This document shows positions 1 to 58,247 of a stretch of DNA of 58,247 nt, piece after piece. The position numbers and the translations under genes were made by a program. Source of the stretch: Myxococcota bacterium. Its GTDB lineage: Bacteria > Myxococcota > XYA12-FULL-58-9 > JABJBS01. The stretch is from NCBI GenBank assembly GCA_036339465.1, contig JAYZAY010000102.1, positions 1 to 58,247 on the forward strand. The letters run 5' to 3'. The notes under the pieces were generated by a model, which had not been told where the DNA came from, did no database searches, and saw only the letters and a program-made list of their open reading frames with translations. The stretch's first letter is position 1. Each line of letters begins with the position of its first letter.

Positions 1-742
1 ACTCTGCACTGATCCCCAAACCACCTTTCAGTGAATTTCGAAGTTTTTTACGACGCTGGGAAAATGAAGCCCGAGCGACTTCAACCAATGCTGCATCCTC
101 CTCGGCACTCCAAGCCTCGGGACATCGGTCCAAGACGACTACCGCCGACGTTACCCTAGGCGGCGGAAAAAACGAGCCTGGGGGCACGTCAAAGGCCTTC
201 TCCACCGCAAACTTGCGCTGAAGTAAGATACTCAGGAGCCCATACTCTTTGCTGCCACTCTCAGCCGCCATCCGCTTTGCCACTTCCCGCTGCACCATCA
301 CCACCGCGCGCTTCACATAAGGAGCGGCATCGGCCATGGAAACCAAAATACGGCTGGAGATTTGGTAAGGGAGATTTCCCACCACCGTCAAAGGTCCTCC
401 CGCTTCTGTCGCCAAAGCCGCGTAATCCAACCGAGCCGCATCGGTCTCGATGATTTTTAGATCGGCGCCGGAAAAATGATCGCGAATGATCGGTACCAAA
501 TCCCGATCCCGCTCCACCGCCCAAATCTTCAAATCATTGTTGAGTAGTTCTGAAGTCAGTGCTCCCAGTCCAGCCGCAATCTCAATCACGACCGCCGGTG
601 ATTCAGCCCTCCTGAGAAGGACCTCGACAATCTGGCGCAGTACATTTCTGTCATGCAGGAAATTTTGACCCCAGGATTTCTTGGGTCCGGTGCCCAAAAG
701 ACGTTTCAAATACCGAGGATCCACCGGTTGATAATCAGGCAT
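1..742 (-). CDS. rsmA: 16S rRNA adenine dimethyltransferase RsmA/KsgA (3' end runs off the window)
   Basis: Not in the ORF track. Manual translation from ATG at 742 gives MPDYQPVDPRYLKRLLGTGPKKSWGQNFLHD...VIEIAAGLGALT...VVGNLPYQISS, which carries the GQNFL, SAM-binding and NLPY motifs. Start overlaps the tsaD stop. Confidence 0.93.
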   Translation of the reverse strand, partial: MPDYQPVDPRYLKRLLGTGPKKSWGQNFLHDRNVLRQIVEVLLRRAESPAVVIEIAAGLGALTSELLNNDLKIWAVERDRDLVPIIRDHFSGADLKIIETDAARLDYAALATEAGGPLTVVGNLPYQISSRILVSMADAAPYVKRAVVMVQREVAKRMAAESGSKEYGLLSILLQRKFAVEKAFDVPPGSFFPPPRVTSAVVVLDRCPEAWSAEEDAALVEVARASFSQRRKKLRNSLKGGLGISAE

Positions 743-1745
743 TTTCTTGTCCCAGGGGCCAGCGCGACCGAACCGGCGCCTGCCAATCGGTCTGTTCTCC
801 TCGAGCCAGCCGTACAATACCCGCCGCACCAATCATCGCTGCGTTGTCGGTGCACAGAACCTTTGCTGGCGCAAAGCACCAGAGCCCCACTTTATGGCAC
901 TCCTCTTCCATCATAGAACGCAAGCGAGAGTTTGCCGCCACCCCACCGGCCAAAACAATCCCTGGAAAATCCAATTGTTGAGCCGCAACAATGGCCTTCG
1001 TCACGAGGGTTTTGGCGATAGTTTCCTGAAGAGAGGCACAAAAATCGCTTAGTTCTTGCCCTTCAATGGGTTCCTTCCTACTACGGATCACCTTCAAAGC
1101 AGCTGTTTTGAGACCCGAAAAAGAAAACTCTAGAATCTTTTTACTCACCAACGCCCTAGGAAAATCGAATGCATGGGGATCACCGGTTTCAGCCAGCCGA
1201 TCTACTTTGACTCCCCCCGGATACCCCAATCCCAATACCTTGGCAATTTTGTCGAAAGCTTCCCCTGCCGCATCATCCCGAGTCCCACCCAATAATTGAT
1301 AATTTCCAAAATCTGGTACACCGTAGAGCTGGGTATGTCCGCCACTTACCACCAACGCTAAATGGGGATAGGACGGTGCATCATCCGCCAATTGTGAAGC
1401 GGCTAGATGACCTTCAAGATGGTTGACCCCTACCCAAGGAATGTTTCTAGCCAACGAGAAACCTTTAGCAAATTGGACCCCCACCAAAAGCCCACCCACC
1501 AGGCCTGGTCCCATGGCAACCGCTATACCATCCACCTGGTCTGTGCCTGCTTCTTCAAAAGCTGCTTGCGTCACCGTGACAATCCTAGCCACATGCTCCC
1601 GAGAAGCAATTTCAGGAACAACGCCACCAAATCGAGCATGATTTTCCACCTGGGAGTGAATGATATTACTAATAACTCTAGGGCCCTCTTCTACAATTGC
1701 CGCAGAGGTTTCGTCGCAACTGGTCTCAATTCCGAGAATTCGCAT
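735..1745 (-). CDS. tsaD: tRNA N6-adenosine threonylcarbamoyltransferase TsaD
   Basis: MRILGIETSCDET, GGVVPEIASREH, NHLEGH, SGGHT, DDAAGEAFDK and CTDNAAMI motifs. Start trimmed to the ATG at 1745. Confidence 0.97.
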   Translation of the reverse strand: MRILGIETSCDETSAAIVEEGPRVISNIIHSQVENHARFGGVVPEIASREHVARIVTVTQAAFEEAGTDQVDGIAVAMGPGLVGGLLVGVQFAKGFSLARNIPWVGVNHLEGHLAASQLADDAPSYPHLALVVSGGHTQLYGVPDFGNYQLLGGTRDDAAGEAFDKIAKVLGLGYPGGVKVDRLAETGDPHAFDFPRALVSKKILEFSFSGLKTAALKVIRSRKEPIEGQELSDFCASLQETIAKTLVTKAIVAAQQLDFPGIVLAGGVAANSRLRSMMEEECHKVGLWCFAPAKVLCTDNAAMIGAAGIVRLARGEQTDWQAPVRSRWPLGQENA

Positions 1746-1916
1746 AACTGCCGTTACCGCAGCCTTCATAAATCTGCAATTACGAAAATTGAAATGCACC
1801 GTGCCAACGTATAAAGACGCTTCTTAGGGGGGAGCCGACCAAACCGATTTTGCGGGGACACCCCCACCCCAAAACCAGAAATGAATGCTGTAATTCTAAT
1901 AGGTTAGGGAATACAA

Positions 1917-2903
1917 ATGGAATCAGTGACCAGACAAAAAGCCAATAAAAGGACATCGTGGAAAGCCTTTTGCGGTGCCTTCATCTTTCTTTTCGGAATC
2001 AGCCTGGGATCGACCCAATCCAGAGCCAATCCCCGAAACCATGCGCAAAACTCAACTTCTAAGAAGAGAATAAAAACAAAGAAAATTGAACTCAACCCAA
2101 GAAATAACCGCCCCATAGTCCGAAAATGGTTCCGAAAAGTAGGTAAACGACAACCCAATGAATCTTTTGGGGAGTTGATGGCCCGGGTGGCAATCATGAA
2201 ATTGCGACGCCCCTATCTCAACAAGCCCACCCACGCCGTCAAAGAAAAACTTCGACCGAATGTTCAAAGTTTCGAATGCGTTTCCCTAGTAGAAACTTCT
2301 TTGGCCATGGCACGCTGCGTCTGGACCTCACAACCCAATTACCGCTGCTTCAAAAGTGAACTCCAACAATGCCGATATCGAAACGGAGCAATAGCCAATT
2401 ATGGCTCGCGACTCCATTACTTTACCGACTGGCTCCAAGACAATGCCACCCGTCAACGCGTTAAACTTCTTAGCCAAGACTTAGGCGGCATCCCTAACCA
2501 GCGGTCATTTAACCGAATGACCACCCGCGTTCGCGCCTACCCCGCGCTCAAAAACAAAGGGGTGTTTAATCAAATACGAGACGCCGAATACCGACTCAAT
2601 AAAACCAAGGTCTTTTGGATACCCAAAGACCAAGTCCAAGCTATTCAGCCTCAATTAAGTGCTGGTGATATCATTGGAATCGTCACAAAAATGAAAGGTC
2701 TACTACTATCGCATGTAGGACTGCTCATCCCCAACCAGAAAAATGGACCCCGCTTATTACACGCCTCAAGTTTTCATGGCCGAGTCGTTTTGACCCGAGT
2801 TAGCCTCCATAACTATTTACACAGACAAGCAAAAAGACTGGGAATCGTGGTTGCTCGCCCCCTAGCCCCAACGTCGAAATTGGCTGAACATTTTCCAAAA
2901 TAA
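1917..2903 (+). CDS. Secreted DUF1460 / N-acetylmuramoyl-L-alanine amidase-like (NlpC/P60-related) protein
   Basis: N-terminal signal-like segment; FECVSLVE (catalytic Cys), RLHYFTDW, SHVG (His) and LLHASS motifs typical of DUF1460. Confidence 0.8.
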   Translation: MESVTRQKANKRTSWKAFCGAFIFLFGISLGSTQSRANPRNHAQNSTSKKRIKTKKIELNPRNNRPIVRKWFRKVGKRQPNESFGELMARVAIMKLRRPYLNKPTHAVKEKLRPNVQSFECVSLVETSLAMARCVWTSQPNYRCFKSELQQCRYRNGAIANYGSRLHYFTDWLQDNATRQRVKLLSQDLGGIPNQRSFNRMTTRVRAYPALKNKGVFNQIRDAEYRLNKTKVFWIPKDQVQAIQPQLSAGDIIGIVTKMKGLLLSHVGLLIPNQKNGPRLLHASSFHGRVVLTRVSLHNYLHRQAKRLGIVVARPLAPTSKLAEHFPK

Positions 2904-2928
2904 CGACCAAGAAGCTCCGTCTTAGACA

Positions 2929-4662
2929 TTAATCATCATCAGACCAAACAAATTCCACTGTCACACGATTCCCTTTGCCATGGTAAACCAACCTCTCGCA
3001 AATCGAGCTAACCAGGGAGATACCACGTCCACTATGGCCCATGTTCCCAGCCATATGACCCACCTTATTTTCGAAGTCAAACCCACTTCCACTATCCTCT
3101 AAAGCGATGTTCAGCCGTCCACCGGACGGCGCCGGCTCATGAGAAAATTCGAAACGAAGCCTGCCTTCCTCGAGCTCAGATAAACGCTGTTGGCGTAGCG
3201 CGTAGTATGCACTGAAACCATCAACATTTTGCTTCATTTTCGAGTCTAGGCCCAAAATACCGTGCTCTAACGCGTTGTTATATAACTCCGCCAAGACGAT
3301 GTATAGAGACTCACGGTACTCACAGAGTCCCTGAATTTCACCAAGCATGTGCATTAAAATAGGCAGAGGATCGACGGTCCTCAAAGTGGGTGCTTCAAAC
3401 TCCAGGCACAAATTCCAGGGCGTGGCCACCTTCAAAGAACTGTCTCCGGTGTTGGTGAAGGTAGATTCGCAAACCAGGTTTTTCGCACACAAAACTTCGA
3501 CCATCGTGGTATCGTCACTCTGCTGACCTCCCCCCCTAAAGCGTAACACGTCTTCCAACAACTCTGAAAAAATACACTGGGGCTCTGCAATAAATTTATT
3601 GAAGAGTGCCTCCACCCTTTCCTCGCCGTACATCTCACCATCCCTAGACTCAGCCTCAGTAATGCCATCTGAAAAAACGACAAACCTGTCGCCTGGTCGA
3701 CAGTTCACATAGTTAGGCCGACTCTCCACCTCCTTTATAACACCAAGGGCAAAGCTATTTGAGCTAAATCTCTCACAGGTCTGGTCCTCGGCTCTCACCA
3801 TAAAAACGTCGGGAAGCCCTCCATTCCAAAGCAAGACCCCCTCACCGTCCGTCTGAAACTCCATCAAACAGGCCGCCAAAAAAATCTCTGTGGGCAAACA
3901 GCTACGTAATTTGCGGTTGAGTTCAAGTACAATCGCATCGAGAGTGAACCCCTTGGCAACCATCCCATAAAAAGTTTCTGCCACAGGAACCGCACCTACC
4001 GCTGCAGGCAGGCCATGACCGGTGAAATCTCCCAAAACGACATAGAGTGAGCCCGAGGGTGAACGTGTTGCCAACACCAGATCCCCATTAAAAATAGACA
4101 TAGGTGAAAGCAAATAACGAATCCTCTCATCGTCTAAACAGCCTGTCGGAACAATTTTCGCGAAGATTCTCTCGGCGACTCGATGTTCGTGCTCGAGATG
4201 ACTTTGGTGGTATAAAAGCTGATCTCTCTGAGCCTCCATCGTCCTGTAAAGCTGCTGAATTCGAAGCATCGCCCGAAGCTTGGCATTTAAGATTATTTGA
4301 TTGTAGGGTTTGGTCAGAAAATCGTCGCCGCCACATTCGAGACATTTTGCCAGTGCACTCCCATCTGTGAGTGCCGTAAGAAAAATAACCGGGGTAAATT
4401 TATCGCGCTCCCGGGATTTGATTACCTTCGTCGCTTCGTAGCCATCCATCTCCGGCATCATGACATCCATGAGCACGATATCTGGATCTTTCGTATCAAA
4501 GAGCTCCACAGCATCGAGGCCATTCTCTGCCTCAATAACCTGACACCCACCCCGCTTTAGAAGTGCCAACAATAAAATTCGGTTGATTCGATCATCATCG
4601 ACCAAAAGGACCAATAGGCCCTCTTCACCGCTGTATTCAGTGAGCGCTTCCATTGCTTCCAT
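2929..4662 (-). CDS. Receiver + PP2C/SpoIIE phosphatase + HATPase anti-sigma kinase (HsbR-like)
   Basis: VDDD...LMDVMMP...KP receiver; GDFTGHG, FSDGITE and DDTT PP2C motifs; ELYNNALEHG, DSGSGF and GRGI kinase motifs. Confidence 0.9.
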   Translation of the reverse strand: MEAMEALTEYSGEEGLLVLLVDDDRINRILLLALLKRGGCQVIEAENGLDAVELFDTKDPDIVLMDVMMPEMDGYEATKVIKSRERDKFTPVIFLTALTDGSALAKCLECGGDDFLTKPYNQIILNAKLRAMLRIQQLYRTMEAQRDQLLYHQSHLEHEHRVAERIFAKIVPTGCLDDERIRYLLSPMSIFNGDLVLATRSPSGSLYVVLGDFTGHGLPAAVGAVPVAETFYGMVAKGFTLDAIVLELNRKLRSCLPTEIFLAACLMEFQTDGEGVLLWNGGLPDVFMVRAEDQTCERFSSNSFALGVIKEVESRPNYVNCRPGDRFVVFSDGITEAESRDGEMYGEERVEALFNKFIAEPQCIFSELLEDVLRFRGGGQQSDDTTMVEVLCAKNLVCESTFTNTGDSSLKVATPWNLCLEFEAPTLRTVDPLPILMHMLGEIQGLCEYRESLYIVLAELYNNALEHGILGLDSKMKQNVDGFSAYYALRQQRLSELEEGRLRFEFSHEPAPSGGRLNIALEDSGSGFDFENKVGHMAGNMGHSGRGISLVSSICERLVYHGKGNRVTVEFVWSDDD

Positions 4663-4701
4663 GTTAGCTAGAAATTAAGTAAGCTTTTGCCCACCCATCT
4701 T

Positions 4702-5007
4702 CTATTCTACCTTGAATAACTTTGCGAAATTAGCCACTTTGAGAATATTCTTGATTTGGGGACGGCAGTTTATAATCCGAATATTCGCACTATCTCCACC
4801 CGCATGCTCTCTCATTAGGAGCAGCATACCCAAGGCTGAACTATCTAAATACTCTGCCGCAGCCATATCAATAACATACTGCTCAACCGGTGTATCCAAA
4901 TCCTCATATGCTTTACGAAATTCCTGGTGTGAACTAAAGTCGAACCGACCGGAAATCTTGATCGTTATTTGTGACTCATCGCTCACTAGATCAGCTGAAA
5001 CGCTCAT
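4702..5007 (-). CDS. STAS-domain anti-sigma-factor antagonist (HsbA-like)
   Basis: Start at ATG 5007 with a GGAGGT RBS at 5011-5016; GRFDFSSHQEFR...YLDSSALGMLL phospho-Ser motif. Confidence 0.92.
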   Translation of the reverse strand: MSVSADLVSDESQITIKISGRFDFSSHQEFRKAYEDLDTPVEQYVIDMAAAEYLDSSALGMLLLMREHAGGDSANIRIINCRPQIKNILKVANFAKLFKVE

Positions 5008-5129
5008 ATCACCTCCAAGGTTTGAAGCATTTGCGTAAACGCATTGCATCCTGTCCCGCTTGGTCATTTTTCCATATTTAGGTGGTTCGATGCAATCAAC
5101 ATAGTAACCATCCCCTAAATATTTGTGTC

Positions 5130-6335
5130 CTAGCAATTCAGATTTTCAACAATTAGGCTCACACCTTGACCCACACCAACACACAAAGTCGTCAATCCAT
5201 ATCGCAAGTCCTGGCGCCTCAGTTCATGAAGCAAGGTCACCAAAATCCGCGCTCCGCTACAACCCAGCGGGTGACCTAAGGCGATGGCCCCACCATTCAC
5301 ATTCACCTTTTTCTCATCGAGACCCAGTTCCCGAATCACTGCCAAACTCTGGACGGCAAATGCTTCGTTAAGCTCCACCAAGTCAAGATCGTGAATCGCT
5401 AGGCCCGCCTTCTTTAAGGCTTCCTGGGTCGCCGGAACAGGACCAAGCCCCATCACTCTAGGATCCACCCCAGCAGAACCTGAGGAAATCACTCGAGCCA
5501 TCGGCTGCAATCCCAAGGCTTGACCCCATTCCCGAGTGCCTAAAACCAGTGCCGCCGCCCCATCATTGAGCGTGGAACTATTGCCAGCAGTCACGGTACC
5601 ACCCTTTCGAAACACCGGTCTGAGCGCCGCAAGCTTTTCTAAAGATGATTCCGCACGAGGACCTTCATCGGTCGTGAACTTAAAAGTTCCTTTTCGCGTC
5701 ACAATCTCGGTCGGAATGATCTCACCCTCAAACCGCCCCGTTTCAATCGCCGCTACAGCCTTTCTATGGCTCCCTAGGGAGAAACGATCTTGATCCTCAC
5801 GAGAAATACTGGTTTGGGTTGCAATATTTTCCGCTGTCTCCCCCATCCCTTCCAAGGGGAAAAGTACTTCCATTTTTGGATTTGGAAAACGCCATCCCAA
5901 AGAAGTATCAAAAATCTGTGGATTCCCGTTTGCGTACGCCCGAGCTCCTTTCGACATAACGTAAGGCGCACGGGTCATATTTTCGACGCCTCCGGTCAAC
6001 ACACCATCGCGATCACCCACTTGTAACGCTCTGATCCCAGCAATGGTCGCATCCAACCCCGAAGCACAGAGTCGATTCACCGTAATGCCTGGGACAGAAT
6101 GCGGAAAACCAGCCAGAAGAGCCGCCATTCGAGCTACATTCCGGTTGTCTTCACCCGACTGATTTGCGCAACCTGCAAAAATTTCACCTATGGATTCCAT
6201 GGGAATACCCAAACGTTCCACAGCTCCTCGCAGTACCCCTGCGAGTAAATCGTCAGCGCGCATTTCCGAAAGTTGACCGCGAATCTTAGCGATAGGACTT
6301 CGAAACCCACCAAAAATTAACGCTTCTTTCATCAT
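5130..6335 (-). CDS. Acetyl-CoA C-acyltransferase (thiolase, PcaF/PaaJ-like)
   Basis: [35 protein letters not shown] and CVGVGQG motifs. Confidence 0.93.
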
Positions 6336-6587
6336 TCCACCTTCTTTATAGCAAGAGATCCAAGTACAGACCTCTCACTCATTTTTTGACCTCTAAAACG
6401 TACTTGGTCGCCCAAAAACAACGCTTGACCCTGCCGTGTCAAGGAAAACTCTTGCTCCAAGACCCATCCCACACCTCAGAAATACGGCACGAGAGATCTC
6501 ACCGAAATCATCCACAAAACATCACAAGGCATTGTCAGTATCCTCGAGCAAGCCTCCAAACTCGAACCTCCCCTAGAACTCCACTGC

Positions 6588-6712
6588 GAAATTATCCCTG
6601 TGAAATTATCCCTGTGAAATTATCCCGGTGAAATTATCCCGGTGAAATTATCCCGGTGAAATTATCCCGGTGAAATTATCCCGGTGAAATTATCCCGGTG
6701 AAATTATCCCGG
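6588..6712. repeat. 14-bp tandem repeat (VNTR), 9 copies of GAAATTATCCC(T/G)GT
   Basis: Two copies of GAAATTATCCCTGT, six of GAAATTATCCCGGT and a final 13/14 copy, head to tail with no spacers, in a divergent intergenic region. Confidence 0.97.
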
Positions 6713-6834
6713 GCCTCACTTGCCGACAATCCACATAAGAAGCAGTCCCGAGTTTTAATAAAAAAAAGCATCTTTGTGCATTTACAAAGCTTCTCCTCTT
6801 TTTTCCCACCCTCATGTTTCATATGTAAAAGTCC

Positions 6835-8361
6835 ATGCTTGTTATCAGAATACCCGGCCCTGAATCAGACACCGAACACGCGCATTTCCCCCCCCCCCCA
6901 CCGCAGCAGAGAATCTGTGCCCGACTCCGTGTCGCTTGTCTGGTATTAGGAGTCACTCTCTCCATGGCTTCGTTGGCCAAAGCTGAACCAGAAACAAAAG
7001 AAAACTGGTATGTCCTAGGAACAGATAACCCCAAGCTACTGCAAGTTGTCCAATACTACGCAAGAAAATACAAAATCAAAATCGGAAACCAGGAAAAAAG
7101 ATGGAACAACACTCTTTTGGGGGAGAAGAATCCGAGCTGGCCCACCGTCTACAGTATACAAACAAGTTTTCAGGAAGCTCGTAATCTCCAAAGCACCTTT
7201 GAGAACACCAAGGCCTCAGAGTTGCGGGCGATGCTTTGGAGCAACTACGAGACTGCACCATTTATATCCAAGGAACTCGTTCAACTTATGAGTGAAATTC
7301 TCTTCGACACCCTGACCGGGGCCATCGCCAATGGCGATACAGAAAAAGCCGGTGTCGTGGCCAAGCAGCTCGCCGAAAGATTTCCCAATACCAAAGCAGA
7401 TCGTAATCGGCACCCGCCCCCCACTTTTGACGCCATCAAGAAATTCTCCAACCTGAAACAATTGGCTTCTGGAACCATCAAGATAAGCACGGACCAACCG
7501 GGTAATCTTTGGGCAGACGGAATAAATTTCGGTCCTATTTCCGGACAACGACAAATTTCCCTTGGCATTGGTACCCATAAATTGTGGGTCGAAACATCCA
7601 GCCAGCGAGCCTTTAGTCGAAAAGTGGTGATTCGAGAAAAAGAAAACCCACCGATTCATTTTAACCCAAACTTTCACCATTGCTTCGATACCCAAAAGCC
7701 ATTTCTAACGAACTGTAGCACCCTGGATTTCCGCCAAACCCTTAAGGAAAAATTACAACTCCGCTCCCTTCTCTTTGCCCATTGGATCACCGAAACCGGA
7801 CCTCAAAAAGCCATAGAAATCATCGAAATGGGACCAATCAATGACAAAACTGCCATCGTAAGACAAACAATCACTTCTCCAATTCAAAGGGCAGAGAGCA
7901 ACTTCGAGCCTCTGATTGAATTCCAGGACAACAAAAATTTCGATCCTAGATGGCTACTCCCCCTTGGAGGCGGACAATTTGTTCAAGAAAGATACAGCGC
8001 CGCCGTGATCTACTTGGCTCTACAGCTCGGGTTAGGGGCATGGAACATATTGAGCTATCTCGACTACCAAAGTGCCATCGAAAACCCTTCCTTCGAAACA
8101 ATACAAGGGCTTAAGACCAAACTGAACACCAGCGCAATTTGCTTCTGGGCAAGCATAGGCCTGGGGATCATGGAGGCCATTTTAGTCGGAATCATCAACC
8201 CTCCCCTAAAAAAATACACCGACTATACCAAGGATGGTGTAGGCCTGTCCTCAAGCCATTGGCAAACCGTTGACTTTCTCCGGCGTGCGAAGAATAAGCC
8301 CCATCCAAGAAACGGAAACACCGAAGCCCTCACAATGATATCGATGGATTGGAGCTTTTGA
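6835..8361 (+). CDS. Hypothetical exported/membrane protein with PEGA-like domain and C-terminal hydrophobic segments
   Basis: Signal-peptide-like RLRVACLVLGVTLSMASLAKA; PEGA-like IKISTDQPGNLWADG...LGIGTHKL; LLPLGGGQF followed by TM helices; C12 tract near the 5' end. Confidence 0.6.
   Translation: MLVIRIPGPESDTEHAHFPPPPPQQRICARLRVACLVLGVTLSMASLAKAEPETKENWYVLGTDNPKLLQVVQYYARKYKIKIGNQEKRWNNTLLGEKNPSWPTVYSIQTSFQEARNLQSTFENTKASELRAMLWSNYETAPFISKELVQLMSEILFDTLTGAIANGDTEKAGVVAKQLAERFPNTKADRNRHPPPTFDAIKKFSNLKQLASGTIKISTDQPGNLWADGINFGPISGQRQISLGIGTHKLWVETSSQRAFSRKVVIREKENPPIHFNPNFHHCFDTQKPFLTNCSTLDFRQTLKEKLQLRSLLFAHWITETGPQKAIEIIEMGPINDKTAIVRQTITSPIQRAESNFEPLIEFQDNKNFDPRWLLPLGGGQFVQERYSAAVIYLALQLGLGAWNILSYLDYQSAIENPSFETIQGLKTKLNTSAICFWASIGLGIMEAILVGIINPPLKKYTDYTKDGVGLSSSHWQTVDFLRRAKNKPHPRNGNTEALTMISMDWSF
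6888..6899 (+). repeat. Poly-C12 homopolymer inside the 5' end of the 6835 CDS
   Basis: TT-CCCCCCCCCCCC-ACC; encodes FPPPP in frame. Confidence 0.95.
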
Positions 8362-10535
8362 TGAAAAGCCATCACCGTATAAAACGCCCAAACCCACTAT
8401 CTCCACTATCCATGGCACCACTTTCAATACCTTCAATACGCCTGCTCATTGGAGCCTTTTGCTCATTAACTGTGCTAGCTTGTCAACCTCTTCCCCCAAC
8501 TCCTCAAATATTTACCCCTTCAGGAAAACCCATTGAGAAAATCGAAAAGCCAACCCCCGAAGTCGAACAAAAGGTCATGGCCAAGTTCGCCGAAGCCAAG
8601 CGAATTGCCCGCGCCGGACAACCATCGCAAGCACAAACCATCGAAGACAAGATTCTAAAAAACCATATTAATACCAACGCTGCCGCAGAAATTCTCGCTT
8701 CCAGGGGGCGTCAGGCTCAAACCAACGAAAATTATCCCCTCGCTGTGGACCTATTCGAGAAGCTTCTCTTCTATCACCCAGAGCATCCTCGTGCCACCCA
8801 AGCCCGGCACCCATATGCTCAAGTCTTACTAAAGTTAGAACGGTTGTCTGACGCCGTCGCTATGCTACAAGCACTTTTTGCCAAGAGTGAAACAAACGAA
8901 GAAATACGCAGTTTGGGAAAAGACTATTTCGCCGCCTTGAAAAAGGCCAAAAAACATCTGGACGCACTCCTACTTGGGGTAGAACTACTCTCTCTTAACG
9001 AAAGGAATCCCACTGCACACCAACACTTAGAAGAGCAAATTAAGGATCTTGCCTTCCATTTACTTCGCGAGCCAGACCTAGAAACCGTTTGGAATAAATA
9101 CCGAAAGACCAAAAGTCTCGCCAACATCGTTCCTGGTGTGGGCCTCAAGCTGGCAAAGATCTACTACCACACCGATCGCCATGATGCGGCTCAGAAATTG
9201 CTCCAAAGGCTCGTTTCCGAATTTCCTGACCACCCATTGGCATCCAATGGCGCGTCATCTTTCCTCAAACACCTACACAATATCTCCAAAGTCAGCCCTG
9301 CAACGGTCGGGGTATTACTACCACTATCTGGGAAATTTAAACCTTTCGGTGCCTTTGCAAAAACAGCCATCGAGCTTGCTTTCGGAGGCTCCACAAAGAT
9401 TAAACTCGTCTTTGTCGACACCAAAGGCAACTCAACCGCCGCAGCCGATGGTGTCGAGAAACTCGTCATTGAAGATCATGTCATTGGAATTATCGGACCT
9501 CTTATTTCGAGAGCGGCAGAAGCCGCAGCTTTCCGCGCCCAAGGACTCCAAGTTCCCCTTTTAACGCTTTCCTACAAAAGTTCACTTCCCGATATCGGAA
9601 ACAACATATTTAGGACCGCCCTTACCATTGAGGCTCAAGCGCGCTCTCTCGCAGCCGCTGCCTTCGACAAACTTGGGGCCCGTCGCTTCGCCCTCCTCTA
9701 CCCACAAACCTCCTACGGCAAAGCTTTTACCAAAGCCTTTTGGGATGAAGTTGAAACGCGACATGGTGAAATCCGAGGTGTTGAAACCTATGAACACAAC
9801 CAAACAACATTCCGCGAACCCGTTCAAAAACTAGTGGGTCGGTGGTACCGCAGCTCCCGAACAGACTACAATGACGCTATCGAGAAACTTCGAGCGAAGA
9901 ATCTTCCTTCACACCGTTTCAATTCCATGGTCGAAAAAATAGAGAAGTACCTTCCGCCCATCGTTGATTTCGACGCGATTATTATTCCGGACTCAGCGAG
10001 ACGGTTGGGCCTGATTGCTCCGGCCCTTGCTTTTGAAGATATTATTCTCACGAAAAACGAAAAAGAACTTAATAAGATCAGAAAATCAACAGGGAACCAA
10101 GATCTTAAACCCGTCACTCTTTTGGGAGCGAGCACCTGGAATGACCCAGCCCTCAGACAGCACTGCCCTAAGTATTGTAACAATGCTGTTTTTGTCGATG
10201 CTTACTTCAGGGAAAGCAGTCATACACTCGTAAGAGACTTCGAAATGAATTTTAACAAACACACGGGTAATCGGCCCAGATTAATCGACGCCATCGCCTA
10301 TGACACCGGGCTGGCAATTCGCAAATTAATCCAAGAGGCCACTCCCCTCACGCGAAAAGAACTTAGGTCAAAGCTGGCACAATTAAAGTGGTCTGGATTG
10401 ACAGGAGACTTATCATTTGACCCCAATGGTGACATTTTACGCTCGCCCCTTAAAATGTTAACCTTCAAGGATGGAGTCATCCAAAAGCACCCTGAAGCAA
10501 AACGGCCCCTGTCCCCAATCTCCGTCGAGCCCTGA
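8349..10535 (+). CDS. LpoA-like penicillin-binding-protein activator lipoprotein (TPR + periplasmic binding-protein domain)
   Basis: Lipobox LTVLAC; TPR-like helices; VGVLLPLSG, IIGPL, DAIAYD and GLTGDLSFD motifs. True start may be the ATG at 8361 or 8412. Confidence 0.75.
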   Translation: MELLMKSHHRIKRPNPLSPLSMAPLSIPSIRLLIGAFCSLTVLACQPLPPTPQIFTPSGKPIEKIEKPTPEVEQKVMAKFAEAKRIARAGQPSQAQTIEDKILKNHINTNAAAEILASRGRQAQTNENYPLAVDLFEKLLFYHPEHPRATQARHPYAQVLLKLERLSDAVAMLQALFAKSETNEEIRSLGKDYFAALKKAKKHLDALLLGVELLSLNERNPTAHQHLEEQIKDLAFHLLREPDLETVWNKYRKTKSLANIVPGVGLKLAKIYYHTDRHDAAQKLLQRLVSEFPDHPLASNGASSFLKHLHNISKVSPATVGVLLPLSGKFKPFGAFAKTAIELAFGGSTKIKLVFVDTKGNSTAAADGVEKLVIEDHVIGIIGPLISRAAEAAAFRAQGLQVPLLTLSYKSSLPDIGNNIFRTALTIEAQARSLAAAAFDKLGARRFALLYPQTSYGKAFTKAFWDEVETRHGEIRGVETYEHNQTTFREPVQKLVGRWYRSSRTDYNDAIEKLRAKNLPSHRFNSMVEKIEKYLPPIVDFDAIIIPDSARRLGLIAPALAFEDIILTKNEKELNKIRKSTGNQDLKPVTLLGASTWNDPALRQHCPKYCNNAVFVDAYFRESSHTLVRDFEMNFNKHTGNRPRLIDAIAYDTGLAIRKLIQEATPLTRKELRSKLAQLKWSGLTGDLSFDPNGDILRSPLKMLTFKDGVIQKHPEAKRPLSPISVEP

Positions 10536-10577
10536 CCCCTCTCTTCCCGAAACCCCTAGAAGAACTCAAGAATTGCA

Positions 10578-12650
10578 ATGGCTGAAAACATTTCCCCAGA
10601 AAAGATAAACGATTTTTTCTCCTCCGATGGCCCACTAAAATCAACGATTCCTCATTACGAAATCCGAGATGAGCAAAAAAAATTCGCGATAGGAATCGCA
10701 CAAGCAATTCAAAATGAAGAAAATCTCTTCGCCGAGGCAGGAACAGGAACCGGGAAAACACTTGGCTATCTAGTGCCCGCCATACTCTCTGGACTCAAAG
10801 TCATCATCTCAACCGGAACAAAAAACCTCCAAGAACAAATCCTCGCCAAAGACATTCCTATCACCGCCCAAGCACTCGGACGAACCATTTCCGTGGAACT
10901 CTTAAAGGGACGCTCAAATTACCTCTGTCATGCTCGAGCGGATCAATTCTTAGCCCAAGGCGTCATACCAGGGAGCCAATTAAAGAAACATCTAGAAATT
11001 GTTCGCGAATGGAGAGAAGTAACCCATACGGGAGATAGAGCTGAGCTCAAGGATCTACCTGAAAATTTTGACCCATGGCGACACATGTCAGCCACCTCAG
11101 AGCAATGCCCCGCACGCTCTTGCCCTGAATACGAGGCGTGCTGGGTTACCCGCACGCGTCGTCGTGCCCAACAAGCCGACATCGTCATTGTCAATCACCA
11201 CCTCTACTTTGCCGATGCTGCACTGCGCTCTCAGTTGGGAAATACGAGCCAAATCCAACTGATCCCGCCACACGACGTTGTTATTTTCGACGAAGCCCAT
11301 GATATTGATGAAGTTGTTTCGAACCACTTTGGTATAGAAGTATCGGAACGAAGACTCACTTCGTTGATCCGAGATATTGAAACCGAAGCACGAAACAGTA
11401 AACTCGATCTGGAAGAACTAAGAAACCTGCTTACCCGAATTGAAATAGCCCACCACAAATTGTTTAGCGCAATACCCTTCAATCTGGGGCAAAAAAAGAG
11501 AATCGCAAAACAGGATTTAACCTCAGCCATAACGGAAAATTTCTCTACCGTTAGATCTCTACTTATGCTGGTAGAAAATTCACTTTTTGAAGAGCGAACC
11601 GAGCTACTCGTCTCACTTGCCCGAAGATGTAGTGTCTATTACAGAGACCTTGCATTTCTACTCTTTCATCCCCAAGCCCCCTCAATCCTCTACGAAAACC
11701 CCGAAATAACCCCTGAAGAGGATATTGAGCATCTTGAAGATGATTTATTCACTTCGGAGAATACCTCCACAACCTCAGAGCTCGAAACCTTTGAAAAATT
11801 TGTCCACTACAGCGAAGGACATATGAAAAATCGACGGTTGGTGGCGCGACCTCTTGAGGTTTCTACGATTATTCCTTCACTCCTAGCCAAAAAAACAAGT
11901 ATTTTTGTTTCCGCTACTTTGGCCATGGGTGGACGCTTCAAGTATTTTCATTCTAAAATTGGGATACAGCCCAAGGAATCAATTATCGTGGAATCGCCCT
12001 TTCAATACGAAAAGCAGATGCGATACTTCATACCAAGCAAGTTAGCAGCCCCTAGAACTCCCCGGTATCAAGAAGAAATGGAAGACACCGTCTCTGATTT
12101 GGTGCGTATTTCCCAAGGTGGTGCATTTGTTCTCTGTACAAGCTACAGCATGCTCAACACCCTCGCTTCCTTTTTAGACCTACATTCAGAGTTCACAGTG
12201 CTTAAACAAGGCGACAAGCCGAAAAATAAATTGCTGCAAGATTTCATCTCCGACGGAAATGCTGTCCTCATTGCCACCATGAGTTTCTGGCAAGGGGTCG
12301 ATGTTCCTGGCGCTGCTCTCCGCCTGGTCATTATCGACAAACTTCCCTTTGCATCGCCCTATGACCCCTTAGTTCAAGCCCGACTAGATTATCTCGAAAA
12401 ATCAGGGTGCTCCCCTTTTATGGATTACCAAGTTCCTCAGGCTGCAATTCTCCTCAGACAAGGGGTCGGTCGCTTAATTAGAACACGCCTGGACAGGGGT
12501 GTTGTCGGCATTTTGGATTCTCGACTCACGCAACGTCATTATGGGCGACAAATCCAAGAATCGTTACCCAAAGCCCCAATATTGAACCATTTGGAAGATG
12601 TTCATTCCTTCTTCAGCAATCAGGACCATTTAAACAATGTCATTGACTAG
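10578..12650 (+). CDS. ATP-dependent DNA helicase, DinG/YoaA family
   Basis: EAGTGTGKT, KGRSNYLC, Fe-S Cys cluster (QCPARSCPEYEAC), DEAH, SATL, FWQGVDVPG and QGVGRLIR motifs. Confidence 0.95.
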   Translation: MAENISPEKINDFFSSDGPLKSTIPHYEIRDEQKKFAIGIAQAIQNEENLFAEAGTGTGKTLGYLVPAILSGLKVIISTGTKNLQEQILAKDIPITAQALGRTISVELLKGRSNYLCHARADQFLAQGVIPGSQLKKHLEIVREWREVTHTGDRAELKDLPENFDPWRHMSATSEQCPARSCPEYEACWVTRTRRRAQQADIVIVNHHLYFADAALRSQLGNTSQIQLIPPHDVVIFDEAHDIDEVVSNHFGIEVSERRLTSLIRDIETEARNSKLDLEELRNLLTRIEIAHHKLFSAIPFNLGQKKRIAKQDLTSAITENFSTVRSLLMLVENSLFEERTELLVSLARRCSVYYRDLAFLLFHPQAPSILYENPEITPEEDIEHLEDDLFTSENTSTTSELETFEKFVHYSEGHMKNRRLVARPLEVSTIIPSLLAKKTSIFVSATLAMGGRFKYFHSKIGIQPKESIIVESPFQYEKQMRYFIPSKLAAPRTPRYQEEMEDTVSDLVRISQGGAFVLCTSYSMLNTLASFLDLHSEFTVLKQGDKPKNKLLQDFISDGNAVLIATMSFWQGVDVPGAALRLVIIDKLPFASPYDPLVQARLDYLEKSGCSPFMDYQVPQAAILLRQGVGRLIRTRLDRGVVGILDSRLTQRHYGRQIQESLPKAPILNHLEDVHSFFSNQDHLNNVID

Positions 12651-14100
12651 CTTTCTATTCCTGCCCATTCTGCTCCTAAGTGGGCCCTCCGTTGAATCGC
12701 AATCAATAGAAACCACCTCTGAACCAAAAAAGGACACTCAAAATATCACCACGGCACATTCAATGACCGTAGCAGACAAATTGAGCGCTGCCATTAGAAT
12801 CAAAACCATCTCCAAAAAAGAGCAACCACTCGACCCACAGACATTTCTGAAATTCAAGCAGTTCCTCAAGCAAGCCTTCCCACTTACCCACCAAAAACTA
12901 AAGCTCGAAACCTTTGAAGACCATAGTCTGCGTCTCAAGTGGCAAGGTAAAACGTCAGACCCACCATTGGTGCTCATGGCACACCAAGATGTCGTCCCCG
13001 TAGCACAATCCACGGTCAAGGATTGGCAACACCCTCCATTTTCTGGCTTTAACGATGGGCAATATATCTGGGGCCGCGGCAGTCTCGACGCAAAAAATAT
13101 TCTCATCGCAGTGCTTCAAGCTATCGAAGAAGAAATTAAAGGCGGCTTTGAACCTAAGAAAACCATTTATATCGCACTGGGCCATGACGAAGAAGTTCTG
13201 GGATCAGGTGCAAAAGCGATGGCTGAGGACTTTCAAAAAAGAGCGAATCCTCCTGGGCTCGTCCTCGATGAAGGCTTGGCCATCACCCATAATATGATGC
13301 CCGGACTTGGTTCCCCCTTGGCTTTAATCGGGGTCTCGGAGAAAGGATATTTAACCATCAAACTCATAAGCCAAAGCCCCGGCGGGCACAGTTCAATGCC
13401 CCCAACACAAACCGCCATCTCCAAACTGGCAAGAGCCCTAACCAAAGTCCTCGATAACCCCTTTGAAGCACGTCTATCCTTGCCAATTCAAAATCTCCTG
13501 GACAACGTCTCAGAATACGTTGACTTTCCAATGAGTTTTATTTTCAAATATCACAGTCTAGCCAAACCCATTCTCATCAATAAGTTTGGCCAAAACCCCA
13601 GCACCAATGCCCTCATAAGGACCACCATCGCCCCCACGATTTTTCATGCGGGCGTCAGAGAAAATGTTCTGCCAACTTCGGCCAGCGCAAAATTGAACTT
13701 CAGAATTTTACCGGGAGACACGACTGACTCCATCGTAGCGAGCTTAAAAGAAACTCTCCAAGGCCATGACATTGAGATTCGGGCAGAACTCAAGACCTCA
13801 ACAAACCCCTCACCTATATCTTGTATCGACTGTCCTGAGTACAAGCTCATTGAGCGCTCATTGAAAAAGATTTTCCCGAATTCTATCGTCGCATCGTCCA
13901 TCGTCGTTGGAGCCACCGATGCCAGGCATTATGGCGCGTTGTCCCCAGCCGTTTATCGATTTAGCCCATTCAATTTTCGGCCCGAAGATTTAAGTAGAAT
14001 ACACGGCACCAATGAGCGGGTATCCATTAACGACCTCAACGAGGCGGTTAAGTTTTACCGGGAGATTGTTCGAAAATACGAAAAATTAGCTTCCCCCTAG
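12637..14100 (+). CDS. M20-family metallopeptidase (carboxypeptidase S/PM20D1-like), exported
   Basis: AHQDVVP, GRGSLDAK, HDEE, LDEG, GGHSS and IHGTNE motifs; hydrophobic N-terminus. Confidence 0.9.
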   Translation: MSLTSFLFLPILLLSGPSVESQSIETTSEPKKDTQNITTAHSMTVADKLSAAIRIKTISKKEQPLDPQTFLKFKQFLKQAFPLTHQKLKLETFEDHSLRLKWQGKTSDPPLVLMAHQDVVPVAQSTVKDWQHPPFSGFNDGQYIWGRGSLDAKNILIAVLQAIEEEIKGGFEPKKTIYIALGHDEEVLGSGAKAMAEDFQKRANPPGLVLDEGLAITHNMMPGLGSPLALIGVSEKGYLTIKLISQSPGGHSSMPPTQTAISKLARALTKVLDNPFEARLSLPIQNLLDNVSEYVDFPMSFIFKYHSLAKPILINKFGQNPSTNALIRTTIAPTIFHAGVRENVLPTSASAKLNFRILPGDTTDSIVASLKETLQGHDIEIRAELKTSTNPSPISCIDCPEYKLIERSLKKIFPNSIVASSIVVGATDARHYGALSPAVYRFSPFNFRPEDLSRIHGTNERVSINDLNEAVKFYREIVRKYEKLASP

Positions 14101-15501
14101 AAATCCTTTGATCTTTTTCAAGATTGTACCCCCTGTCTTATCTGAATTCGCCTTTCTGAGATTCAGAAGTCTTAGGGCACGGACGGCGTCAATATTCTGT
14201 GGATTGATCTGAAGCGTCATTTGTAAGTGATACCGAGCCGTCTCTAATTCATCTCGCTCCTGAGCAACTCTACCAATAAATTCGTGGATGATTTCTTTTT
14301 CACGCCACCCCTCTTCATTTTCCAAAAGTTTTTTCCAGGCAGCATCCCTTTGCTCATCATCATCGGCACATCGATAACAGGCATATGAATAGCATGCGAG
14401 GTACTCTGGCTCACTTGGATTCGACTTAACGACCCCCTTCAATAGTGAAAGAGCCGCAGCCGCTTTTCCGTGTTGGAGCATTCTAACTGCCTTTTGATAA
14501 GAAACTTCCATATCAAGTATTTCTCGAGGATCCGTGGGCAACCCTTTTTTCTTTTGTGAAAGAATAAAATCGTATTCGGACCGCCGAGCAGGGTCCTTAA
14601 GGGTCTGGTAAGCCTCTTCTGTACGGATAAATAGTTGGTGGGCCATCTCCTCAATCTCTTGGTCATCCAACGCGCGATAACGATCACCGTGCCACTGTTT
14701 AGCCCGTTCGATAAAAGCCTTTTCAAGACTATCCTCAGACGAGGATGATTGGAGACCCAACAACGTATAATGATCCGCATTCTTGAAAGCACTGTAGTCT
14801 TCCCGCAATCGAACCACACTTTCGTTTTCCCGACAGCTTTCGTTGGAAGCACTCGATTCTGCAACCGAACCATCATTGTCCCCAAACTCTAGGACAATAG
14901 ACTCCCGACCTGTAAAATCATCCTGTAACTTACTCAGTGGGGTTTTATCTTCAACAACCACCAAGCCCTTAAGCGTCAACAATGCCAAACACAACCGCGC
15001 TTGTTCCTCTGAGTCGCCCAAAGCATTGATGAAAGATATCCGTCCATTCGGCTTTTCGAATCGGCTTTCGGACAATTTAAACAATAATTCGGCGATTCGA
15101 TCGAAGTTAGGCCCTGCCTCCAATATCCAATTTTTTCGAATCACCGCACAGCCTCGAAGAATTGGCATCGGCAAACGAGTGGCCAAGTGAATCAAAACCT
15201 CTTTCAAGGTGTCGACCCTCAAGGTTTCTAGATGTGCAAAATCGGACAGTTCTCCTGGCTGGAAACGACACACGCCTCGAGCACCCTGACTTAATAAGCG
15301 AATTCCCTTGGCCACAGATTCCCTCGAACTATGTTTAACACCTCGAGTATCAACCAATACCTGGGGCCTCCCTGAAACAAAAACGATGGTTAAGGTGTCA
15401 TTATCAATATCCCAAAAGAGAGAACCTGTTCTCCTTTCAGAAGCAAGTTCCACTAAAACATCCGCACCTAACTTCAAATAGCTCAACTCCCAAGGTGTCA
15501 T
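14086..15501 (-). CDS. J-domain-like + TPR protein
   Basis: DHYTLLG...AKQWHGDRY...EAYQTLKDPARRSEYD J-domain with HGD in place of HPD; C-terminal TPR-like helices; N-terminal DUF4388-like segment. Confidence 0.75.
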   Translation of the reverse strand: MTPWELSYLKLGADVLVELASERRTGSLFWDIDNDTLTIVFVSGRPQVLVDTRGVKHSSRESVAKGIRLLSQGARGVCRFQPGELSDFAHLETLRVDTLKEVLIHLATRLPMPILRGCAVIRKNWILEAGPNFDRIAELLFKLSESRFEKPNGRISFINALGDSEEQARLCLALLTLKGLVVVEDKTPLSKLQDDFTGRESIVLEFGDNDGSVAESSASNESCRENESVVRLREDYSAFKNADHYTLLGLQSSSSEDSLEKAFIERAKQWHGDRYRALDDQEIEEMAHQLFIRTEEAYQTLKDPARRSEYDFILSQKKKGLPTDPREILDMEVSYQKAVRMLQHGKAAAALSLLKGVVKSNPSEPEYLACYSYACYRCADDDEQRDAAWKKLLENEEGWREKEIIHEFIGRVAQERDELETARYHLQMTLQINPQNIDAVRALRLLNLRKANSDKTGGTILKKIKGFLGGS

Positions 15502-17855
15502 TCTTGTACCTCATAATAGTTGGGCGTTATCGCCAAATATGACCGCATGATCACATTCCAATCCTTCATAAATTCTTTCATATAAGATTGTGATTTTCCC
15601 AAAGCACCCCAACTCAGTATTCGGTCCACAATCGAAACAGAACTTTCCGGAAAAACAAGCCGAGCGTATTTGCTTTCCAATTTAGCGCGCATAAGAACTT
15701 CTTTATAAGCATCCTGGAGCCCACCAATTCTGTCAACCAGCCGCTTCTCTTTGGCCGCAAGTCCAGTCAAAACTTCACCCGTCGCAATCTTATAGGTATC
15801 CCGCTTACTCAGTTTACGACCATCCATAATCCGCTTCACGAAAAAGTCATAATAGTGATGAAGAACCCGCCTTATCTCCTTAGCTCCACCTTCCTCAAGT
15901 GGAACATCCATGGAATCCCAATCAGCTAAAGGGGCCGATAGCTCGGCATGGGAGCCGACCCCAAGCTTCTCCCACAATCCAGACACATCTGGAAACATAC
16001 CAAAAATTCCAATGGAACCCGTCACACTATCGGCATTGGCATAGATAGAATCTGCAGCAGAGGCGATATAATAAGCACCGGAAGCTGCCATACTACCCAT
16101 GGATACCACCAGCGGTTTACGATTCGCGACCATCCTAGCCGCACGCCAAATCCTTTCCGAAGCATAAACATCCCCGCCAGGTGACTCCAACCGCAAAACC
16201 ACCCCGGCGACTCTGGAGGAACGAGCCGCCCATTCCAATTGAGGAACAATGCGGTCAGCCGACGCAATCTTACCCACCAATGGATGAAATTCTCCGCTGG
16301 ATAAAATCGTGCCGCCCACGGTTATAACTGGAACAATGGTTTCAGCACCCCATTCACTATTGGAACGCTCCTCCACCAACTTTACCAAATCTTTAAATGG
16401 TAGCTCCGGCTCCGTGAAGTTTCCTTTGATTTTATCCACCAAACCATACTCAATTGCGCAAGTCGCATCACAATGCCCACGGTTTATTAACATATTGATA
16501 TCAGCAAAGCTGATGTTCCTATCTCCATGAAGTGTTTCAACCAAATATTGATGGGCACCATCCAATAGACGTTTTCGCATCTCGACATCTTCATCTCGGG
16601 GAGTCGAGCGGGTTAATAGATCCGGTGCGGTTTTATACTTACCAATGCTAACAACATCGACTTTGATCCCAAGCTTTGCCAAAGCATCCCCAAAGTATCG
16701 ACGTCGAATCACAAAACCATCAATGCGAAGAATACCCATCGGGTCCAAAACAACTTCATCGGCCGCCGACGCGACCAGATAGGTATATTCATTGGCCATG
16801 GTTAACTCGGCAACCACTCTTTTTCCAGCTTTCTTTAAACTGCGAATGGCCCGTCGGATCTCTTGCACGTCAGCTAAAGTAACCGTTAATTTTCGAATAT
16901 CAAAAACCACTTCTTCAATATCTTGCCGCTCCTCCAAACGTCCCAACAACCAAGCCAAATTGGACGTTTCGGGCCCCTGTGAAAACCACGAACCATCCCC
17001 GAACCGGAGGTTTCCATACAGGGGTATGCGAATGCGACGGCGCGCAATTTCCAGGCCGCTAGAAGGTGAGACCTTCAAGCCAATCTGGGCGATCAACCGA
17101 CCATCTTCTGCTTCTTTATTTGGCCTGCTGAAGTCCATCCCAAGCCCGGTATGTAATCCGGCTGAACCTGCATTCCATTGAATACTCAGAAGGCTTCCCA
17201 AATATTGCTCGTCGGAATTAAAGTACCGATAATGGAGACCCAATTCGATACCACTGGCAACAGAGATCCCAACTCCCACTCCCAGGGAATCAAACTTAGC
17301 ATTATGCCAACGAACACCATCCCGACCCTCTAAGTAGGTATCCACTGATGCTCTGACCAAGTTACCTTCGAAAGGAAACCGGGTGCTCAAGCCCAAGCTA
17401 TAAGTCGGCCCAACACCCTTTGCCCGAGGTAACCCAAGCCCAAGACTCGTTCGCAGCCAACGCGTCGGTTCAGTATGAAAACCGAAACGCCAATATCGCG
17501 ATTCCGTCCTTTGATCACCAGAATAGCTCACGCCCAAAAAGCTTGCTGCCCCCAAATTAAAACCCAATCCCCCAAGCCACCAATCGCCCGCGACTTGATT
17601 CCATTGATAAGCCGATTGAAGTTTCAATCCCCCCAAAGGAAAACCCAATGAAATACGACCAAAGTTGTTTGGTTTCCCTTGGAGGTGTAACCCTTTCTCA
17701 AGCATCAACTGAAAACTCGAAACATCGCTGATTGCGGCTGAGTCGTGATAGATGCCTTGAACATCTTCATCAGCCCCAAAGGTCCGACTTCGCCACTCCA
17801 AACCTGGGCTCGCCATCTGCATCACACATAGAATCGTCCAAAATCCGGATATCAT
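15498..17855 (-). CDS. sppA: Signal peptide peptidase SppA, long form with N-terminal beta-rich extension
   Basis: Two S49 domains: GKYKTA (Lys), ESPGG, MAASGAYYIAS (Ser), TGSIG and LVDRIGG. ATGA overlap with the downstream gene. Confidence 0.85.
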   Translation of the reverse strand: MISGFWTILCVMQMASPGLEWRSRTFGADEDVQGIYHDSAAISDVSSFQLMLEKGLHLQGKPNNFGRISLGFPLGGLKLQSAYQWNQVAGDWWLGGLGFNLGAASFLGVSYSGDQRTESRYWRFGFHTEPTRWLRTSLGLGLPRAKGVGPTYSLGLSTRFPFEGNLVRASVDTYLEGRDGVRWHNAKFDSLGVGVGISVASGIELGLHYRYFNSDEQYLGSLLSIQWNAGSAGLHTGLGMDFSRPNKEAEDGRLIAQIGLKVSPSSGLEIARRRIRIPLYGNLRFGDGSWFSQGPETSNLAWLLGRLEERQDIEEVVFDIRKLTVTLADVQEIRRAIRSLKKAGKRVVAELTMANEYTYLVASAADEVVLDPMGILRIDGFVIRRRYFGDALAKLGIKVDVVSIGKYKTAPDLLTRSTPRDEDVEMRKRLLDGAHQYLVETLHGDRNISFADINMLINRGHCDATCAIEYGLVDKIKGNFTEPELPFKDLVKLVEERSNSEWGAETIVPVITVGGTILSSGEFHPLVGKIASADRIVPQLEWAARSSRVAGVVLRLESPGGDVYASERIWRAARMVANRKPLVVSMGSMAASGAYYIASAADSIYANADSVTGSIGIFGMFPDVSGLWEKLGVGSHAELSAPLADWDSMDVPLEEGGAKEIRRVLHHYYDFFVKRIMDGRKLSKRDTYKIATGEVLTGLAAKEKRLVDRIGGLQDAYKEVLMRAKLESKYARLVFPESSVSIVDRILSWGALGKSQSYMKEFMKDWNVIMRSYLAITPNYYEVQE

Positions 17856-17915
17856 GGAGAGAAAGTATACGACTTTAGAAGATGTTTCCAGTAGCTTCAG
17901 AACTGAAAAAGCGAC

Positions 17916-18626
17916 CTAGGTCAATCGCGCAATACCCGCTCTCAAACCTTTACCAAGATGCAATTCCACCCAAGCCTTAGCCACATTTTCCGCTTCTCTT
18001 AAATCGCGCTCAACACTCGACTTCCCGTGCCAAGCAGAAATAGCCGTTCTACTAAAGCGATAAGAACCACGAGACTGCGCACACCCATCACAGACCATTC
18101 CCCCTAAATCAAAGTCCAAGCAAAACCATAGGGATGGCTCAGAGCTACATTGGACACACCGATTCATCGTAGGAGCAATACCGAGAATTTCATAAAGTAA
18201 TGGATGGAAATTGAACGCTTTAGCGATGTTACCAACAACCAAATCATCCAGCGCTTCCACACATATCCCAAAGGCAGCGGGAACCGGTTCATGCTCCGGC
18301 AAAAGACTCACCAAGGACTCGCAGAGGATGTTGGCTCGGTCCAACCGCTCGAGTGATTGGCGAAGCCCAATTCTCATATCAAGAAGATCGATGCTTTCTA
18401 GACTCCACAATCCAGTTCTCTTGGGTTTTAAGCAAGCCTGGACTTGAGCGAATTGGTCAAGCCCCCCCCCAAAACGACGCCTTGAAGCCCGTGCATTTCT
18501 GGCAAGACATGCAACCCGGCCAAAATCGCGCGTCAAACATTCAACGATCCGGTGGGAATCACCATAATTTCTCAGCTGTAATATGACTGCAGTGGTAAAT
18601 TGACTATTGGTGCTGCGAACATCCAT
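17916..18626 (-). CDS. recO: DNA repair protein RecO
   Basis: AVILQLRNYGDSHRIVECLTRDFGRV...ARASRRRFGG N-terminus; CxxC...CxxC zinc motif. Confidence 0.9.
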   Translation of the reverse strand: MDVRSTNSQFTTAVILQLRNYGDSHRIVECLTRDFGRVACLARNARASRRRFGGGLDQFAQVQACLKPKRTGLWSLESIDLLDMRIGLRQSLERLDRANILCESLVSLLPEHEPVPAAFGICVEALDDLVVGNIAKAFNFHPLLYEILGIAPTMNRCVQCSSEPSLWFCLDFDLGGMVCDGCAQSRGSYRFSRTAISAWHGKSSVERDLREAENVAKAWVELHLGKGLRAGIARLT

Positions 18627-18632
18627 AGAGAA

Positions 18633-19442
18633 CTAGTTAAGTGACTCGAGTGAAGTCGTGCACTTAGACGCAAACCCTTTTTCTGCCTGTGGATCCGCGC
18701 ATAGACTTAGGATTTTCCTTGCTTGGTCGCGCGCCCCTTGTTTCAACAAACTCACCCCAAAATAATAATGCATCTGGTTCACATGGTCTGAAGAAAGTAG
18801 CAGAGAAATAGCATCATTTCCCGAACAATGTTTAAGGTATCGTCGATAGCTTGTGGCCACATCCTCGGAGTTCTCTTGATCCAAACCAATGCGAGAGAGC
18901 CATTCGTAGCCTCTACAAAAATGAGGGTTGGTAGCCACTGCATTACGGATATGTCGAATACCTTGGTCAATTTCCCCTTTCCGATAATAAGCCCAACCCA
19001 TGTTGCCTTCGGCCAAAGAAGGGGTTTGATATAAAATATCGTTTAGAGACACCCGAAACTCATCGATCGCCTCATCAAACCGTCCCAGATCAATAAGTAA
19101 AGCCCCAAGATTATTGTGCGCTTCTGAAAATTGGGGTTCCAGCACAACCGCTTTTTGATAATGTTTCAAACTATCCTCAAGCTGCCCTAGAGCGTGGTAA
19201 ACCATCCCCAATGCGTTCTGAGCGCGGGCTAGACCAGGATTGTGCTTAACAACGCGCAGTAACTCCCGAAGAGCTTCGCGTATTTGACCATTTTGAAACC
19301 GGTTGATTGCGATATCATAATGGGTTCGCGCCAAAACTCGATCTTTCTCAGTGATGCTCTTTGAGCATCCCGATAATACTGTCGCTGATACTAAACTCAA
19401 AACAGTGAAGCTCAGTAATAAGGCCTTTTTATCAAGCATCAT
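18633..19442 (-). CDS. tgl: Tgl/PilF-type TPR lipoprotein (type IV pilus secretin pilotin)
   Basis: Lipobox LSGC; TPRs (AQNALG, EAHNNLG, LYQTP..AEGNMG); NPHFCRG and a Cys-containing C-terminus like myxobacterial Tgl. Confidence 0.75.
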   Translation of the reverse strand: MMLDKKALLLSFTVLSLVSATVLSGCSKSITEKDRVLARTHYDIAINRFQNGQIREALRELLRVVKHNPGLARAQNALGMVYHALGQLEDSLKHYQKAVVLEPQFSEAHNNLGALLIDLGRFDEAIDEFRVSLNDILYQTPSLAEGNMGWAYYRKGEIDQGIRHIRNAVATNPHFCRGYEWLSRIGLDQENSEDVATSYRRYLKHCSGNDAISLLLSSDHVNQMHYYFGVSLLKQGARDQARKILSLCADPQAEKGFASKCTTSLESLN

Positions 19443-19451
19443 TAGCCTCCA

Positions 19452-20057
19452 TTATTCCGCAATAATAATGTACTCGTCTCGATGGTCTGTGTTTTCTGCC
19501 GCTGTCCGCCGATAATCCACCAGGGTTCGTGTTACCACAACATTTCGGCCACCCTGTTTTCCTTCCCCCAAAACAATTCGGAAAATATCGCTGCTTGATG
19601 TCGAATGGACTTCCCCACCCTTTCTTTTCTTCGCAATAAAAATCACCTGATTTCGCCCAGGGTGAAAATATTGCGTCATTTCCAAAACACCATGCTTTTC
19701 ATCATCAAAAAACTTCCGGACCCACCGACCATTCACGAAGAACTCAACATCATAATCTGTCAGACCTGGAGCTTTCTCCGTCACCAACCAATATCGATTA
19801 TTCAAGCCCACATCCGTCGGAAGCGGTTTGAGAGACTGCGTTATTTCCCCTGAAATCCCCGATTTATCAACAACATAAGCAGCAGAGGAAATGTTAATAT
19901 TTCCGAGAGCATCTATCTCAACCACACAGTTTTCAAAACGCTGCTTTCGTACCCCATCTATTTTCACGCCATTGAGCGTAATATTCCTCGCCAAGGCTAA
20001 GTCACAAAAGATCAAGCACAGCAATCCAAACACTAAACACCAACGTCTCTTCATCAT
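19452..20057 (-). CDS. Hypothetical secreted protein
   Basis: Signal peptide MMKRRWCLVFGLLCLIFCDLALA; beta-rich mature region; 9 bp upstream of tgl. Confidence 0.7.
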   Translation of the reverse strand: MMKRRWCLVFGLLCLIFCDLALARNITLNGVKIDGVRKQRFENCVVEIDALGNINISSAAYVVDKSGISGEITQSLKPLPTDVGLNNRYWLVTEKAPGLTDYDVEFFVNGRWVRKFFDDEKHGVLEMTQYFHPGRNQVIFIAKKRKGGEVHSTSSSDIFRIVLGEGKQGGRNVVVTRTLVDYRRTAAENTDHRDEYIIIAE

Positions 20058-20189
20058 GGCGGGCACGCTAACTATCCTCGCTGGACCTGTCAAGGTTCGC
20101 AGCCCGTCACTTTCAACATAAACTACTATAACTACAACGATTTTCAATTGGACCCACTATCGTCACCCCAGAATAATAAAATAGTCATG

Positions 20190-20215
20190 CCGTTTTGCCC
20201 CTAAGGACAAAACGG
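20190..20215. promoter_or_regulatory. Inverted repeat CCGTTTTG-N10-CAAAACGG in the divergent region upstream of oleA
   Basis: Perfect 8-bp arms seen in the sequence; function (operator or hairpin) unknown. Confidence 0.35.
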
Positions 20216-20357
20216 GGTCGACCGCTCAAATCATCATTCTTCAAGTATTTAAGTCCTCGCTTTGCCAGTCCTGGGGCCAAGTCCTCAGGTTTCCTTTGAC
20301 GCAACACCAAACCAGTGGCATTAGCTCAGGATAATTTACGACGGGGAGGCCTCCACT

Positions 20358-21380
20358 ATGCCCATGGTGTTTGAAAATGTGTCTATTGCCAGTATCGCTC
20401 ACGTGGATGCCCCCATTCGGATAACGTCCTCGGAAGTCGAAGAACAACTCGCACCAACCATGGACCGCCTCAAAATTCGTCCCGGACTTTTAGAGTCACT
20501 CTCTGGAATCAAGGCGCGACGATTGTGGGAAGCAGGAACGCAACCAAGTCAAGCAGCGACCAAAGCCGCTAAGTTGGCCCTTGAGCATGGTGACGTATCA
20601 CCTGGCCAAGTTGGTTTCCTGATAAATACCTCCGTTTGTCGGGACTATCTGGAACCTTCCACTGCGTGTCTCGTCCACGGAAATTTAAAGCTCCCTGCTA
20701 CATGCATGAATTACGACATAGGAAATGCATGCCTCGGGTTCATGAATGGCATGGATATCGCAGCACAAATGCTTGAAAATGCCATGATCGATTACGCACT
20801 CGTCGTAGACGGGGAAAGCAGTCGATTCCCCCTCGAACAAACCATCGAGCGCCTTCTAGATCCAGAGTGCTCGGAACACGATTTCCGTTCTCAATTCGCA
20901 ACCCTAACGCTCGGATCTGGGTCGGTGGCGATGTTGCTTACCCGAAGAAACCTCCGGCCGAAAGCACCCAGATATATAGGTGGCGTCACCCGTGCGGCCA
21001 CTCAGTACAACCGCATTTGTCTCGGCCAACCCGATAAGATGCTCACCGATACGAAGGAACTTCTGGTACGAGGCATCGAGCTTGCATCCCAAACCTTTGT
21101 TCAGGCCCGTGCTGTCCTCGGCTGGAGCTCCAATGTCCTAGATGAATTGGTGTTGCACCAGGTCAGCAAGGCCCACACTGAAAAGCTCGCTGACTTTCTC
21201 CGTCTCGATTTAAACAAAGCAGTCTGTATCTATCCAGAATATGGTAATATAGGACCCGCCTCAGTCCCCATCGTGCTCTCAAAGGCAATCGAAGCTGGAC
21301 GGGTAGGTCCCGGTGCCAGAGTGGGCCTGCTTGGAATTGGGAGTGGACTCAATTGTTCCATGGCCGAAATTCGTTTCTAG
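20358..21380 (+). CDS. oleA: OleA acyl-CoA:acyl-CoA alkyltransferase (thiolase/KAS III fold)
   Basis: SVCRDYLEPSTA (OleA Glu), NACLGF (Cys), FATLTLGSG, LHQVS (His), YGNIGPAS (Asn) and GIGSGLNC; GGAGG RBS; first gene of the cluster. Confidence 0.93.
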   Translation: MPMVFENVSIASIAHVDAPIRITSSEVEEQLAPTMDRLKIRPGLLESLSGIKARRLWEAGTQPSQAATKAAKLALEHGDVSPGQVGFLINTSVCRDYLEPSTACLVHGNLKLPATCMNYDIGNACLGFMNGMDIAAQMLENAMIDYALVVDGESSRFPLEQTIERLLDPECSEHDFRSQFATLTLGSGSVAMLLTRRNLRPKAPRYIGGVTRAATQYNRICLGQPDKMLTDTKELLVRGIELASQTFVQARAVLGWSSNVLDELVLHQVSKAHTEKLADFLRLDLNKAVCIYPEYGNIGPASVPIVLSKAIEAGRVGPGARVGLLGIGSGLNCSMAEIRF

Positions 21381-21391
21381 AGAGTAAAAAG

Positions 21392-22300
21392 ATGAAAGCA
21401 ACGCGCCTACCGGATTACCCTTTCTCTTCGAATTATCTGAAAATATCTCAATTTAGGTACCATTATATCGATGAAGGACAGGGTGAACCAATCTTGATGG
21501 TTCATGGGAACCCCACTTGGTCCTATTATTATCGCCACCTGATTTCTGCACTCAGCACAAACTATAGAACAATCGCGGTGGATCATATTGGCTGTGGGTT
21601 ATCCGACAAACCCGAATCGTCCGAATATGCCTTCACCGTGGAGCAACGAGTCAGCGATCTAGAGGCATTCGTTCGTGAAATGGACTTCCAGCGCCCCATT
21701 ACGCTCGTTGTACACGACTGGGGCGGCATGATTGGCATGGGATTGGCGACACGTCACCCTGAAATGATTTCTAAGATCGTTGTTCTGAATACCGCAGCTT
21801 TTACCAACCCCCACAACAAGAAAATACCCTGGCAGCTTTCCTTGGTGCGCAATACCCCACTGGGCCCCCTTTTGGTACAAGGACTCAACGCATTCGCCCT
21901 TGGTGCCACATACACATGCTGCACACGAACCCCCATGCCCACAAAGATCCGTAAAGCATATATATCCCCTTACAATAACTGGAAAAATAGGCTCGCCACC
22001 CTAAGGTTTGTCCAAGACATCCCCCTATCCCCAAGCGACAAAGGTTACGATTTCATTGCTGAAATTGAAAATAGCCTAACCCTCCTCCAAGACAAACCGG
22101 TCATGATTTGTTGGGGAGAAAAGGACTTTGTCTTCGACCACGGCTTTCTACAAAAATGGTTAAAGATATTCCCATCGGCTGAAGTTCATCGTTTTCCAGA
22201 TTGCGGCCATTACATACTTGAAGATGCCTCCAGCGACATCATCCCCCTCATTCAAAGCTTCTTAGAAGTGAAAAAAGAGAACGCCGTAGGCAAAAACTAA
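21392..22300 (+). CDS. oleB: OleB beta-lactone decarboxylase (haloalkane dehalogenase-like alpha/beta hydrolase)
   Basis: HGNPTWS, DHIGCGLSDKP, VHDWGG (Asp nucleophile) and GHYILED; sits between oleA and oleC. Confidence 0.9.
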   Translation: MKATRLPDYPFSSNYLKISQFRYHYIDEGQGEPILMVHGNPTWSYYYRHLISALSTNYRTIAVDHIGCGLSDKPESSEYAFTVEQRVSDLEAFVREMDFQRPITLVVHDWGGMIGMGLATRHPEMISKIVVLNTAAFTNPHNKKIPWQLSLVRNTPLGPLLVQGLNAFALGATYTCCTRTPMPTKIRKAYISPYNNWKNRLATLRFVQDIPLSPSDKGYDFIAEIENSLTLLQDKPVMICWGEKDFVFDHGFLQKWLKIFPSAEVHRFPDCGHYILEDASSDIIPLIQSFLEVKKENAVGKN

Positions 22301-23961
22301 TGCAGGCAACGCTTCACGATAACATCGCCGACTCCCTAAGCCGTATGTCGGCTCGAATCCCCCATCAAGCCGCACTCATTGCTCCCGCAGGACTTAAATT
22401 AGGACAACCCGTTTATTCAATCTTGAACTACCACCAATTGGAAGAGCGCACCAATCAAGCTGCCAATGGCCTCAAATCTATGGGTATAGAGGAGGGCACA
22501 AAAGTTGTACTGATGGTAAAACCCAGCATCGATCTCTTCACCTTGGTGTTTGCATTGTTCAAAACGGGTGCAGTGCCGATTATGATCGATCCCGGCATTG
22601 GTCTCAAACATCTAAAGCAATGTATCGGAGATGCAGAACCCGACGCGTTCATAGGAATATCTCAGGCCCATATCGCGCGGATCCTTATGGGATGGGGCAA
22701 GAAAACCATCCAAACCAAACTCTGGGTCGGCACTGGTTTTTCCGGCACAATCCCCACATTCGACCAACTTCTCACTGAAAATAAGAATGCGACCACTTTC
22801 AAAATCAGCCCTCGGCCCAAAGAAAGCCAAGCGGCAATCCTGTTTACCAGCGGCAGCACGGGGACTCCCAAGGGCGTCGTCTACACACATCAGACCTTTT
22901 TGGCACAAGTAGAAGCCATCCGGAAAATGTTCGAAATCGAGCCTGGGGATATTAACCTCCCCACCTTTCCCTTATTTGCACTCTTCGACCCCGCCCTAGG
23001 TATGACCACTGTCATACCAGATATGGACCCAACTCGCCCCGCTCAAGCCGACCCAAAAAAACTTATCCACGCCATTAACACCTTCGGTATCACCACAATG
23101 TTCGGCTCGCCAGCGCTACTAAACACCCTCGGGCGCTATGCCGATACACATGGGGTCAAACTACCCAGTATGAAAAGGGTGATTTCTGCAGGGGCTCCTG
23201 TACCAGCTGAGACCATGAAGCGAATCAAGAATATGTTGCCCGGAAATGCGACCCTTTTCCCACCCTATGGCGCAACAGAATCATTGCCTGTGGCATGCCT
23301 AGAAGCCGACGAAGTCATCTCCGAGACTTGGAGGAAAACAGAAAATGGTGCAGGTATTTGTGTAGGAAAAACCGTCCCACAAATTGACGTTCGAATCCTA
23401 GAAATTACAGATTCCCCTATTGAGAAAATGGAAGACGTTACCCAATACCAATGCAATCAAGTTGGCGAAATCACGGTTCGTGGTCCCATGGTCACTGAGA
23501 ATTACTTTAACCAACCAGAAGCCACGACCAAAGCCAAGATAAAAGACGGTGACCATATTTGGCATCGGATGGGAGATCTCGGTTACTTTGATTCACAGGA
23601 GCGACTATGGTTTTGTGGACGAAAAGCACATCGCGTCCAGATTACCAAAAGCGATACGCTCTTCACCACTCAAGTCGAGGGCATTTTTAATCAACATCCT
23701 TCGGTGTTTCGCTCCGCTCTCGTGGGAATTGGCCCCAAACCGAACCAACGGCCGGTCATGTGTATCGAATTTGAGCAAGAAGTGCCCCCAACCAAGCATC
23801 CAAAAAGACTAAGCGAACTTCAGGAAATCGCAAAAACACATACATCAACCCTGGGAATTCAAGACTTCTTACCCCATCCAGGATTCCCCGTGGACATTCG
23901 TCATAATGCAAAAATTAACCGCGAAAAACTGAGTCTTTGGGCCGAGGAAAAACTTTCATGA
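22300..23961 (+). CDS. oleC: OleC olefin beta-lactone synthetase (AMP-dependent ligase family)
   Basis: IDPGIG, FTSGSTGTPKG, TFPLFALF, PYGATE, WHRMGD, WFCGRK and FPVDIRHNAKI motifs; TAATG overlap with oleB. Confidence 0.93.
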   Translation: MQATLHDNIADSLSRMSARIPHQAALIAPAGLKLGQPVYSILNYHQLEERTNQAANGLKSMGIEEGTKVVLMVKPSIDLFTLVFALFKTGAVPIMIDPGIGLKHLKQCIGDAEPDAFIGISQAHIARILMGWGKKTIQTKLWVGTGFSGTIPTFDQLLTENKNATTFKISPRPKESQAAILFTSGSTGTPKGVVYTHQTFLAQVEAIRKMFEIEPGDINLPTFPLFALFDPALGMTTVIPDMDPTRPAQADPKKLIHAINTFGITTMFGSPALLNTLGRYADTHGVKLPSMKRVISAGAPVPAETMKRIKNMLPGNATLFPPYGATESLPVACLEADEVISETWRKTENGAGICVGKTVPQIDVRILEITDSPIEKMEDVTQYQCNQVGEITVRGPMVTENYFNQPEATTKAKIKDGDHIWHRMGDLGYFDSQERLWFCGRKAHRVQITKSDTLFTTQVEGIFNQHPSVFRSALVGIGPKPNQRPVMCIEFEQEVPPTKHPKRLSELQEIAKTHTSTLGIQDFLPHPGFPVDIRHNAKINREKLSLWAEEKLS

Positions 23962-24959
23962 AAGTTTTGGTAACGGGAGGGGGAGGGTTTCTTGGCCGCG
24001 CTATCCTTAAACAATTATCTACATTCTATCCCAACGCGGAACGACATACTCTTCAACGCAGCCATCATCCAGATCTTGAAAGCAAAGGCATTGTTCAACA
24101 CCTAGGGAGCTTAAGCGACATCAAAACCGTGGACACCGCTGTCAGCAATGCTGAAATCGTTTTCCATGTGGCCGCAAAAGCTGGGATCTGGGGAAACTAC
24201 CAAGACTACTATACGACCAATGTTCTCGGCACCGAACAAATCCTAAGCGCATGCGAAAAATATGGGGTAAAACAACTCATCTACACAAGTACCCCCAGTG
24301 TGGTGCATGCGGGAGGCGACCTTGAGGGAGTCGACGAATCAGCACCCTACGCCACTCGATTTTCAACACACTATCCGGCGACAAAAGCCATCGCTGAAAA
24401 GATGGTCCTTGGCGCCAACTCTGATACCCTAGCCACCATGGCGTTGCGACCCCATCTCATATGGGGCCCCGGAGACAACCACCTCGTTCCGAGACTCATC
24501 GCTCAAGCAAAACAGGGACGACTCCGATTCATCGGTTCGGGAGAAAATCTAATCGATGGCGTTTACATTGAAAACGCAGCTTCGGCGCATATCGCGGCTG
24601 TAAAGCACCTCAAGCCTAAGGCAAATTGTGCCGGCAAAGCTTATTTCATAACCCAAGGTGAACCGCTTCCACTAAAAGATTTGGTCAATGGCATTGTCGA
24701 AGCTGCCGGTCTACCCAAAATTGAGAAAACAATGTCGCCTAAATTGGCTTACGCCATTGGCTGCTTCCTTGAGGCAATCTACAAATTGTTCGGCATTCAA
24801 AACGATCCCCCCATGACCCGATTTGTCGCCGAACAATTCTCGACTGCCCACTGGTATAGCATTCAAGCAGCGAGAGATGACCTCGGATATGAACCCACGA
24901 TATCCACCACCCAAGGCCTCAAAAAGCTGGCCGAATCATTGGGAACAATCCCCCCATAA
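23958..24959 (+). CDS. oleD: OleD 2-alkyl-3-oxoalkanoate reductase (3-beta-HSD-like extended SDR)
   Basis: VTGGGGFLG, HVAAKAGIWG, TSTPSVV, YPATK and LRPHLIWGPGD motifs; ATGA overlap with oleC. Confidence 0.93.
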   Translation: MKVLVTGGGGFLGRAILKQLSTFYPNAERHTLQRSHHPDLESKGIVQHLGSLSDIKTVDTAVSNAEIVFHVAAKAGIWGNYQDYYTTNVLGTEQILSACEKYGVKQLIYTSTPSVVHAGGDLEGVDESAPYATRFSTHYPATKAIAEKMVLGANSDTLATMALRPHLIWGPGDNHLVPRLIAQAKQGRLRFIGSGENLIDGVYIENAASAHIAAVKHLKPKANCAGKAYFITQGEPLPLKDLVNGIVEAAGLPKIEKTMSPKLAYAIGCFLEAIYKLFGIQNDPPMTRFVAEQFSTAHWYSIQAARDDLGYEPTISTTQGLKKLAESLGTIPP

Positions 24960-24981
24960 CCATTTTCATTGGAGTGTTCCT

Positions 24982-27537
24982 ATGACCGAGCCATCACCAC
25001 AGGACTCTGCGCCAATCTTCTTGAGATTCATTCCCGAAAGTCCTGATTCTGACGAATTGCTCTTCGCTTTTATGGAGGCAGTGGCAGAACTCGGATTTGA
25101 ACTCTACCCTGCCCAAGAAGAAGCAATTGTAGAAGTGTTCTCACAACATCATGTGATTCTGAACACGCCCACAGGTTCGGGGAAATCCCTGGTCGCCTTA
25201 GCGCAGCATTTTCTCGCTTTGGCCACGGGAAAAAAGTCCTACTACACAAGCCCCATCAAAGCATTGGCAAGTGAAAAATTCTTCCAGCTCTGCAAGTTTT
25301 TCGGACCGGAAAATGTCGGCCTTGCAACCGGGGATTCCACAGTAAATAGGGATGCACCTATGATTTGCTGCACGGCGGAAATTCTCTCGAATATCGCCCT
25401 GAGAAATAGTGAAGCCACCGAAATCGGCTACGTCGTCATGGATGAATTTCACTACTACGCCGACCCTCACCGTGGCGTCGCCTGGCAGATTCCACTCTTG
25501 CGGTTACCCGATACAAAATTCCTACTCCTCTCTGCAACCATGGGAGACAATCCCAAAATAATCCAAAGCCTTGAAGAAAAAACCCATACTTCGGTGAAAG
25601 TGGTCAAGGGATTTCAAAGACCCGTACCTCTCGATTTTACATACCGAGAAACACCATTGCATGAAACGTTGGAGCATATTCTATCCAATAACAAATACCC
25701 CATCTATGTGGTCGCATTTACTCAAAGAGATTGTGCGGAAATCGCTCAGAGCCTCACGAGCATCAACTTTTGTACCAAGGAAGAAAAAAAACAAATCGCC
25801 CAAGAAATAAAGGGGGTTAAATTCGACTCACCCTACGGAAAATTTATCTCTCGATATCTTCGCCACGGAATCGGTTTGCATCACGCCGGCCTCCTGCCCA
25901 AATATCGGCTTCTCGTGGAAAAACTGGCCCAAAAGGGGTACCTAAAAATTATTTGTGGCACCGATACCTTAGGCGTGGGAATCAATATCCCCATTCGAAC
26001 CGTCCTGTTTACGAAACTCACCAAATTCGATGGAGAGAACGTCGGTGTTTTAGCGGCAAGAGATTTCCATCAAATCGGAGGACGGGCAGGCCGCAAGGGC
26101 TTCGACACAGAAGGCTCGGTATTTTGTCAGGCCCCCGATCACGTCATTGAAAATAAGCGTCTAGAAGCCAAAGCGGCATCGGGTAAGGTCAAAAAGAATA
26201 AGATTAAGCGAAAGGCACCGCCAAAGGGATTTGTTCCATGGAACGAGGAAACCTTCACTACCCTACAAGCCAAGCCACCAGAACCACTTCAGTCAAGATT
26301 CAACATAAGTCACGGCCTAATACTCAATCTCATTGAGGGAAGCCAGTCACATCATGCGAGTGCAGAACAAGACTTGGAAAATTTAATCCAGAGCTCTCAT
26401 GCCAAAGACAATGATAAAGACCTCCACCTAGAACACGCACAGGAGATGATTCAATCCCTTCTGGATGCAGAAATACTTAGCCGGTCCACCGACGGAGAGT
26501 TAATCATCGACGACTCCCTGCAGAAAAACTTCTCTATCCATCAAGCCCTTAACGTTTATATCCTTCATGTTCTGAAAGAACTCAAAAGCGATTCAAACAC
26601 CTATGCCCTTGATCTACTCAGCGTTATCGAAGCCTGCCTAGAGAATCCACGCGTGGTTCTACTCAGGCAACTAGACAAAGCTAAACAAGATAAAATTACA
26701 GAACTCAAACAAGAAGGCGTGCCCTACGAAGAACGAATGAACGCCTTAGAGAACATTGATTACCCTAAACCACTTCGAGATTTCATTTACGTCACCTACG
26801 ATGAATTCGCATCCACCAGCCCATGGATCCGAGACTCCAATGTGCGACCTAAATCCATCGTAAGAGAAATGGTTGAAAACTATTATTCATTTGCAGACTA
26901 TATTCGAGAATATGGGCTCGTTCGTAGCGAAGGCGTGCTACTGCGATACGTCAATCAAGCCTACAAATATATCACCCAAACCATCCCCGACAGCTTCAAA
27001 GACGAGATGGTCTACGAAATTGAAGGTTTTCTCCGCACATGCCTCGCCACCACCGATGGTTCCCTGCTCCAAGAGTGGGAAAACCTCAAAACAAATCAAG
27101 GATTGCCACATCAAAGTGACGAAAACGAAGATGACAAGCTGCCAGACTTTCACCCAAGCTCAAACCTGAAGATTTTTAGAGCGGTGGTTAGAAATCACAT
27201 GCTAGAATTCCTAAAGCGCATCAACGAACGGGATTTTGAAGCCGCATTTTCTATTCTTCGCCCCGAATCGGAATCCGAGTGGAGTCCAGAGGCCCTTGAA
27301 GCTGAATTCAAAGATTATTTCAAAAACTACGATCGAATTGTTCTGGACCACCACGCAAGATTGGCCCACCATACAAAATTTGATCGACAAGGCCCAAATC
27401 TCTGGTATCTAGGTCAAACAATCTGCGACCCCGAAGGTGATAATTTTTGGGCGGTAGAGGTAGAAATCCCAATCGATGAGATATTTCTCGCCGGCGGTTC
27501 CATTTTCGAGCTCAAAAAAATCCTTGGAGATGGGTAA
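24982..27537 (+). CDS. Ski2-like DEAD/DEAH-box helicase with DUF3516-type C-terminus
   Basis: PTGSGKS, PIKALA, MDEFHYY, SAT, HHAGLLP, TDTLGVGIN and QIGGRAGR motifs; GGAG RBS before ATG 24982. Confidence 0.9.
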   Translation: MTEPSPQDSAPIFLRFIPESPDSDELLFAFMEAVAELGFELYPAQEEAIVEVFSQHHVILNTPTGSGKSLVALAQHFLALATGKKSYYTSPIKALASEKFFQLCKFFGPENVGLATGDSTVNRDAPMICCTAEILSNIALRNSEATEIGYVVMDEFHYYADPHRGVAWQIPLLRLPDTKFLLLSATMGDNPKIIQSLEEKTHTSVKVVKGFQRPVPLDFTYRETPLHETLEHILSNNKYPIYVVAFTQRDCAEIAQSLTSINFCTKEEKKQIAQEIKGVKFDSPYGKFISRYLRHGIGLHHAGLLPKYRLLVEKLAQKGYLKIICGTDTLGVGINIPIRTVLFTKLTKFDGENVGVLAARDFHQIGGRAGRKGFDTEGSVFCQAPDHVIENKRLEAKAASGKVKKNKIKRKAPPKGFVPWNEETFTTLQAKPPEPLQSRFNISHGLILNLIEGSQSHHASAEQDLENLIQSSHAKDNDKDLHLEHAQEMIQSLLDAEILSRSTDGELIIDDSLQKNFSIHQALNVYILHVLKELKSDSNTYALDLLSVIEACLENPRVVLLRQLDKAKQDKITELKQEGVPYEERMNALENIDYPKPLRDFIYVTYDEFASTSPWIRDSNVRPKSIVREMVENYYSFADYIREYGLVRSEGVLLRYVNQAYKYITQTIPDSFKDEMVYEIEGFLRTCLATTDGSLLQEWENLKTNQGLPHQSDENEDDKLPDFHPSSNLKIFRAVVRNHMLEFLKRINERDFEAAFSILRPESESEWSPEALEAEFKDYFKNYDRIVLDHHARLAHHTKFDRQGPNLWYLGQTICDPEGDNFWAVEVEIPIDEIFLAGGSIFELKKILGDG

Positions 27538-27635
27538 GCCTGGGGTTCGTTGATCTCTGAACGTATGGGCCGGTTGCACTGAGCCATTTATTCTCTAAAG
27601 GGAAACTTGCCTCAATTTATTGGACTTTAAATTGC

Positions 27636-27650
27636 TTGACCGGCTGTCAA
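27636..27650. promoter_or_regulatory. Palindrome TTGAC-N5-GTCAA about 50 bp upstream of a Cys-rich lipoprotein gene
   Basis: Sequence ttgac cggct gtcaa; possible operator overlapping a -35 element. Confidence 0.3.
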
Positions 27651-27700
27651 CTCATACGTAGATAGATTCAAAAAAAGGTTCGTTTACTTAGGAAAATCAT

Positions 27701-28567
27701 ATGCTAAATCGTCTCATTTATACATTCATCTTAGTGCTACCATTGGCCTTTGTGCTCACAAACTGTGGTTCTGGCAGAACGACCTCATGCCGAACTGGGG
27801 ATTGTCAGGACGACGAAACAACCCCCACCTCTGATGTTGTCGCCTGCGTCGATTCAACTGAATGTGATGAGGGTTTTGAATGTGACAACGGTGATTGTGT
27901 GGTGAACGATACACTGACTTGTTCGTCGACCAATGATTGTCCCGCGGGCATGACCTGTGATCTGCGCAGATCTGTGTGTGTCGATTGCCTAACCGACACC
28001 CAATGTCCCGAGGGGCTTGTTTGTCTCGAGGGAGCCTGCAGCGAAGCCCCCGCCCCTGACTCAGAGTCGAGCGGAGAGACAAACCCGGATCCAAACCCGG
28101 ATCCAAACCCCGGAAGCTCTGGCAATAACAACGGCTGCGCAGGCGACGCGGACTGTAGTTTCGGTCGCTGTGACGTGACGACGGGACAATGTGTGGATTG
28201 CCTCACCAGTGGCGATTGCCCAAGTGGCAATATTTGCCGAGACAATATTTGCATCGAACCTTCCAGCCCATCGGGTCCTGGGGGAGGCACCGGAGATCTG
28301 GGTGATTTATTCGGCGGGGCCACAACCTCGTGTGCAAGCCAAGTAGACTGTGATGCAAGTTGTACCGTGTGTAATTTATCAACCAGCATGTGTGAATCGT
28401 GTAGTGCCGCACTTTCCTGTGCCAATGGGCGGCAATGTTTAGATGGAGCGCAGTTGGGTGTCCCTATCGGCTCGTATTGCGTGCAAGACCCCACTGACTT
28501 TACTGCACTTCTTTCTTGTTTAAGTGCTGGAGTCGGCGGCGGTGGCGGCGGACTCCCGGAATTCTAG
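27701..28567 (+). CDS. Cysteine-rich repeat lipoprotein (myxobacterial type)
   Basis: Lipobox VLTNC; repeated C-x4-C-x4-C-x4/6-C modules; NPDPNPDP linker; Gly-rich tail. Confidence 0.8.
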   Translation: MLNRLIYTFILVLPLAFVLTNCGSGRTTSCRTGDCQDDETTPTSDVVACVDSTECDEGFECDNGDCVVNDTLTCSSTNDCPAGMTCDLRRSVCVDCLTDTQCPEGLVCLEGACSEAPAPDSESSGETNPDPNPDPNPGSSGNNNGCAGDADCSFGRCDVTTGQCVDCLTSGDCPSGNICRDNICIEPSSPSGPGGGTGDLGDLFGGATTSCASQVDCDASCTVCNLSTSMCESCSAALSCANGRQCLDGAQLGVPIGSYCVQDPTDFTALLSCLSAGVGGGGGGLPEF

Positions 28568-28586
28568 ACCGGTCTAGCCACGCCAT

Positions 28587-29492
28587 TCACCCGATGAGGT
28601 GGTAGTTGGCCCCTTCATATTTTCCCCCGGAGCACGCCACTTTCTTTTGCTCACACAAATAAATCAAATGGGACAAGACAGAGCGCGCCGCGGCAGGATG
28701 TAGAAATTCAGGAACATCGACGTACATCTTTCTAACCATTTCTTGAATCCCACAAATTCCTTCACCAAGACATTCCAATACCTGCTGTTCCCGTTCTAGA
28801 CGGTGCTCAATCAATCCCTGAACATGGCGGCGGGGCTCTTCGATTTCGGAACCATGGGTCGGGATATAGAGCTCGTGCTCACAAACCATGAGTCGATTCA
28901 GACTTCTCATGTAATCACCCATATTGCCCTCGGGTGGAGAGACCACGGTGGTGGCCCAACCCATGACGTGGTCACCGGTAAAAAGGAGATTCTCCTCTTC
29001 CAGCTCAAAGCAAAGATGGTCAAGGGTATGTCCGGGGGTATGTAGAACTTTTAAAGTCCAGCCGCTGCCCGTAATTTTATCCCCTTCCTCCAAGGAAATC
29101 GTGGGTTTGAAATCAAAATCAAAGCCCTCCTCCAATACCACCGAATTCCCAATATCATCGGCAGGTGGTCGAATCGAAGACCCATAGATGGGGGCACCTG
29201 TGCGCTGTGACAATTCTACCGCCCCGGATACGTGGTCTAGGTGGCTATGGGTCACAAGGATAGCGCGGATATGGCTGTCTGCTGTTGCCTCTAGCAAGGC
29301 CACTAAATGGGAATCCAACTTCGGTCCTGGGTCGATAATCGCAACCTCATCATCTCCAACAATGTAAGTTCCCGTACCATGCAGGGTGAAAGGACCTGGA
29401 TTCTTTGCCACCAATCGACGTACATTCGAAGTAACCTGTGAAGCCACACCGTACTCAAACACAAGTTCCTTATTGAAATTCAATGTAACCAT
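28587..29492 (-). CDS. MBL-fold metallo-hydrolase (LACTB2-like)
   Basis: NPGPFTLHGTGTY, THSHLDH, HTPGHT, TGDH and PTHG motifs; C-terminal winged-helix-like region. Confidence 0.9.
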   Translation of the reverse strand: MVTLNFNKELVFEYGVASQVTSNVRRLVAKNPGPFTLHGTGTYIVGDDEVAIIDPGPKLDSHLVALLEATADSHIRAILVTHSHLDHVSGAVELSQRTGAPIYGSSIRPPADDIGNSVVLEEGFDFDFKPTISLEEGDKITGSGWTLKVLHTPGHTLDHLCFELEEENLLFTGDHVMGWATTVVSPPEGNMGDYMRSLNRLMVCEHELYIPTHGSEIEEPRRHVQGLIEHRLEREQQVLECLGEGICGIQEMVRKMYVDVPEFLHPAAARSVLSHLIYLCEQKKVACSGGKYEGANYHLIG

Positions 29493-29953
29493 GGGGCCTA
29501 CCTATCTTACCTAGTCGCGAAAAACATCCGGCGGTCAATCGATTTCTAAAATTTGCTCTGCTCGAAACTCCAAACCTCTTATCAAAGCCCTAAGATACGC
29601 GATACTCCTCGTTGCGTATCATCTAGGCGACATTGATCAGCCTCCTTTGGTGTTTTCTATTTTTCGTTGCCTGTGGAAGTTGCGAACGGCTCAAGATGCC
29701 AAGATCCCATTGGCAATGAAATGTCATAGCGGCAATGCGAGCGATCATCTATTCCAAAAAGCAGCAAGCAAGAGCAGCACTTTGCCCAAAAAGCACTGAC
29801 GGATAAAGAGGCTTGGCCCCCTCTGTCAGGGTAGTTGTCGGTGAAGGTATTCGCTATCAAAAAATGACGCTTTATTCAATCTGCCCATTTTTTCGTTGCA
29901 ACTCCAAACTAAGGCAAAATCCAAATGCGCAAAATGAACTTCGGCAGGAGGAC

Positions 29954-30916
29954 TCAAGGTGCCTGTTTTTCCAAAGTGATTGGACCAAAGGCAGATTGCC
30001 CACCCCGCCCATCCCGAACAACCAGCCAAATCGTCAACTCTGTTACAGGCTCGCTTTCTTCTTCAAAAGACAAAACATTGCGAGTCTCCAACCCACTTCT
30101 TCGATCCACTTCCCAAGCACCACGACTCGACCTAAACGAAATAGTGACCTCCTCTAGTTCCGGAACCTCTGTATTTTGGTCAAAATACGATTCGGTCGAT
30201 GCTGCATTGACCACCACTTCTACAACAAGTTCACTCCGAGTAAATGCAAGGCTACCGCCGGGGGTCACTGCACTTCCATTGATCGAAACAGACTCAATCA
30301 CAGGGGGGGAATTGACTCCTGTGGGTACCGCCTGAAAATATTGGGGAAGTTCTTTCACCGAGACTCCCTTAAATCCGGAGGCAGCCTCGAAACGATGAAT
30401 AATGGATATTTTGATGAATTCAGCAGTCTTCTGACCATTTGAGCCACTATCCCCAGAAACATCACCCAGGATAACGCCTGACTCACTTAAACTCTGTAGA
30501 CACGCAATAGCTAAATCAAAGGGCACAAATGTAACACTCTCTTGATCATCGTTGGGGGTGAGCTCGGTCACACAAGCATCAATGGCACACTGGTACGCGA
30601 AACTCGAGCCTAGGCTCACGGGACAAAAAGACCAGCTCTCTGTCTCTACACTCTCACCGGACGGAACATATAAAACCCGCTTCACGGTCAAATGCTCACC
30701 TGGCCCAACTGCCAATGGGGATGCCTCAAGGGTAAGAAGACGGATCTCCTGAAGAGAAGACCTTTTTTGAAAATCTTTCGTACACCCAGAAAAAAGAAAC
30801 AAAAAAGAAATATTGGCAAGAAGAAAAGTCCTATTTACCCGCCCCGCTAAGCCTCTCAACCAACCTTGCGCGGTCGCAGGGAATGTGACCGAATTGCATT
30901 TAAAGCCACAGAGCAT
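29954..30916 (-). CDS. Hypothetical lipoprotein coupled to the TonB-dependent receptor
   Basis: Lipobox LFSGC followed by ..FQKRSSLQEIRLLTLEASP; C-terminal IWLVVRDGRGG; TGATG overlap with the receptor stop. Start uncertain. Confidence 0.7.
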   Translation of the reverse strand: MLCGFKCNSVTFPATAQGWLRGLAGRVNRTFLLANISFLFLFSGCTKDFQKRSSLQEIRLLTLEASPLAVGPGEHLTVKRVLYVPSGESVETESWSFCPVSLGSSFAYQCAIDACVTELTPNDDQESVTFVPFDLAIACLQSLSESGVILGDVSGDSGSNGQKTAEFIKISIIHRFEAASGFKGVSVKELPQYFQAVPTGVNSPPVIESVSINGSAVTPGGSLAFTRSELVVEVVVNAASTESYFDQNTEVPELEEVTISFRSSRGAWEVDRRSGLETRNVLSFEEESEPVTELTIWLVVRDGRGGQSAFGPITLEKQAP

Positions 30917-33561
30917 CACCACTCTCCTTTCAAACCCAAAATGGGCAACAGTGGTAAGCCACTCACAACATCACGCTCCCTAAAATCATAATTATAGCTC
31001 CACCCCTCTTGGTTTTTCCGGTTCGTCGCATTTTGAATATCCAAATACAGGTTTAACTTCCATGTTTCAAAGGTCCATATATAATCAGCCCGTAAGTCGA
31101 TCTGAAAAAATGCATCCAAACGCGCACTGTTATTGCCACCAAAAACCGGCACGAATACATCAGCGTCTGCATTGTAGATGGATGACACAATCGGCGTATC
31201 CGGATTTCCCGAAAGAAGCCTAATCCGGGCTCCAAATATCCAGCCTGTGGTCGCTTTCCACGAAGTCACAAAGGTCAAATTGTGGGGTTGGTCAAAATCA
31301 AAAGGCCTCTCCATTTCTCCTTCTCGGTCTCGCCGTAATGAGCGAGAAAAGGAGTATGCCAGCCAACCACTCAGAGACGAAATGGGATTGAAACGCAGTA
31401 GAACCTCCGCACCATATACCCTTCCCTCTCCTGAATTCACATAACGCTCAGCATTCTGGTCGAAAAAGCTCGTCACCCCATTTCCAACGATGCGGTCAAG
31501 CCATTTATGAAAAATAGAGGTCTCCAATTCAAAACCCATGGGTAGAGTGTGCTCGTATCCCATAGAAAGGTGGAGACTGCGTTCTGGCTTCAAAGCGGGA
31601 GTTCCAAAAATTGGGTCACTTTCCCAAGGATCCGTAGGGCGCTGATAAAGCCCCAACCCAAAAGCCAATTGCCCATCTTCGGTTATGCGCCACCTCGCTA
31701 AAAACCGAGGGTCAAAAGCTATAAAGTCAATATCTTGGTAGTAGTCGAATCGTAAACTCGGAACAATCTCAAATCCTTCGGCCGGTTTCCAGGCAAATTC
31801 AATAAAAGCGCCTGGACTGATGGAGTCTAGCCTTTGAGTGAGAAACGTTTTTTCCTGGGTGGATGTCGGAATTCGATTGGTTCCTTCCTGAGGGGGCCGG
31901 GGAGAATTCAGGGAGATATTTACGTGAAAGAATCGAATATCCAGCCCACCTCTAAGTTTTAATTGTTCTAAGATCGGGATTGTGATCTGATTCCTGAAAT
32001 CGATATCCTTCACATTCAAATTGAAAAAGAAGCTTGGCCCCAATTGAAAATTAATCGCGGTCACCCCTGATTGGATAGACGTGTTCTGTTCAATCCCACT
32101 CGTATATCTAGATCTGTAGCTAGCCTGGATTTTATGAAACATGGTGCGTGCGGTTAAGTCCCCACGAACCGCCGGATCATCACCGGGATCTTTAAAGAGG
32201 AACTTCAATCGGTCTAGGGACCCAAAAAACATAAACCGAGCTTGGTCATATTGATTGAACTTTTTGGCCGCGATGAATTGGTAATCGTAATAACGCGGGG
32301 CCGTGTTAAAACTGATGGCCGCATCTTCAGGAAAAACCGCGGGCAGGATTGTATCAATATAGGATCGGTGAAATGCACCACCCATAGTCCAATCGTCTTT
32401 AAGGGGACCTTCGAGAGCAAAACCCGCATCATAAAGGTTAAAATCAATGTTACCCCTGAAAACTTCAGAATCTAAGTCGCGTACTTTAACTTCAACCACC
32501 CCCCCCGTGGCCCTGCCAAATTCGGAACCAAAATTACTGGGCACAAAGTTAAGGGAATCAACAAAAGCGCTGTTGAATGCACTTCTCAAACCACCGAAGT
32601 GATAAATAAGGGGGATTTCATGCCCCTCCAAAAGGACCAAACTATCACCTGGGTTAGCGCCGCGCAGCACCAAATCCCCTCCACTAAACTGAGTGCGGTT
32701 GGTCCCCGGAAGATTTTCTATCACCTTCAGGGTATCCCCTTGGGTCCCGGCAATCAGGAGAATTTGCTCCCGGGGAATCACTCGTTTGGTGACTTCACGT
32801 TTGACTCGGCGGCCACGAATGTAGGAGCGAAAGGCGTTGGAGGTCTCTTGCAGATAAAAGACCAACTCCAAAACCTCGTCTGCCCTAAGCTCGAGGGTTT
32901 CCTCTAAACTTTCATGGGCAATGGGTCTTGCCAGCAGTAAGGGTGAACCGGGAAGCCCCCTAAGCTCTACCCAACCATCGTTGCCGGTCATCGCTTCAAA
33001 TAGAACATCGGGCCCTAATTTGAGAACGACTGGAACATTGCCCAAAGGCTTCCGGGTGCCGCGCTCCAGCAAACGAACTTTAAGCTGAACGGGTGGTGGC
33101 GGAGGAGGCGGAGGCTCGGTAATAACCATTCGATAAAAAATAGTGATGGCCGTCGATTCTCCATTGGATAAAATGGCAGGTGTAAATTTAAAGAAACTAA
33201 CCGCCTCTTTCGCAGCCGTATCAAAAACCACGCCTGCAGATTTCACCACTCGGATTTCGGTCACCTCGCCCAAGGAATCGATCTCAAGCTTGAGTTCGAC
33301 CACCATTTCAGGTTGGGGAAACTTGGTCTCTCCAGGTAAAACCGCATCCCGGCCTTCCAGCAAAGCGGGGGGCTTGGCTAGAGTCAGGGGCCTATCTGCA
33401 CCTTGGTTTTGTGCTTTCTGCTCAGCCCCATCTGCACTTTGGAGATCTTCCTGGGCAAAGGCAATCCCCAAATTTGTGACAAAGCCTAAGAAGGGCACAA
33501 GTAAGCCGAAAGGCTTGAGCACCCGAGCTAACATCACAAACACTACCATGGGATAATCCAC
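30916..33561 (-). CDS. TonB-dependent outer-membrane receptor with fused N-terminal TonB C-terminal-like domain
   Basis: Signal peptide; TonB_C-like LKLEIDSLGEV...FDTAAKEAVSFFKFTPA; poly-Pro linker; plug (GTQGDTLKVIENLPG, LVLRG, HFGG, FGRATGGVV); beta-barrel ending LGLKGEW. Confidence 0.88.
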   Translation of the reverse strand: MDYPMVVFVMLARVLKPFGLLVPFLGFVTNLGIAFAQEDLQSADGAEQKAQNQGADRPLTLAKPPALLEGRDAVLPGETKFPQPEMVVELKLEIDSLGEVTEIRVVKSAGVVFDTAAKEAVSFFKFTPAILSNGESTAITIFYRMVITEPPPPPPPPVQLKVRLLERGTRKPLGNVPVVLKLGPDVLFEAMTGNDGWVELRGLPGSPLLLARPIAHESLEETLELRADEVLELVFYLQETSNAFRSYIRGRRVKREVTKRVIPREQILLIAGTQGDTLKVIENLPGTNRTQFSGGDLVLRGANPGDSLVLLEGHEIPLIYHFGGLRSAFNSAFVDSLNFVPSNFGSEFGRATGGVVEVKVRDLDSEVFRGNIDFNLYDAGFALEGPLKDDWTMGGAFHRSYIDTILPAVFPEDAAISFNTAPRYYDYQFIAAKKFNQYDQARFMFFGSLDRLKFLFKDPGDDPAVRGDLTARTMFHKIQASYRSRYTSGIEQNTSIQSGVTAINFQLGPSFFFNLNVKDIDFRNQITIPILEQLKLRGGLDIRFFHVNISLNSPRPPQEGTNRIPTSTQEKTFLTQRLDSISPGAFIEFAWKPAEGFEIVPSLRFDYYQDIDFIAFDPRFLARWRITEDGQLAFGLGLYQRPTDPWESDPIFGTPALKPERSLHLSMGYEHTLPMGFELETSIFHKWLDRIVGNGVTSFFDQNAERYVNSGEGRVYGAEVLLRFNPISSLSGWLAYSFSRSLRRDREGEMERPFDFDQPHNLTFVTSWKATTGWIFGARIRLLSGNPDTPIVSSIYNADADVFVPVFGGNNSARLDAFFQIDLRADYIWTFETWKLNLYLDIQNATNRKNQEGWSYNYDFRERDVVSGLPLLPILGLKGEW

Positions 33562-33681
33562 CTTCCCTCACAAAATCGCGCCCTGCTTCCTGTCGCACAA
33601 CGCTCTTGATTTGGATATTCTATCTAGCTCATTGATCCAAGAAAACAATGAAGGCGAGCATGGCCATAATAGCTTACATCG

Positions 33682-34023
33682 TCAACCGTCTCTTCCCCCC
33701 CCTTCTACACTCTCAAAACGCTCTTGATCGAGCGCCGTCTTTAGAGAGTGGAAAAGACGCTCGGCAGACCCATGCTCATACAGCCACAGACCAGGCCATC
33801 TAAGCCCTTGGGCATCGGCCAACCAGGTCGTTGACATAGCTCCCCCAAGCTCTGGTTGAGTGGTGGCTAGATGAATATTGTGATCTCCAGAAACTCTGCG
33901 TAGGTGCCAACGACTGCGACAACGAGCATGGCCGAGAGCCACCGGAAAATCCTCTCCACGAAAAACACGGCGAAAAAAATAAGCCGCGACTTTCTTGGAA
34001 AAACTTCTCCCCTCATTTATCAT
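33682..34023 (-). CDS. Hypothetical protein
   Basis: 113-aa ORF filling the gap between the receptor and the RHH gene; no motif recognised. Confidence 0.35.
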   Translation of the reverse strand: MINEGRSFSKKVAAYFFRRVFRGEDFPVALGHARCRSRWHLRRVSGDHNIHLATTQPELGGAMSTTWLADAQGLRWPGLWLYEHGSAERLFHSLKTALDQERFESVEGGGRDG

Positions 34024-34061
34024 CCTATCAACATGTAAACATGATGATTTCTGGAGATTTC

Positions 34062-34298
34062 ATGAATTCCAATCAAACCAATCGAGGCGCGGCCCCCATC
34101 AAGGCTATCAAGGCCAATTTGAAACGCGCCACCTATTACTTGCGTCCGGAGCAAATCAAATCATTGAAAATCAAAGCAGTTCACATGGAACGCCCGGTGT
34201 CAGAGCTTCTTCGAGAAGCCATCGATCTTTACCTAAGTCAAAATCCGGCCCGACGACCTGCCAATCAAAGACTAAACGAATTCTTGTCCGTGGATTAA
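34062..34298 (+). CDS. Ribbon-helix-helix (CopG-like) DNA-binding protein
   Basis: KRATYYL beta-strand + RPEQIKSLK...RPVSELLREAIDLYL helices; GGAGA RBS at 34053-34057. Confidence 0.75.
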   Translation: MNSNQTNRGAAPIKAIKANLKRATYYLRPEQIKSLKIKAVHMERPVSELLREAIDLYLSQNPARRPANQRLNEFLSVD

Positions 34299-34431
34299 CG
34301 TGAGACGTGATTGAACCCGATCACGAATCAAAGAAGCATTCGGATTCACGTCGTTATCATATCTAAACATCCGCGATAGAGTCAGTCCGCGGAGTCACTT
34401 TGTAAACATTAAAACATATCAGAAAATCAAC

Positions 34432-35097
34432 TTAGATGTGACCACCTGCTTGTTGCACAATCTCTCTCATTAATGCGTCGCCACCAAAATGATAGTTCGT
34501 AATGGAAATCCCCACCCCCACAGGTTTAGCTAGAGCGTTAAATTCGTCCACCACATAAGCGACAACCCCTTGTGTATGCACGACCCGCATCACCTCTAGG
34601 AGATGCATCGTAAAATAAATCGGCTTACCCACCTCAAACACTTTTTTGGTTGGAATGAAAATCGTATTATTCCGGATATTTTTCTCGTACTCCATCACAA
34701 AATGCCAACGAGTTTCAAAGCTAACGTGGAGGTCCTCCTTATGCTTGGGCTTATTTTCATGGCTATCGAGCTCTCTAACAACCTTTTCTAAAAGTGCGAC
34801 ATAGTCTGGATTTCTCTCCTGGATCTCAAGGCCCACGGCGTAACCAGGCTTTGACAAGTTGGCGCGCTTTGAACGTCGACACCAGCGCACTTTCCCCTTA
34901 AGGACAACTGGAAGTCTTCCAACCTTTATTTCAAGAACAATATCCTCGTTTGTGGACATGCTTTGCTTAGCTGAAAATGACAAACCTGTAGAAGAGATGT
35001 CGAGTGTAAAACCCAGTATCCGACCACTTTTCGTTTTGGCCGTGACCGGGTAGCGACGTTCGAAACGTTGGTTCTTCCGGTCCTGCAGCGTGGCCAA
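34432..35097 (-). CDS. Tandem PilZ-domain protein
   Basis: RFERR and DISSTG c-di-GMP motifs in domain 1; degenerate myxobacterial-type PilZ in domain 2; AAGGAAGG RBS before the TTG start. Confidence 0.85.
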   Translation of the reverse strand: MATLQDRKNQRFERRYPVTAKTKSGRILGFTLDISSTGLSFSAKQSMSTNEDIVLEIKVGRLPVVLKGKVRWCRRSKRANLSKPGYAVGLEIQERNPDYVALLEKVVRELDSHENKPKHKEDLHVSFETRWHFVMEYEKNIRNNTIFIPTKKVFEVGKPIYFTMHLLEVMRVVHTQGVVAYVVDEFNALAKPVGVGISITNYHFGGDALMREIVQQAGGHI

Positions 35098-35393
35098 TGT
35101 CCTTCCTTGGTGTACCTAGGATCATTGTAGCCTGGCTATTTACCCCAACACAAGCATGTCAATCTTTCCCGGCCTCAAAGGCCACAGCCCAACGCTTAAG
35201 GATTATATGAAAAACTGACGCGGACTAGAATTCAAAAGAAACTCAAATAAAATACAACTCTGATTCGCTTTTGAAAAAGCCCTTTACTCAACAAAAGTCA
35301 AAACAACGCAACGAGTCACGATGCTGACATAGCAACAAAGACACAATGGCCACATAGTTCAGAGCGAACTCAGCCCATTCGCCGCTGAAATAC

Positions 35394-35431
35394 AAAAAGT
35401 GACCCACCCGCTTCGATTTCCGAGCGGTGGG
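35394..35431 (-). terminator. Putative intrinsic terminator downstream of argB
   Basis: Minus strand reads CCCACCGCTCG-GAAAT-CGAAGCGGGTGGG (bulged GC-rich stem) followed by TCACTTTTT. Confidence 0.4.
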
Positions 35432-35611
35432 AATGTTAAAAGACTTTGGCTCAAACTCCCCTGATCACACCTACAGCCCACCACCTCGAAACATAAGAGA
35501 AGGGAGCGAGCGAGAAAGTGAAAAAACCAGGAGACACAAGGTCAGCTTGTTTACACATTTACAAGACAACAATGCAGACAACACGAAAGGCGAACGTACC
35601 CACACAAAAAC

Positions 35612-36520
35612 CTAGCCCGCCTCCCGATGCTTTTCCATGGATTTCACAACCATGGTTCCACAACCTTCATTGGTAAATATTTCTTCCAATAAAGCACCTT
35701 CTCGATTTGAATCCACTAGGTGCACACGTTGAATGCCCCCTTCGAGTGCTGTTTTCACCGCTACGACTTTCGGTCGCATTCCCCCCTGAAGCATGCCTTC
35801 CCCATCGAGGCGATCCAATTGAGGCAAGTCCGTAAGAGGCATTAGACTACACTTGTCCTCAGGATTACGGAGAATACCAGGCACATTGGTTACCAAAACT
35901 AGTTTTTCTGCCCCCAAGGCCACAGCCAATTGAGCTGCTGCTGTATCGGCATTACAATTTAAGATATCCCCATTTTCACCCACGACTAACGGCGTTAAGA
36001 CGGGAATAAGCCCCGCTTCTAGAGCAACTTCGATGGCACTGGTATCCACTCGAACAATGTCCCCAACCTCTCCGAAATCCACGGTCTTCATCTCACCTGC
36101 ATCCGTCTTAATCTCAACCGGTGGTCGACGTTTTGCCTGGAGCATTAAACCATCCACGCCGCTCAATCCCAGAGCTTTTTCTCCCTCTTGAGCTAAAGCT
36201 TGTACCAATCGTAAATTAATATCACCCCGAAACACTTTTTTCGCCGCCTCTAAAATCGCCGGCGATGTCACGCGGCGCCCTGCGATCCTCTCAACGTTCA
36301 ATCCATGGGTTTTACAGTACTCATCGAGCTGAGGCCCCCCCCCATGAACCACCATGGTTTTGATGTTAAGACGATGTAAAGTTGCAATATCCCGTGCAAT
36401 CCATCTGAGTCGTTTTGTGTCTTGGGCCAACTCTCCCCCAAGTTTCACCACAAAGATCTTATCTTGATAGGCTCTTAGATACGGAATTGCATCGAGCAGT
36501 AAAATATCCCTCATCATCAT
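35612..36520 (-). CDS. argB: Acetylglutamate kinase
   Basis: AIPYL..YQDKIFVVKLGG, VHGGGPQ, GRRVT, NCNADT, GGMRPKV and EEIFTNEGCGT motifs; AAAGGAA RBS before ATG 36520. Confidence 0.95.
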   Translation of the reverse strand: MMMRDILLLDAIPYLRAYQDKIFVVKLGGELAQDTKRLRWIARDIATLHRLNIKTMVVHGGGPQLDEYCKTHGLNVERIAGRRVTSPAILEAAKKVFRGDINLRLVQALAQEGEKALGLSGVDGLMLQAKRRPPVEIKTDAGEMKTVDFGEVGDIVRVDTSAIEVALEAGLIPVLTPLVVGENGDILNCNADTAAAQLAVALGAEKLVLVTNVPGILRNPEDKCSLMPLTDLPQLDRLDGEGMLQGGMRPKVVAVKTALEGGIQRVHLVDSNREGALLEEIFTNEGCGTMVVKSMEKHREAG

Positions 36521-36534
36521 CGTTCCTTTTCTAC

Positions 36535-37503
36535 TTACGGCAACGCCGCAATTGTAGGCAGTCCTTTCATCATGGACCATCCGAAATGTAAATTCAGACA
36601 CTGAATCGCTTGACCACTGGCCCCTTTACCTAAGTTATCGAGTGCACCAATCACATATGCATGATCTCCTTGACTAAAAACAGCCACGTCAACCCACGAA
36701 GTTCCTCGAACCCATCGAATTTCGGGAGATTGCTCTCGGAGACGAACTCCGGAATTTTCTCCATAGAACTCTTTGTACAAATGAATCAGCTCTGCACGTG
36801 CCTTCAACTCCTTTAGAGGAATAATACAGGTTGCGAGAATTCCTCGGTCCACCGGTGCGGAAATTGGCACCATCCGGACCTCAGTGGTCTCCCCCCCTAT
36901 TTCTCGTAACATGCTTTCCACTTCTGAAACATGCTGGTGGGTTAGAATTTTATAGGCCTTAAGATTCGCAAATCGCTCCGGATGATGACCACTCTTGCTA
37001 GGATTGGTCCCCAAACCCGTAGAACCCGTCGCCGCGACCACCTGAATTGGACCAGACACCAACCTCTTTTTACAAAGAGGGGCACATGCGATTTGGATCG
37101 CCGTCGCGAAACAACCCGGCACCGCAATTCGGTTTGATTCGCTAAAATGTTCGCTTTGAAATTCGGCCAAACCATAAAGCCAACCAGCAACGTGTCGGTG
37201 ATCTCGAGAAAGGTCGATGATCAGTCTTGGATGGTGCTCTTCGAGCATTGCCACCATTTCAGCACCACGGCCATGGGGAACAGCCAAGAAAACCGCATCC
37301 AATTTGGCCAAACTCTGACCATCAAAATCAGCGGTTTCGAGGGAAGTAACGCCACTTAAGCAAGGATGAATCTCATCGATGCGTTCACCTGACCGTGACG
37401 AGGAAACAACCTGGGCCAATTCGAGCTCCGGATGATTAAGAACATGCCGAATAAGCTCACCTGCGGTGTAGCCTGTGGCTCCAACAATACCCACCCTTTT
37501 CAT
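36535..37503 (-). CDS. argC: N-acetyl-gamma-glutamyl-phosphate reductase
   Basis: VGATGYTAGEL, PGCFAT (catalytic Cys), HQH, RGIL and DNLGKGASGQAIQ motifs. Confidence 0.95.
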   Translation of the reverse strand: MKRVGIVGATGYTAGELIRHVLNHPELELAQVVSSSRSGERIDEIHPCLSGVTSLETADFDGQSLAKLDAVFLAVPHGRGAEMVAMLEEHHPRLIIDLSRDHRHVAGWLYGLAEFQSEHFSESNRIAVPGCFATAIQIACAPLCKKRLVSGPIQVVAATGSTGLGTNPSKSGHHPERFANLKAYKILTHQHVSEVESMLREIGGETTEVRMVPISAPVDRGILATCIIPLKELKARAELIHLYKEFYGENSGVRLREQSPEIRWVRGTSWVDVAVFSQGDHAYVIGALDNLGKGASGQAIQCLNLHFGWSMMKGLPTIAALP

Positions 37504-38549
37504 AGAAGCTCCTTCAGCGACGCTAAAAGAGTGTCTGTAAGTTTATCCGGTTCTGTACGTGCATTGGCCGCGGCGACGTTTGTAAGTTTTGTAATAGCAT
37601 CTGCCCCCGCCGCGTTGTCTGTGGCTGGCCCCGTGATAAGCTCTGGTTCCCAATCCCGTTCCCGAAACCACTGAACCGCGCCCCACGCGCCCACCGGATC
37701 ATTGGCTGCCAACATCAAGGCGCCGGCGCAGCGCTTAAATTGAGGCGCTTCAAGAATCTTATCCACTCCATAAGTTCCCATAATGCCATCTCCTAGCTCG
37801 ATTACCAGGAGATCATACTCTTCACGGTCCGCTAGATAATTAATACAACTCGCGGCAATATCCGTAACATTACCATGGGCTGTAGAAGGAAAGCCTACGT
37901 CGGCAAAAGTAACGGCTTCAACAGCTCCGTGGTCTCGCATTTCAAGAGAATCTCTTCTCAAAGCGACACCGGTAACCTTCGCAGCCCCAACCTTCAAACC
38001 TCGACGCGTTACCTCGCGGATAAATATACAAGCCGCACTGGTTTTACCCGCATGCATACATGTACCCGCAACCCATAAAATAGGCGGCAACTTTTCGTGA
38101 ACCTCATTCACCAAGGGAATACTGCCGGGAAAAATGTTGGCCGGCTCACCAACCCGACTACCCAAATTGGGAAAGCGCATAATCGCGCCTAATACTTCCA
38201 CACGACAGGGGGGACCAACATCTGGATTGACAGACGTGCATGACCCAATAACCCCTCCCGTGTTTAGGATATGTAAGGTATCGCCTTTCTGGATTTTCTT
38301 GGGAACAATCCCCGCATAACCTCGCAGGGCATTTCGTGCCCCCACCACACCAGCCATAAGATCGCCCGCTTGGACCGGCATCATACGCCCATAGCAATCT
38401 TCGATAGAATTGTAGGTGCTCTTGGTGTCGAGTACTCTAACCGCCAAAACTGTCCCTGCTACAGCCGGAATAGTCTCGCCCAAAACCACCTCATCATGGA
38501 GTCCTATATTTCGGGTAGACGATGCTATCTTGTTCAATCTTATTTTCAT
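37500..38549 (-). CDS. DUF1611/DgcN-like protein; candidate alternative N-acetylglutamate synthase
   Basis: GARNALRGYAG, GGVIG, P-loop-like VAGTCMHAGKT, AAKVTGV, D.GFPST and ELGDGI patterns resemble DUF1611-family proteins; ATGA overlap with argC. Confidence 0.7.
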   Translation of the reverse strand: MKIRLNKIASSTRNIGLHDEVVLGETIPAVAGTVLAVRVLDTKSTYNSIEDCYGRMMPVQAGDLMAGVVGARNALRGYAGIVPKKIQKGDTLHILNTGGVIGSCTSVNPDVGPPCRVEVLGAIMRFPNLGSRVGEPANIFPGSIPLVNEVHEKLPPILWVAGTCMHAGKTSAACIFIREVTRRGLKVGAAKVTGVALRRDSLEMRDHGAVEAVTFADVGFPSTAHGNVTDIAASCINYLADREEYDLLVIELGDGIMGTYGVDKILEAPQFKRCAGALMLAANDPVGAWGAVQWFRERDWEPELITGPATDNAAGADAITKLTNVAAANARTEPDKLTDTLLASLKELL

Positions 38550-38614
38550 CTAAGGCCCTCACTTTCCAGAATATCATCGGGCTATTCGTTCGATAAGTCG
38601 ACGCTTTCATTTAA

Positions 38615-39012
38615 TTATTTTCCCATCCACCGCGCCAAAGCCTCCGGAGCATTTCGGCCCGCAACAGCCGCAAAGGCATGGTCACTCCCTGCGGTGGTTC
38701 CCAAAATCCCTGACAACTTTGCGCCGTCGATGGCCGGGACCCACAACGGGTGCGCTACCGCCGCGAGGTTTCTCAGCACAATGGCCAGCCCCACCGAAGC
38801 GACCTGGGCATCCAATATCTCTACGCCCAACGGTAGCGACACCCGAGGAAATGCATAATAGTCCTTTGTTTTTACGATGGATCTGGCCTTCAACTCTCGG
38901 GATACTGTGGCCTGATTAACCCCAAACCCACACTTCGATAGCTTCTCTACAAGCTCCGATTGTGTTCGGCACTCCCCGACTCAATGAACTTATCCAACTG
39001 ATGTCGCCGCAT
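38615..39012 (-). pseudogene. argR: Arginine repressor ArgR with a frameshift (pseudogene or sequencing error)
   Basis: ATG 39012 gives MRRHQLDKFIESG. One extra G in the G4 run (38974-38977) continues ECRTQSELVEKLSKCGFGVNQATVSRELKARSIVK (ArgR winged HTH), then AIDG...ILGTTAGSD (ArgR C-domain). Confidence 0.85.
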
Positions 39013-39014
39013 AT

Positions 39015-39032
39015 TTTACGTTTTTATACATT
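39015..39032 (-). promoter_or_regulatory. ARG-box-like operator immediately upstream of argR
   Basis: Minus strand aaTGTATAAAAACGTAaa matches the core TGnATwwwwATnCA with two mismatches. Confidence 0.4.
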
Positions 39033-39160
39033 GGCAACAAGCCAGCCTCTTTACATCTTGTCATTTTTTGCCCCCGAAGTACGTCTCGGAGGAGAAAGTG
39101 AAAGGGTTCGCCCTGGCCCACGTTGCTCCTCAGACCGAGCTTCGGCATACTGCACAGCAT

Positions 39161-41650
39161 ATGATTTCAGAAAGCAGCCAGGTCATTAGGGCCTTTTTAG
39201 AAGCAGAGGACATCGCACAAACCAGCGATCACCCCTTGTCATCCGCCCATGTGCTTCTCGCACTTTTTACCTTCCCAAAACGCGCGCAATATTTACTCGA
39301 AGAGCGCGATGTCGACGAAGATCGGATATTAGATGCGATCCGTATTTTCGAAGAGGAGCCCAAACGAACCGTCGTGCGAATGCGAGAACGTGGCCGGGGA
39401 ATCGCCCAAGGAGCCGGAGCAAAAGAAGTTGATTGCCTTCACCTGCTCATCGCTATCACCCGGCTAAAAGAATCCTTTGCCTACACACTCTTGGAACGAG
39501 CGGGCCTCCCCATGACGGCTTTACGAAATCAAGCCGTCAGTTATGTGACGGGGGTAATGCCCAGGCGTTATCGAAGCCTTCCAAAGGTTCGAACCGATCC
39601 GCGGATGCTTTTTCAATCGCGAGCCCAAACTCAAAAAACAGAAGTCCAAAAAACAGGGAGTAGTCTCCGAGAGTCTATTCCCAAAGAGTTTATTGAGTCA
39701 GACACTCCACCGTCAAACGCCCCAGAAATCACCGGAGAGGCAATACCGGAAAAGAAGATCACCGTCCCCAAGTCCGCTGCTGCTTCCAAAGATTCCCCAT
39801 TTGATTTACCCAAACAAGCACCGACATTATCAAAATGTGGTGTCAATCTCACCGAACGTGCCCGGCAAGGCGAATTGGACATGGTCGTTGGTCGGGAAAA
39901 CGAACTTGAAGCCCTAGTAGACACCTTGGGTAAACGCCGCTCGAACAATCCTATTCTCGTGGGCCCACCTGGCGTTGGGAAAACGGCAATCGCCGAAGGG
40001 CTTGCAGTAAAAGTGGCTCGAGGCGACGAGGATGTTAACCACTTCTCAAACAAAGTCATCTTCGCTTTAGATACAGGAGCCTTGATCGCCGGGACCAGCC
40101 TTCGGGGAGCCTTTAGCGAACGAATGTCTGAAATTAAGAAGGAGGTCGCTCAAGCCAACGGACGAGTCATCGTCTTCATCGACGAACTCCATACACTGAT
40201 TGGTGCGGGTGGAACCGGCGAAAGTGCTCAAGATGCCGCAAATGAATTGAAGACAGCCTTAGCCAGGGGGGAATTTCCGTGCATCGGTGCTACCACCTTC
40301 GGGGAATACCGAAAGTATATCGAAAAAGACCCCGCCCTAGAAAGGCGGTTCACCCCCATTGAAGTCACTGAGCCCACCGTTGATGAGGCCATTCTCATTC
40401 TAGAAGGCGGCATCACCCCTTATGCTGAGCACCATAGAGTCGACTTCTCCTTGGACGCCGTTCACGCTGCAGTGGGCTTAACCCATCGCTTTGTGACCGA
40501 GCGAAAACTCCCGGACAAGGCCTTTTCCGCCCTGGATCTAGCCGGCTCCCGTGCAAGACGAAGAGGAAAAAACACCGTCGATAGAATTGACGTGGCCCGA
40601 GTGGTTCATGAATGGACTCAAATCCCCCTCGAAAGACTTGCCGAGGTTGATGGCGACCGTTTTGCCCGAGCCGAAGAAATTATCGGCCAACAATTGATAG
40701 GGCACCCCCAAGTCGTAAGATGTGTAGCAGAAGCAATTCGAAGAGGCTTCGCCGGCTTTGGGCATCAAAGGCCCATCGGAAGTTTTCTCTTTCTAGGCCC
40801 CACTGGTGTAGGAAAAACGGAATTGGTGAAGGTCTTAGCCGATTTCTTGTTTGGCAATAAAGAGGCTATCGTTCGCATCGACATGAGTGAAATGACGGAA
40901 GCTCATTCGATCTCGAGACTGATTGGTGCACAACCGGGCTACGTCGGTTACGAAGAAGGGGGTCAACTTACCGAAGCGCTTCGAAAAAGGCCATTTCAGA
41001 TCGTTTTATTCGATGAAATTGAGAAGTCGCATCCGGATATTCTAAACATCCTGCTTCAAATCCTAGACGAAGGCCATCTTACCGACAGCAAAGGGCGAAA
41101 AGTAAGTTTCACCAATACCCTCATTGTCTTAACTTCGAATCTCGGGTCTGAACATTTTAGGCCGAGCCAATTTCGTGCCATCGGCTTTGGTTCTTCCAAC
41201 CACGACCAAGCATCACAAAATCATGCGAAGGATGCGGCCCTTGAAATCGCGCGTGCGAAGCTGAGCCCTGAACTGTGGGGTCGACTTGACCAGCAATTGG
41301 TGTTTGCGCCCTTAACCGAAAAAGAAGTGGCCCAAATTGCCGAACTCCAACTCAAAAGTAGCGCCAAAGTCCTCTATGCTGAACGTGAAATCGCCCTACA
41401 ATGGAGCCCGCAAGTGATTGATTTTCTGCTCGCTCAAGGGGGCTTCAGCCCTGAACAAGGCGCCCGCGGCATGAGGCACGCAATCCAAAAACACGTCGAA
41501 GCGCCTCTGGCTTCGGCAATTTTGACCGGCAACATCAATTTCGGAGATATTGTGCATCTCACATGCCCCACCGAAAGCCTGGCGCTGGTTATTCAAGCTC
41601 AAAGACCTCAATTGCCAGTAGAGCCCACACAAAATACCGCGCCCCTCTAA
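39161..41650 (+). CDS. ATP-dependent Clp protease ATP-binding subunit (ClpA/ClpC family, no long middle coiled coil)
   Basis: Clp N repeats; GPPGVGKT/IDELH and GPTGVGKT/FDEIEK AAA+ modules; PGYVGYEEGG; IGF ClpP-binding loop. Start at ATG 39161. Confidence 0.93.
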   Translation: MISESSQVIRAFLEAEDIAQTSDHPLSSAHVLLALFTFPKRAQYLLEERDVDEDRILDAIRIFEEEPKRTVVRMRERGRGIAQGAGAKEVDCLHLLIAITRLKESFAYTLLERAGLPMTALRNQAVSYVTGVMPRRYRSLPKVRTDPRMLFQSRAQTQKTEVQKTGSSLRESIPKEFIESDTPPSNAPEITGEAIPEKKITVPKSAAASKDSPFDLPKQAPTLSKCGVNLTERARQGELDMVVGRENELEALVDTLGKRRSNNPILVGPPGVGKTAIAEGLAVKVARGDEDVNHFSNKVIFALDTGALIAGTSLRGAFSERMSEIKKEVAQANGRVIVFIDELHTLIGAGGTGESAQDAANELKTALARGEFPCIGATTFGEYRKYIEKDPALERRFTPIEVTEPTVDEAILILEGGITPYAEHHRVDFSLDAVHAAVGLTHRFVTERKLPDKAFSALDLAGSRARRRGKNTVDRIDVARVVHEWTQIPLERLAEVDGDRFARAEEIIGQQLIGHPQVVRCVAEAIRRGFAGFGHQRPIGSFLFLGPTGVGKTELVKVLADFLFGNKEAIVRIDMSEMTEAHSISRLIGAQPGYVGYEEGGQLTEALRKRPFQIVLFDEIEKSHPDILNILLQILDEGHLTDSKGRKVSFTNTLIVLTSNLGSEHFRPSQFRAIGFGSSNHDQASQNHAKDAALEIARAKLSPELWGRLDQQLVFAPLTEKEVAQIAELQLKSSAKVLYAEREIALQWSPQVIDFLLAQGGFSPEQGARGMRHAIQKHVEAPLASAILTGNINFGDIVHLTCPTESLALVIQAQRPQLPVEPTQNTAPL

Positions 41651-41668
41651 GACCATTTGAATTCATCC

Positions 41669-42541
41669 ATGGAAACCAACAAGACCATCCGTGTAAGTAT
41701 ATTAGGAACGGGGCCCACTGGACTTGGTCTGGCCTTGGCTCTAAAAGAAGCTCCGGGAATTCAAATTCAACTCTTGGGCCGACAAGAAAAAGATTTTCCC
41801 AAACACGAGCTCAAGTGCCTGCAAGCAATCTCTGACGTTGGAAGACAAGCCCTGGCTCAAAGTGACATCATTGTGATGGCTGTCCCTGACAACTATATTG
41901 CAAGCTATTCTATGGAGGTTCTCCGGGACTTGGAGTTTCATTCCCCATCGGTACTCTGCCATCTCTCAGGTTGCTTGCCCTCCAATATACTACCAACAAA
42001 GACCAACATCTACCGGGCGAGTATTCATCCGCTTTGTGCCCTACCTTCAGCCGAAACAGCTCAAAAACGACTTAAGGAATCCTTCTACACCATTGAAGGC
42101 GATGTCGAATCCCACCCATTGCTGCAGAGGATTCTCTGTCAATTAAGCAACCGTTTTGCGTTCATTCCCACAACGTCGAAGTATCTGTACCACGGCTGTG
42201 CGGTCATGGTTTCTAATTTGATACTGGGTTTATTTCATGGCATTCGGCAAGAGCTTAAAACAGGGGAAATGGAAGACATTCTGCCCCATATGCTCAAGTT
42301 GGCTCAAAATAACCTTGAAAATGCTGAAAAACTGGGGCTTGGAGAAGCACTTACCGGTCCACTCATGCGTGGCGACACACTCACCCTCAACCGGAATATA
42401 AATGCCTTCGATTCAGAAAAGATGCAGGCACTCTACATCACATTGTCAAAATACACCCTATCTCTCGCCTCAGAAACCTACCCCAAGAGAAATAGTACCT
42501 TTGAAAAAATTGAGGCACTGCTTTACCAAAACGAACCCTAG
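41669..42541 (+). CDS. Rossmann-like + DUF2520 oxidoreductase
   Basis: ILGTGPTG, AVPD, HLSG, IHPL, YHGCAVMVSN and LTGPLMRGD motifs. Confidence 0.85.
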   Translation: METNKTIRVSILGTGPTGLGLALALKEAPGIQIQLLGRQEKDFPKHELKCLQAISDVGRQALAQSDIIVMAVPDNYIASYSMEVLRDLEFHSPSVLCHLSGCLPSNILPTKTNIYRASIHPLCALPSAETAQKRLKESFYTIEGDVESHPLLQRILCQLSNRFAFIPTTSKYLYHGCAVMVSNLILGLFHGIRQELKTGEMEDILPHMLKLAQNNLENAEKLGLGEALTGPLMRGDTLTLNRNINAFDSEKMQALYITLSKYTLSLASETYPKRNSTFEKIEALLYQNEP

Positions 42542-42606
42542 GATCTCTTCTCACAATTTCATGGAGATAAGAACGCCACAACCACGATCTCCAACATGAA
42601 TTTGGC

Positions 42607-42633
42607 CCACCGACACCACCGACACCACCGACA
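42607..42633. repeat. 9-bp tandem repeat (CCACCGACA)x3
   Basis: Three exact copies in the convergent intergenic region. Confidence 0.85.
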
Positions 42634-42735
42634 ACGGGGGGCATTCTTTAGTCGAATCAAAATGAGATTGACCTGAAATTGATTTTATCCGAGATGTTCG
42701 GGCTTACTAACTTCGTTCCATGTCAATGGAACAAA

Positions 42736-43851
42736 CTATTTTCGTTTGGTTCCAATACTGAATCCCGTCATAATTTCATCTGTAGATTCCAACACCAGGC
42801 AGGTGGACGTATCCGCTTTAGCATCAACCACAAGTAAGGTCGCCACGCTCTTTTGGGCTGCCCGGGGCGATAAATCACTATCCCCTTCTCTATAAACAGA
42901 TAGGCGATGTCCCTGTTGCAACCCACTCTCCAAACCTTTGTCAACAAAAAGCAACTGGCCTGGATATGCCAATTGTGTTCCAGCACGCCCTAAAGCGACC
43001 ACCACACCATCCACATTCATTGCAGACTCAATTGGGTAGACAGTCACGTAAGGAGTTCTTAGCAATGGTGTCAAAAACTGCCCAATTTCCATTTCAGCCA
43101 CGGCATGGAGAACACGGGCATGGGCCAGCTGCTCTCCTGGCGCGGTCGATTCGATTTGAATCAATCCAGTTACTTGGGTCACATAACCCACAAAATCGCC
43201 ATTTGTTGGGTGTTTGACCTTTTGTGAAGTCTGGTAGGTCATAAAACGGTCGCCCCTTTTGTGCATCTCTGCATCAGACAGCTTAATCATCACCGAATCG
43301 CCCCGTGCCAAAAGCAACCGACCATTAGAGTGGGCTTCCAACTGCCCAATCTCCTGCAATTCCTTTTCAGTAAGCTGGAGGTTTAAAAAGACCCGGTGAG
43401 ACTGTTCATCCAGAGCTTTGCGCCGAACGATGGGCGCACTAATGGTTTCGATAGCAGGATAGGATGCCCCCATACCCGGCTTACTCTCTTCAACGGATGT
43501 CGTGACCTGAAGGCCTGCAATACCCACGTCGGCCAGACTTGGATAATTCATAGGCTGCCGATAAAAGCGAATTACATTGCCCGGAAAAATCCAATGTGGG
43601 TTTCCTATTTCAAGATTGAGGCTCCACACCTTCGGCCATAGCTCAGGTCGGCCAAGTACCTTCTCAGAGATATCCCAAAGAGTATCACCCTGACGAACTT
43701 CATATTCATCGATACTCGCACTCGCTCCATCGAAAAGCCCCAGAGCAACATCCTCCTTATTGGTATTCTGAGCCACACCTTCATTCACCGCATAAGCGGT
43801 TACAAAAGCCAATAGTAAGGAAACACTACCCCCTTTCCAAAACATCTTCAC
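42736..43851 (-). CDS. LysM peptidoglycan-binding protein, TsaP-like
   Basis: Signal peptide; YEVRQGDTLWDIS...WPKVWSLN..IGNPHWIFPG LysM; beta-rich C-domain with VDKG..SGL..G. Confidence 0.8.
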   Translation of the reverse strand: MKMFWKGGSVSLLLAFVTAYAVNEGVAQNTNKEDVALGLFDGASASIDEYEVRQGDTLWDISEKVLGRPELWPKVWSLNLEIGNPHWIFPGNVIRFYRQPMNYPSLADVGIAGLQVTTSVEESKPGMGASYPAIETISAPIVRRKALDEQSHRVFLNLQLTEKELQEIGQLEAHSNGRLLLARGDSVMIKLSDAEMHKRGDRFMTYQTSQKVKHPTNGDFVGYVTQVTGLIQIESTAPGEQLAHARVLHAVAEMEIGQFLTPLLRTPYVTVYPIESAMNVDGVVVALGRAGTQLAYPGQLLFVDKGLESGLQQGHRLSVYREGDSDLSPRAAQKSVATLLVVDAKADTSTCLVLESTDEIMTGFSIGTKRK

Positions 43852-44690
43852 GGAACGCTCCCCCCTTTATCACCGGACACCAAATGACGCTGGGCTATCT
43901 TGGCATAGGCTGAATTCGGAAAACGAATCACGAGATCCCGATAAATTTCTTGAGCTTTGTCAGGCCGCGACACCCGATGATAGATACCTGCCAACTTAAG
44001 CAAGGCATCTGCTTTCTTCGGAGCTTTGGGATATTTCGCTAGCATCGTCTCGTATTTCGCCAATGCCTTACCATTTTCTTTCAATTCCGAATAGCTCTCC
44101 GCCAACCAATAATAGACGTTGGATAAATTACCTGATTCAGGAAAGCCCTCAATAAGGGCCTCTAAAAGCTTCGCCGCTGCCCCAAATTCACCACTCCGAT
44201 AATGAACAAGGGCCCGCCCGAACGCCTGTTTTTCCAGGGGCGATAAAACTGGTTTCTCTGCATGTTCGGCGGCTCCCATATTCGGAGGTGGGGGAGTTAC
44301 CACCACTGCTAACTTCGTTGCCCGTGCATTCTCCGCAACCGCGTCGTACGCTTTACGGAGGGGGGCCTTGCTACCATCAATCCGAATCACAATGGGCGCT
44401 GAAGGGGAGGCCTGGCTCAGAATCTGGGGACTCAAGCCCGGGGGAACAAGGGTTTGTACTTCAAGGTGATTTGGAACAACCACTCCCTCAAAATCCACCG
44501 CACCCATGCTCGCCCTAAGGATGGTCAGGTCGTTTTTCATATTCTCGATTTCAATGGACTGATTGGCCATAAATTTTTGCAGTTTAGCCACTTCTGTCCG
44601 CATATCCTTTAACAAAACATCGCGACCACTATTGGTGGCACAGCCACCCAACAACGCCAGTGCCAGCATGAATCCTATGAGTTTAAGCAC
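43848..44690 (-). CDS. cpoB: Tol-Pal-associated CpoB/YbgF-like TPR lipoprotein
   Basis: Lipobox LGGC; N-terminal coiled coil; NVYYWLAESY, KADALLK and FPNSAYA TPR motifs. Confidence 0.75.
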   Translation of the reverse strand: MLKLIGFMLALALLGGCATNSGRDVLLKDMRTEVAKLQKFMANQSIEIENMKNDLTILRASMGAVDFEGVVVPNHLEVQTLVPPGLSPQILSQASPSAPIVIRIDGSKAPLRKAYDAVAENARATKLAVVVTPPPPNMGAAEHAEKPVLSPLEKQAFGRALVHYRSGEFGAAAKLLEALIEGFPESGNLSNVYYWLAESYSELKENGKALAKYETMLAKYPKAPKKADALLKLAGIYHRVSRPDKAQEIYRDLVIRFPNSAYAKIAQRHLVSGDKGGSVP

Positions 44691-44762
44691 ATCCCCACCT
44701 TAAAGAAATGAATCTAGGAGCATTTGACCAAGTCTACAGAGATGATCAAGAAATCGGCGAAG

Positions 44763-45569
44763 TTAGCCACCAGAAACAATCAAAGCAGCTTGGCGACCTG
44801 TGGAGGCACCATCCCGTCGATAGGAGAAAAAGCGATGATCCTCATAGGTGCATATGCCGAGGAGATCGATATGTTCTAACAAAACCCCCGCAGCCACGAG
44901 GTCGGCCTCGTTGAGTCGCCACAAATCCACGAAATAGCGCCCATCGCGCACTAAGAATGCTGAATCTACCTCTGGATAGGCCTTCGACAAGCTCTGCCAT
45001 GTATCGAGTCCCACTTCGAAAGATTCAGGACCAATCGCAGGACCAATCGCAACGCGCAATTGAGCCGGTTCACACCCCAACTGCCCCATACGCTCAACCA
45101 TCCGCCTGGCGATATGCAGCTCTGTGCCTCGCCAGCCCCCATGAACTGCGCCCACCAGCCCATTGTCGGCACCAAATAGGATGGGTACACAGTCGGCCGT
45201 TAAAATAGCCAAAGCTGCTTGGGGATCCCTAGAAATCATCCCATCCGCTTCAATGGAAGCGCCAACCCTCTGGGTTACTTGGACAATGTGGTCTCCATGC
45301 ACCTGTTTCAAGCTTAGAAATCGACTTTGCTCCGCCCCAATGCTCTGCAAAATTTTCTCCCGGTTAAGCCGAACATTTTCCAATGAATCGCCCACCGCAA
45401 GTGACGTGTTCAATGAAGCGCAGGCACCGTCAGAAACGCCGCCTTGTGCCCCAAAAAAACCATGTTTAATCTCGATTTCTCGTAATAACTTCGACTCTAG
45501 CGGAAAATCGTCTGGGGAATTTTCCATTGCGGCTACATCTTCAGAAGGCATTGTAACGCTCCTAAGCAC
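44763..45569 (-). CDS. pgeF: Peptidoglycan editing factor PgeF/YfiH (DUF152)
   Basis: QVHG, ADG, TADCVP, HGGWRG, IGPAIGP and FFSYRR motifs. Confidence 0.92.
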   Translation of the reverse strand: MLRSVTMPSEDVAAMENSPDDFPLESKLLREIEIKHGFFGAQGGVSDGACASLNTSLAVGDSLENVRLNREKILQSIGAEQSRFLSLKQVHGDHIVQVTQRVGASIEADGMISRDPQAALAILTADCVPILFGADNGLVGAVHGGWRGTELHIARRMVERMGQLGCEPAQLRVAIGPAIGPESFEVGLDTWQSLSKAYPEVDSAFLVRDGRYFVDLWRLNEADLVAAGVLLEHIDLLGICTYEDHRFFSYRRDGASTGRQAALIVSGG

Positions 45570-45591
45570 ACGGAACCAACCACCGCAAAAA

Positions 45592-46482
45592 TCATCCCAA
45601 TGTTTTTCCTTGTCTCTGTTTCCTTAACAGAATAGTACCCAGCCGCTGCCCCATCCGAACTGAATTACCGACCGTAACCTCCGCAAAGCTGACCCGTTCT
45701 TCTTCAAAAATCAATACCACCGTGGAGCCCAGAGTGAAGGCCCCAAGCTCACCACCTTTCTGAAGTAAATGTGCTGGGTCATACTTTTTAGAAATCGTTG
45801 ACTGCCCGGGACAATTCGTAATTAAGCTCTCGTCATAGGCCGCGACCATGCGTCCCACAAGCGTCGCTCCCACCATCACCACCCCCACTCTTCCCACGTC
45901 GCTACTATCGATATAGGTGATAAGTCTTTCGTTACGGGCAAAGAGCTCTTCCACTTTCTCAACGGCCTCGGGGAACACTGGCATCAGGGCTCCTGGAATC
46001 AAAACAGACTCGGAGACAACGCCAGAAACAGGTGAGTGGACCCGGTGATAGTCACATGGTGCCAAATAAATGGTCAGAAATTTGCCACCCTGAAAGTTCT
46101 GGTCATGCTCGTCGCAGCCCAAAAGCCTCGACAAACTATATCGGCGCCCCTTCGCTTGAATGAGCGTGCCTGAATCGATGTCACCAAAAGCGCCGATCCG
46201 CCCATCCACTGGGCTGCCAAGCGCTGTTGGGTCGGGCTCTACCCGACGTGCCCCCGGCTTCAATCGACGAATAAAAAGTTCCTGTAACGAATCGAAATCA
46301 CGAATATCATCCAAGGATTCGGACATATCGATCCCTGCAAACATCACGAAAGCCCTTTTGAGCAGGGCCACCCCAGGTTTTGGGTGTCTCCGCTGAGCAA
46401 GCCAACCCCACATCCTTGAAATCGTGGCCTGGGGAAGTCTTTCAACTATATCTACAACGTATTCTCGCTTCATAGGGAACAT
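45592..46482 (-). CDS. psd: Phosphatidylserine decarboxylase proenzyme
   Basis: SPVDG, QAKG, YLAPCDYHRVHSP, FARNER and the LGSTV self-cleavage motif. Confidence 0.92.
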   Translation of the reverse strand: MFPMKREYVVDIVERLPQATISRMWGWLAQRRHPKPGVALLKRAFVMFAGIDMSESLDDIRDFDSLQELFIRRLKPGARRVEPDPTALGSPVDGRIGAFGDIDSGTLIQAKGRRYSLSRLLGCDEHDQNFQGGKFLTIYLAPCDYHRVHSPVSGVVSESVLIPGALMPVFPEAVEKVEELFARNERLITYIDSSDVGRVGVVMVGATLVGRMVAAYDESLITNCPGQSTISKKYDPAHLLQKGGELGAFTLGSTVVLIFEEERVSFAEVTVGNSVRMGQRLGTILLRKQRQGKTLG

Positions 46483-46523
46483 TAAACATTTATAATGGAA
46501 GATTAAAAGGAGAGAACAACCTT

Positions 46524-47033
46524 TCAATCAACGACATGGAGGTGTGCCCTTAAGCGCTCTACTGTTTTCGGACCAATTCCAGAAATGTCCTCAAGGTCCT
46601 CGATGGTCTTGAAAGGGCCATTTTCTCTACGGTGCGCAACAATAGCCTGGGCACGGGTTTTTCCAATTCCAGAAAGCAGTTCCAAAGCAGAAACTTCGGC
46701 GAGATTCAAATCCATGGAAAGCCCTAATAGAAAGCGCCATGCCGACGGCATCTGAGAAGACCGGTCCCTGACACACTCGCCCCAAAAATTGATCTTCGCC
46801 GACCCCCCATGGCCCAGCTGACCGCACTGCGATGGGAAGGCCGAGACACAACGTAATTCAGGAGTTTTACCTCGCTCCAAGAGAGCAGCGTAAGCAGAAC
46901 ATCGTGCGTTAAAGCCAACGCCACCCATAGAATCTGGCCTAAGAATTGTGAAAGTCATCCATAGAGAAACAAATACCCCTGTAATAATAGCACCTTGAAG
47001 TATTAGCGGTAAGTCTGATGGCCGGGGTCTCAA
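46524..47033 (-). CDS. comEA: ComEA-type helix-hairpin-helix DNA-binding protein
   Basis: N-terminal TM; MDLNLA...LSGIGKTRAQAIVAHRRENGPF..IEDL..ISGIGPKT. Start uncertain (TTG 47033 chosen to avoid overlapping lysC). Confidence 0.8.
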   Translation of the reverse strand: MRPRPSDLPLILQGAIITGVFVSLWMTFTILRPDSMGGVGFNARCSAYAALLERGKTPELRCVSAFPSQCGQLGHGGSAKINFWGECVRDRSSQMPSAWRFLLGLSMDLNLAEVSALELLSGIGKTRAQAIVAHRRENGPFKTIEDLEDISGIGPKTVERLRAHLHVVD

Positions 47034-47055
47034 AGTATCTCGAAGCGCGGAGAGT

Positions 47056-48282
47056 TTACTTCGCTGGCCCTTCCAATGCAAAATCGTCGTGTAACGCCTG
47101 GACCGCACTTTCAACATCCTCCCGAGAAATAACACAGGTAACCTTTATTTCACTGGTGGTAATCATTTGGATATTTATATTTGCTTTTTGTAGAGCGCGA
47201 AACATGGCCGCAGCCACACCCGCGTGGGCTCTCATCCCCACTCCAACAATCGAAACCTTGGCAATCGAATCATCTTTTTCCCAACGATCTGCGCCTATTT
47301 CAGGGCCAATTTTTTCCACCAATCGAAATGCCTCATCTAAGTCGGCCCGTCCCACGGTAAATGAAACATCGGTCGTTCCATCCTCCGATTGATTTTGGAC
47401 AATCACATCCACGTTAATGCCTGCTTCTGCTAAACAAGAAAAAATATCTGCAACGATACCTGGTCTATCGGGAACGCGACGCAAAGTTAGTTTCGCCTCA
47501 TTGCTATTGTGAGACACGCCACGTACCACCAACTTCTCGATGGCTTGTTCTTCACTCGTCACCAAGGTGCCGGGATCATCGGTAAAAGTAGAACGAACAC
47601 GAATGGGTATATTATGATTCATTGCCAACTCCACACTGCGGATCTGCAGCACTTTTGAGCCCTGAGACGCCATTTCCATCATTTCTTCAAATGAGATTAC
47701 ATCTAATTTACGAGCTCTGGGACAAATTCTAGGATCTGCGGTAAAAACCCCTTCAACATCTGTATATATCTCACACTCATTTGCCCCGAGCCCCGCAGCT
47801 AAAGCAACAGCACTCGTATCTGAACCACCACGACCTAAAGTTGTGATGTTGCCTTCAGCATCAATACCTTGAAAACCGGTCGCAACCACCACTTTCGCTT
47901 CCTTGAGGAGAAACTGGATTGCATCTTCATTGACACTTAGAATTCGAGCCCTTGAAAATGACCCGTCGGTTCTCATTTGCATCTGGGTGCCTGTCAGCGA
48001 ACACGCCTGCACACCTCGTTCTAGAAGCGCCATAGCCAACAGTGCCGCGGAGGCTTGTTCTCCCGTCGCTAAGAGTTGGTCCATTTCACGACTCGATGGT
48101 TTATCCGAAACCTCATGGGCCAAACCTAAGAGGCGATCTGTTTCGCCTTGCATAGCAGAAACGACCACGACCAAAGACACCCCAGAATTCTTCTTTCTCT
48201 TGGCGATCCGATCCGCCACAAGACCAATGCGATCGGGTGTGCCCACCGAGCTTCCACCAAACTTTTGGACAATGAGAGTCAT
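47056..48282 (-). CDS. lysC: Aspartate kinase
   Basis: VQKFGGSSV, TTLGRGGSDTSA, TDVEGVFTADPR and two ACT domains. Confidence 0.97.
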   Translation of the reverse strand: MTLIVQKFGGSSVGTPDRIGLVADRIAKRKKNSGVSLVVVVSAMQGETDRLLGLAHEVSDKPSSREMDQLLATGEQASAALLAMALLERGVQACSLTGTQMQMRTDGSFSRARILSVNEDAIQFLLKEAKVVVATGFQGIDAEGNITTLGRGGSDTSAVALAAGLGANECEIYTDVEGVFTADPRICPRARKLDVISFEEMMEMASQGSKVLQIRSVELAMNHNIPIRVRSTFTDDPGTLVTSEEQAIEKLVVRGVSHNSNEAKLTLRRVPDRPGIVADIFSCLAEAGINVDVIVQNQSEDGTTDVSFTVGRADLDEAFRLVEKIGPEIGADRWEKDDSIAKVSIVGVGMRAHAGVAAAMFRALQKANINIQMITTSEIKVTCVISREDVESAVQALHDDFALEGPAK

Positions 48283-48403
48283 AGAGGCTTCATTGCTCTT
48301 TTGATTTAGGAATTCAAGTCCTTACGAACTCGATTCGGTAAAGCGCCAAAACGTTTTACCCTGACAAAATTTGGTTCAATTTGAGGGCCAAAAGATTGAG
48401 CCC

Positions 48404-50110
48404 TTATACAAACGACCTCCGCCGAGCTCCGTACCAAAACAACAAGCCCCCCATAAACAAAAGAAAGATATTTGGGCCTCCCGATTGTGTATCAACGCCC
48501 GTCCCATGACATCCACTTCCGACACATTCGGAATCACAAGGACATCCCTCATCACATCCCACAAACTTATCACAAGAACATCCACTCGAGGATAAACAGT
48601 CGGGATCACAAGAACATCCCACCTCACAGCCCCAATACTGGTCACAAGAACAACCCAAGGACAGATCCTCTCCCCCCTCTTGCACCATCGTTCCCCCCTC
48701 GTTGCCTCCAATCGTATTGCCACCACAATTAGAGCTGCAGAGACAACCTGCATCGCAATTCGCCGTTGAATTACAACCGCAAGCATCCTCATTTCCACTA
48801 CCGTTGGTATTGTCACCGTTGGTATTGGCACCATTGGTATTGTCACCATTGGTATTGGCACCATTGGTATTGTCACCATTGGTATTGTCACCATTGGTAT
48901 TGGCACCACCTTCTCCAGTGCTACCACCCTCGAATTCGACGCAAACACTCACGTCACCCACATTGCTGCAACTTCTACCGTCACAGTCCGCATTGGATCG
49001 ACAAATCTCGTAACAAGACTGGACCGTGCCATAACGCAAACAAATATTCCCTAGAGCACAGACAGCCCCTGGACCACATGCATCACCAGCTCCCGGACCA
49101 TCAAGACTGCAACTATTCGCATATGGAAAACACCCCCCAGCATCCCCTTCCACCGAATAACAACCGAAGCCAAACGGACAATGACCATCCTGACTACATG
49201 GCCGAGAACAAAACACACCTGCTTGGGACTGGACACAAAATGAGGCGTCAATACAATCAAGGGTTCCGCATGGCCCACAGTTTTGGTCTCCACCTACGGA
49301 AGTCGTGGCTCGCGGTTGGCATAATCCATTGTCGCATTCATAACTGTTGGGACAATCACCATCATTCGTACAATCGTCACTACAATATCCATTCGGGTGA
49401 CAGACCCCTGAATCACAGTCACTGTTATCGCGACAAGCTGAACCGGCAGCTCCTGTTACCGGATACAAACTGCAAACGCCTGCAATATCGTCTTGAGTCA
49501 GAACTCGAACATTTCCCCCCGTGTGGCCTGCGCACATAACTGCGGGATAAGCGCCATCCCAGGCCTGACAGGCCTGACGTTTGTCGTAGTCGTAATCATC
49601 GTAGTGATCTAAACCCACAAAATGGCCAAATTCGTGCGTGGCAATACTCTGAACATCGGTATTGGCACCATCGGTACCCCATGTATAATTGTAATCATTG
49701 AAAACCACTTGACTGCGATAGTTCTTGCTGCCCGATGAAACCGTCAATGTCACACCAATGGTTCCAGAGCCCGCCCCCACCGAACCCCAATCCTGCTCCC
49801 AATAAACCCAATGCTCTTCAGAGTTTGTACTAGGGAAACCAGAACAACTTGATTCCTTATGTCTATAGCCGCTACATTCAAGACTCGAATGACTCCAATT
49901 ACCCATGGCGGATTGGAGGGCCAACAAGAATGCGCCCCGTTTGTTTGCGCTGTTTGCGCCACTGGCCGTCTCCACCGCTGGACACCACGCAACACCATTG
50001 GGATACTCATTCATATACCATTTGGTTCCCATCAATTCGTAAGCAGAAGCCAATTGAGGAAAACAGAAACCGAGTAAAATCAGCCCCGTGAAAATACGCT
50101 TATTTTTCAT
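48404..50110 (-). CDS. Matrixin (M10/metzincin) zinc metalloprotease with Cys-rich repeats and MYXO-CTERM-like anchor
   Basis: Signal peptide; HEFGHFVGLDH; AVM Met-turn; LTQDDIAG; many Cys repeats; C-terminal GC...hydrophobic helix...RRR. Confidence 0.88.
   Translation of the reverse strand: MKNKRIFTGLILLGFCFPQLASAYELMGTKWYMNEYPNGVAWCPAVETASGANSANKRGAFLLALQSAMGNWSHSSLECSGYRHKESSCSGFPSTNSEEHWVYWEQDWGSVGAGSGTIGVTLTVSSGSKNYRSQVVFNDYNYTWGTDGANTDVQSIATHEFGHFVGLDHYDDYDYDKRQACQAWDGAYPAVMCAGHTGGNVRVLTQDDIAGVCSLYPVTGAAGSACRDNSDCDSGVCHPNGYCSDDCTNDGDCPNSYECDNGLCQPRATTSVGGDQNCGPCGTLDCIDASFCVQSQAGVFCSRPCSQDGHCPFGFGCYSVEGDAGGCFPYANSCSLDGPGAGDACGPGAVCALGNICLRYGTVQSCYEICRSNADCDGRSCSNVGDVSVCVEFEGGSTGEGGANTNGDNTNGDNTNGANTNGDNTNGANTNGDNTNGSGNEDACGCNSTANCDAGCLCSSNCGGNTIGGNEGGTMVQEGGEDLSLGCSCDQYWGCEVGCSCDPDCLSSSGCSCDKFVGCDEGCPCDSECVGSGCHGTGVDTQSGGPNIFLLFMGGLLFWYGARRRSFV
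48801..48905. repeat. 15-bp coding tandem repeat x7, encoding (G-A/D-N-T-N)7
   Basis: Unit cc(a/g)ttggtattg(t/g)ca within the matrixin stalk. Confidence 0.95.
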
Positions 50111-50691
50111 CGCGTACCTCCCCGCACCATCTTCTCCAACAGAAGCTCAAACGCATGGAGTTCTTTCACGGTATCGACATCTGGGCGTGGAATAAATTGA
50201 GCTCGACCGCCCTTTAGAATCGCAAATTGCACAGGCCCCAACTCTCGAAACACAAGAGCAGAGTCACCACGTCGCTCTACTCGGTATTTCCCCGAACCAA
50301 TTCCCAATTCGACAAAGTGCTCCCCTGCTGCCTCCGCAAATACAATGACTTCTTCGCCAATTCGGAATTCGCTGCTTCCTGGTATGTTCAGAGTCTCCTC
50401 CCTGAAATTTCCACCGAGAACAGAAAGCTCGAAAGTAGACCCTAGTTTTTCATCGGCTTTATAACCCCAAAGCACCTCAAGATAGACCCGCCGAAAAATC
50501 ATGCCATCACGTTTTTCAGTGATCACATTGTTCACATATCCTCTAACGACCACGTTGGCTGTGTCGACCATTTCTTGATCGGTCATCCAGCGAACAACCG
50601 TAGACAAGCCTAGAGAAGGCAACAAAAACCCTGCTCCCAGAACCAAGCAAGCAGGCAAATACATCCTAATTTTAAAATGAATCATCATCAC
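50107..50691 (-). CDS. Hypothetical secreted protein coupled to the matrixin
   Basis: Signal peptide; EMVDTANVVVRGYV...V...YK...VLGG...PG..EF.IGEEVIVF pattern; ATGA overlap with the protease start. Confidence 0.75.
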   Translation of the reverse strand: MMMIHFKIRMYLPACLVLGAGFLLPSLGLSTVVRWMTDQEMVDTANVVVRGYVNNVITEKRDGMIFRRVYLEVLWGYKADEKLGSTFELSVLGGNFREETLNIPGSSEFRIGEEVIVFAEAAGEHFVELGIGSGKYRVERRGDSALVFRELGPVQFAILKGGRAQFIPRPDVDTVKELHAFELLLEKMVRGGTR

Positions 50692-50934
50692 AACTTCTAA
50701 AATAATAGCTCAATTACTGGAAAAGTGTTTCATCTAATGGGCAATTAAATGAGTTTACCTAAGTCGTGAGAAAGCCCAATAGACCAAAAAGCTTACTCCC
50801 ATACAGCGAACCTAAAGCGTTGGTAACACGCATGCCCGAAGCCAGCAATTATTTATAGGAAGGCACATCCAAAAATAATGGAAACCCAATCTTTTCTCTT
50901 CAACAAAAAAGAGAGAAGTTGCCCATTCCATGAG

Positions 50935-52407
50935 TTAAGGAATTGAAACTTCTCTTTCACGGCATCCTTCTCGATAAATTTCGATAGCGCGTTGAAAAGC
51001 CACCACCACGGCTGGATCAAATTGGCGTCCGGCACAACGAACCAATTCGCGAATTGCCATTCCATGAGGCATCGCCTGACGGTAAGGTCGGTCCGTCGTC
51101 ATTGCGTCGTAGGTATCTGCCACTGCCAAAATTCGAGCTTCAATGGGGATCTCGTCAGCCCGCAAACCGGCGGGATAACCCCGACCATCCCATGACTCAT
51201 GATGGTGATACACACAGGGAACCAGATGTCTTAAGAACTGAATAGGTTCGATAATTCGACGCCCCTGCTCTGGGTGGGTCTTTAAGAGAGCGTATTCTTC
51301 GGGGGTTAGTTTTCGTGGGAGATTCAATTCGGCCGCGGGAATTCCTATCTTTCCAATGTCGTGCATCCGACCACCGTGCTCGACCGTATCGGTCATAACA
51401 CTCCCAAGCCCCATTGCTTCAGCCGTAATACGACCATAAATGGCAACTCGGTCTGAATGACCGTAAGTATAGGGATCCTTTGCTTCCAATGCCCGAGTCA
51501 ACCCCTCTAGGGTTCCTTGGATGGTGGTCCGAAGTTCACGGTACATTCGATCCGTTTCTATGGCGTTACCGGCCCTACTGGCCAACACTGAAAGCGCTCG
51601 ACGATTTGACTCATTGAATTCTCGCCCCGGCGTATAGCCATAGACACTCAAAGCCCCAACCGTCTTACCTCGAAGTCGAATAGGCACGATCATCAGGGCC
51701 TGAAGACAGTGACCATCCATTTTCGGCTTTCTTAAAACGCCTTGCAGCTCACCGACATCGTTACAAACAATCGACTCGCCCTCCAGGAGTTTCGGGATAA
51801 TGACATCCGAATCAATCTCAACTTCAAGAACACGTGGCTCAGTACAAAAAGTATCCACCCATTGATAACCATTGGCGTTCAGCATCTGAATTCTAACACC
51901 TTCAACCCCAATGGAATCGTCGACCACGGCAGCAATGATCTCTATCTGCTCTTGGAGAGGCTCCGTATTTGAAAGAGCCTCAGACATCTCGTAAACGCCA
52001 ACAAGCTCTCTTAAACTCTTATTTTCCGACTCCAAAACGCGCTGTCGGAGGGCCCGTCGAATAAGATTGACAATCTGGTCCGGCTTAAAGGGTTTCAAAA
52101 GATAGTCATAGACACCCAACTTCATCGCCTCAATAGCACTCTCGACGGTGCCATAACCGGTCATAAGAATACCGACCAATTCTGATTTGTTCTTTCTGAC
52201 TTCCCTAAAAAGGTCAATGCCACTCATTTCGGGGAGCTTAAGGTCTGTGAGAATCAACGAAACCTCATTTTGCTCAATAAATTTCAGTGCTTGTCGTGGA
52301 AGACCGGTAGAAAATGTGCGGAAACCTGCCTCCCCTAGACACTCTTCGAGTAGCTCTCTAATGATTGGCTCATCCTCTACAATGACCAACAAATCCGGCA
52401 AATTCAT
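50935..52407 (-). CDS. Response regulator with GAF and HD-GYP (c-di-GMP phosphodiesterase) domains
   Basis: VEDE...TDLKLP...KP receiver; GAF; KDPYTYGHS, HDIGK, HHE.WDGRGYP and DAMTTDRPY motifs. Confidence 0.95.
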   Translation of the reverse strand: MNLPDLLVIVEDEPIIRELLEECLGEAGFRTFSTGLPRQALKFIEQNEVSLILTDLKLPEMSGIDLFREVRKNKSELVGILMTGYGTVESAIEAMKLGVYDYLLKPFKPDQIVNLIRRALRQRVLESENKSLRELVGVYEMSEALSNTEPLQEQIEIIAAVVDDSIGVEGVRIQMLNANGYQWVDTFCTEPRVLEVEIDSDVIIPKLLEGESIVCNDVGELQGVLRKPKMDGHCLQALMIVPIRLRGKTVGALSVYGYTPGREFNESNRRALSVLASRAGNAIETDRMYRELRTTIQGTLEGLTRALEAKDPYTYGHSDRVAIYGRITAEAMGLGSVMTDTVEHGGRMHDIGKIGIPAAELNLPRKLTPEEYALLKTHPEQGRRIIEPIQFLRHLVPCVYHHHESWDGRGYPAGLRADEIPIEARILAVADTYDAMTTDRPYRQAMPHGMAIRELVRCAGRQFDPAVVVAFQRAIEIYREGCREREVSIP

Positions 52408-52554
52408 ACAACATCCCAGCTAACATTCGCTTTTTCCCCACTCCCGCCCTACGCAAAAATGACGAATCACGCAAGCAGCATTTGACAATCATTTTCTTGG
52501 CCTCTAGGTACCATTCGCCCAGTTGTTAACAACTCACAGACAGGGAACCATGAC

Positions 52555-53595
52555 ATGAGAGGAAAACTTTTGCGCCGTGCCTACTTCTCGGTGGCAGCGC
52601 TCTATCTACTATTGAGCTCGGCGTGTGCCGCAGATATCCTGGAACGACTCGTTTTCAAAACAGAAGTCTTCAATCAACAATCCACTGCACAGATCGACAT
52701 TTTGTGGGTGATTGACAACTCAAGTAGTATGGCCCCCTACCAGGCAGCGATTGGAAACTCATTCGAAGCGTTCATTGCCAATCTTCTTGAAAGTAGTGTG
52801 GATTATCATATCGGGGTAATCTCCACCGACACCCACGACGGCGGAAAACTACACGTCGGAAGCCAGCAAACCAAATTTTTAACCAAGGACTTGGGTAAGG
52901 ATGAAGCCAAAAACATCTTTCTAGAGAACGTAAAAGTTGGCAACACCGGCTCCCCCATTGAAAAAGCTTTCGAGAGCGCAGCCACAGCCATTGGAAAGGG
53001 ACTTACCTGGCGGCCTGATCAATCTCCTGCGCCAACCGACACCGAATTCTTCAGACCCAACGCAGCCCTCTACATTATCATGGTGAGTGACGAAGATGAT
53101 AAGAGCTTCGGTTCTGTAAGCTACTACCGAAAATTATTTGAGAGTTACAAAGGTGCGGGCAATGAAGCAATTATCAGTGTTTCCGCAATCGTTGGTGATC
53201 CCGGAGTGGGATGCCAGGTCACGACCGGTGGGGTCTCCGGAGCTGCTGCTCCAGGTGAACGCTACATTGATCTTGCCGCCCAAACCGGCGGTATTTTCGC
53301 AAGCATTTGCGATGACTTTAGTGAAACGCTCAAGGAGCTGTCACTTTCAGCAACGGGACTCCAATCTCGATTTGAACTAAATGCGCGACCCAACCCCCAA
53401 GCACGCGTACAATGTGGAGACAATTCCTTCAATGCATTTTGCGTCAAAGTAGACAACGTCATTATCGAGAAAACCGGTAGCGACCGTTCCATCGGCTGGA
53501 GCTACAGCACTCCAGATAACGCCATCGTGTTTGGTCCGAAAAGCGTACCCAACCCGCAATCCCAGATTACCGTCAAATACCAGGAGCAGCGATAA
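52555..53595 (+). CDS. vWA (MIDAS) domain lipoprotein, CglB-like family
   Basis: Lipobox LSSAC; DILWVIDNSSSM (DxSxS), GVISTD, MVSDEDD and GG.FASIC motifs. Confidence 0.8.
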   Translation: MRGKLLRRAYFSVAALYLLLSSACAADILERLVFKTEVFNQQSTAQIDILWVIDNSSSMAPYQAAIGNSFEAFIANLLESSVDYHIGVISTDTHDGGKLHVGSQQTKFLTKDLGKDEAKNIFLENVKVGNTGSPIEKAFESAATAIGKGLTWRPDQSPAPTDTEFFRPNAALYIIMVSDEDDKSFGSVSYYRKLFESYKGAGNEAIISVSAIVGDPGVGCQVTTGGVSGAAAPGERYIDLAAQTGGIFASICDDFSETLKELSLSATGLQSRFELNARPNPQARVQCGDNSFNAFCVKVDNVIIEKTGSDRSIGWSYSTPDNAIVFGPKSVPNPQSQITVKYQEQR

Positions 53596-54734
53596 TGAGA
53601 CAATTGATTAGAATCGGCCTATGGGTGCTACTCAGTCTGACGCTAGCCTGTACCCAAGACAGCACCAGTGGCGGAAATGGCTGTGAATCCGACGACGACT
53701 GTCCCGCTAGCCTAACCTGTAACGCACGAACCTATGCGTGCAGCTGTGCGACAGATGACGCTTGTAGCGATGCTTACGGCGAAGGCTTTGAATGTAACGA
53801 TTTTCAATTGTGCCAGCCGCGGCCCCCATGTGTCGGAAATTCAGACTGCGGCGAAGGTGAAATCTGTAATTCCAGTGATTCATCGGGAGGTGAATGCATT
53901 CCTTCCGGTGGCTGCGGAAGCACGGTCCACTGCGATTTCAATGAATATTGTAGTGATGGAGCCTGTAAGCCTGGCTGCCGAGAAGTAGGTGACTGTCAAC
54001 TCGGATACATCTGTGAAGCCGGCCAATGCACCCCTGGCGATTGTAGCTCTTGTCCCATGGAGCCAGATCCTGACATGACCTACTGCCCCTATGGAGAGAT
54101 ATGCGACAACGGTGCTTGCAGGCCACACACTAAAAAGAACAAGCTCTGTCAAAGCGAGTGCTCTCCTAAAAGCCAATTTGACTTCAACTTCAAAGAATGC
54201 GGCGTGGATCTCATTTGTTTGGTCGATCCTACCAAAGCCAACGGAAGCTATTGCTCACCTGTCTGCCAGCAAAATGCTGATTGCCCCAGCGGTTACGGCT
54301 CCTGTAATTCCTTGACCATTGTCTCCAGAGAGAAGGAATGTCAGACCGATAGTCAGTGCAATGGACTTAAGTGTCTGAAACAACCCGAAGACAACATCGG
54401 TTTTTGTGAATGCGCAAGTGATAGCGAGTGTGTGCCACGGGGACTCTGTGCTTTTGGTAGGTGTCTAGGCTCTGATATATTGTCCCTTGGTGCTGCCTGT
54501 ACCGATGATTATGATTGCCTATGTGATGCCACTAAAGGTACCTGCCTAAACAATCCCGGTGTTCAATGCTCCTCAGCTCAGGAATGCGCGAGTAGCTGTA
54601 CCGATGTCGGTGGGGTTCAGACTTGCGTCACCAATTGGAAAGCCTGCGGTAAAGGAGACGGTGTCTCATGTGACGACCTAAAAGGCGTAAGTCCTTGTGA
54701 AGAGCTCAATGGTACGGCTGGTACCGTTAATTAA
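53595..54734 (+). CDS. Cysteine-rich repeat lipoprotein
   Basis: Lipobox LTLAC; dense C-x4-C modules along the whole length; TAATG overlap with the vWA gene. Confidence 0.82.
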   Translation: MRQLIRIGLWVLLSLTLACTQDSTSGGNGCESDDDCPASLTCNARTYACSCATDDACSDAYGEGFECNDFQLCQPRPPCVGNSDCGEGEICNSSDSSGGECIPSGGCGSTVHCDFNEYCSDGACKPGCREVGDCQLGYICEAGQCTPGDCSSCPMEPDPDMTYCPYGEICDNGACRPHTKKNKLCQSECSPKSQFDFNFKECGVDLICLVDPTKANGSYCSPVCQQNADCPSGYGSCNSLTIVSREKECQTDSQCNGLKCLKQPEDNIGFCECASDSECVPRGLCAFGRCLGSDILSLGAACTDDYDCLCDATKGTCLNNPGVQCSSAQECASSCTDVGGVQTCVTNWKACGKGDGVSCDDLKGVSPCEELNGTAGTVN

Positions 54735-54737
54735 CTT

Positions 54738-54779
54738 ACTGGTACACCATTCATTGACACTGGCACACCATTTATTAAC
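54738..54779. repeat. Imperfect 21-bp tandem duplication
   Basis: actggtacaccattcattgac / actggcacaccatttattaac directly after the stop codon. Confidence 0.7.
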
Positions 54780-54924
54780 TTGGTTGACTGGTCGTAGCGC
54801 TATCTACTCTCCGCTTCTATATCCCCACCACCCTGCGGTTCTAACGCCACCACCGGATATCGATTAATCGCCATTTGGCCTTTCAAGCACGGGTCTACCG
54901 ATACATTGAAACTCTTGAATTTAC

Positions 54925-55008
54925 CGGTATTTCGGTCTTGAGACTATCGCTTGTAAGCGTCGGTATTTCGGTCTTGAAACTATCGCTTGTAGGCGTCGGT
55001 ATTTCGGT
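54925..55008. repeat. 36-bp tandem repeat, about 2.3 copies
   Basis: cggtatttcggtcttga(g/a)actatcgcttgta(a/g)gcgt twice plus a 12-bp partial copy; no spacers. Confidence 0.93.
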
Positions 55009-55111
55009 TTTATGTGTATTTCAACGAAAACCATGTGGAACAACGAAAGGAAAATGAGAACAAACCACGATGGGGCTACTCCACCCTTAAAACCAACAAC
55101 AAATGCCGAAA

Positions 55112-56179
55112 CTATTCTGTCGCAGATGGAGCCTGGGTATCCTTCAATGCTGTTTCTGTTTTCGCCTTGGGAGTACCTGGCGGAGGCACAATCGGTTTCC
55201 CAATAACCGGCTTGGGTAACTCAAATTTCAGCATTTGCTCCACTTGAGCTTTTGTTTTCAAATCCCGTAGAACATCACGCCGGCGCTTATTCTTATTTCT
55301 TGCCGTCAACGAATTCTTAATATTTGCTTCCACCTCTTCATAGCTTCGTTGCTTCTCTTCCTGCTTTTCAAATACCTTAATCACTTCGAAACCCAATCGC
55401 GTTTCAACAACATCCGATACGGTGCCTGGCTTCAAAGAAAATGCAACTTCATCAAATTTAGGGGGCATCCTTCCTTTACTTAGCCACCCGAGCTCACCAC
55501 CCCGACTCGCCTCTGGCCCGTTGGAGAGCTCTTTGGCCAATACGGCGAAATCAGCATCTTTCTTGGATGCCTTCGCTTGTGTGGTTTTGGCTTTATCCAA
55601 CAGCTTCTTCTTCTTGTCTGAAGAACCCTTGGGATCCACCCTGAACAAAATCCGAGCCGCTCGAACCTGCTCCCGCTGTACAAAGCGAGATTTATTGTCC
55701 TCGTAGTATTTTTTCACTTCCTCTGGCGTCACTTCGGCGGCACCTGCCATTTTCTCTACCACAAGATCCCGAAGAAGCGTTCTTCGAAGATCTGCTTTCA
55801 TATTCTCTTCTGTATTATTCGAGCGTTGTAAATAATCCTGAAACGCCTGCTTTGTCCGAAACCGCTTCTTATGTGCGTCGAATTTTTCATCGAGCTCTTC
55901 ATCAGAAATAGCAACCTTCAATGCCACAGCTTTCTGCTCGATCACTTTGTCGTCGACCATTCGTCGAAGAACACTCTCCTTAATACGTACATCAATACCA
56001 GGAGGAAGCCCTTGCCCTTGACCGCGATATCGGGCCAGGTTGCGCTCCAGCAATTTTTCGTAGTCTGCCTTGAGAATAACTTCTCCATTCACTTTCGCTG
56101 CAATATCCTTGGGGTCAACCTTTTGAGATGTTTCACACCCCATAAGTAAAACTAAACCGATCAAAATAATTCGCCGCAT
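55112..56179 (-). CDS. Parvulin-type peptidyl-prolyl isomerase lipoprotein (SurA/PrsA-like)
   Basis: Lipobox LLMGC; AAKVNGEVI SurA-N region; FAVLAKELS..GGELGW...F..VAF PPIase domain. Confidence 0.9.
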   Translation of the reverse strand: MRRIILIGLVLLMGCETSQKVDPKDIAAKVNGEVILKADYEKLLERNLARYRGQGQGLPPGIDVRIKESVLRRMVDDKVIEQKAVALKVAISDEELDEKFDAHKKRFRTKQAFQDYLQRSNNTEENMKADLRRTLLRDLVVEKMAGAAEVTPEEVKKYYEDNKSRFVQREQVRAARILFRVDPKGSSDKKKKLLDKAKTTQAKASKKDADFAVLAKELSNGPEASRGGELGWLSKGRMPPKFDEVAFSLKPGTVSDVVETRLGFEVIKVFEKQEEKQRSYEEVEANIKNSLTARNKNKRRRDVLRDLKTKAQVEQMLKFELPKPVIGKPIVPPPGTPKAKTETALKDTQAPSATE

Positions 56180-56542
56180 CCGGGCTACCCTCCGCATTAA
56201 CATTTAAAACAGTCCATGGACTTTGTACCTTGCTCAGCTCTCCTCGGTCAAGGAAAGAGCAAAACCAAAAAACGAGCCCAATTAGCCAATAGCATGAACA
56301 GGTTTTTCTCTTAAGAAATACAAGCTTGGGTTTATAACTTGCGAGGAAACGGAGAAGCTTCACCCATGTGTCAGAGCCGCGTGAAGTTCATGGCGCGCGG
56401 TTCCCCACGTTTTATTCGAGACAAGGCCGAAAAAGACCGAGCCCTCAGGGATAGGCATCCTGACCAGGCCTGGAGCACAGACATCCACCCCCAAAAAAAC
56501 GAAGTAGATCAAGGTTATACAGACAAGGTTCCTGCAATATTC

Positions 56543-58247
56543 TCACTCAGCATCATCGGCATCTGCTTCCACTTCATCCTGCTCCTCCGCGTCGTCGTCA
56601 AAGTCATCACCGGGGCCTTCAATTGCCTCATCACCTGCTCCTGCCTCTTCCTCGTCATCGAAATCGGTTCGGTCGCCATCGGCCAATTCAACTTCTTGCC
56701 CAACCACAAGGTCACTCACACTTCCGTCAGAGACAGATTCAATCACCTCAATCGCACCCTCTCTCTCCTCGGCCAGAGCTATGACCGACCAAGGTTGTCC
56801 CTTAGAAAGGATATCGCAAGAAAGCAGACTCACCTTGCCAGACTCAACCGTATAAACTTGGTAACCAATATCGTCATCGCCAATCAGGGACACGGTAGGA
56901 ACGCGGCGAGTACTTTTAACCATTTCAGATGACCAAGTTAAATTCTCGGGAGACACTTTCGAAAGTTCATCAAAATTGTCTCGCATCAAAACAGCGAAAG
57001 TTGTCCGTTTTTTAGCTCTTTTTCCTTCAGAGAAAACCACCCCTGGTGCAGTCAAATCCGCTCCAGTCACAAACCCACTCTTAGACAATGGTTGTCCCTT
57101 CAAAAAGGGAAAAACGAGGCGGAAGGTTTTCTCTGGCTGTATTTTCATAACAACCTTCCCTGGTTTGACCTTCTTACCTTTCTTGATCGATATCCCAGAG
57201 ACCACTCCACCAATCGGTGCGAAAATCCTGTATCCCTTTATTTTCTCCGCCAACGAAGAACACTTTTTCTCTAGCTTTCGAAAAGCCTTCTCGGATTTTT
57301 TACTTTTCTTACGCAATTTCTTTTCTTGCTTTGTGAGGCTCTTCAATTTCTTTTCTGATTTCTGAAGACCCTTTTTTGCCTTCCTAATTTCAGACTTCGA
57401 CGCACCATCACTTTTTAGAGCATCCAACTCTTCCTTTAAATAGGGTACGTTTTCCTGTTTCAACGTATCTATTTCATCCCTGAGGGCACTCAATTTCTCG
57501 GTTTGTATACTAAAATTTCTCTCGAGCTTAGGACGCTTACTATCACATTGCTTGATTTTCCTCGCCAAGCTACCCGGTGCTTTTAGTACCGCCAATTGAG
57601 TACCGCTCTCGACAGACTGACCTTCAGCGACATCGAGAGACTTAACTTTACCTTTCCCCGCAAAACGAAGGCTAATTGCATCAACGGCTTCTATCGCTTG
57701 GGCAGACAAGTCGGTGGGCTTGGCCCAAATCAAACCACTTACCGAAACGGTTCTCACTTCGGGACCACCACTGAACTCAACAAGCCATACCCCATACCCC
57801 ACACCGCCCAATAAGAGGAGCACCGCCAAGCCGAGCCCCACCATTTTTCCAATCCCAGCCGCAGCCCGCCCTCCAGACCTATCTATTTCATCGACATCGT
57901 CATCGTCATCGTCATCGTCATCGCCATCGCCATCGTCATCGTCACCCTCTCCATCTTTTGAATCGCCCAAGTCATCATCCCCAAAATCAAAGTCTTCAAA
58001 ATCATCAAAGAAGTCTTCATCATCAGCCTCAGGTGATTCGATAGATTCGGGCTCGGACTCGGACTCAGATTCAGAATCCAACTCTGGTGCGGGCTCCGGT
58101 TCTGGGGCGGGCTCCGGTTCTGGTGCGGGCTCCGGTTCTGGGGCGGGATCCGTTTCTGGTGCGGCCTCAGGTTCTGCGGCGCCATCAGGTTCAGCAGCGC
58201 ACACAGCTTCTGATCCGGAAACAGGAGCTTCTGCCGACTCAGTTTCA
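56543..58247 (-). CDS. Membrane-fusion/periplasmic-adaptor-like protein with acidic, Pro-rich N-terminus (5' end outside the window)
   Basis: Frame stays open to the window edge; acidic/PEPEPA region, one TM helix, lipoyl half-motifs (GKVKSLDVAEGQSVESG; APIGGVV...KGKKVKPG) flanking a coiled coil; acidic tail. Confidence 0.72.
   Translation of the reverse strand, partial: ETESAEAPVSGSEAVCAAEPDGAAEPEAAPETDPAPEPEPAPEPEPAPEPEPAPELDSESESESEPESIESPEADDEDFFDDFEDFDFGDDDLGDSKDGEGDDDDGDGDDDDDDDDDVDEIDRSGGRAAAGIGKMVGLGLAVLLLLGGVGYGVWLVEFSGGPEVRTVSVSGLIWAKPTDLSAQAIEAVDAISLRFAGKGKVKSLDVAEGQSVESGTQLAVLKAPGSLARKIKQCDSKRPKLERNFSIQTEKLSALRDEIDTLKQENVPYLKEELDALKSDGASKSEIRKAKKGLQKSEKKLKSLTKQEKKLRKKSKKSEKAFRKLEKKCSSLAEKIKGYRIFAPIGGVVSGISIKKGKKVKPGKVVMKIQPEKTFRLVFPFLKGQPLSKSGFVTGADLTAPGVVFSEGKRAKKRTTFAVLMRDNFDELSKVSPENLTWSSEMVKSTRRVPTVSLIGDDDIGYQVYTVESGKVSLLSCDILSKGQPWSVIALAEEREGAIEVIESVSDGSVSDLVVGQEVELADGDRTDFDDEEEAGAGDEAIEGPGDDFDDDAEEQDEVEADADDAE
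58083..58164. repeat. 18-bp coding tandem repeat (about 4.5 copies, PEPEPA)
   Basis: Units tctgg(t/g)gcgggctccggt. Confidence 0.9.

Follow-up and report, generated by a model that had tools for sequence, protein, structure and literature searches.

The gene examined here, a 349-aa open reading frame called X below, most probably codes for the step-1 enzyme in the N-acylated ornithine/arginine pathway, an N-acyl-L-glutamate synthase unrelated to the GNAT-type ArgA and to ArgJ, and we put the probability of this reading at roughly 0.7. X is the most likely step-1 enzyme because its relatives lie in arg clusters in all of the 80 best loci and because, among 201 genomes of the phylum, none with a strong X match carries ArgJ or classical ArgA. 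Further support comes from the absence of ArgC-negative genomes among those with X, from the missing ArgJ, ArgA and LysW/LysX in its own assembly, from the DgcN-like fold of its P-loop domain and from a like prediction in print. The initial annotation had proposed a non-orthologous N-acetyl-L-glutamate synthase; by context and phyletic pattern the gene stands as the best step-1 candidate, and it is the acetyl group that has become doubtful.

Organization of the arg locus

The window (the whole stretch of DNA analysed, 58,247 nt) comes from a marine bacterium. Its minus strand carries four co-oriented genes, argR-like, X, argC and argB, in the arrangement described by the initial annotation, and their features are listed in Table 1. 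The stop codon of X and the start codon of argC overlap in an ATGA, which bears out the translational coupling claimed for the pair. The argB frame is open back to a GTG at 36601 (35612-36601), and translation probably begins at ATG 36520, which is preceded by an RBS-like aaagga and lies 11 nt past the argC stop. No GNAT domain was found in the argB product with Pfam and NCBIfam. Neither argA nor argJ is present in the unit, as had been noted, and profile searches found none in the whole assembly. A promoter and terminator scan gave nothing above shuffled controls. The operon of the window's lineage is cut down to argR-X-argC-argB.

Table 1. Features of the arg locus in the window
Feature	Position	Strand	Evidence
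argB, N-acylglutamate kinase	35612-36520	-	TIGR00761, 200.1 bits (cut-off 151.3)
argC	36535-37503	-	TIGR01850, 285.6 bits (cut-off 233.6)
Gene X, candidate N-acyl-L-glutamate synthase (non-GNAT, non-ArgJ)	37500-38549	-	Intact ORF, 349 aa
X C-terminal domain, BioD/DUF1611-like SIMIBI P-loop fold, residues 151-349	37503-38099	-	VIA, Foldseek
X P-loop GTCMHAGKT, residues 162-170	38040-38066	-	Sequence; aligns to BioD GTDTEVGKT, E 0.12-0.16
X N-terminal domain, all-beta, residues 1-150	38100-38549	-	Folded alone, pLDDT 90.5
argR-like gene, main frame (HTH helix TQSELVEKL..VNQATVSRELK and C-terminal domain)	38615-38986	-	Translation
argR N-terminal fragment (MRRHQLDKFIESGSAEHNRSL*), other frame	38947-39012	-	Translation; matches N-termini of relatives
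AT-rich ARG-box-like site (AATGTATAAAAACGTAAAATATG), degenerate	39010-39032	-	Overlaps argR ATG

The argR-like gene is not one open gene. Its ATG at 39012 opens a frame of 21 codons only and the remainder (..RTQSELVEKL..) lies in the -1 frame, with the break located between IESG and RTQSEL and with no start codon of the main frame's own before TTG 38893. The main frame is homologous to the intact ArgR of genome G058 and of loci L003-L016, and its C-terminal part reached 17.9 bits against Arg_repressor_C, under the cut-off of 25. No indel was found at the frame break in contigs of three runs (X1, X3 and X4, from three studies), which have the same letters there; the sample behind the window may itself be among the three. 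By count of letters, the site AATGTATAAAAACGTAAAATATG differs from the E. coli ARG-box consensus at five positions; near argR no match with three or fewer mismatches was found, and over the whole window the consensus matched 7 times, fewer than the 11.4 chance matches expected. The site is positioned as the TGCATAATATG-type boxes that lie over the argR start in the relatives. What remains of the proposed argR and ARG box is thus an argR-like gene and an AT-rich site where relatives have boxes, and the description of the operon as ArgR-linked is weak because the gene is frame-broken and the box degenerate.

Sequence, domains and structure of X

The strings AGTCMHAGKT, AAKVTG and ELGDG singled out by the initial annotation are all present in the translation, and its statement that GNAT and ArgJ motifs are absent agrees with the profile searches, in which no GNAT Pfam family, no PF01960 and no amino-acid-kinase domain was matched. 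X matched no family in Pfam or NCBIfam, the only Pfam match being MobB at E 0.027. Against the PDB, sequence searches gave chance matches only and profile searches only the BioD P-loop (E 0.12-0.16). More than 5675 homologues were found, none of which is named beyond 'hypothetical'. Among longer proteins containing X, seven were single-member (two with ArgG domains, four with ArgC and one without a Pfam domain), and P0175 and P0203 resemble them; these are fusions with neighbouring genes and bring no new domain partner.

The AlphaFold model of X (pLDDT 91) consists of two domains. For the all-beta N-terminal domain, the best structural match had a VIA Z of 3.1, none of 48,161 chains reached Z 5 and the best Foldseek E-value was 0.37; such empty searches are no proof of a new fold. 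Residues S10, E50 and R72 of this domain are conserved at 90% or more among 70 diverse members. The C-terminal domain has a P-loop fold whose best VIA matches were 2g0t (Z 16.6), BioD (3of5, Z 16.3; 1a82, Z 16.0), 2obn (Z 15.9) and DgcN 7xrj (Z 15.2). With the whole model, Foldseek returned SRP54, BioD and HypB, and DgcN was absent among the matches listed. Across the same 70 members, K169, T170, K191, D200, D217, E251 and D284 are conserved family-wide, with G168 and K169 in 70/70 and T170 in 69/70.

BioD (1A82, 1DTS, 3OF5) ties in fold with the best matches of X (Z 16.0-16.3), and its K15, T16 and K37, which we take to be catalytic residues, align in the profile comparison (E 0.12-0.16) to K169, T170 and K191 of X. 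The X family retains every BioD-type phosphate and Mg residue. BioD is the ATP-dependent carbamate-closing enzyme of biotin synthesis; it differs from X in having a single domain, X has no Pfam AAA_26 match, and we know of no BioD in an arg operon. Two observations speak against a synthase: X has no significant sequence link to any acyltransferase, and ATPases and GTPases (BioD, CTP synthase, HypB, UreG, SRP54) score as high as DgcN.

Membership in DUF1611, which the initial annotation had assumed and proposed to check by HMM and fold comparison, is not supported by profile. X gave no PF07755 match even at E <=10 (gathering score 25 bits), nor was PF07755 matched in its own genome. Of 26 distant members of the X family, 12 had sub-threshold PF07755 matches of 13-21 bits, confined to the P-loop stretch. 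Comparison of the X family (A1) with true DUF1611 proteins (A2) by hhalign gave a probability of 7.2% and E 0.0049 over 170 columns, with the P-loop and E-G-x-G aligned, and true DgcN orthologues (400 bits to 7xrj) were found in genomes that also encode X. The N-terminal domain of X is all-beta and may differ from the alpha/beta one of DUF1611 proteins, and Lys191 of X stands where DUF1611 has an invariant Thr. The likeness to DUF1611/DgcN does hold for the P-loop domain: X and DgcN share its fold (7XRJ, VIA Z 15.2, rmsd 3.0, 183 residues aligned), level with BioD and the other DUF1611 structures, the matches to the DUF1611 structures 2g0t, 2obn and 7xrj fall mostly within the C-terminal domain, and the G-T-x4-G-K-T and E-G-x-G motifs lie at the same places. 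Glutamate, moreover, is the proposed substrate of X as well. DgcN is named a D-glutamate N-acetyltransferase in the part of GapMind 2026 consulted here, citing Yu et al. 2023. No paper turned up when the literature was searched for DUF1611 together with arginine.

Genomic context and distribution

A single scan found relatives of X in 590 species genomes or more, and the context was counted in the best 80 loci. Gene names were verified by NCBIfam searches of 51 proteins, drawn from 8 loci. The survey of homologue neighbourhoods that had been suggested placed X among arg genes in 80/80 of these loci, which carry at least six phylum labels. The usual order was argG-X-argC-argD-argF'-argB-argE'-argH. 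Directly downstream of X, argC was present in 75/80 loci (76/80 counting a partial argC at a contig end), and the gene upstream was argG in 69/80 and argR in 8/80. An M20 argE-like gene was found in the cluster with X in 51/80 loci, in 50 of which argG, X, argC, argF' and argB were all present as well; short operons in which X is accompanied only by argC and argB were those of the window and of L009. Clusters of X relatives have a recognised enzyme for every step but step 1. A protein search from L018, a locus labelled Pseudomonadota, returned only Myxococcota, Deltaproteobacteria, Pseudomonadota and Elusimicrobia names, with no Steroidobacter among them.

The phyletic pattern was assessed in 201 genomes of the phylum that were at least 85% complete. 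X was found in 57 of them, with 53 strong matches (385-603 bits), and ArgJ in 83. The two overlap only in G065 and G102, whose X-like matches are weak (114-126 bits), and none of the 53 genomes with strong X has ArgJ or classical ArgA. Within family f16, X was present in 39/64 genomes and ArgJ in 24/64, with no overlap. Classical ArgA (TIGR01890 above cut-off) occurs in 5/201 genomes and in 0 of the 57 X-positive ones. ArgC was found in 154/201, including 57/57 of the X-positive genomes, and X in 0/47 of the ArgC-negative genomes. It is the pathway variant as a whole (argF', argE'), and not X by itself, that is anti-correlated with ArgJ. There are also 16 ArgC-positive genomes of the phylum with neither X nor ArgJ; further unknown synthases therefore exist.

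Other arginine enzymes in the genome of the window

The assembly to which the window belongs comprises 4.17 Mb in 102 contigs and is 92.8% complete. The whole-genome check proposed beforehand for argA, argJ and the LysW route came out negative within this assembly: PF01960 gave 0 matches for ArgJ, no protein exceeded the TIGR01890 cut-off for classical ArgA, and the LysW/LysX route was rejected, with no LysW found and no LysX over cut-off. Five GNAT matches were present, none of them near arg genes and none named NAGS; four small GNATs are uncharacterised. ArgD, ArgG and ArgH are present. No N-acylornithine deacylase was recognisable, the best TIGR01892 match (98.8 bits, cut-off 297.7) being an M20 protein of the YgeY family, and the search for OTC or ArgF' returned PyrB only. 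The missing OTC is taken as an assembly gap because in G058 and G068 the OTC lies on short contigs. The genome has no recognisable deacylase or OTC, so step 1 is not its only gap.

Published prediction and the acyl group

The suspicion that homologues might already have been proposed by gap-filling work proved right. In the part of GapMind 2026 consulted here, Steroidobacter ACG33_RS14135 (A0A127FCT3) is predicted to be an N-succinylglutamate synthase, with experimental evidence marked 'no' in its Table 1; the family is described as 'virtually always' in arg operons with argB, C, D, F', E, G, H and R, as never co-occurring with Pseudomonas-type ArgA, and as having a weak structural match to DgcN 7XRJ and a neighbouring ArgF' without Glu 92. 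These four traits (arg operons, no classical ArgA, DgcN fold, ArgF' without Glu 92), as described there, were reproduced for X. The X family thus appears to be the same as the ACG33_RS14135 family, the two being likened by the traits in its description and not by sequence. They differ in that the window's lineage has argR-X-argC-argB only and its sister genomes have standard OTC. The same job, supplying N-acyl-L-glutamate for ArgB, is assigned to ArgJ, ArgA and the GNAT-type synthases Cabys_1732 and BT3761 in the part of GapMind 2020 (PMC7311316) consulted, and the folds and families of these enzymes are unrelated to X. Position 92 of the neighbouring ArgF' was V in 43, A in 11, P in 5 and I in 1 of 60 alignable proteins, and Glu, the mark of the acetyl-specific enzyme, was found in none. 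The acyl group across the X family is probably succinyl, judged from sequence, because the neighbouring ArgF' are of the succinyl type. This assignment may not be universal and may fail in the window's lineage, because the operon there is cut down and sister genomes use standard OTC, not ArgF'. Of the N-acetylglutamate synthase in the initial annotation, the N-acylglutamate-forming step was retained, and acetyl became doubtful with 0/60 Glu at position 92.

In gene order X resembles argJ: in many Gram-positive operons argJ lies between argC and argB, and X is similarly placed beside argC.

Proposed function and alternatives

In the proposed synthase, the acyl donor would be bound through its phosphate-bearing part by the C-terminal P-loop domain. 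In the simplest case this part is the 3'-phospho-ADP moiety of acetyl-CoA or succinyl-CoA, as with DgcN; the alternative is ATP. L-glutamate would be held by the conserved N-terminal beta domain and the interdomain cleft, and the N-acyl-L-glutamate formed would be passed to the kinase ArgB and the reductase ArgC, encoded directly downstream. The gene order, the phyletic distribution, the fold and the residue conservation are observed, whereas the reaction, the donor and what each domain does are inferred from them.

The conserved P-loop residues could also belong to a BioD-like ATP-dependent ligase rather than an acyl-CoA transferase. Such an enzyme would convert free succinate, acetate or another carboxylic acid into an acyl phosphate at the P-loop (K169, T170, K191, D200, E251) and join it to L-glutamate on the N-terminal beta domain, whose fold would be new to solved structures; in the window's standard-OTC lineage the product would be N-acetylglutamate or another acyl form, not N-succinylglutamate. 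We regard this chemistry as unlikely.

Quite improbable is the proposal that X performs another acyl-handling step, either as an N-acylornithine or N-acylcitrulline deacylase or as a transacylase returning the acyl group to glutamate. The mutual exclusion of X and ArgJ would fit, since ArgJ is bifunctional and transacylation is its second activity, as would the lack of a clear ArgE in the own genome; Steroidobacter also has no ArgE according to the S1B Text of GapMind 2026, as far as the part consulted goes. However, the 51 clusters with an M20 argE-like gene would already have their deacylase and leave step 1 unfilled, a transacylase alone is unable to start the pathway, and nothing in the fold of X hints at a hydrolase.

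The VIA matches to HypB (Z 14.6), UreG (Z 14.2) and a MeaB-like protein (Z 11.6), together with the invariant P-loop Lys and Thr and acidic residues, bring up a SIMIBI NTPase acting as a nucleotide-dependent accessory protein, for metal loading of the M20 deacylase or for assembly or regulation of ArgB/ArgC, with one of the four uncharacterised small GNATs as the synthase. We give this little credence: the window's operon keeps X without an M20 gene, X persists in the short argC and argB operons, the GNATs are unlinked to arg genes, and the P-loop residues Cys164 and His166 fall short of 90% conservation in the 70 members. That X has a role unrelated to arginine synthesis and is only carried along by the operon is very improbable indeed, given its place in arg clusters under at least six phylum labels, its translational coupling to argC in the window and its restriction, among the 201 genomes, to ArgC-positive ones.

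Implications

Because the prediction is already in print, the value of the window lies in supporting and refining it: X is not DUF1611 by profile, BioD-type residues are kept, the N-terminal domain is unmatched, and a sub-lineage combines X with standard OTC. Family f16 includes closed genomes of 9-13 Mb that carry orthologues, and Archangium gephyra is the title of one related locus, so that genetics in a cultured myxobacterium is feasible. If the synthase reading is true, the 'missing argA' gap would be closed in many myxobacteria, Gemmatimonadota, Planctomycetota, Elusimicrobiota, Acidobacteriota and others (at least 590 species genomes), and X would be another unrelated solution to step 1 beside ArgA, the other GNAT enzymes and ArgJ.

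The arginine operon and its argR-like gene

The region 35612-39032 carries four co-oriented genes on the minus strand, namely an argR-like gene, the gene of unassigned family referred to here as X, argC and argB, and the stop codon of X overlaps the start codon of argC as ATGA. The co-oriented unit and the overlap described in the initial annotation were borne out, since argC and argB score over their model cut-offs and the overlap is read in the sequence, and the three motif strings quoted there are present in the X translation. The genes X, argC and argB and the coupling of X to argC are thus real. The argB product was found by domain search to consist of an amino-acid-kinase domain only, without a GNAT part, and its likely start lies 11 nt past the argC stop and is preceded by an aaagga site. 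Long ORFs of the region are mostly on the minus strand, and GC skew is negative in all 2-kb bins of the window (1-58247; cumulative -4.4).

Features of the arginine operon and other genes of the window
Feature	Position	Strand	Remarks
argR, N-terminal fragment	38947-39012	-	ATG 39012; opens MRRHQLDKFIESGSAEHNRSL, then stop
argR, remainder	38615-38986	-	contains RTQSELVEKLSKCGFGVNQATVSRELK and the C-terminal domain; -1 frame
ARG-box-like site	39010-39032	-	
X	37500-38549	-	349 aa, C-terminal end KELL, then stop (ORF translation)
X, residues 1-150	38100-38549	-	
argC	36535-37503	-	TIGR01850, 285.6 bits (cut-off 233.6)
argB	likely start ATG 36520	-	ORF open from GTG 36601; TIGR00761, 200.1 bits (cut-off 151.3)
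TIGR02266-domain protein	34432-35097	-	'paralog_domain' model, gmx_TIGR02266; directly downstream of argB
ClpB/ClpA-like AAA+ protein	39068-41650	+	divergent from argR
M20-family peptidase	12637-14100	+	NF006111, 398 bits, below cut-off

The argR-like gene is present but frame-broken. The peptide MRRHQLDKFIESGSAEHNRSL resembles the ArgR N-termini of relatives, such as MTWKHQLEDLIQTGNYR in locus L008, and translation of the -1 frame gave no start codon ahead of TTG 38893. A one-base frame break at or just past a GGGG stretch separates IESG from RTQSEL. The related genome G058 encodes an intact ArgR of about 150 aa. Contigs of three sequencing runs from three studies (X1, X3 and X4, one of which may be the window's own sample) span the break with identical letters and no insertion or deletion, so a random assembly error is unlikely, and the gene could be a pseudogene or contain a -1 slip site.

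By manual count, the accompanying ARG-box-like site departs from the E. coli consensus at five positions. At no more than three mismatches to that consensus no site was found near argR, and the whole window holds 7 such sites versus 11.4 in shuffled sequence. Palindromic boxes of the TGCATAATATG type recur upstream of argR, often across the start codon, in L003, L004, L007, L010, L013, L016, L019, L022, L052 and G058 (L104), and apparently represent this group's version of the ARG box, distinct from the E. coli consensus. The site in the window is a degenerate copy at the place of these boxes, and the regulatory part of the initial annotation, an argR with its ARG box, is weak.

Arginine biosynthesis genes in the own genome

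The initial annotation had noticed no argA or argJ in the operon, and the whole of the window's own assembly (4.17 Mb, 102 contigs, 92.8% complete) likewise yielded no ArgJ, ArgA or LysW, nor any LysX over the cut-off. Five GNAT matches were found in the assembly, none of them near arg genes and none named NAGS by NCBIfam. ArgD (481 bits), ArgG and ArgH are encoded on other contigs, and the highest-scoring ArgE-like protein belongs to the YgeY family of M20, which leaves the deacylase step, too, without an assigned enzyme. Neither a standard ornithine carbamoyltransferase (OTC) nor one of the N-acylornithine type (ArgF') was detected in the assembly, the sole carbamoyltransferase being PyrB (contig C24, 40315-41241; NF002032, 387 bits). 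Short contigs of the related genomes G058 and G068 do encode a standard OTC (scores of 395 and 380 bits), so the missing OTC is probably an assembly gap.

Genomic neighbourhoods of X relatives

A scan of one genome per species (185,579 species) gave at least 590 stretches encoding relatives of X. The best 80 of these loci were labelled mostly as Gemmatimonadota, with Myxococcota, Planctomycetota, Elusimicrobiota, Acidobacteriota and Bdellovibrionota also represented and some MAG labels doubtful. By tblastn mapping, 76 of the best 80 loci have argC next after X in the same orientation, counting L034, whose argC is partial and lies at a contig end; a 40% coverage filter lowers the number to 75. 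As for the exceptions, ArgF' follows X in L013, L023 and L082 have no argC within reach, and L080 ends just past X. The gene upstream of X is argG in 69 and argR in eight of the best 80, all of which carry at least one other arg gene, so that the survey of neighbourhoods upheld the linkage to arginine genes. Fifty of the 80 combine argG, X, argC, argF', argB and an M20 argE-like gene. Gene names were verified by NCBIfam for 51 proteins from eight loci, with ArgF' scoring 345-413 bits (NF003384, cut-off 288). These clusters contain a recognised enzyme for each pathway step but the first.

Distribution of X, ArgJ and ArgA in the phylum

Among 201 genomes of the window's phylum at least 85% complete (including G180, flagged unpublished), X was found in 57, comprising 53 at 385-603 bits and four of family f11 at 109-126 bits, and ArgJ in 83. 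The two overlap only in G065 and G102, where the X-like matches are weak. The f11 proteins (G060, G065, G099 and G102) form a distant branch, co-occur with ArgJ in two genomes and probably have a role different from that of X. In family f16, with many closed genomes of 9-13 Mb, 39 of 64 genomes have X and 24 have ArgJ, without overlap. Classical ArgA exceeded its cut-off in five of the 201 genomes, none of them X-positive. ArgC occurs in 154 genomes, including all 57 with X, and X in none of the 47 ArgC-negative ones. These figures are counts rather than a test, relatives being non-independent, and the anti-correlation belongs to the whole pathway variant, not to X alone.

Both X and ArgJ are missing from sixteen ArgC-positive genomes (G007, G011, G020, G025, G027, G033, G066, G071, G081, G106, G110, G114, G116, G120, G128 and G130), and family f22 accounts for nine of these. 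Classical ArgA over the cut-off was found in none of the sixteen, which may possess another unrecognised N-acylglutamate synthase.

Sequence, fold and conserved residues of X

No Pfam or NCBIfam family matched X; at E ≤10 the sole Pfam match was MobB (E 0.027). More than 5675 homologues occur in a set of 5.8 billion proteins, where the named ones are 'hypothetical protein' entries from Myxococcota or Deltaproteobacteria MAGs. Searched against 1.84 billion cluster representatives, the X profile retrieved 1774 at E ≤0.001 and 317 at E ≤1e-30. An AlphaFold model built from 33 sequences (pLDDT 91, pTM 0.89) predicts residues ~150-349 to form a SIMIBI-class P-loop domain. Structural alignment with VIA placed the DUF1611 structures TM0796 (2g0t, Z 16.6) and 2obn (Z 15.9), BioD (3of5, Z 16.3; 1a82, Z 16.0), CTP synthase (Z 15.6) and the DUF1611-family protein DgcN (7xrj, Z 15.2) at the top, within a span of only ~1.5 Z, and Foldseek matches included SRP54, BioD and HypB. 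Residues 1-150, folded alone, are predicted to be all-beta (pLDDT 90.5). For this N-terminal domain the best VIA score against 48,161 chains was Z 3.1, with none reaching Z 5, and the best Foldseek E value was 0.37, which is not proof of a new fold.

Residues kept in at least 90% of 70 full-length members (26-55% identical to X) are S10, G32, E50, G70, R72, P83, G99, G102 and G121 in the N-terminal part, and P156, G168, K169, T170, K191, G194, D200, G208, A209, F215, D217, G219, E251, G253, D284 and G307 in the remainder. The E. coli BioD residues K15, T16 and K37 have K169, T170 and K191 as their counterparts in X, by an alignment at E 0.12-0.16 that is weak by itself. The full phosphate- and Mg-binding set of a BioD-like site appears intact in X, and such a site would be compatible with an ATP-dependent ligase mechanism.

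Relationship to DUF1611 and DgcN

The initial annotation had taken X for a DUF1611/DgcN-like protein, which the profile and structure comparisons uphold as a likeness of fold but not as membership. PF07755 matched neither X nor any other protein of its genome, and 12 of 26 distant X-family members gave sub-threshold PF07755 scores (13-21 bits) confined to the P-loop stretch. Alignment of the X family by hhalign with true DUF1611 proteins, seven in number and from this phylum, reached a probability of 7.2% (E 0.0049, 170 columns), with the P-loop and the E-G-x-G motif in register and Lys191 of X opposite an invariant Thr of DUF1611. Nine X-bearing genomes also encode true DUF1611 proteins (G062, G078, G087, G115, G121, G129, G135, G137 and G138), one of which scores 400 bits against DgcN 7xrj; as both occur within one genome, X and DgcN are separate families. 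In the ESM Atlas, X adjoins clusters automatically named 'DUF1611 domain-containing protein', of which only 16-18% of members carry PF07755. X is a remote relative of DUF1611 at the fold level, and its membership in DUF1611 is rejected by profile. The large genomes of loci L090-L097 (G062, G087, G115, G121, G129, G135, G137 and G138) have a true DgcN orthologue besides X, one of which was tested, and may also have a D-glutamate catabolic route.

Published prediction and proposed role

Our literature searches for DUF1611 with arginine found no paper, and those for Myxococcus xanthus with N-acetylglutamate synthase and for argA/argJ gaps found only the GapMind papers to be relevant. The suspicion that pathway gap-filling work might already have proposed related homologues proved correct: according to GapMind 2026 (PLoS Genetics, 12 Nov 2026; bioRxiv 10.1101/2024.10.14.618325), an N-succinylglutamate synthase role is predicted for Steroidobacter ACG33_RS14135 (A0A127FCT3). 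The paper states that homologues (109 genera) are 'virtually always' in arg operons and never alongside Pseudomonas-type ArgA, adds a weak resemblance to DgcN 7XRJ by Foldseek and a position-92 argument, and marks the prediction in its Table 1 as not experimentally confirmed. All traits listed for the Steroidobacter family were reproduced for X, the position-92 one at the level of the X family, and the two families are very probably the same, as judged from these shared traits. On a basis that is wholly context, phyletic pattern and fold, we consider X, with a probability of about 0.7, to be the step-1 enzyme of an arginine pathway without ArgJ and ArgA.

The arginine enzymes of E. coli that act after the first step are described as acetyl-specific. 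In the X family the acyl group was approached through ArgF', with the residue-92 column set by PDB entries of the Xanthomonas N-acetylornithine carbamoyltransferase and its E92 mutants. In 60 alignable ArgF' adjoining X, the residue at position 92 is V (43), A (11), P (five) or I (one) and in no case E; two further rows are gapped at this position, namely the L070 OTC and the sequence of L033, which is partial. According to GapMind 2026 (S1B Text), 70 ArgF' show this pattern as well, and Shi et al. 2007 is cited there for a shift of the enzyme to N-succinylornithine upon E92 replacement by A, P, S or V. Given this switch and the lack of Glu92, most of the X family probably serves a succinyl pathway, while for X of the window itself the acyl group may be succinyl or acetyl. 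In a quick tree, X of the window groups with L003 and L004 (SH-aLRT 90) inside a well-supported 13-row clade, mostly of Myxococcota-type MAGs by label. Within this clade X occurs together with a standard OTC in G058 and G068 and in the L003, L009 and L016 genomes, and the L070 genome, which lies outside the clade, has both as well; in G083, of the window's own family, ArgF' adjoins X.

X very probably adds a marine, Myxococcota-like lineage to a family with a role already predicted in print. What the window adds is that this family fails DUF1611 membership and keeps an apparently complete BioD-type phosphate site, that its N-terminal domain is without a structural match, and that X occurs with a standard OTC in one sub-lineage.
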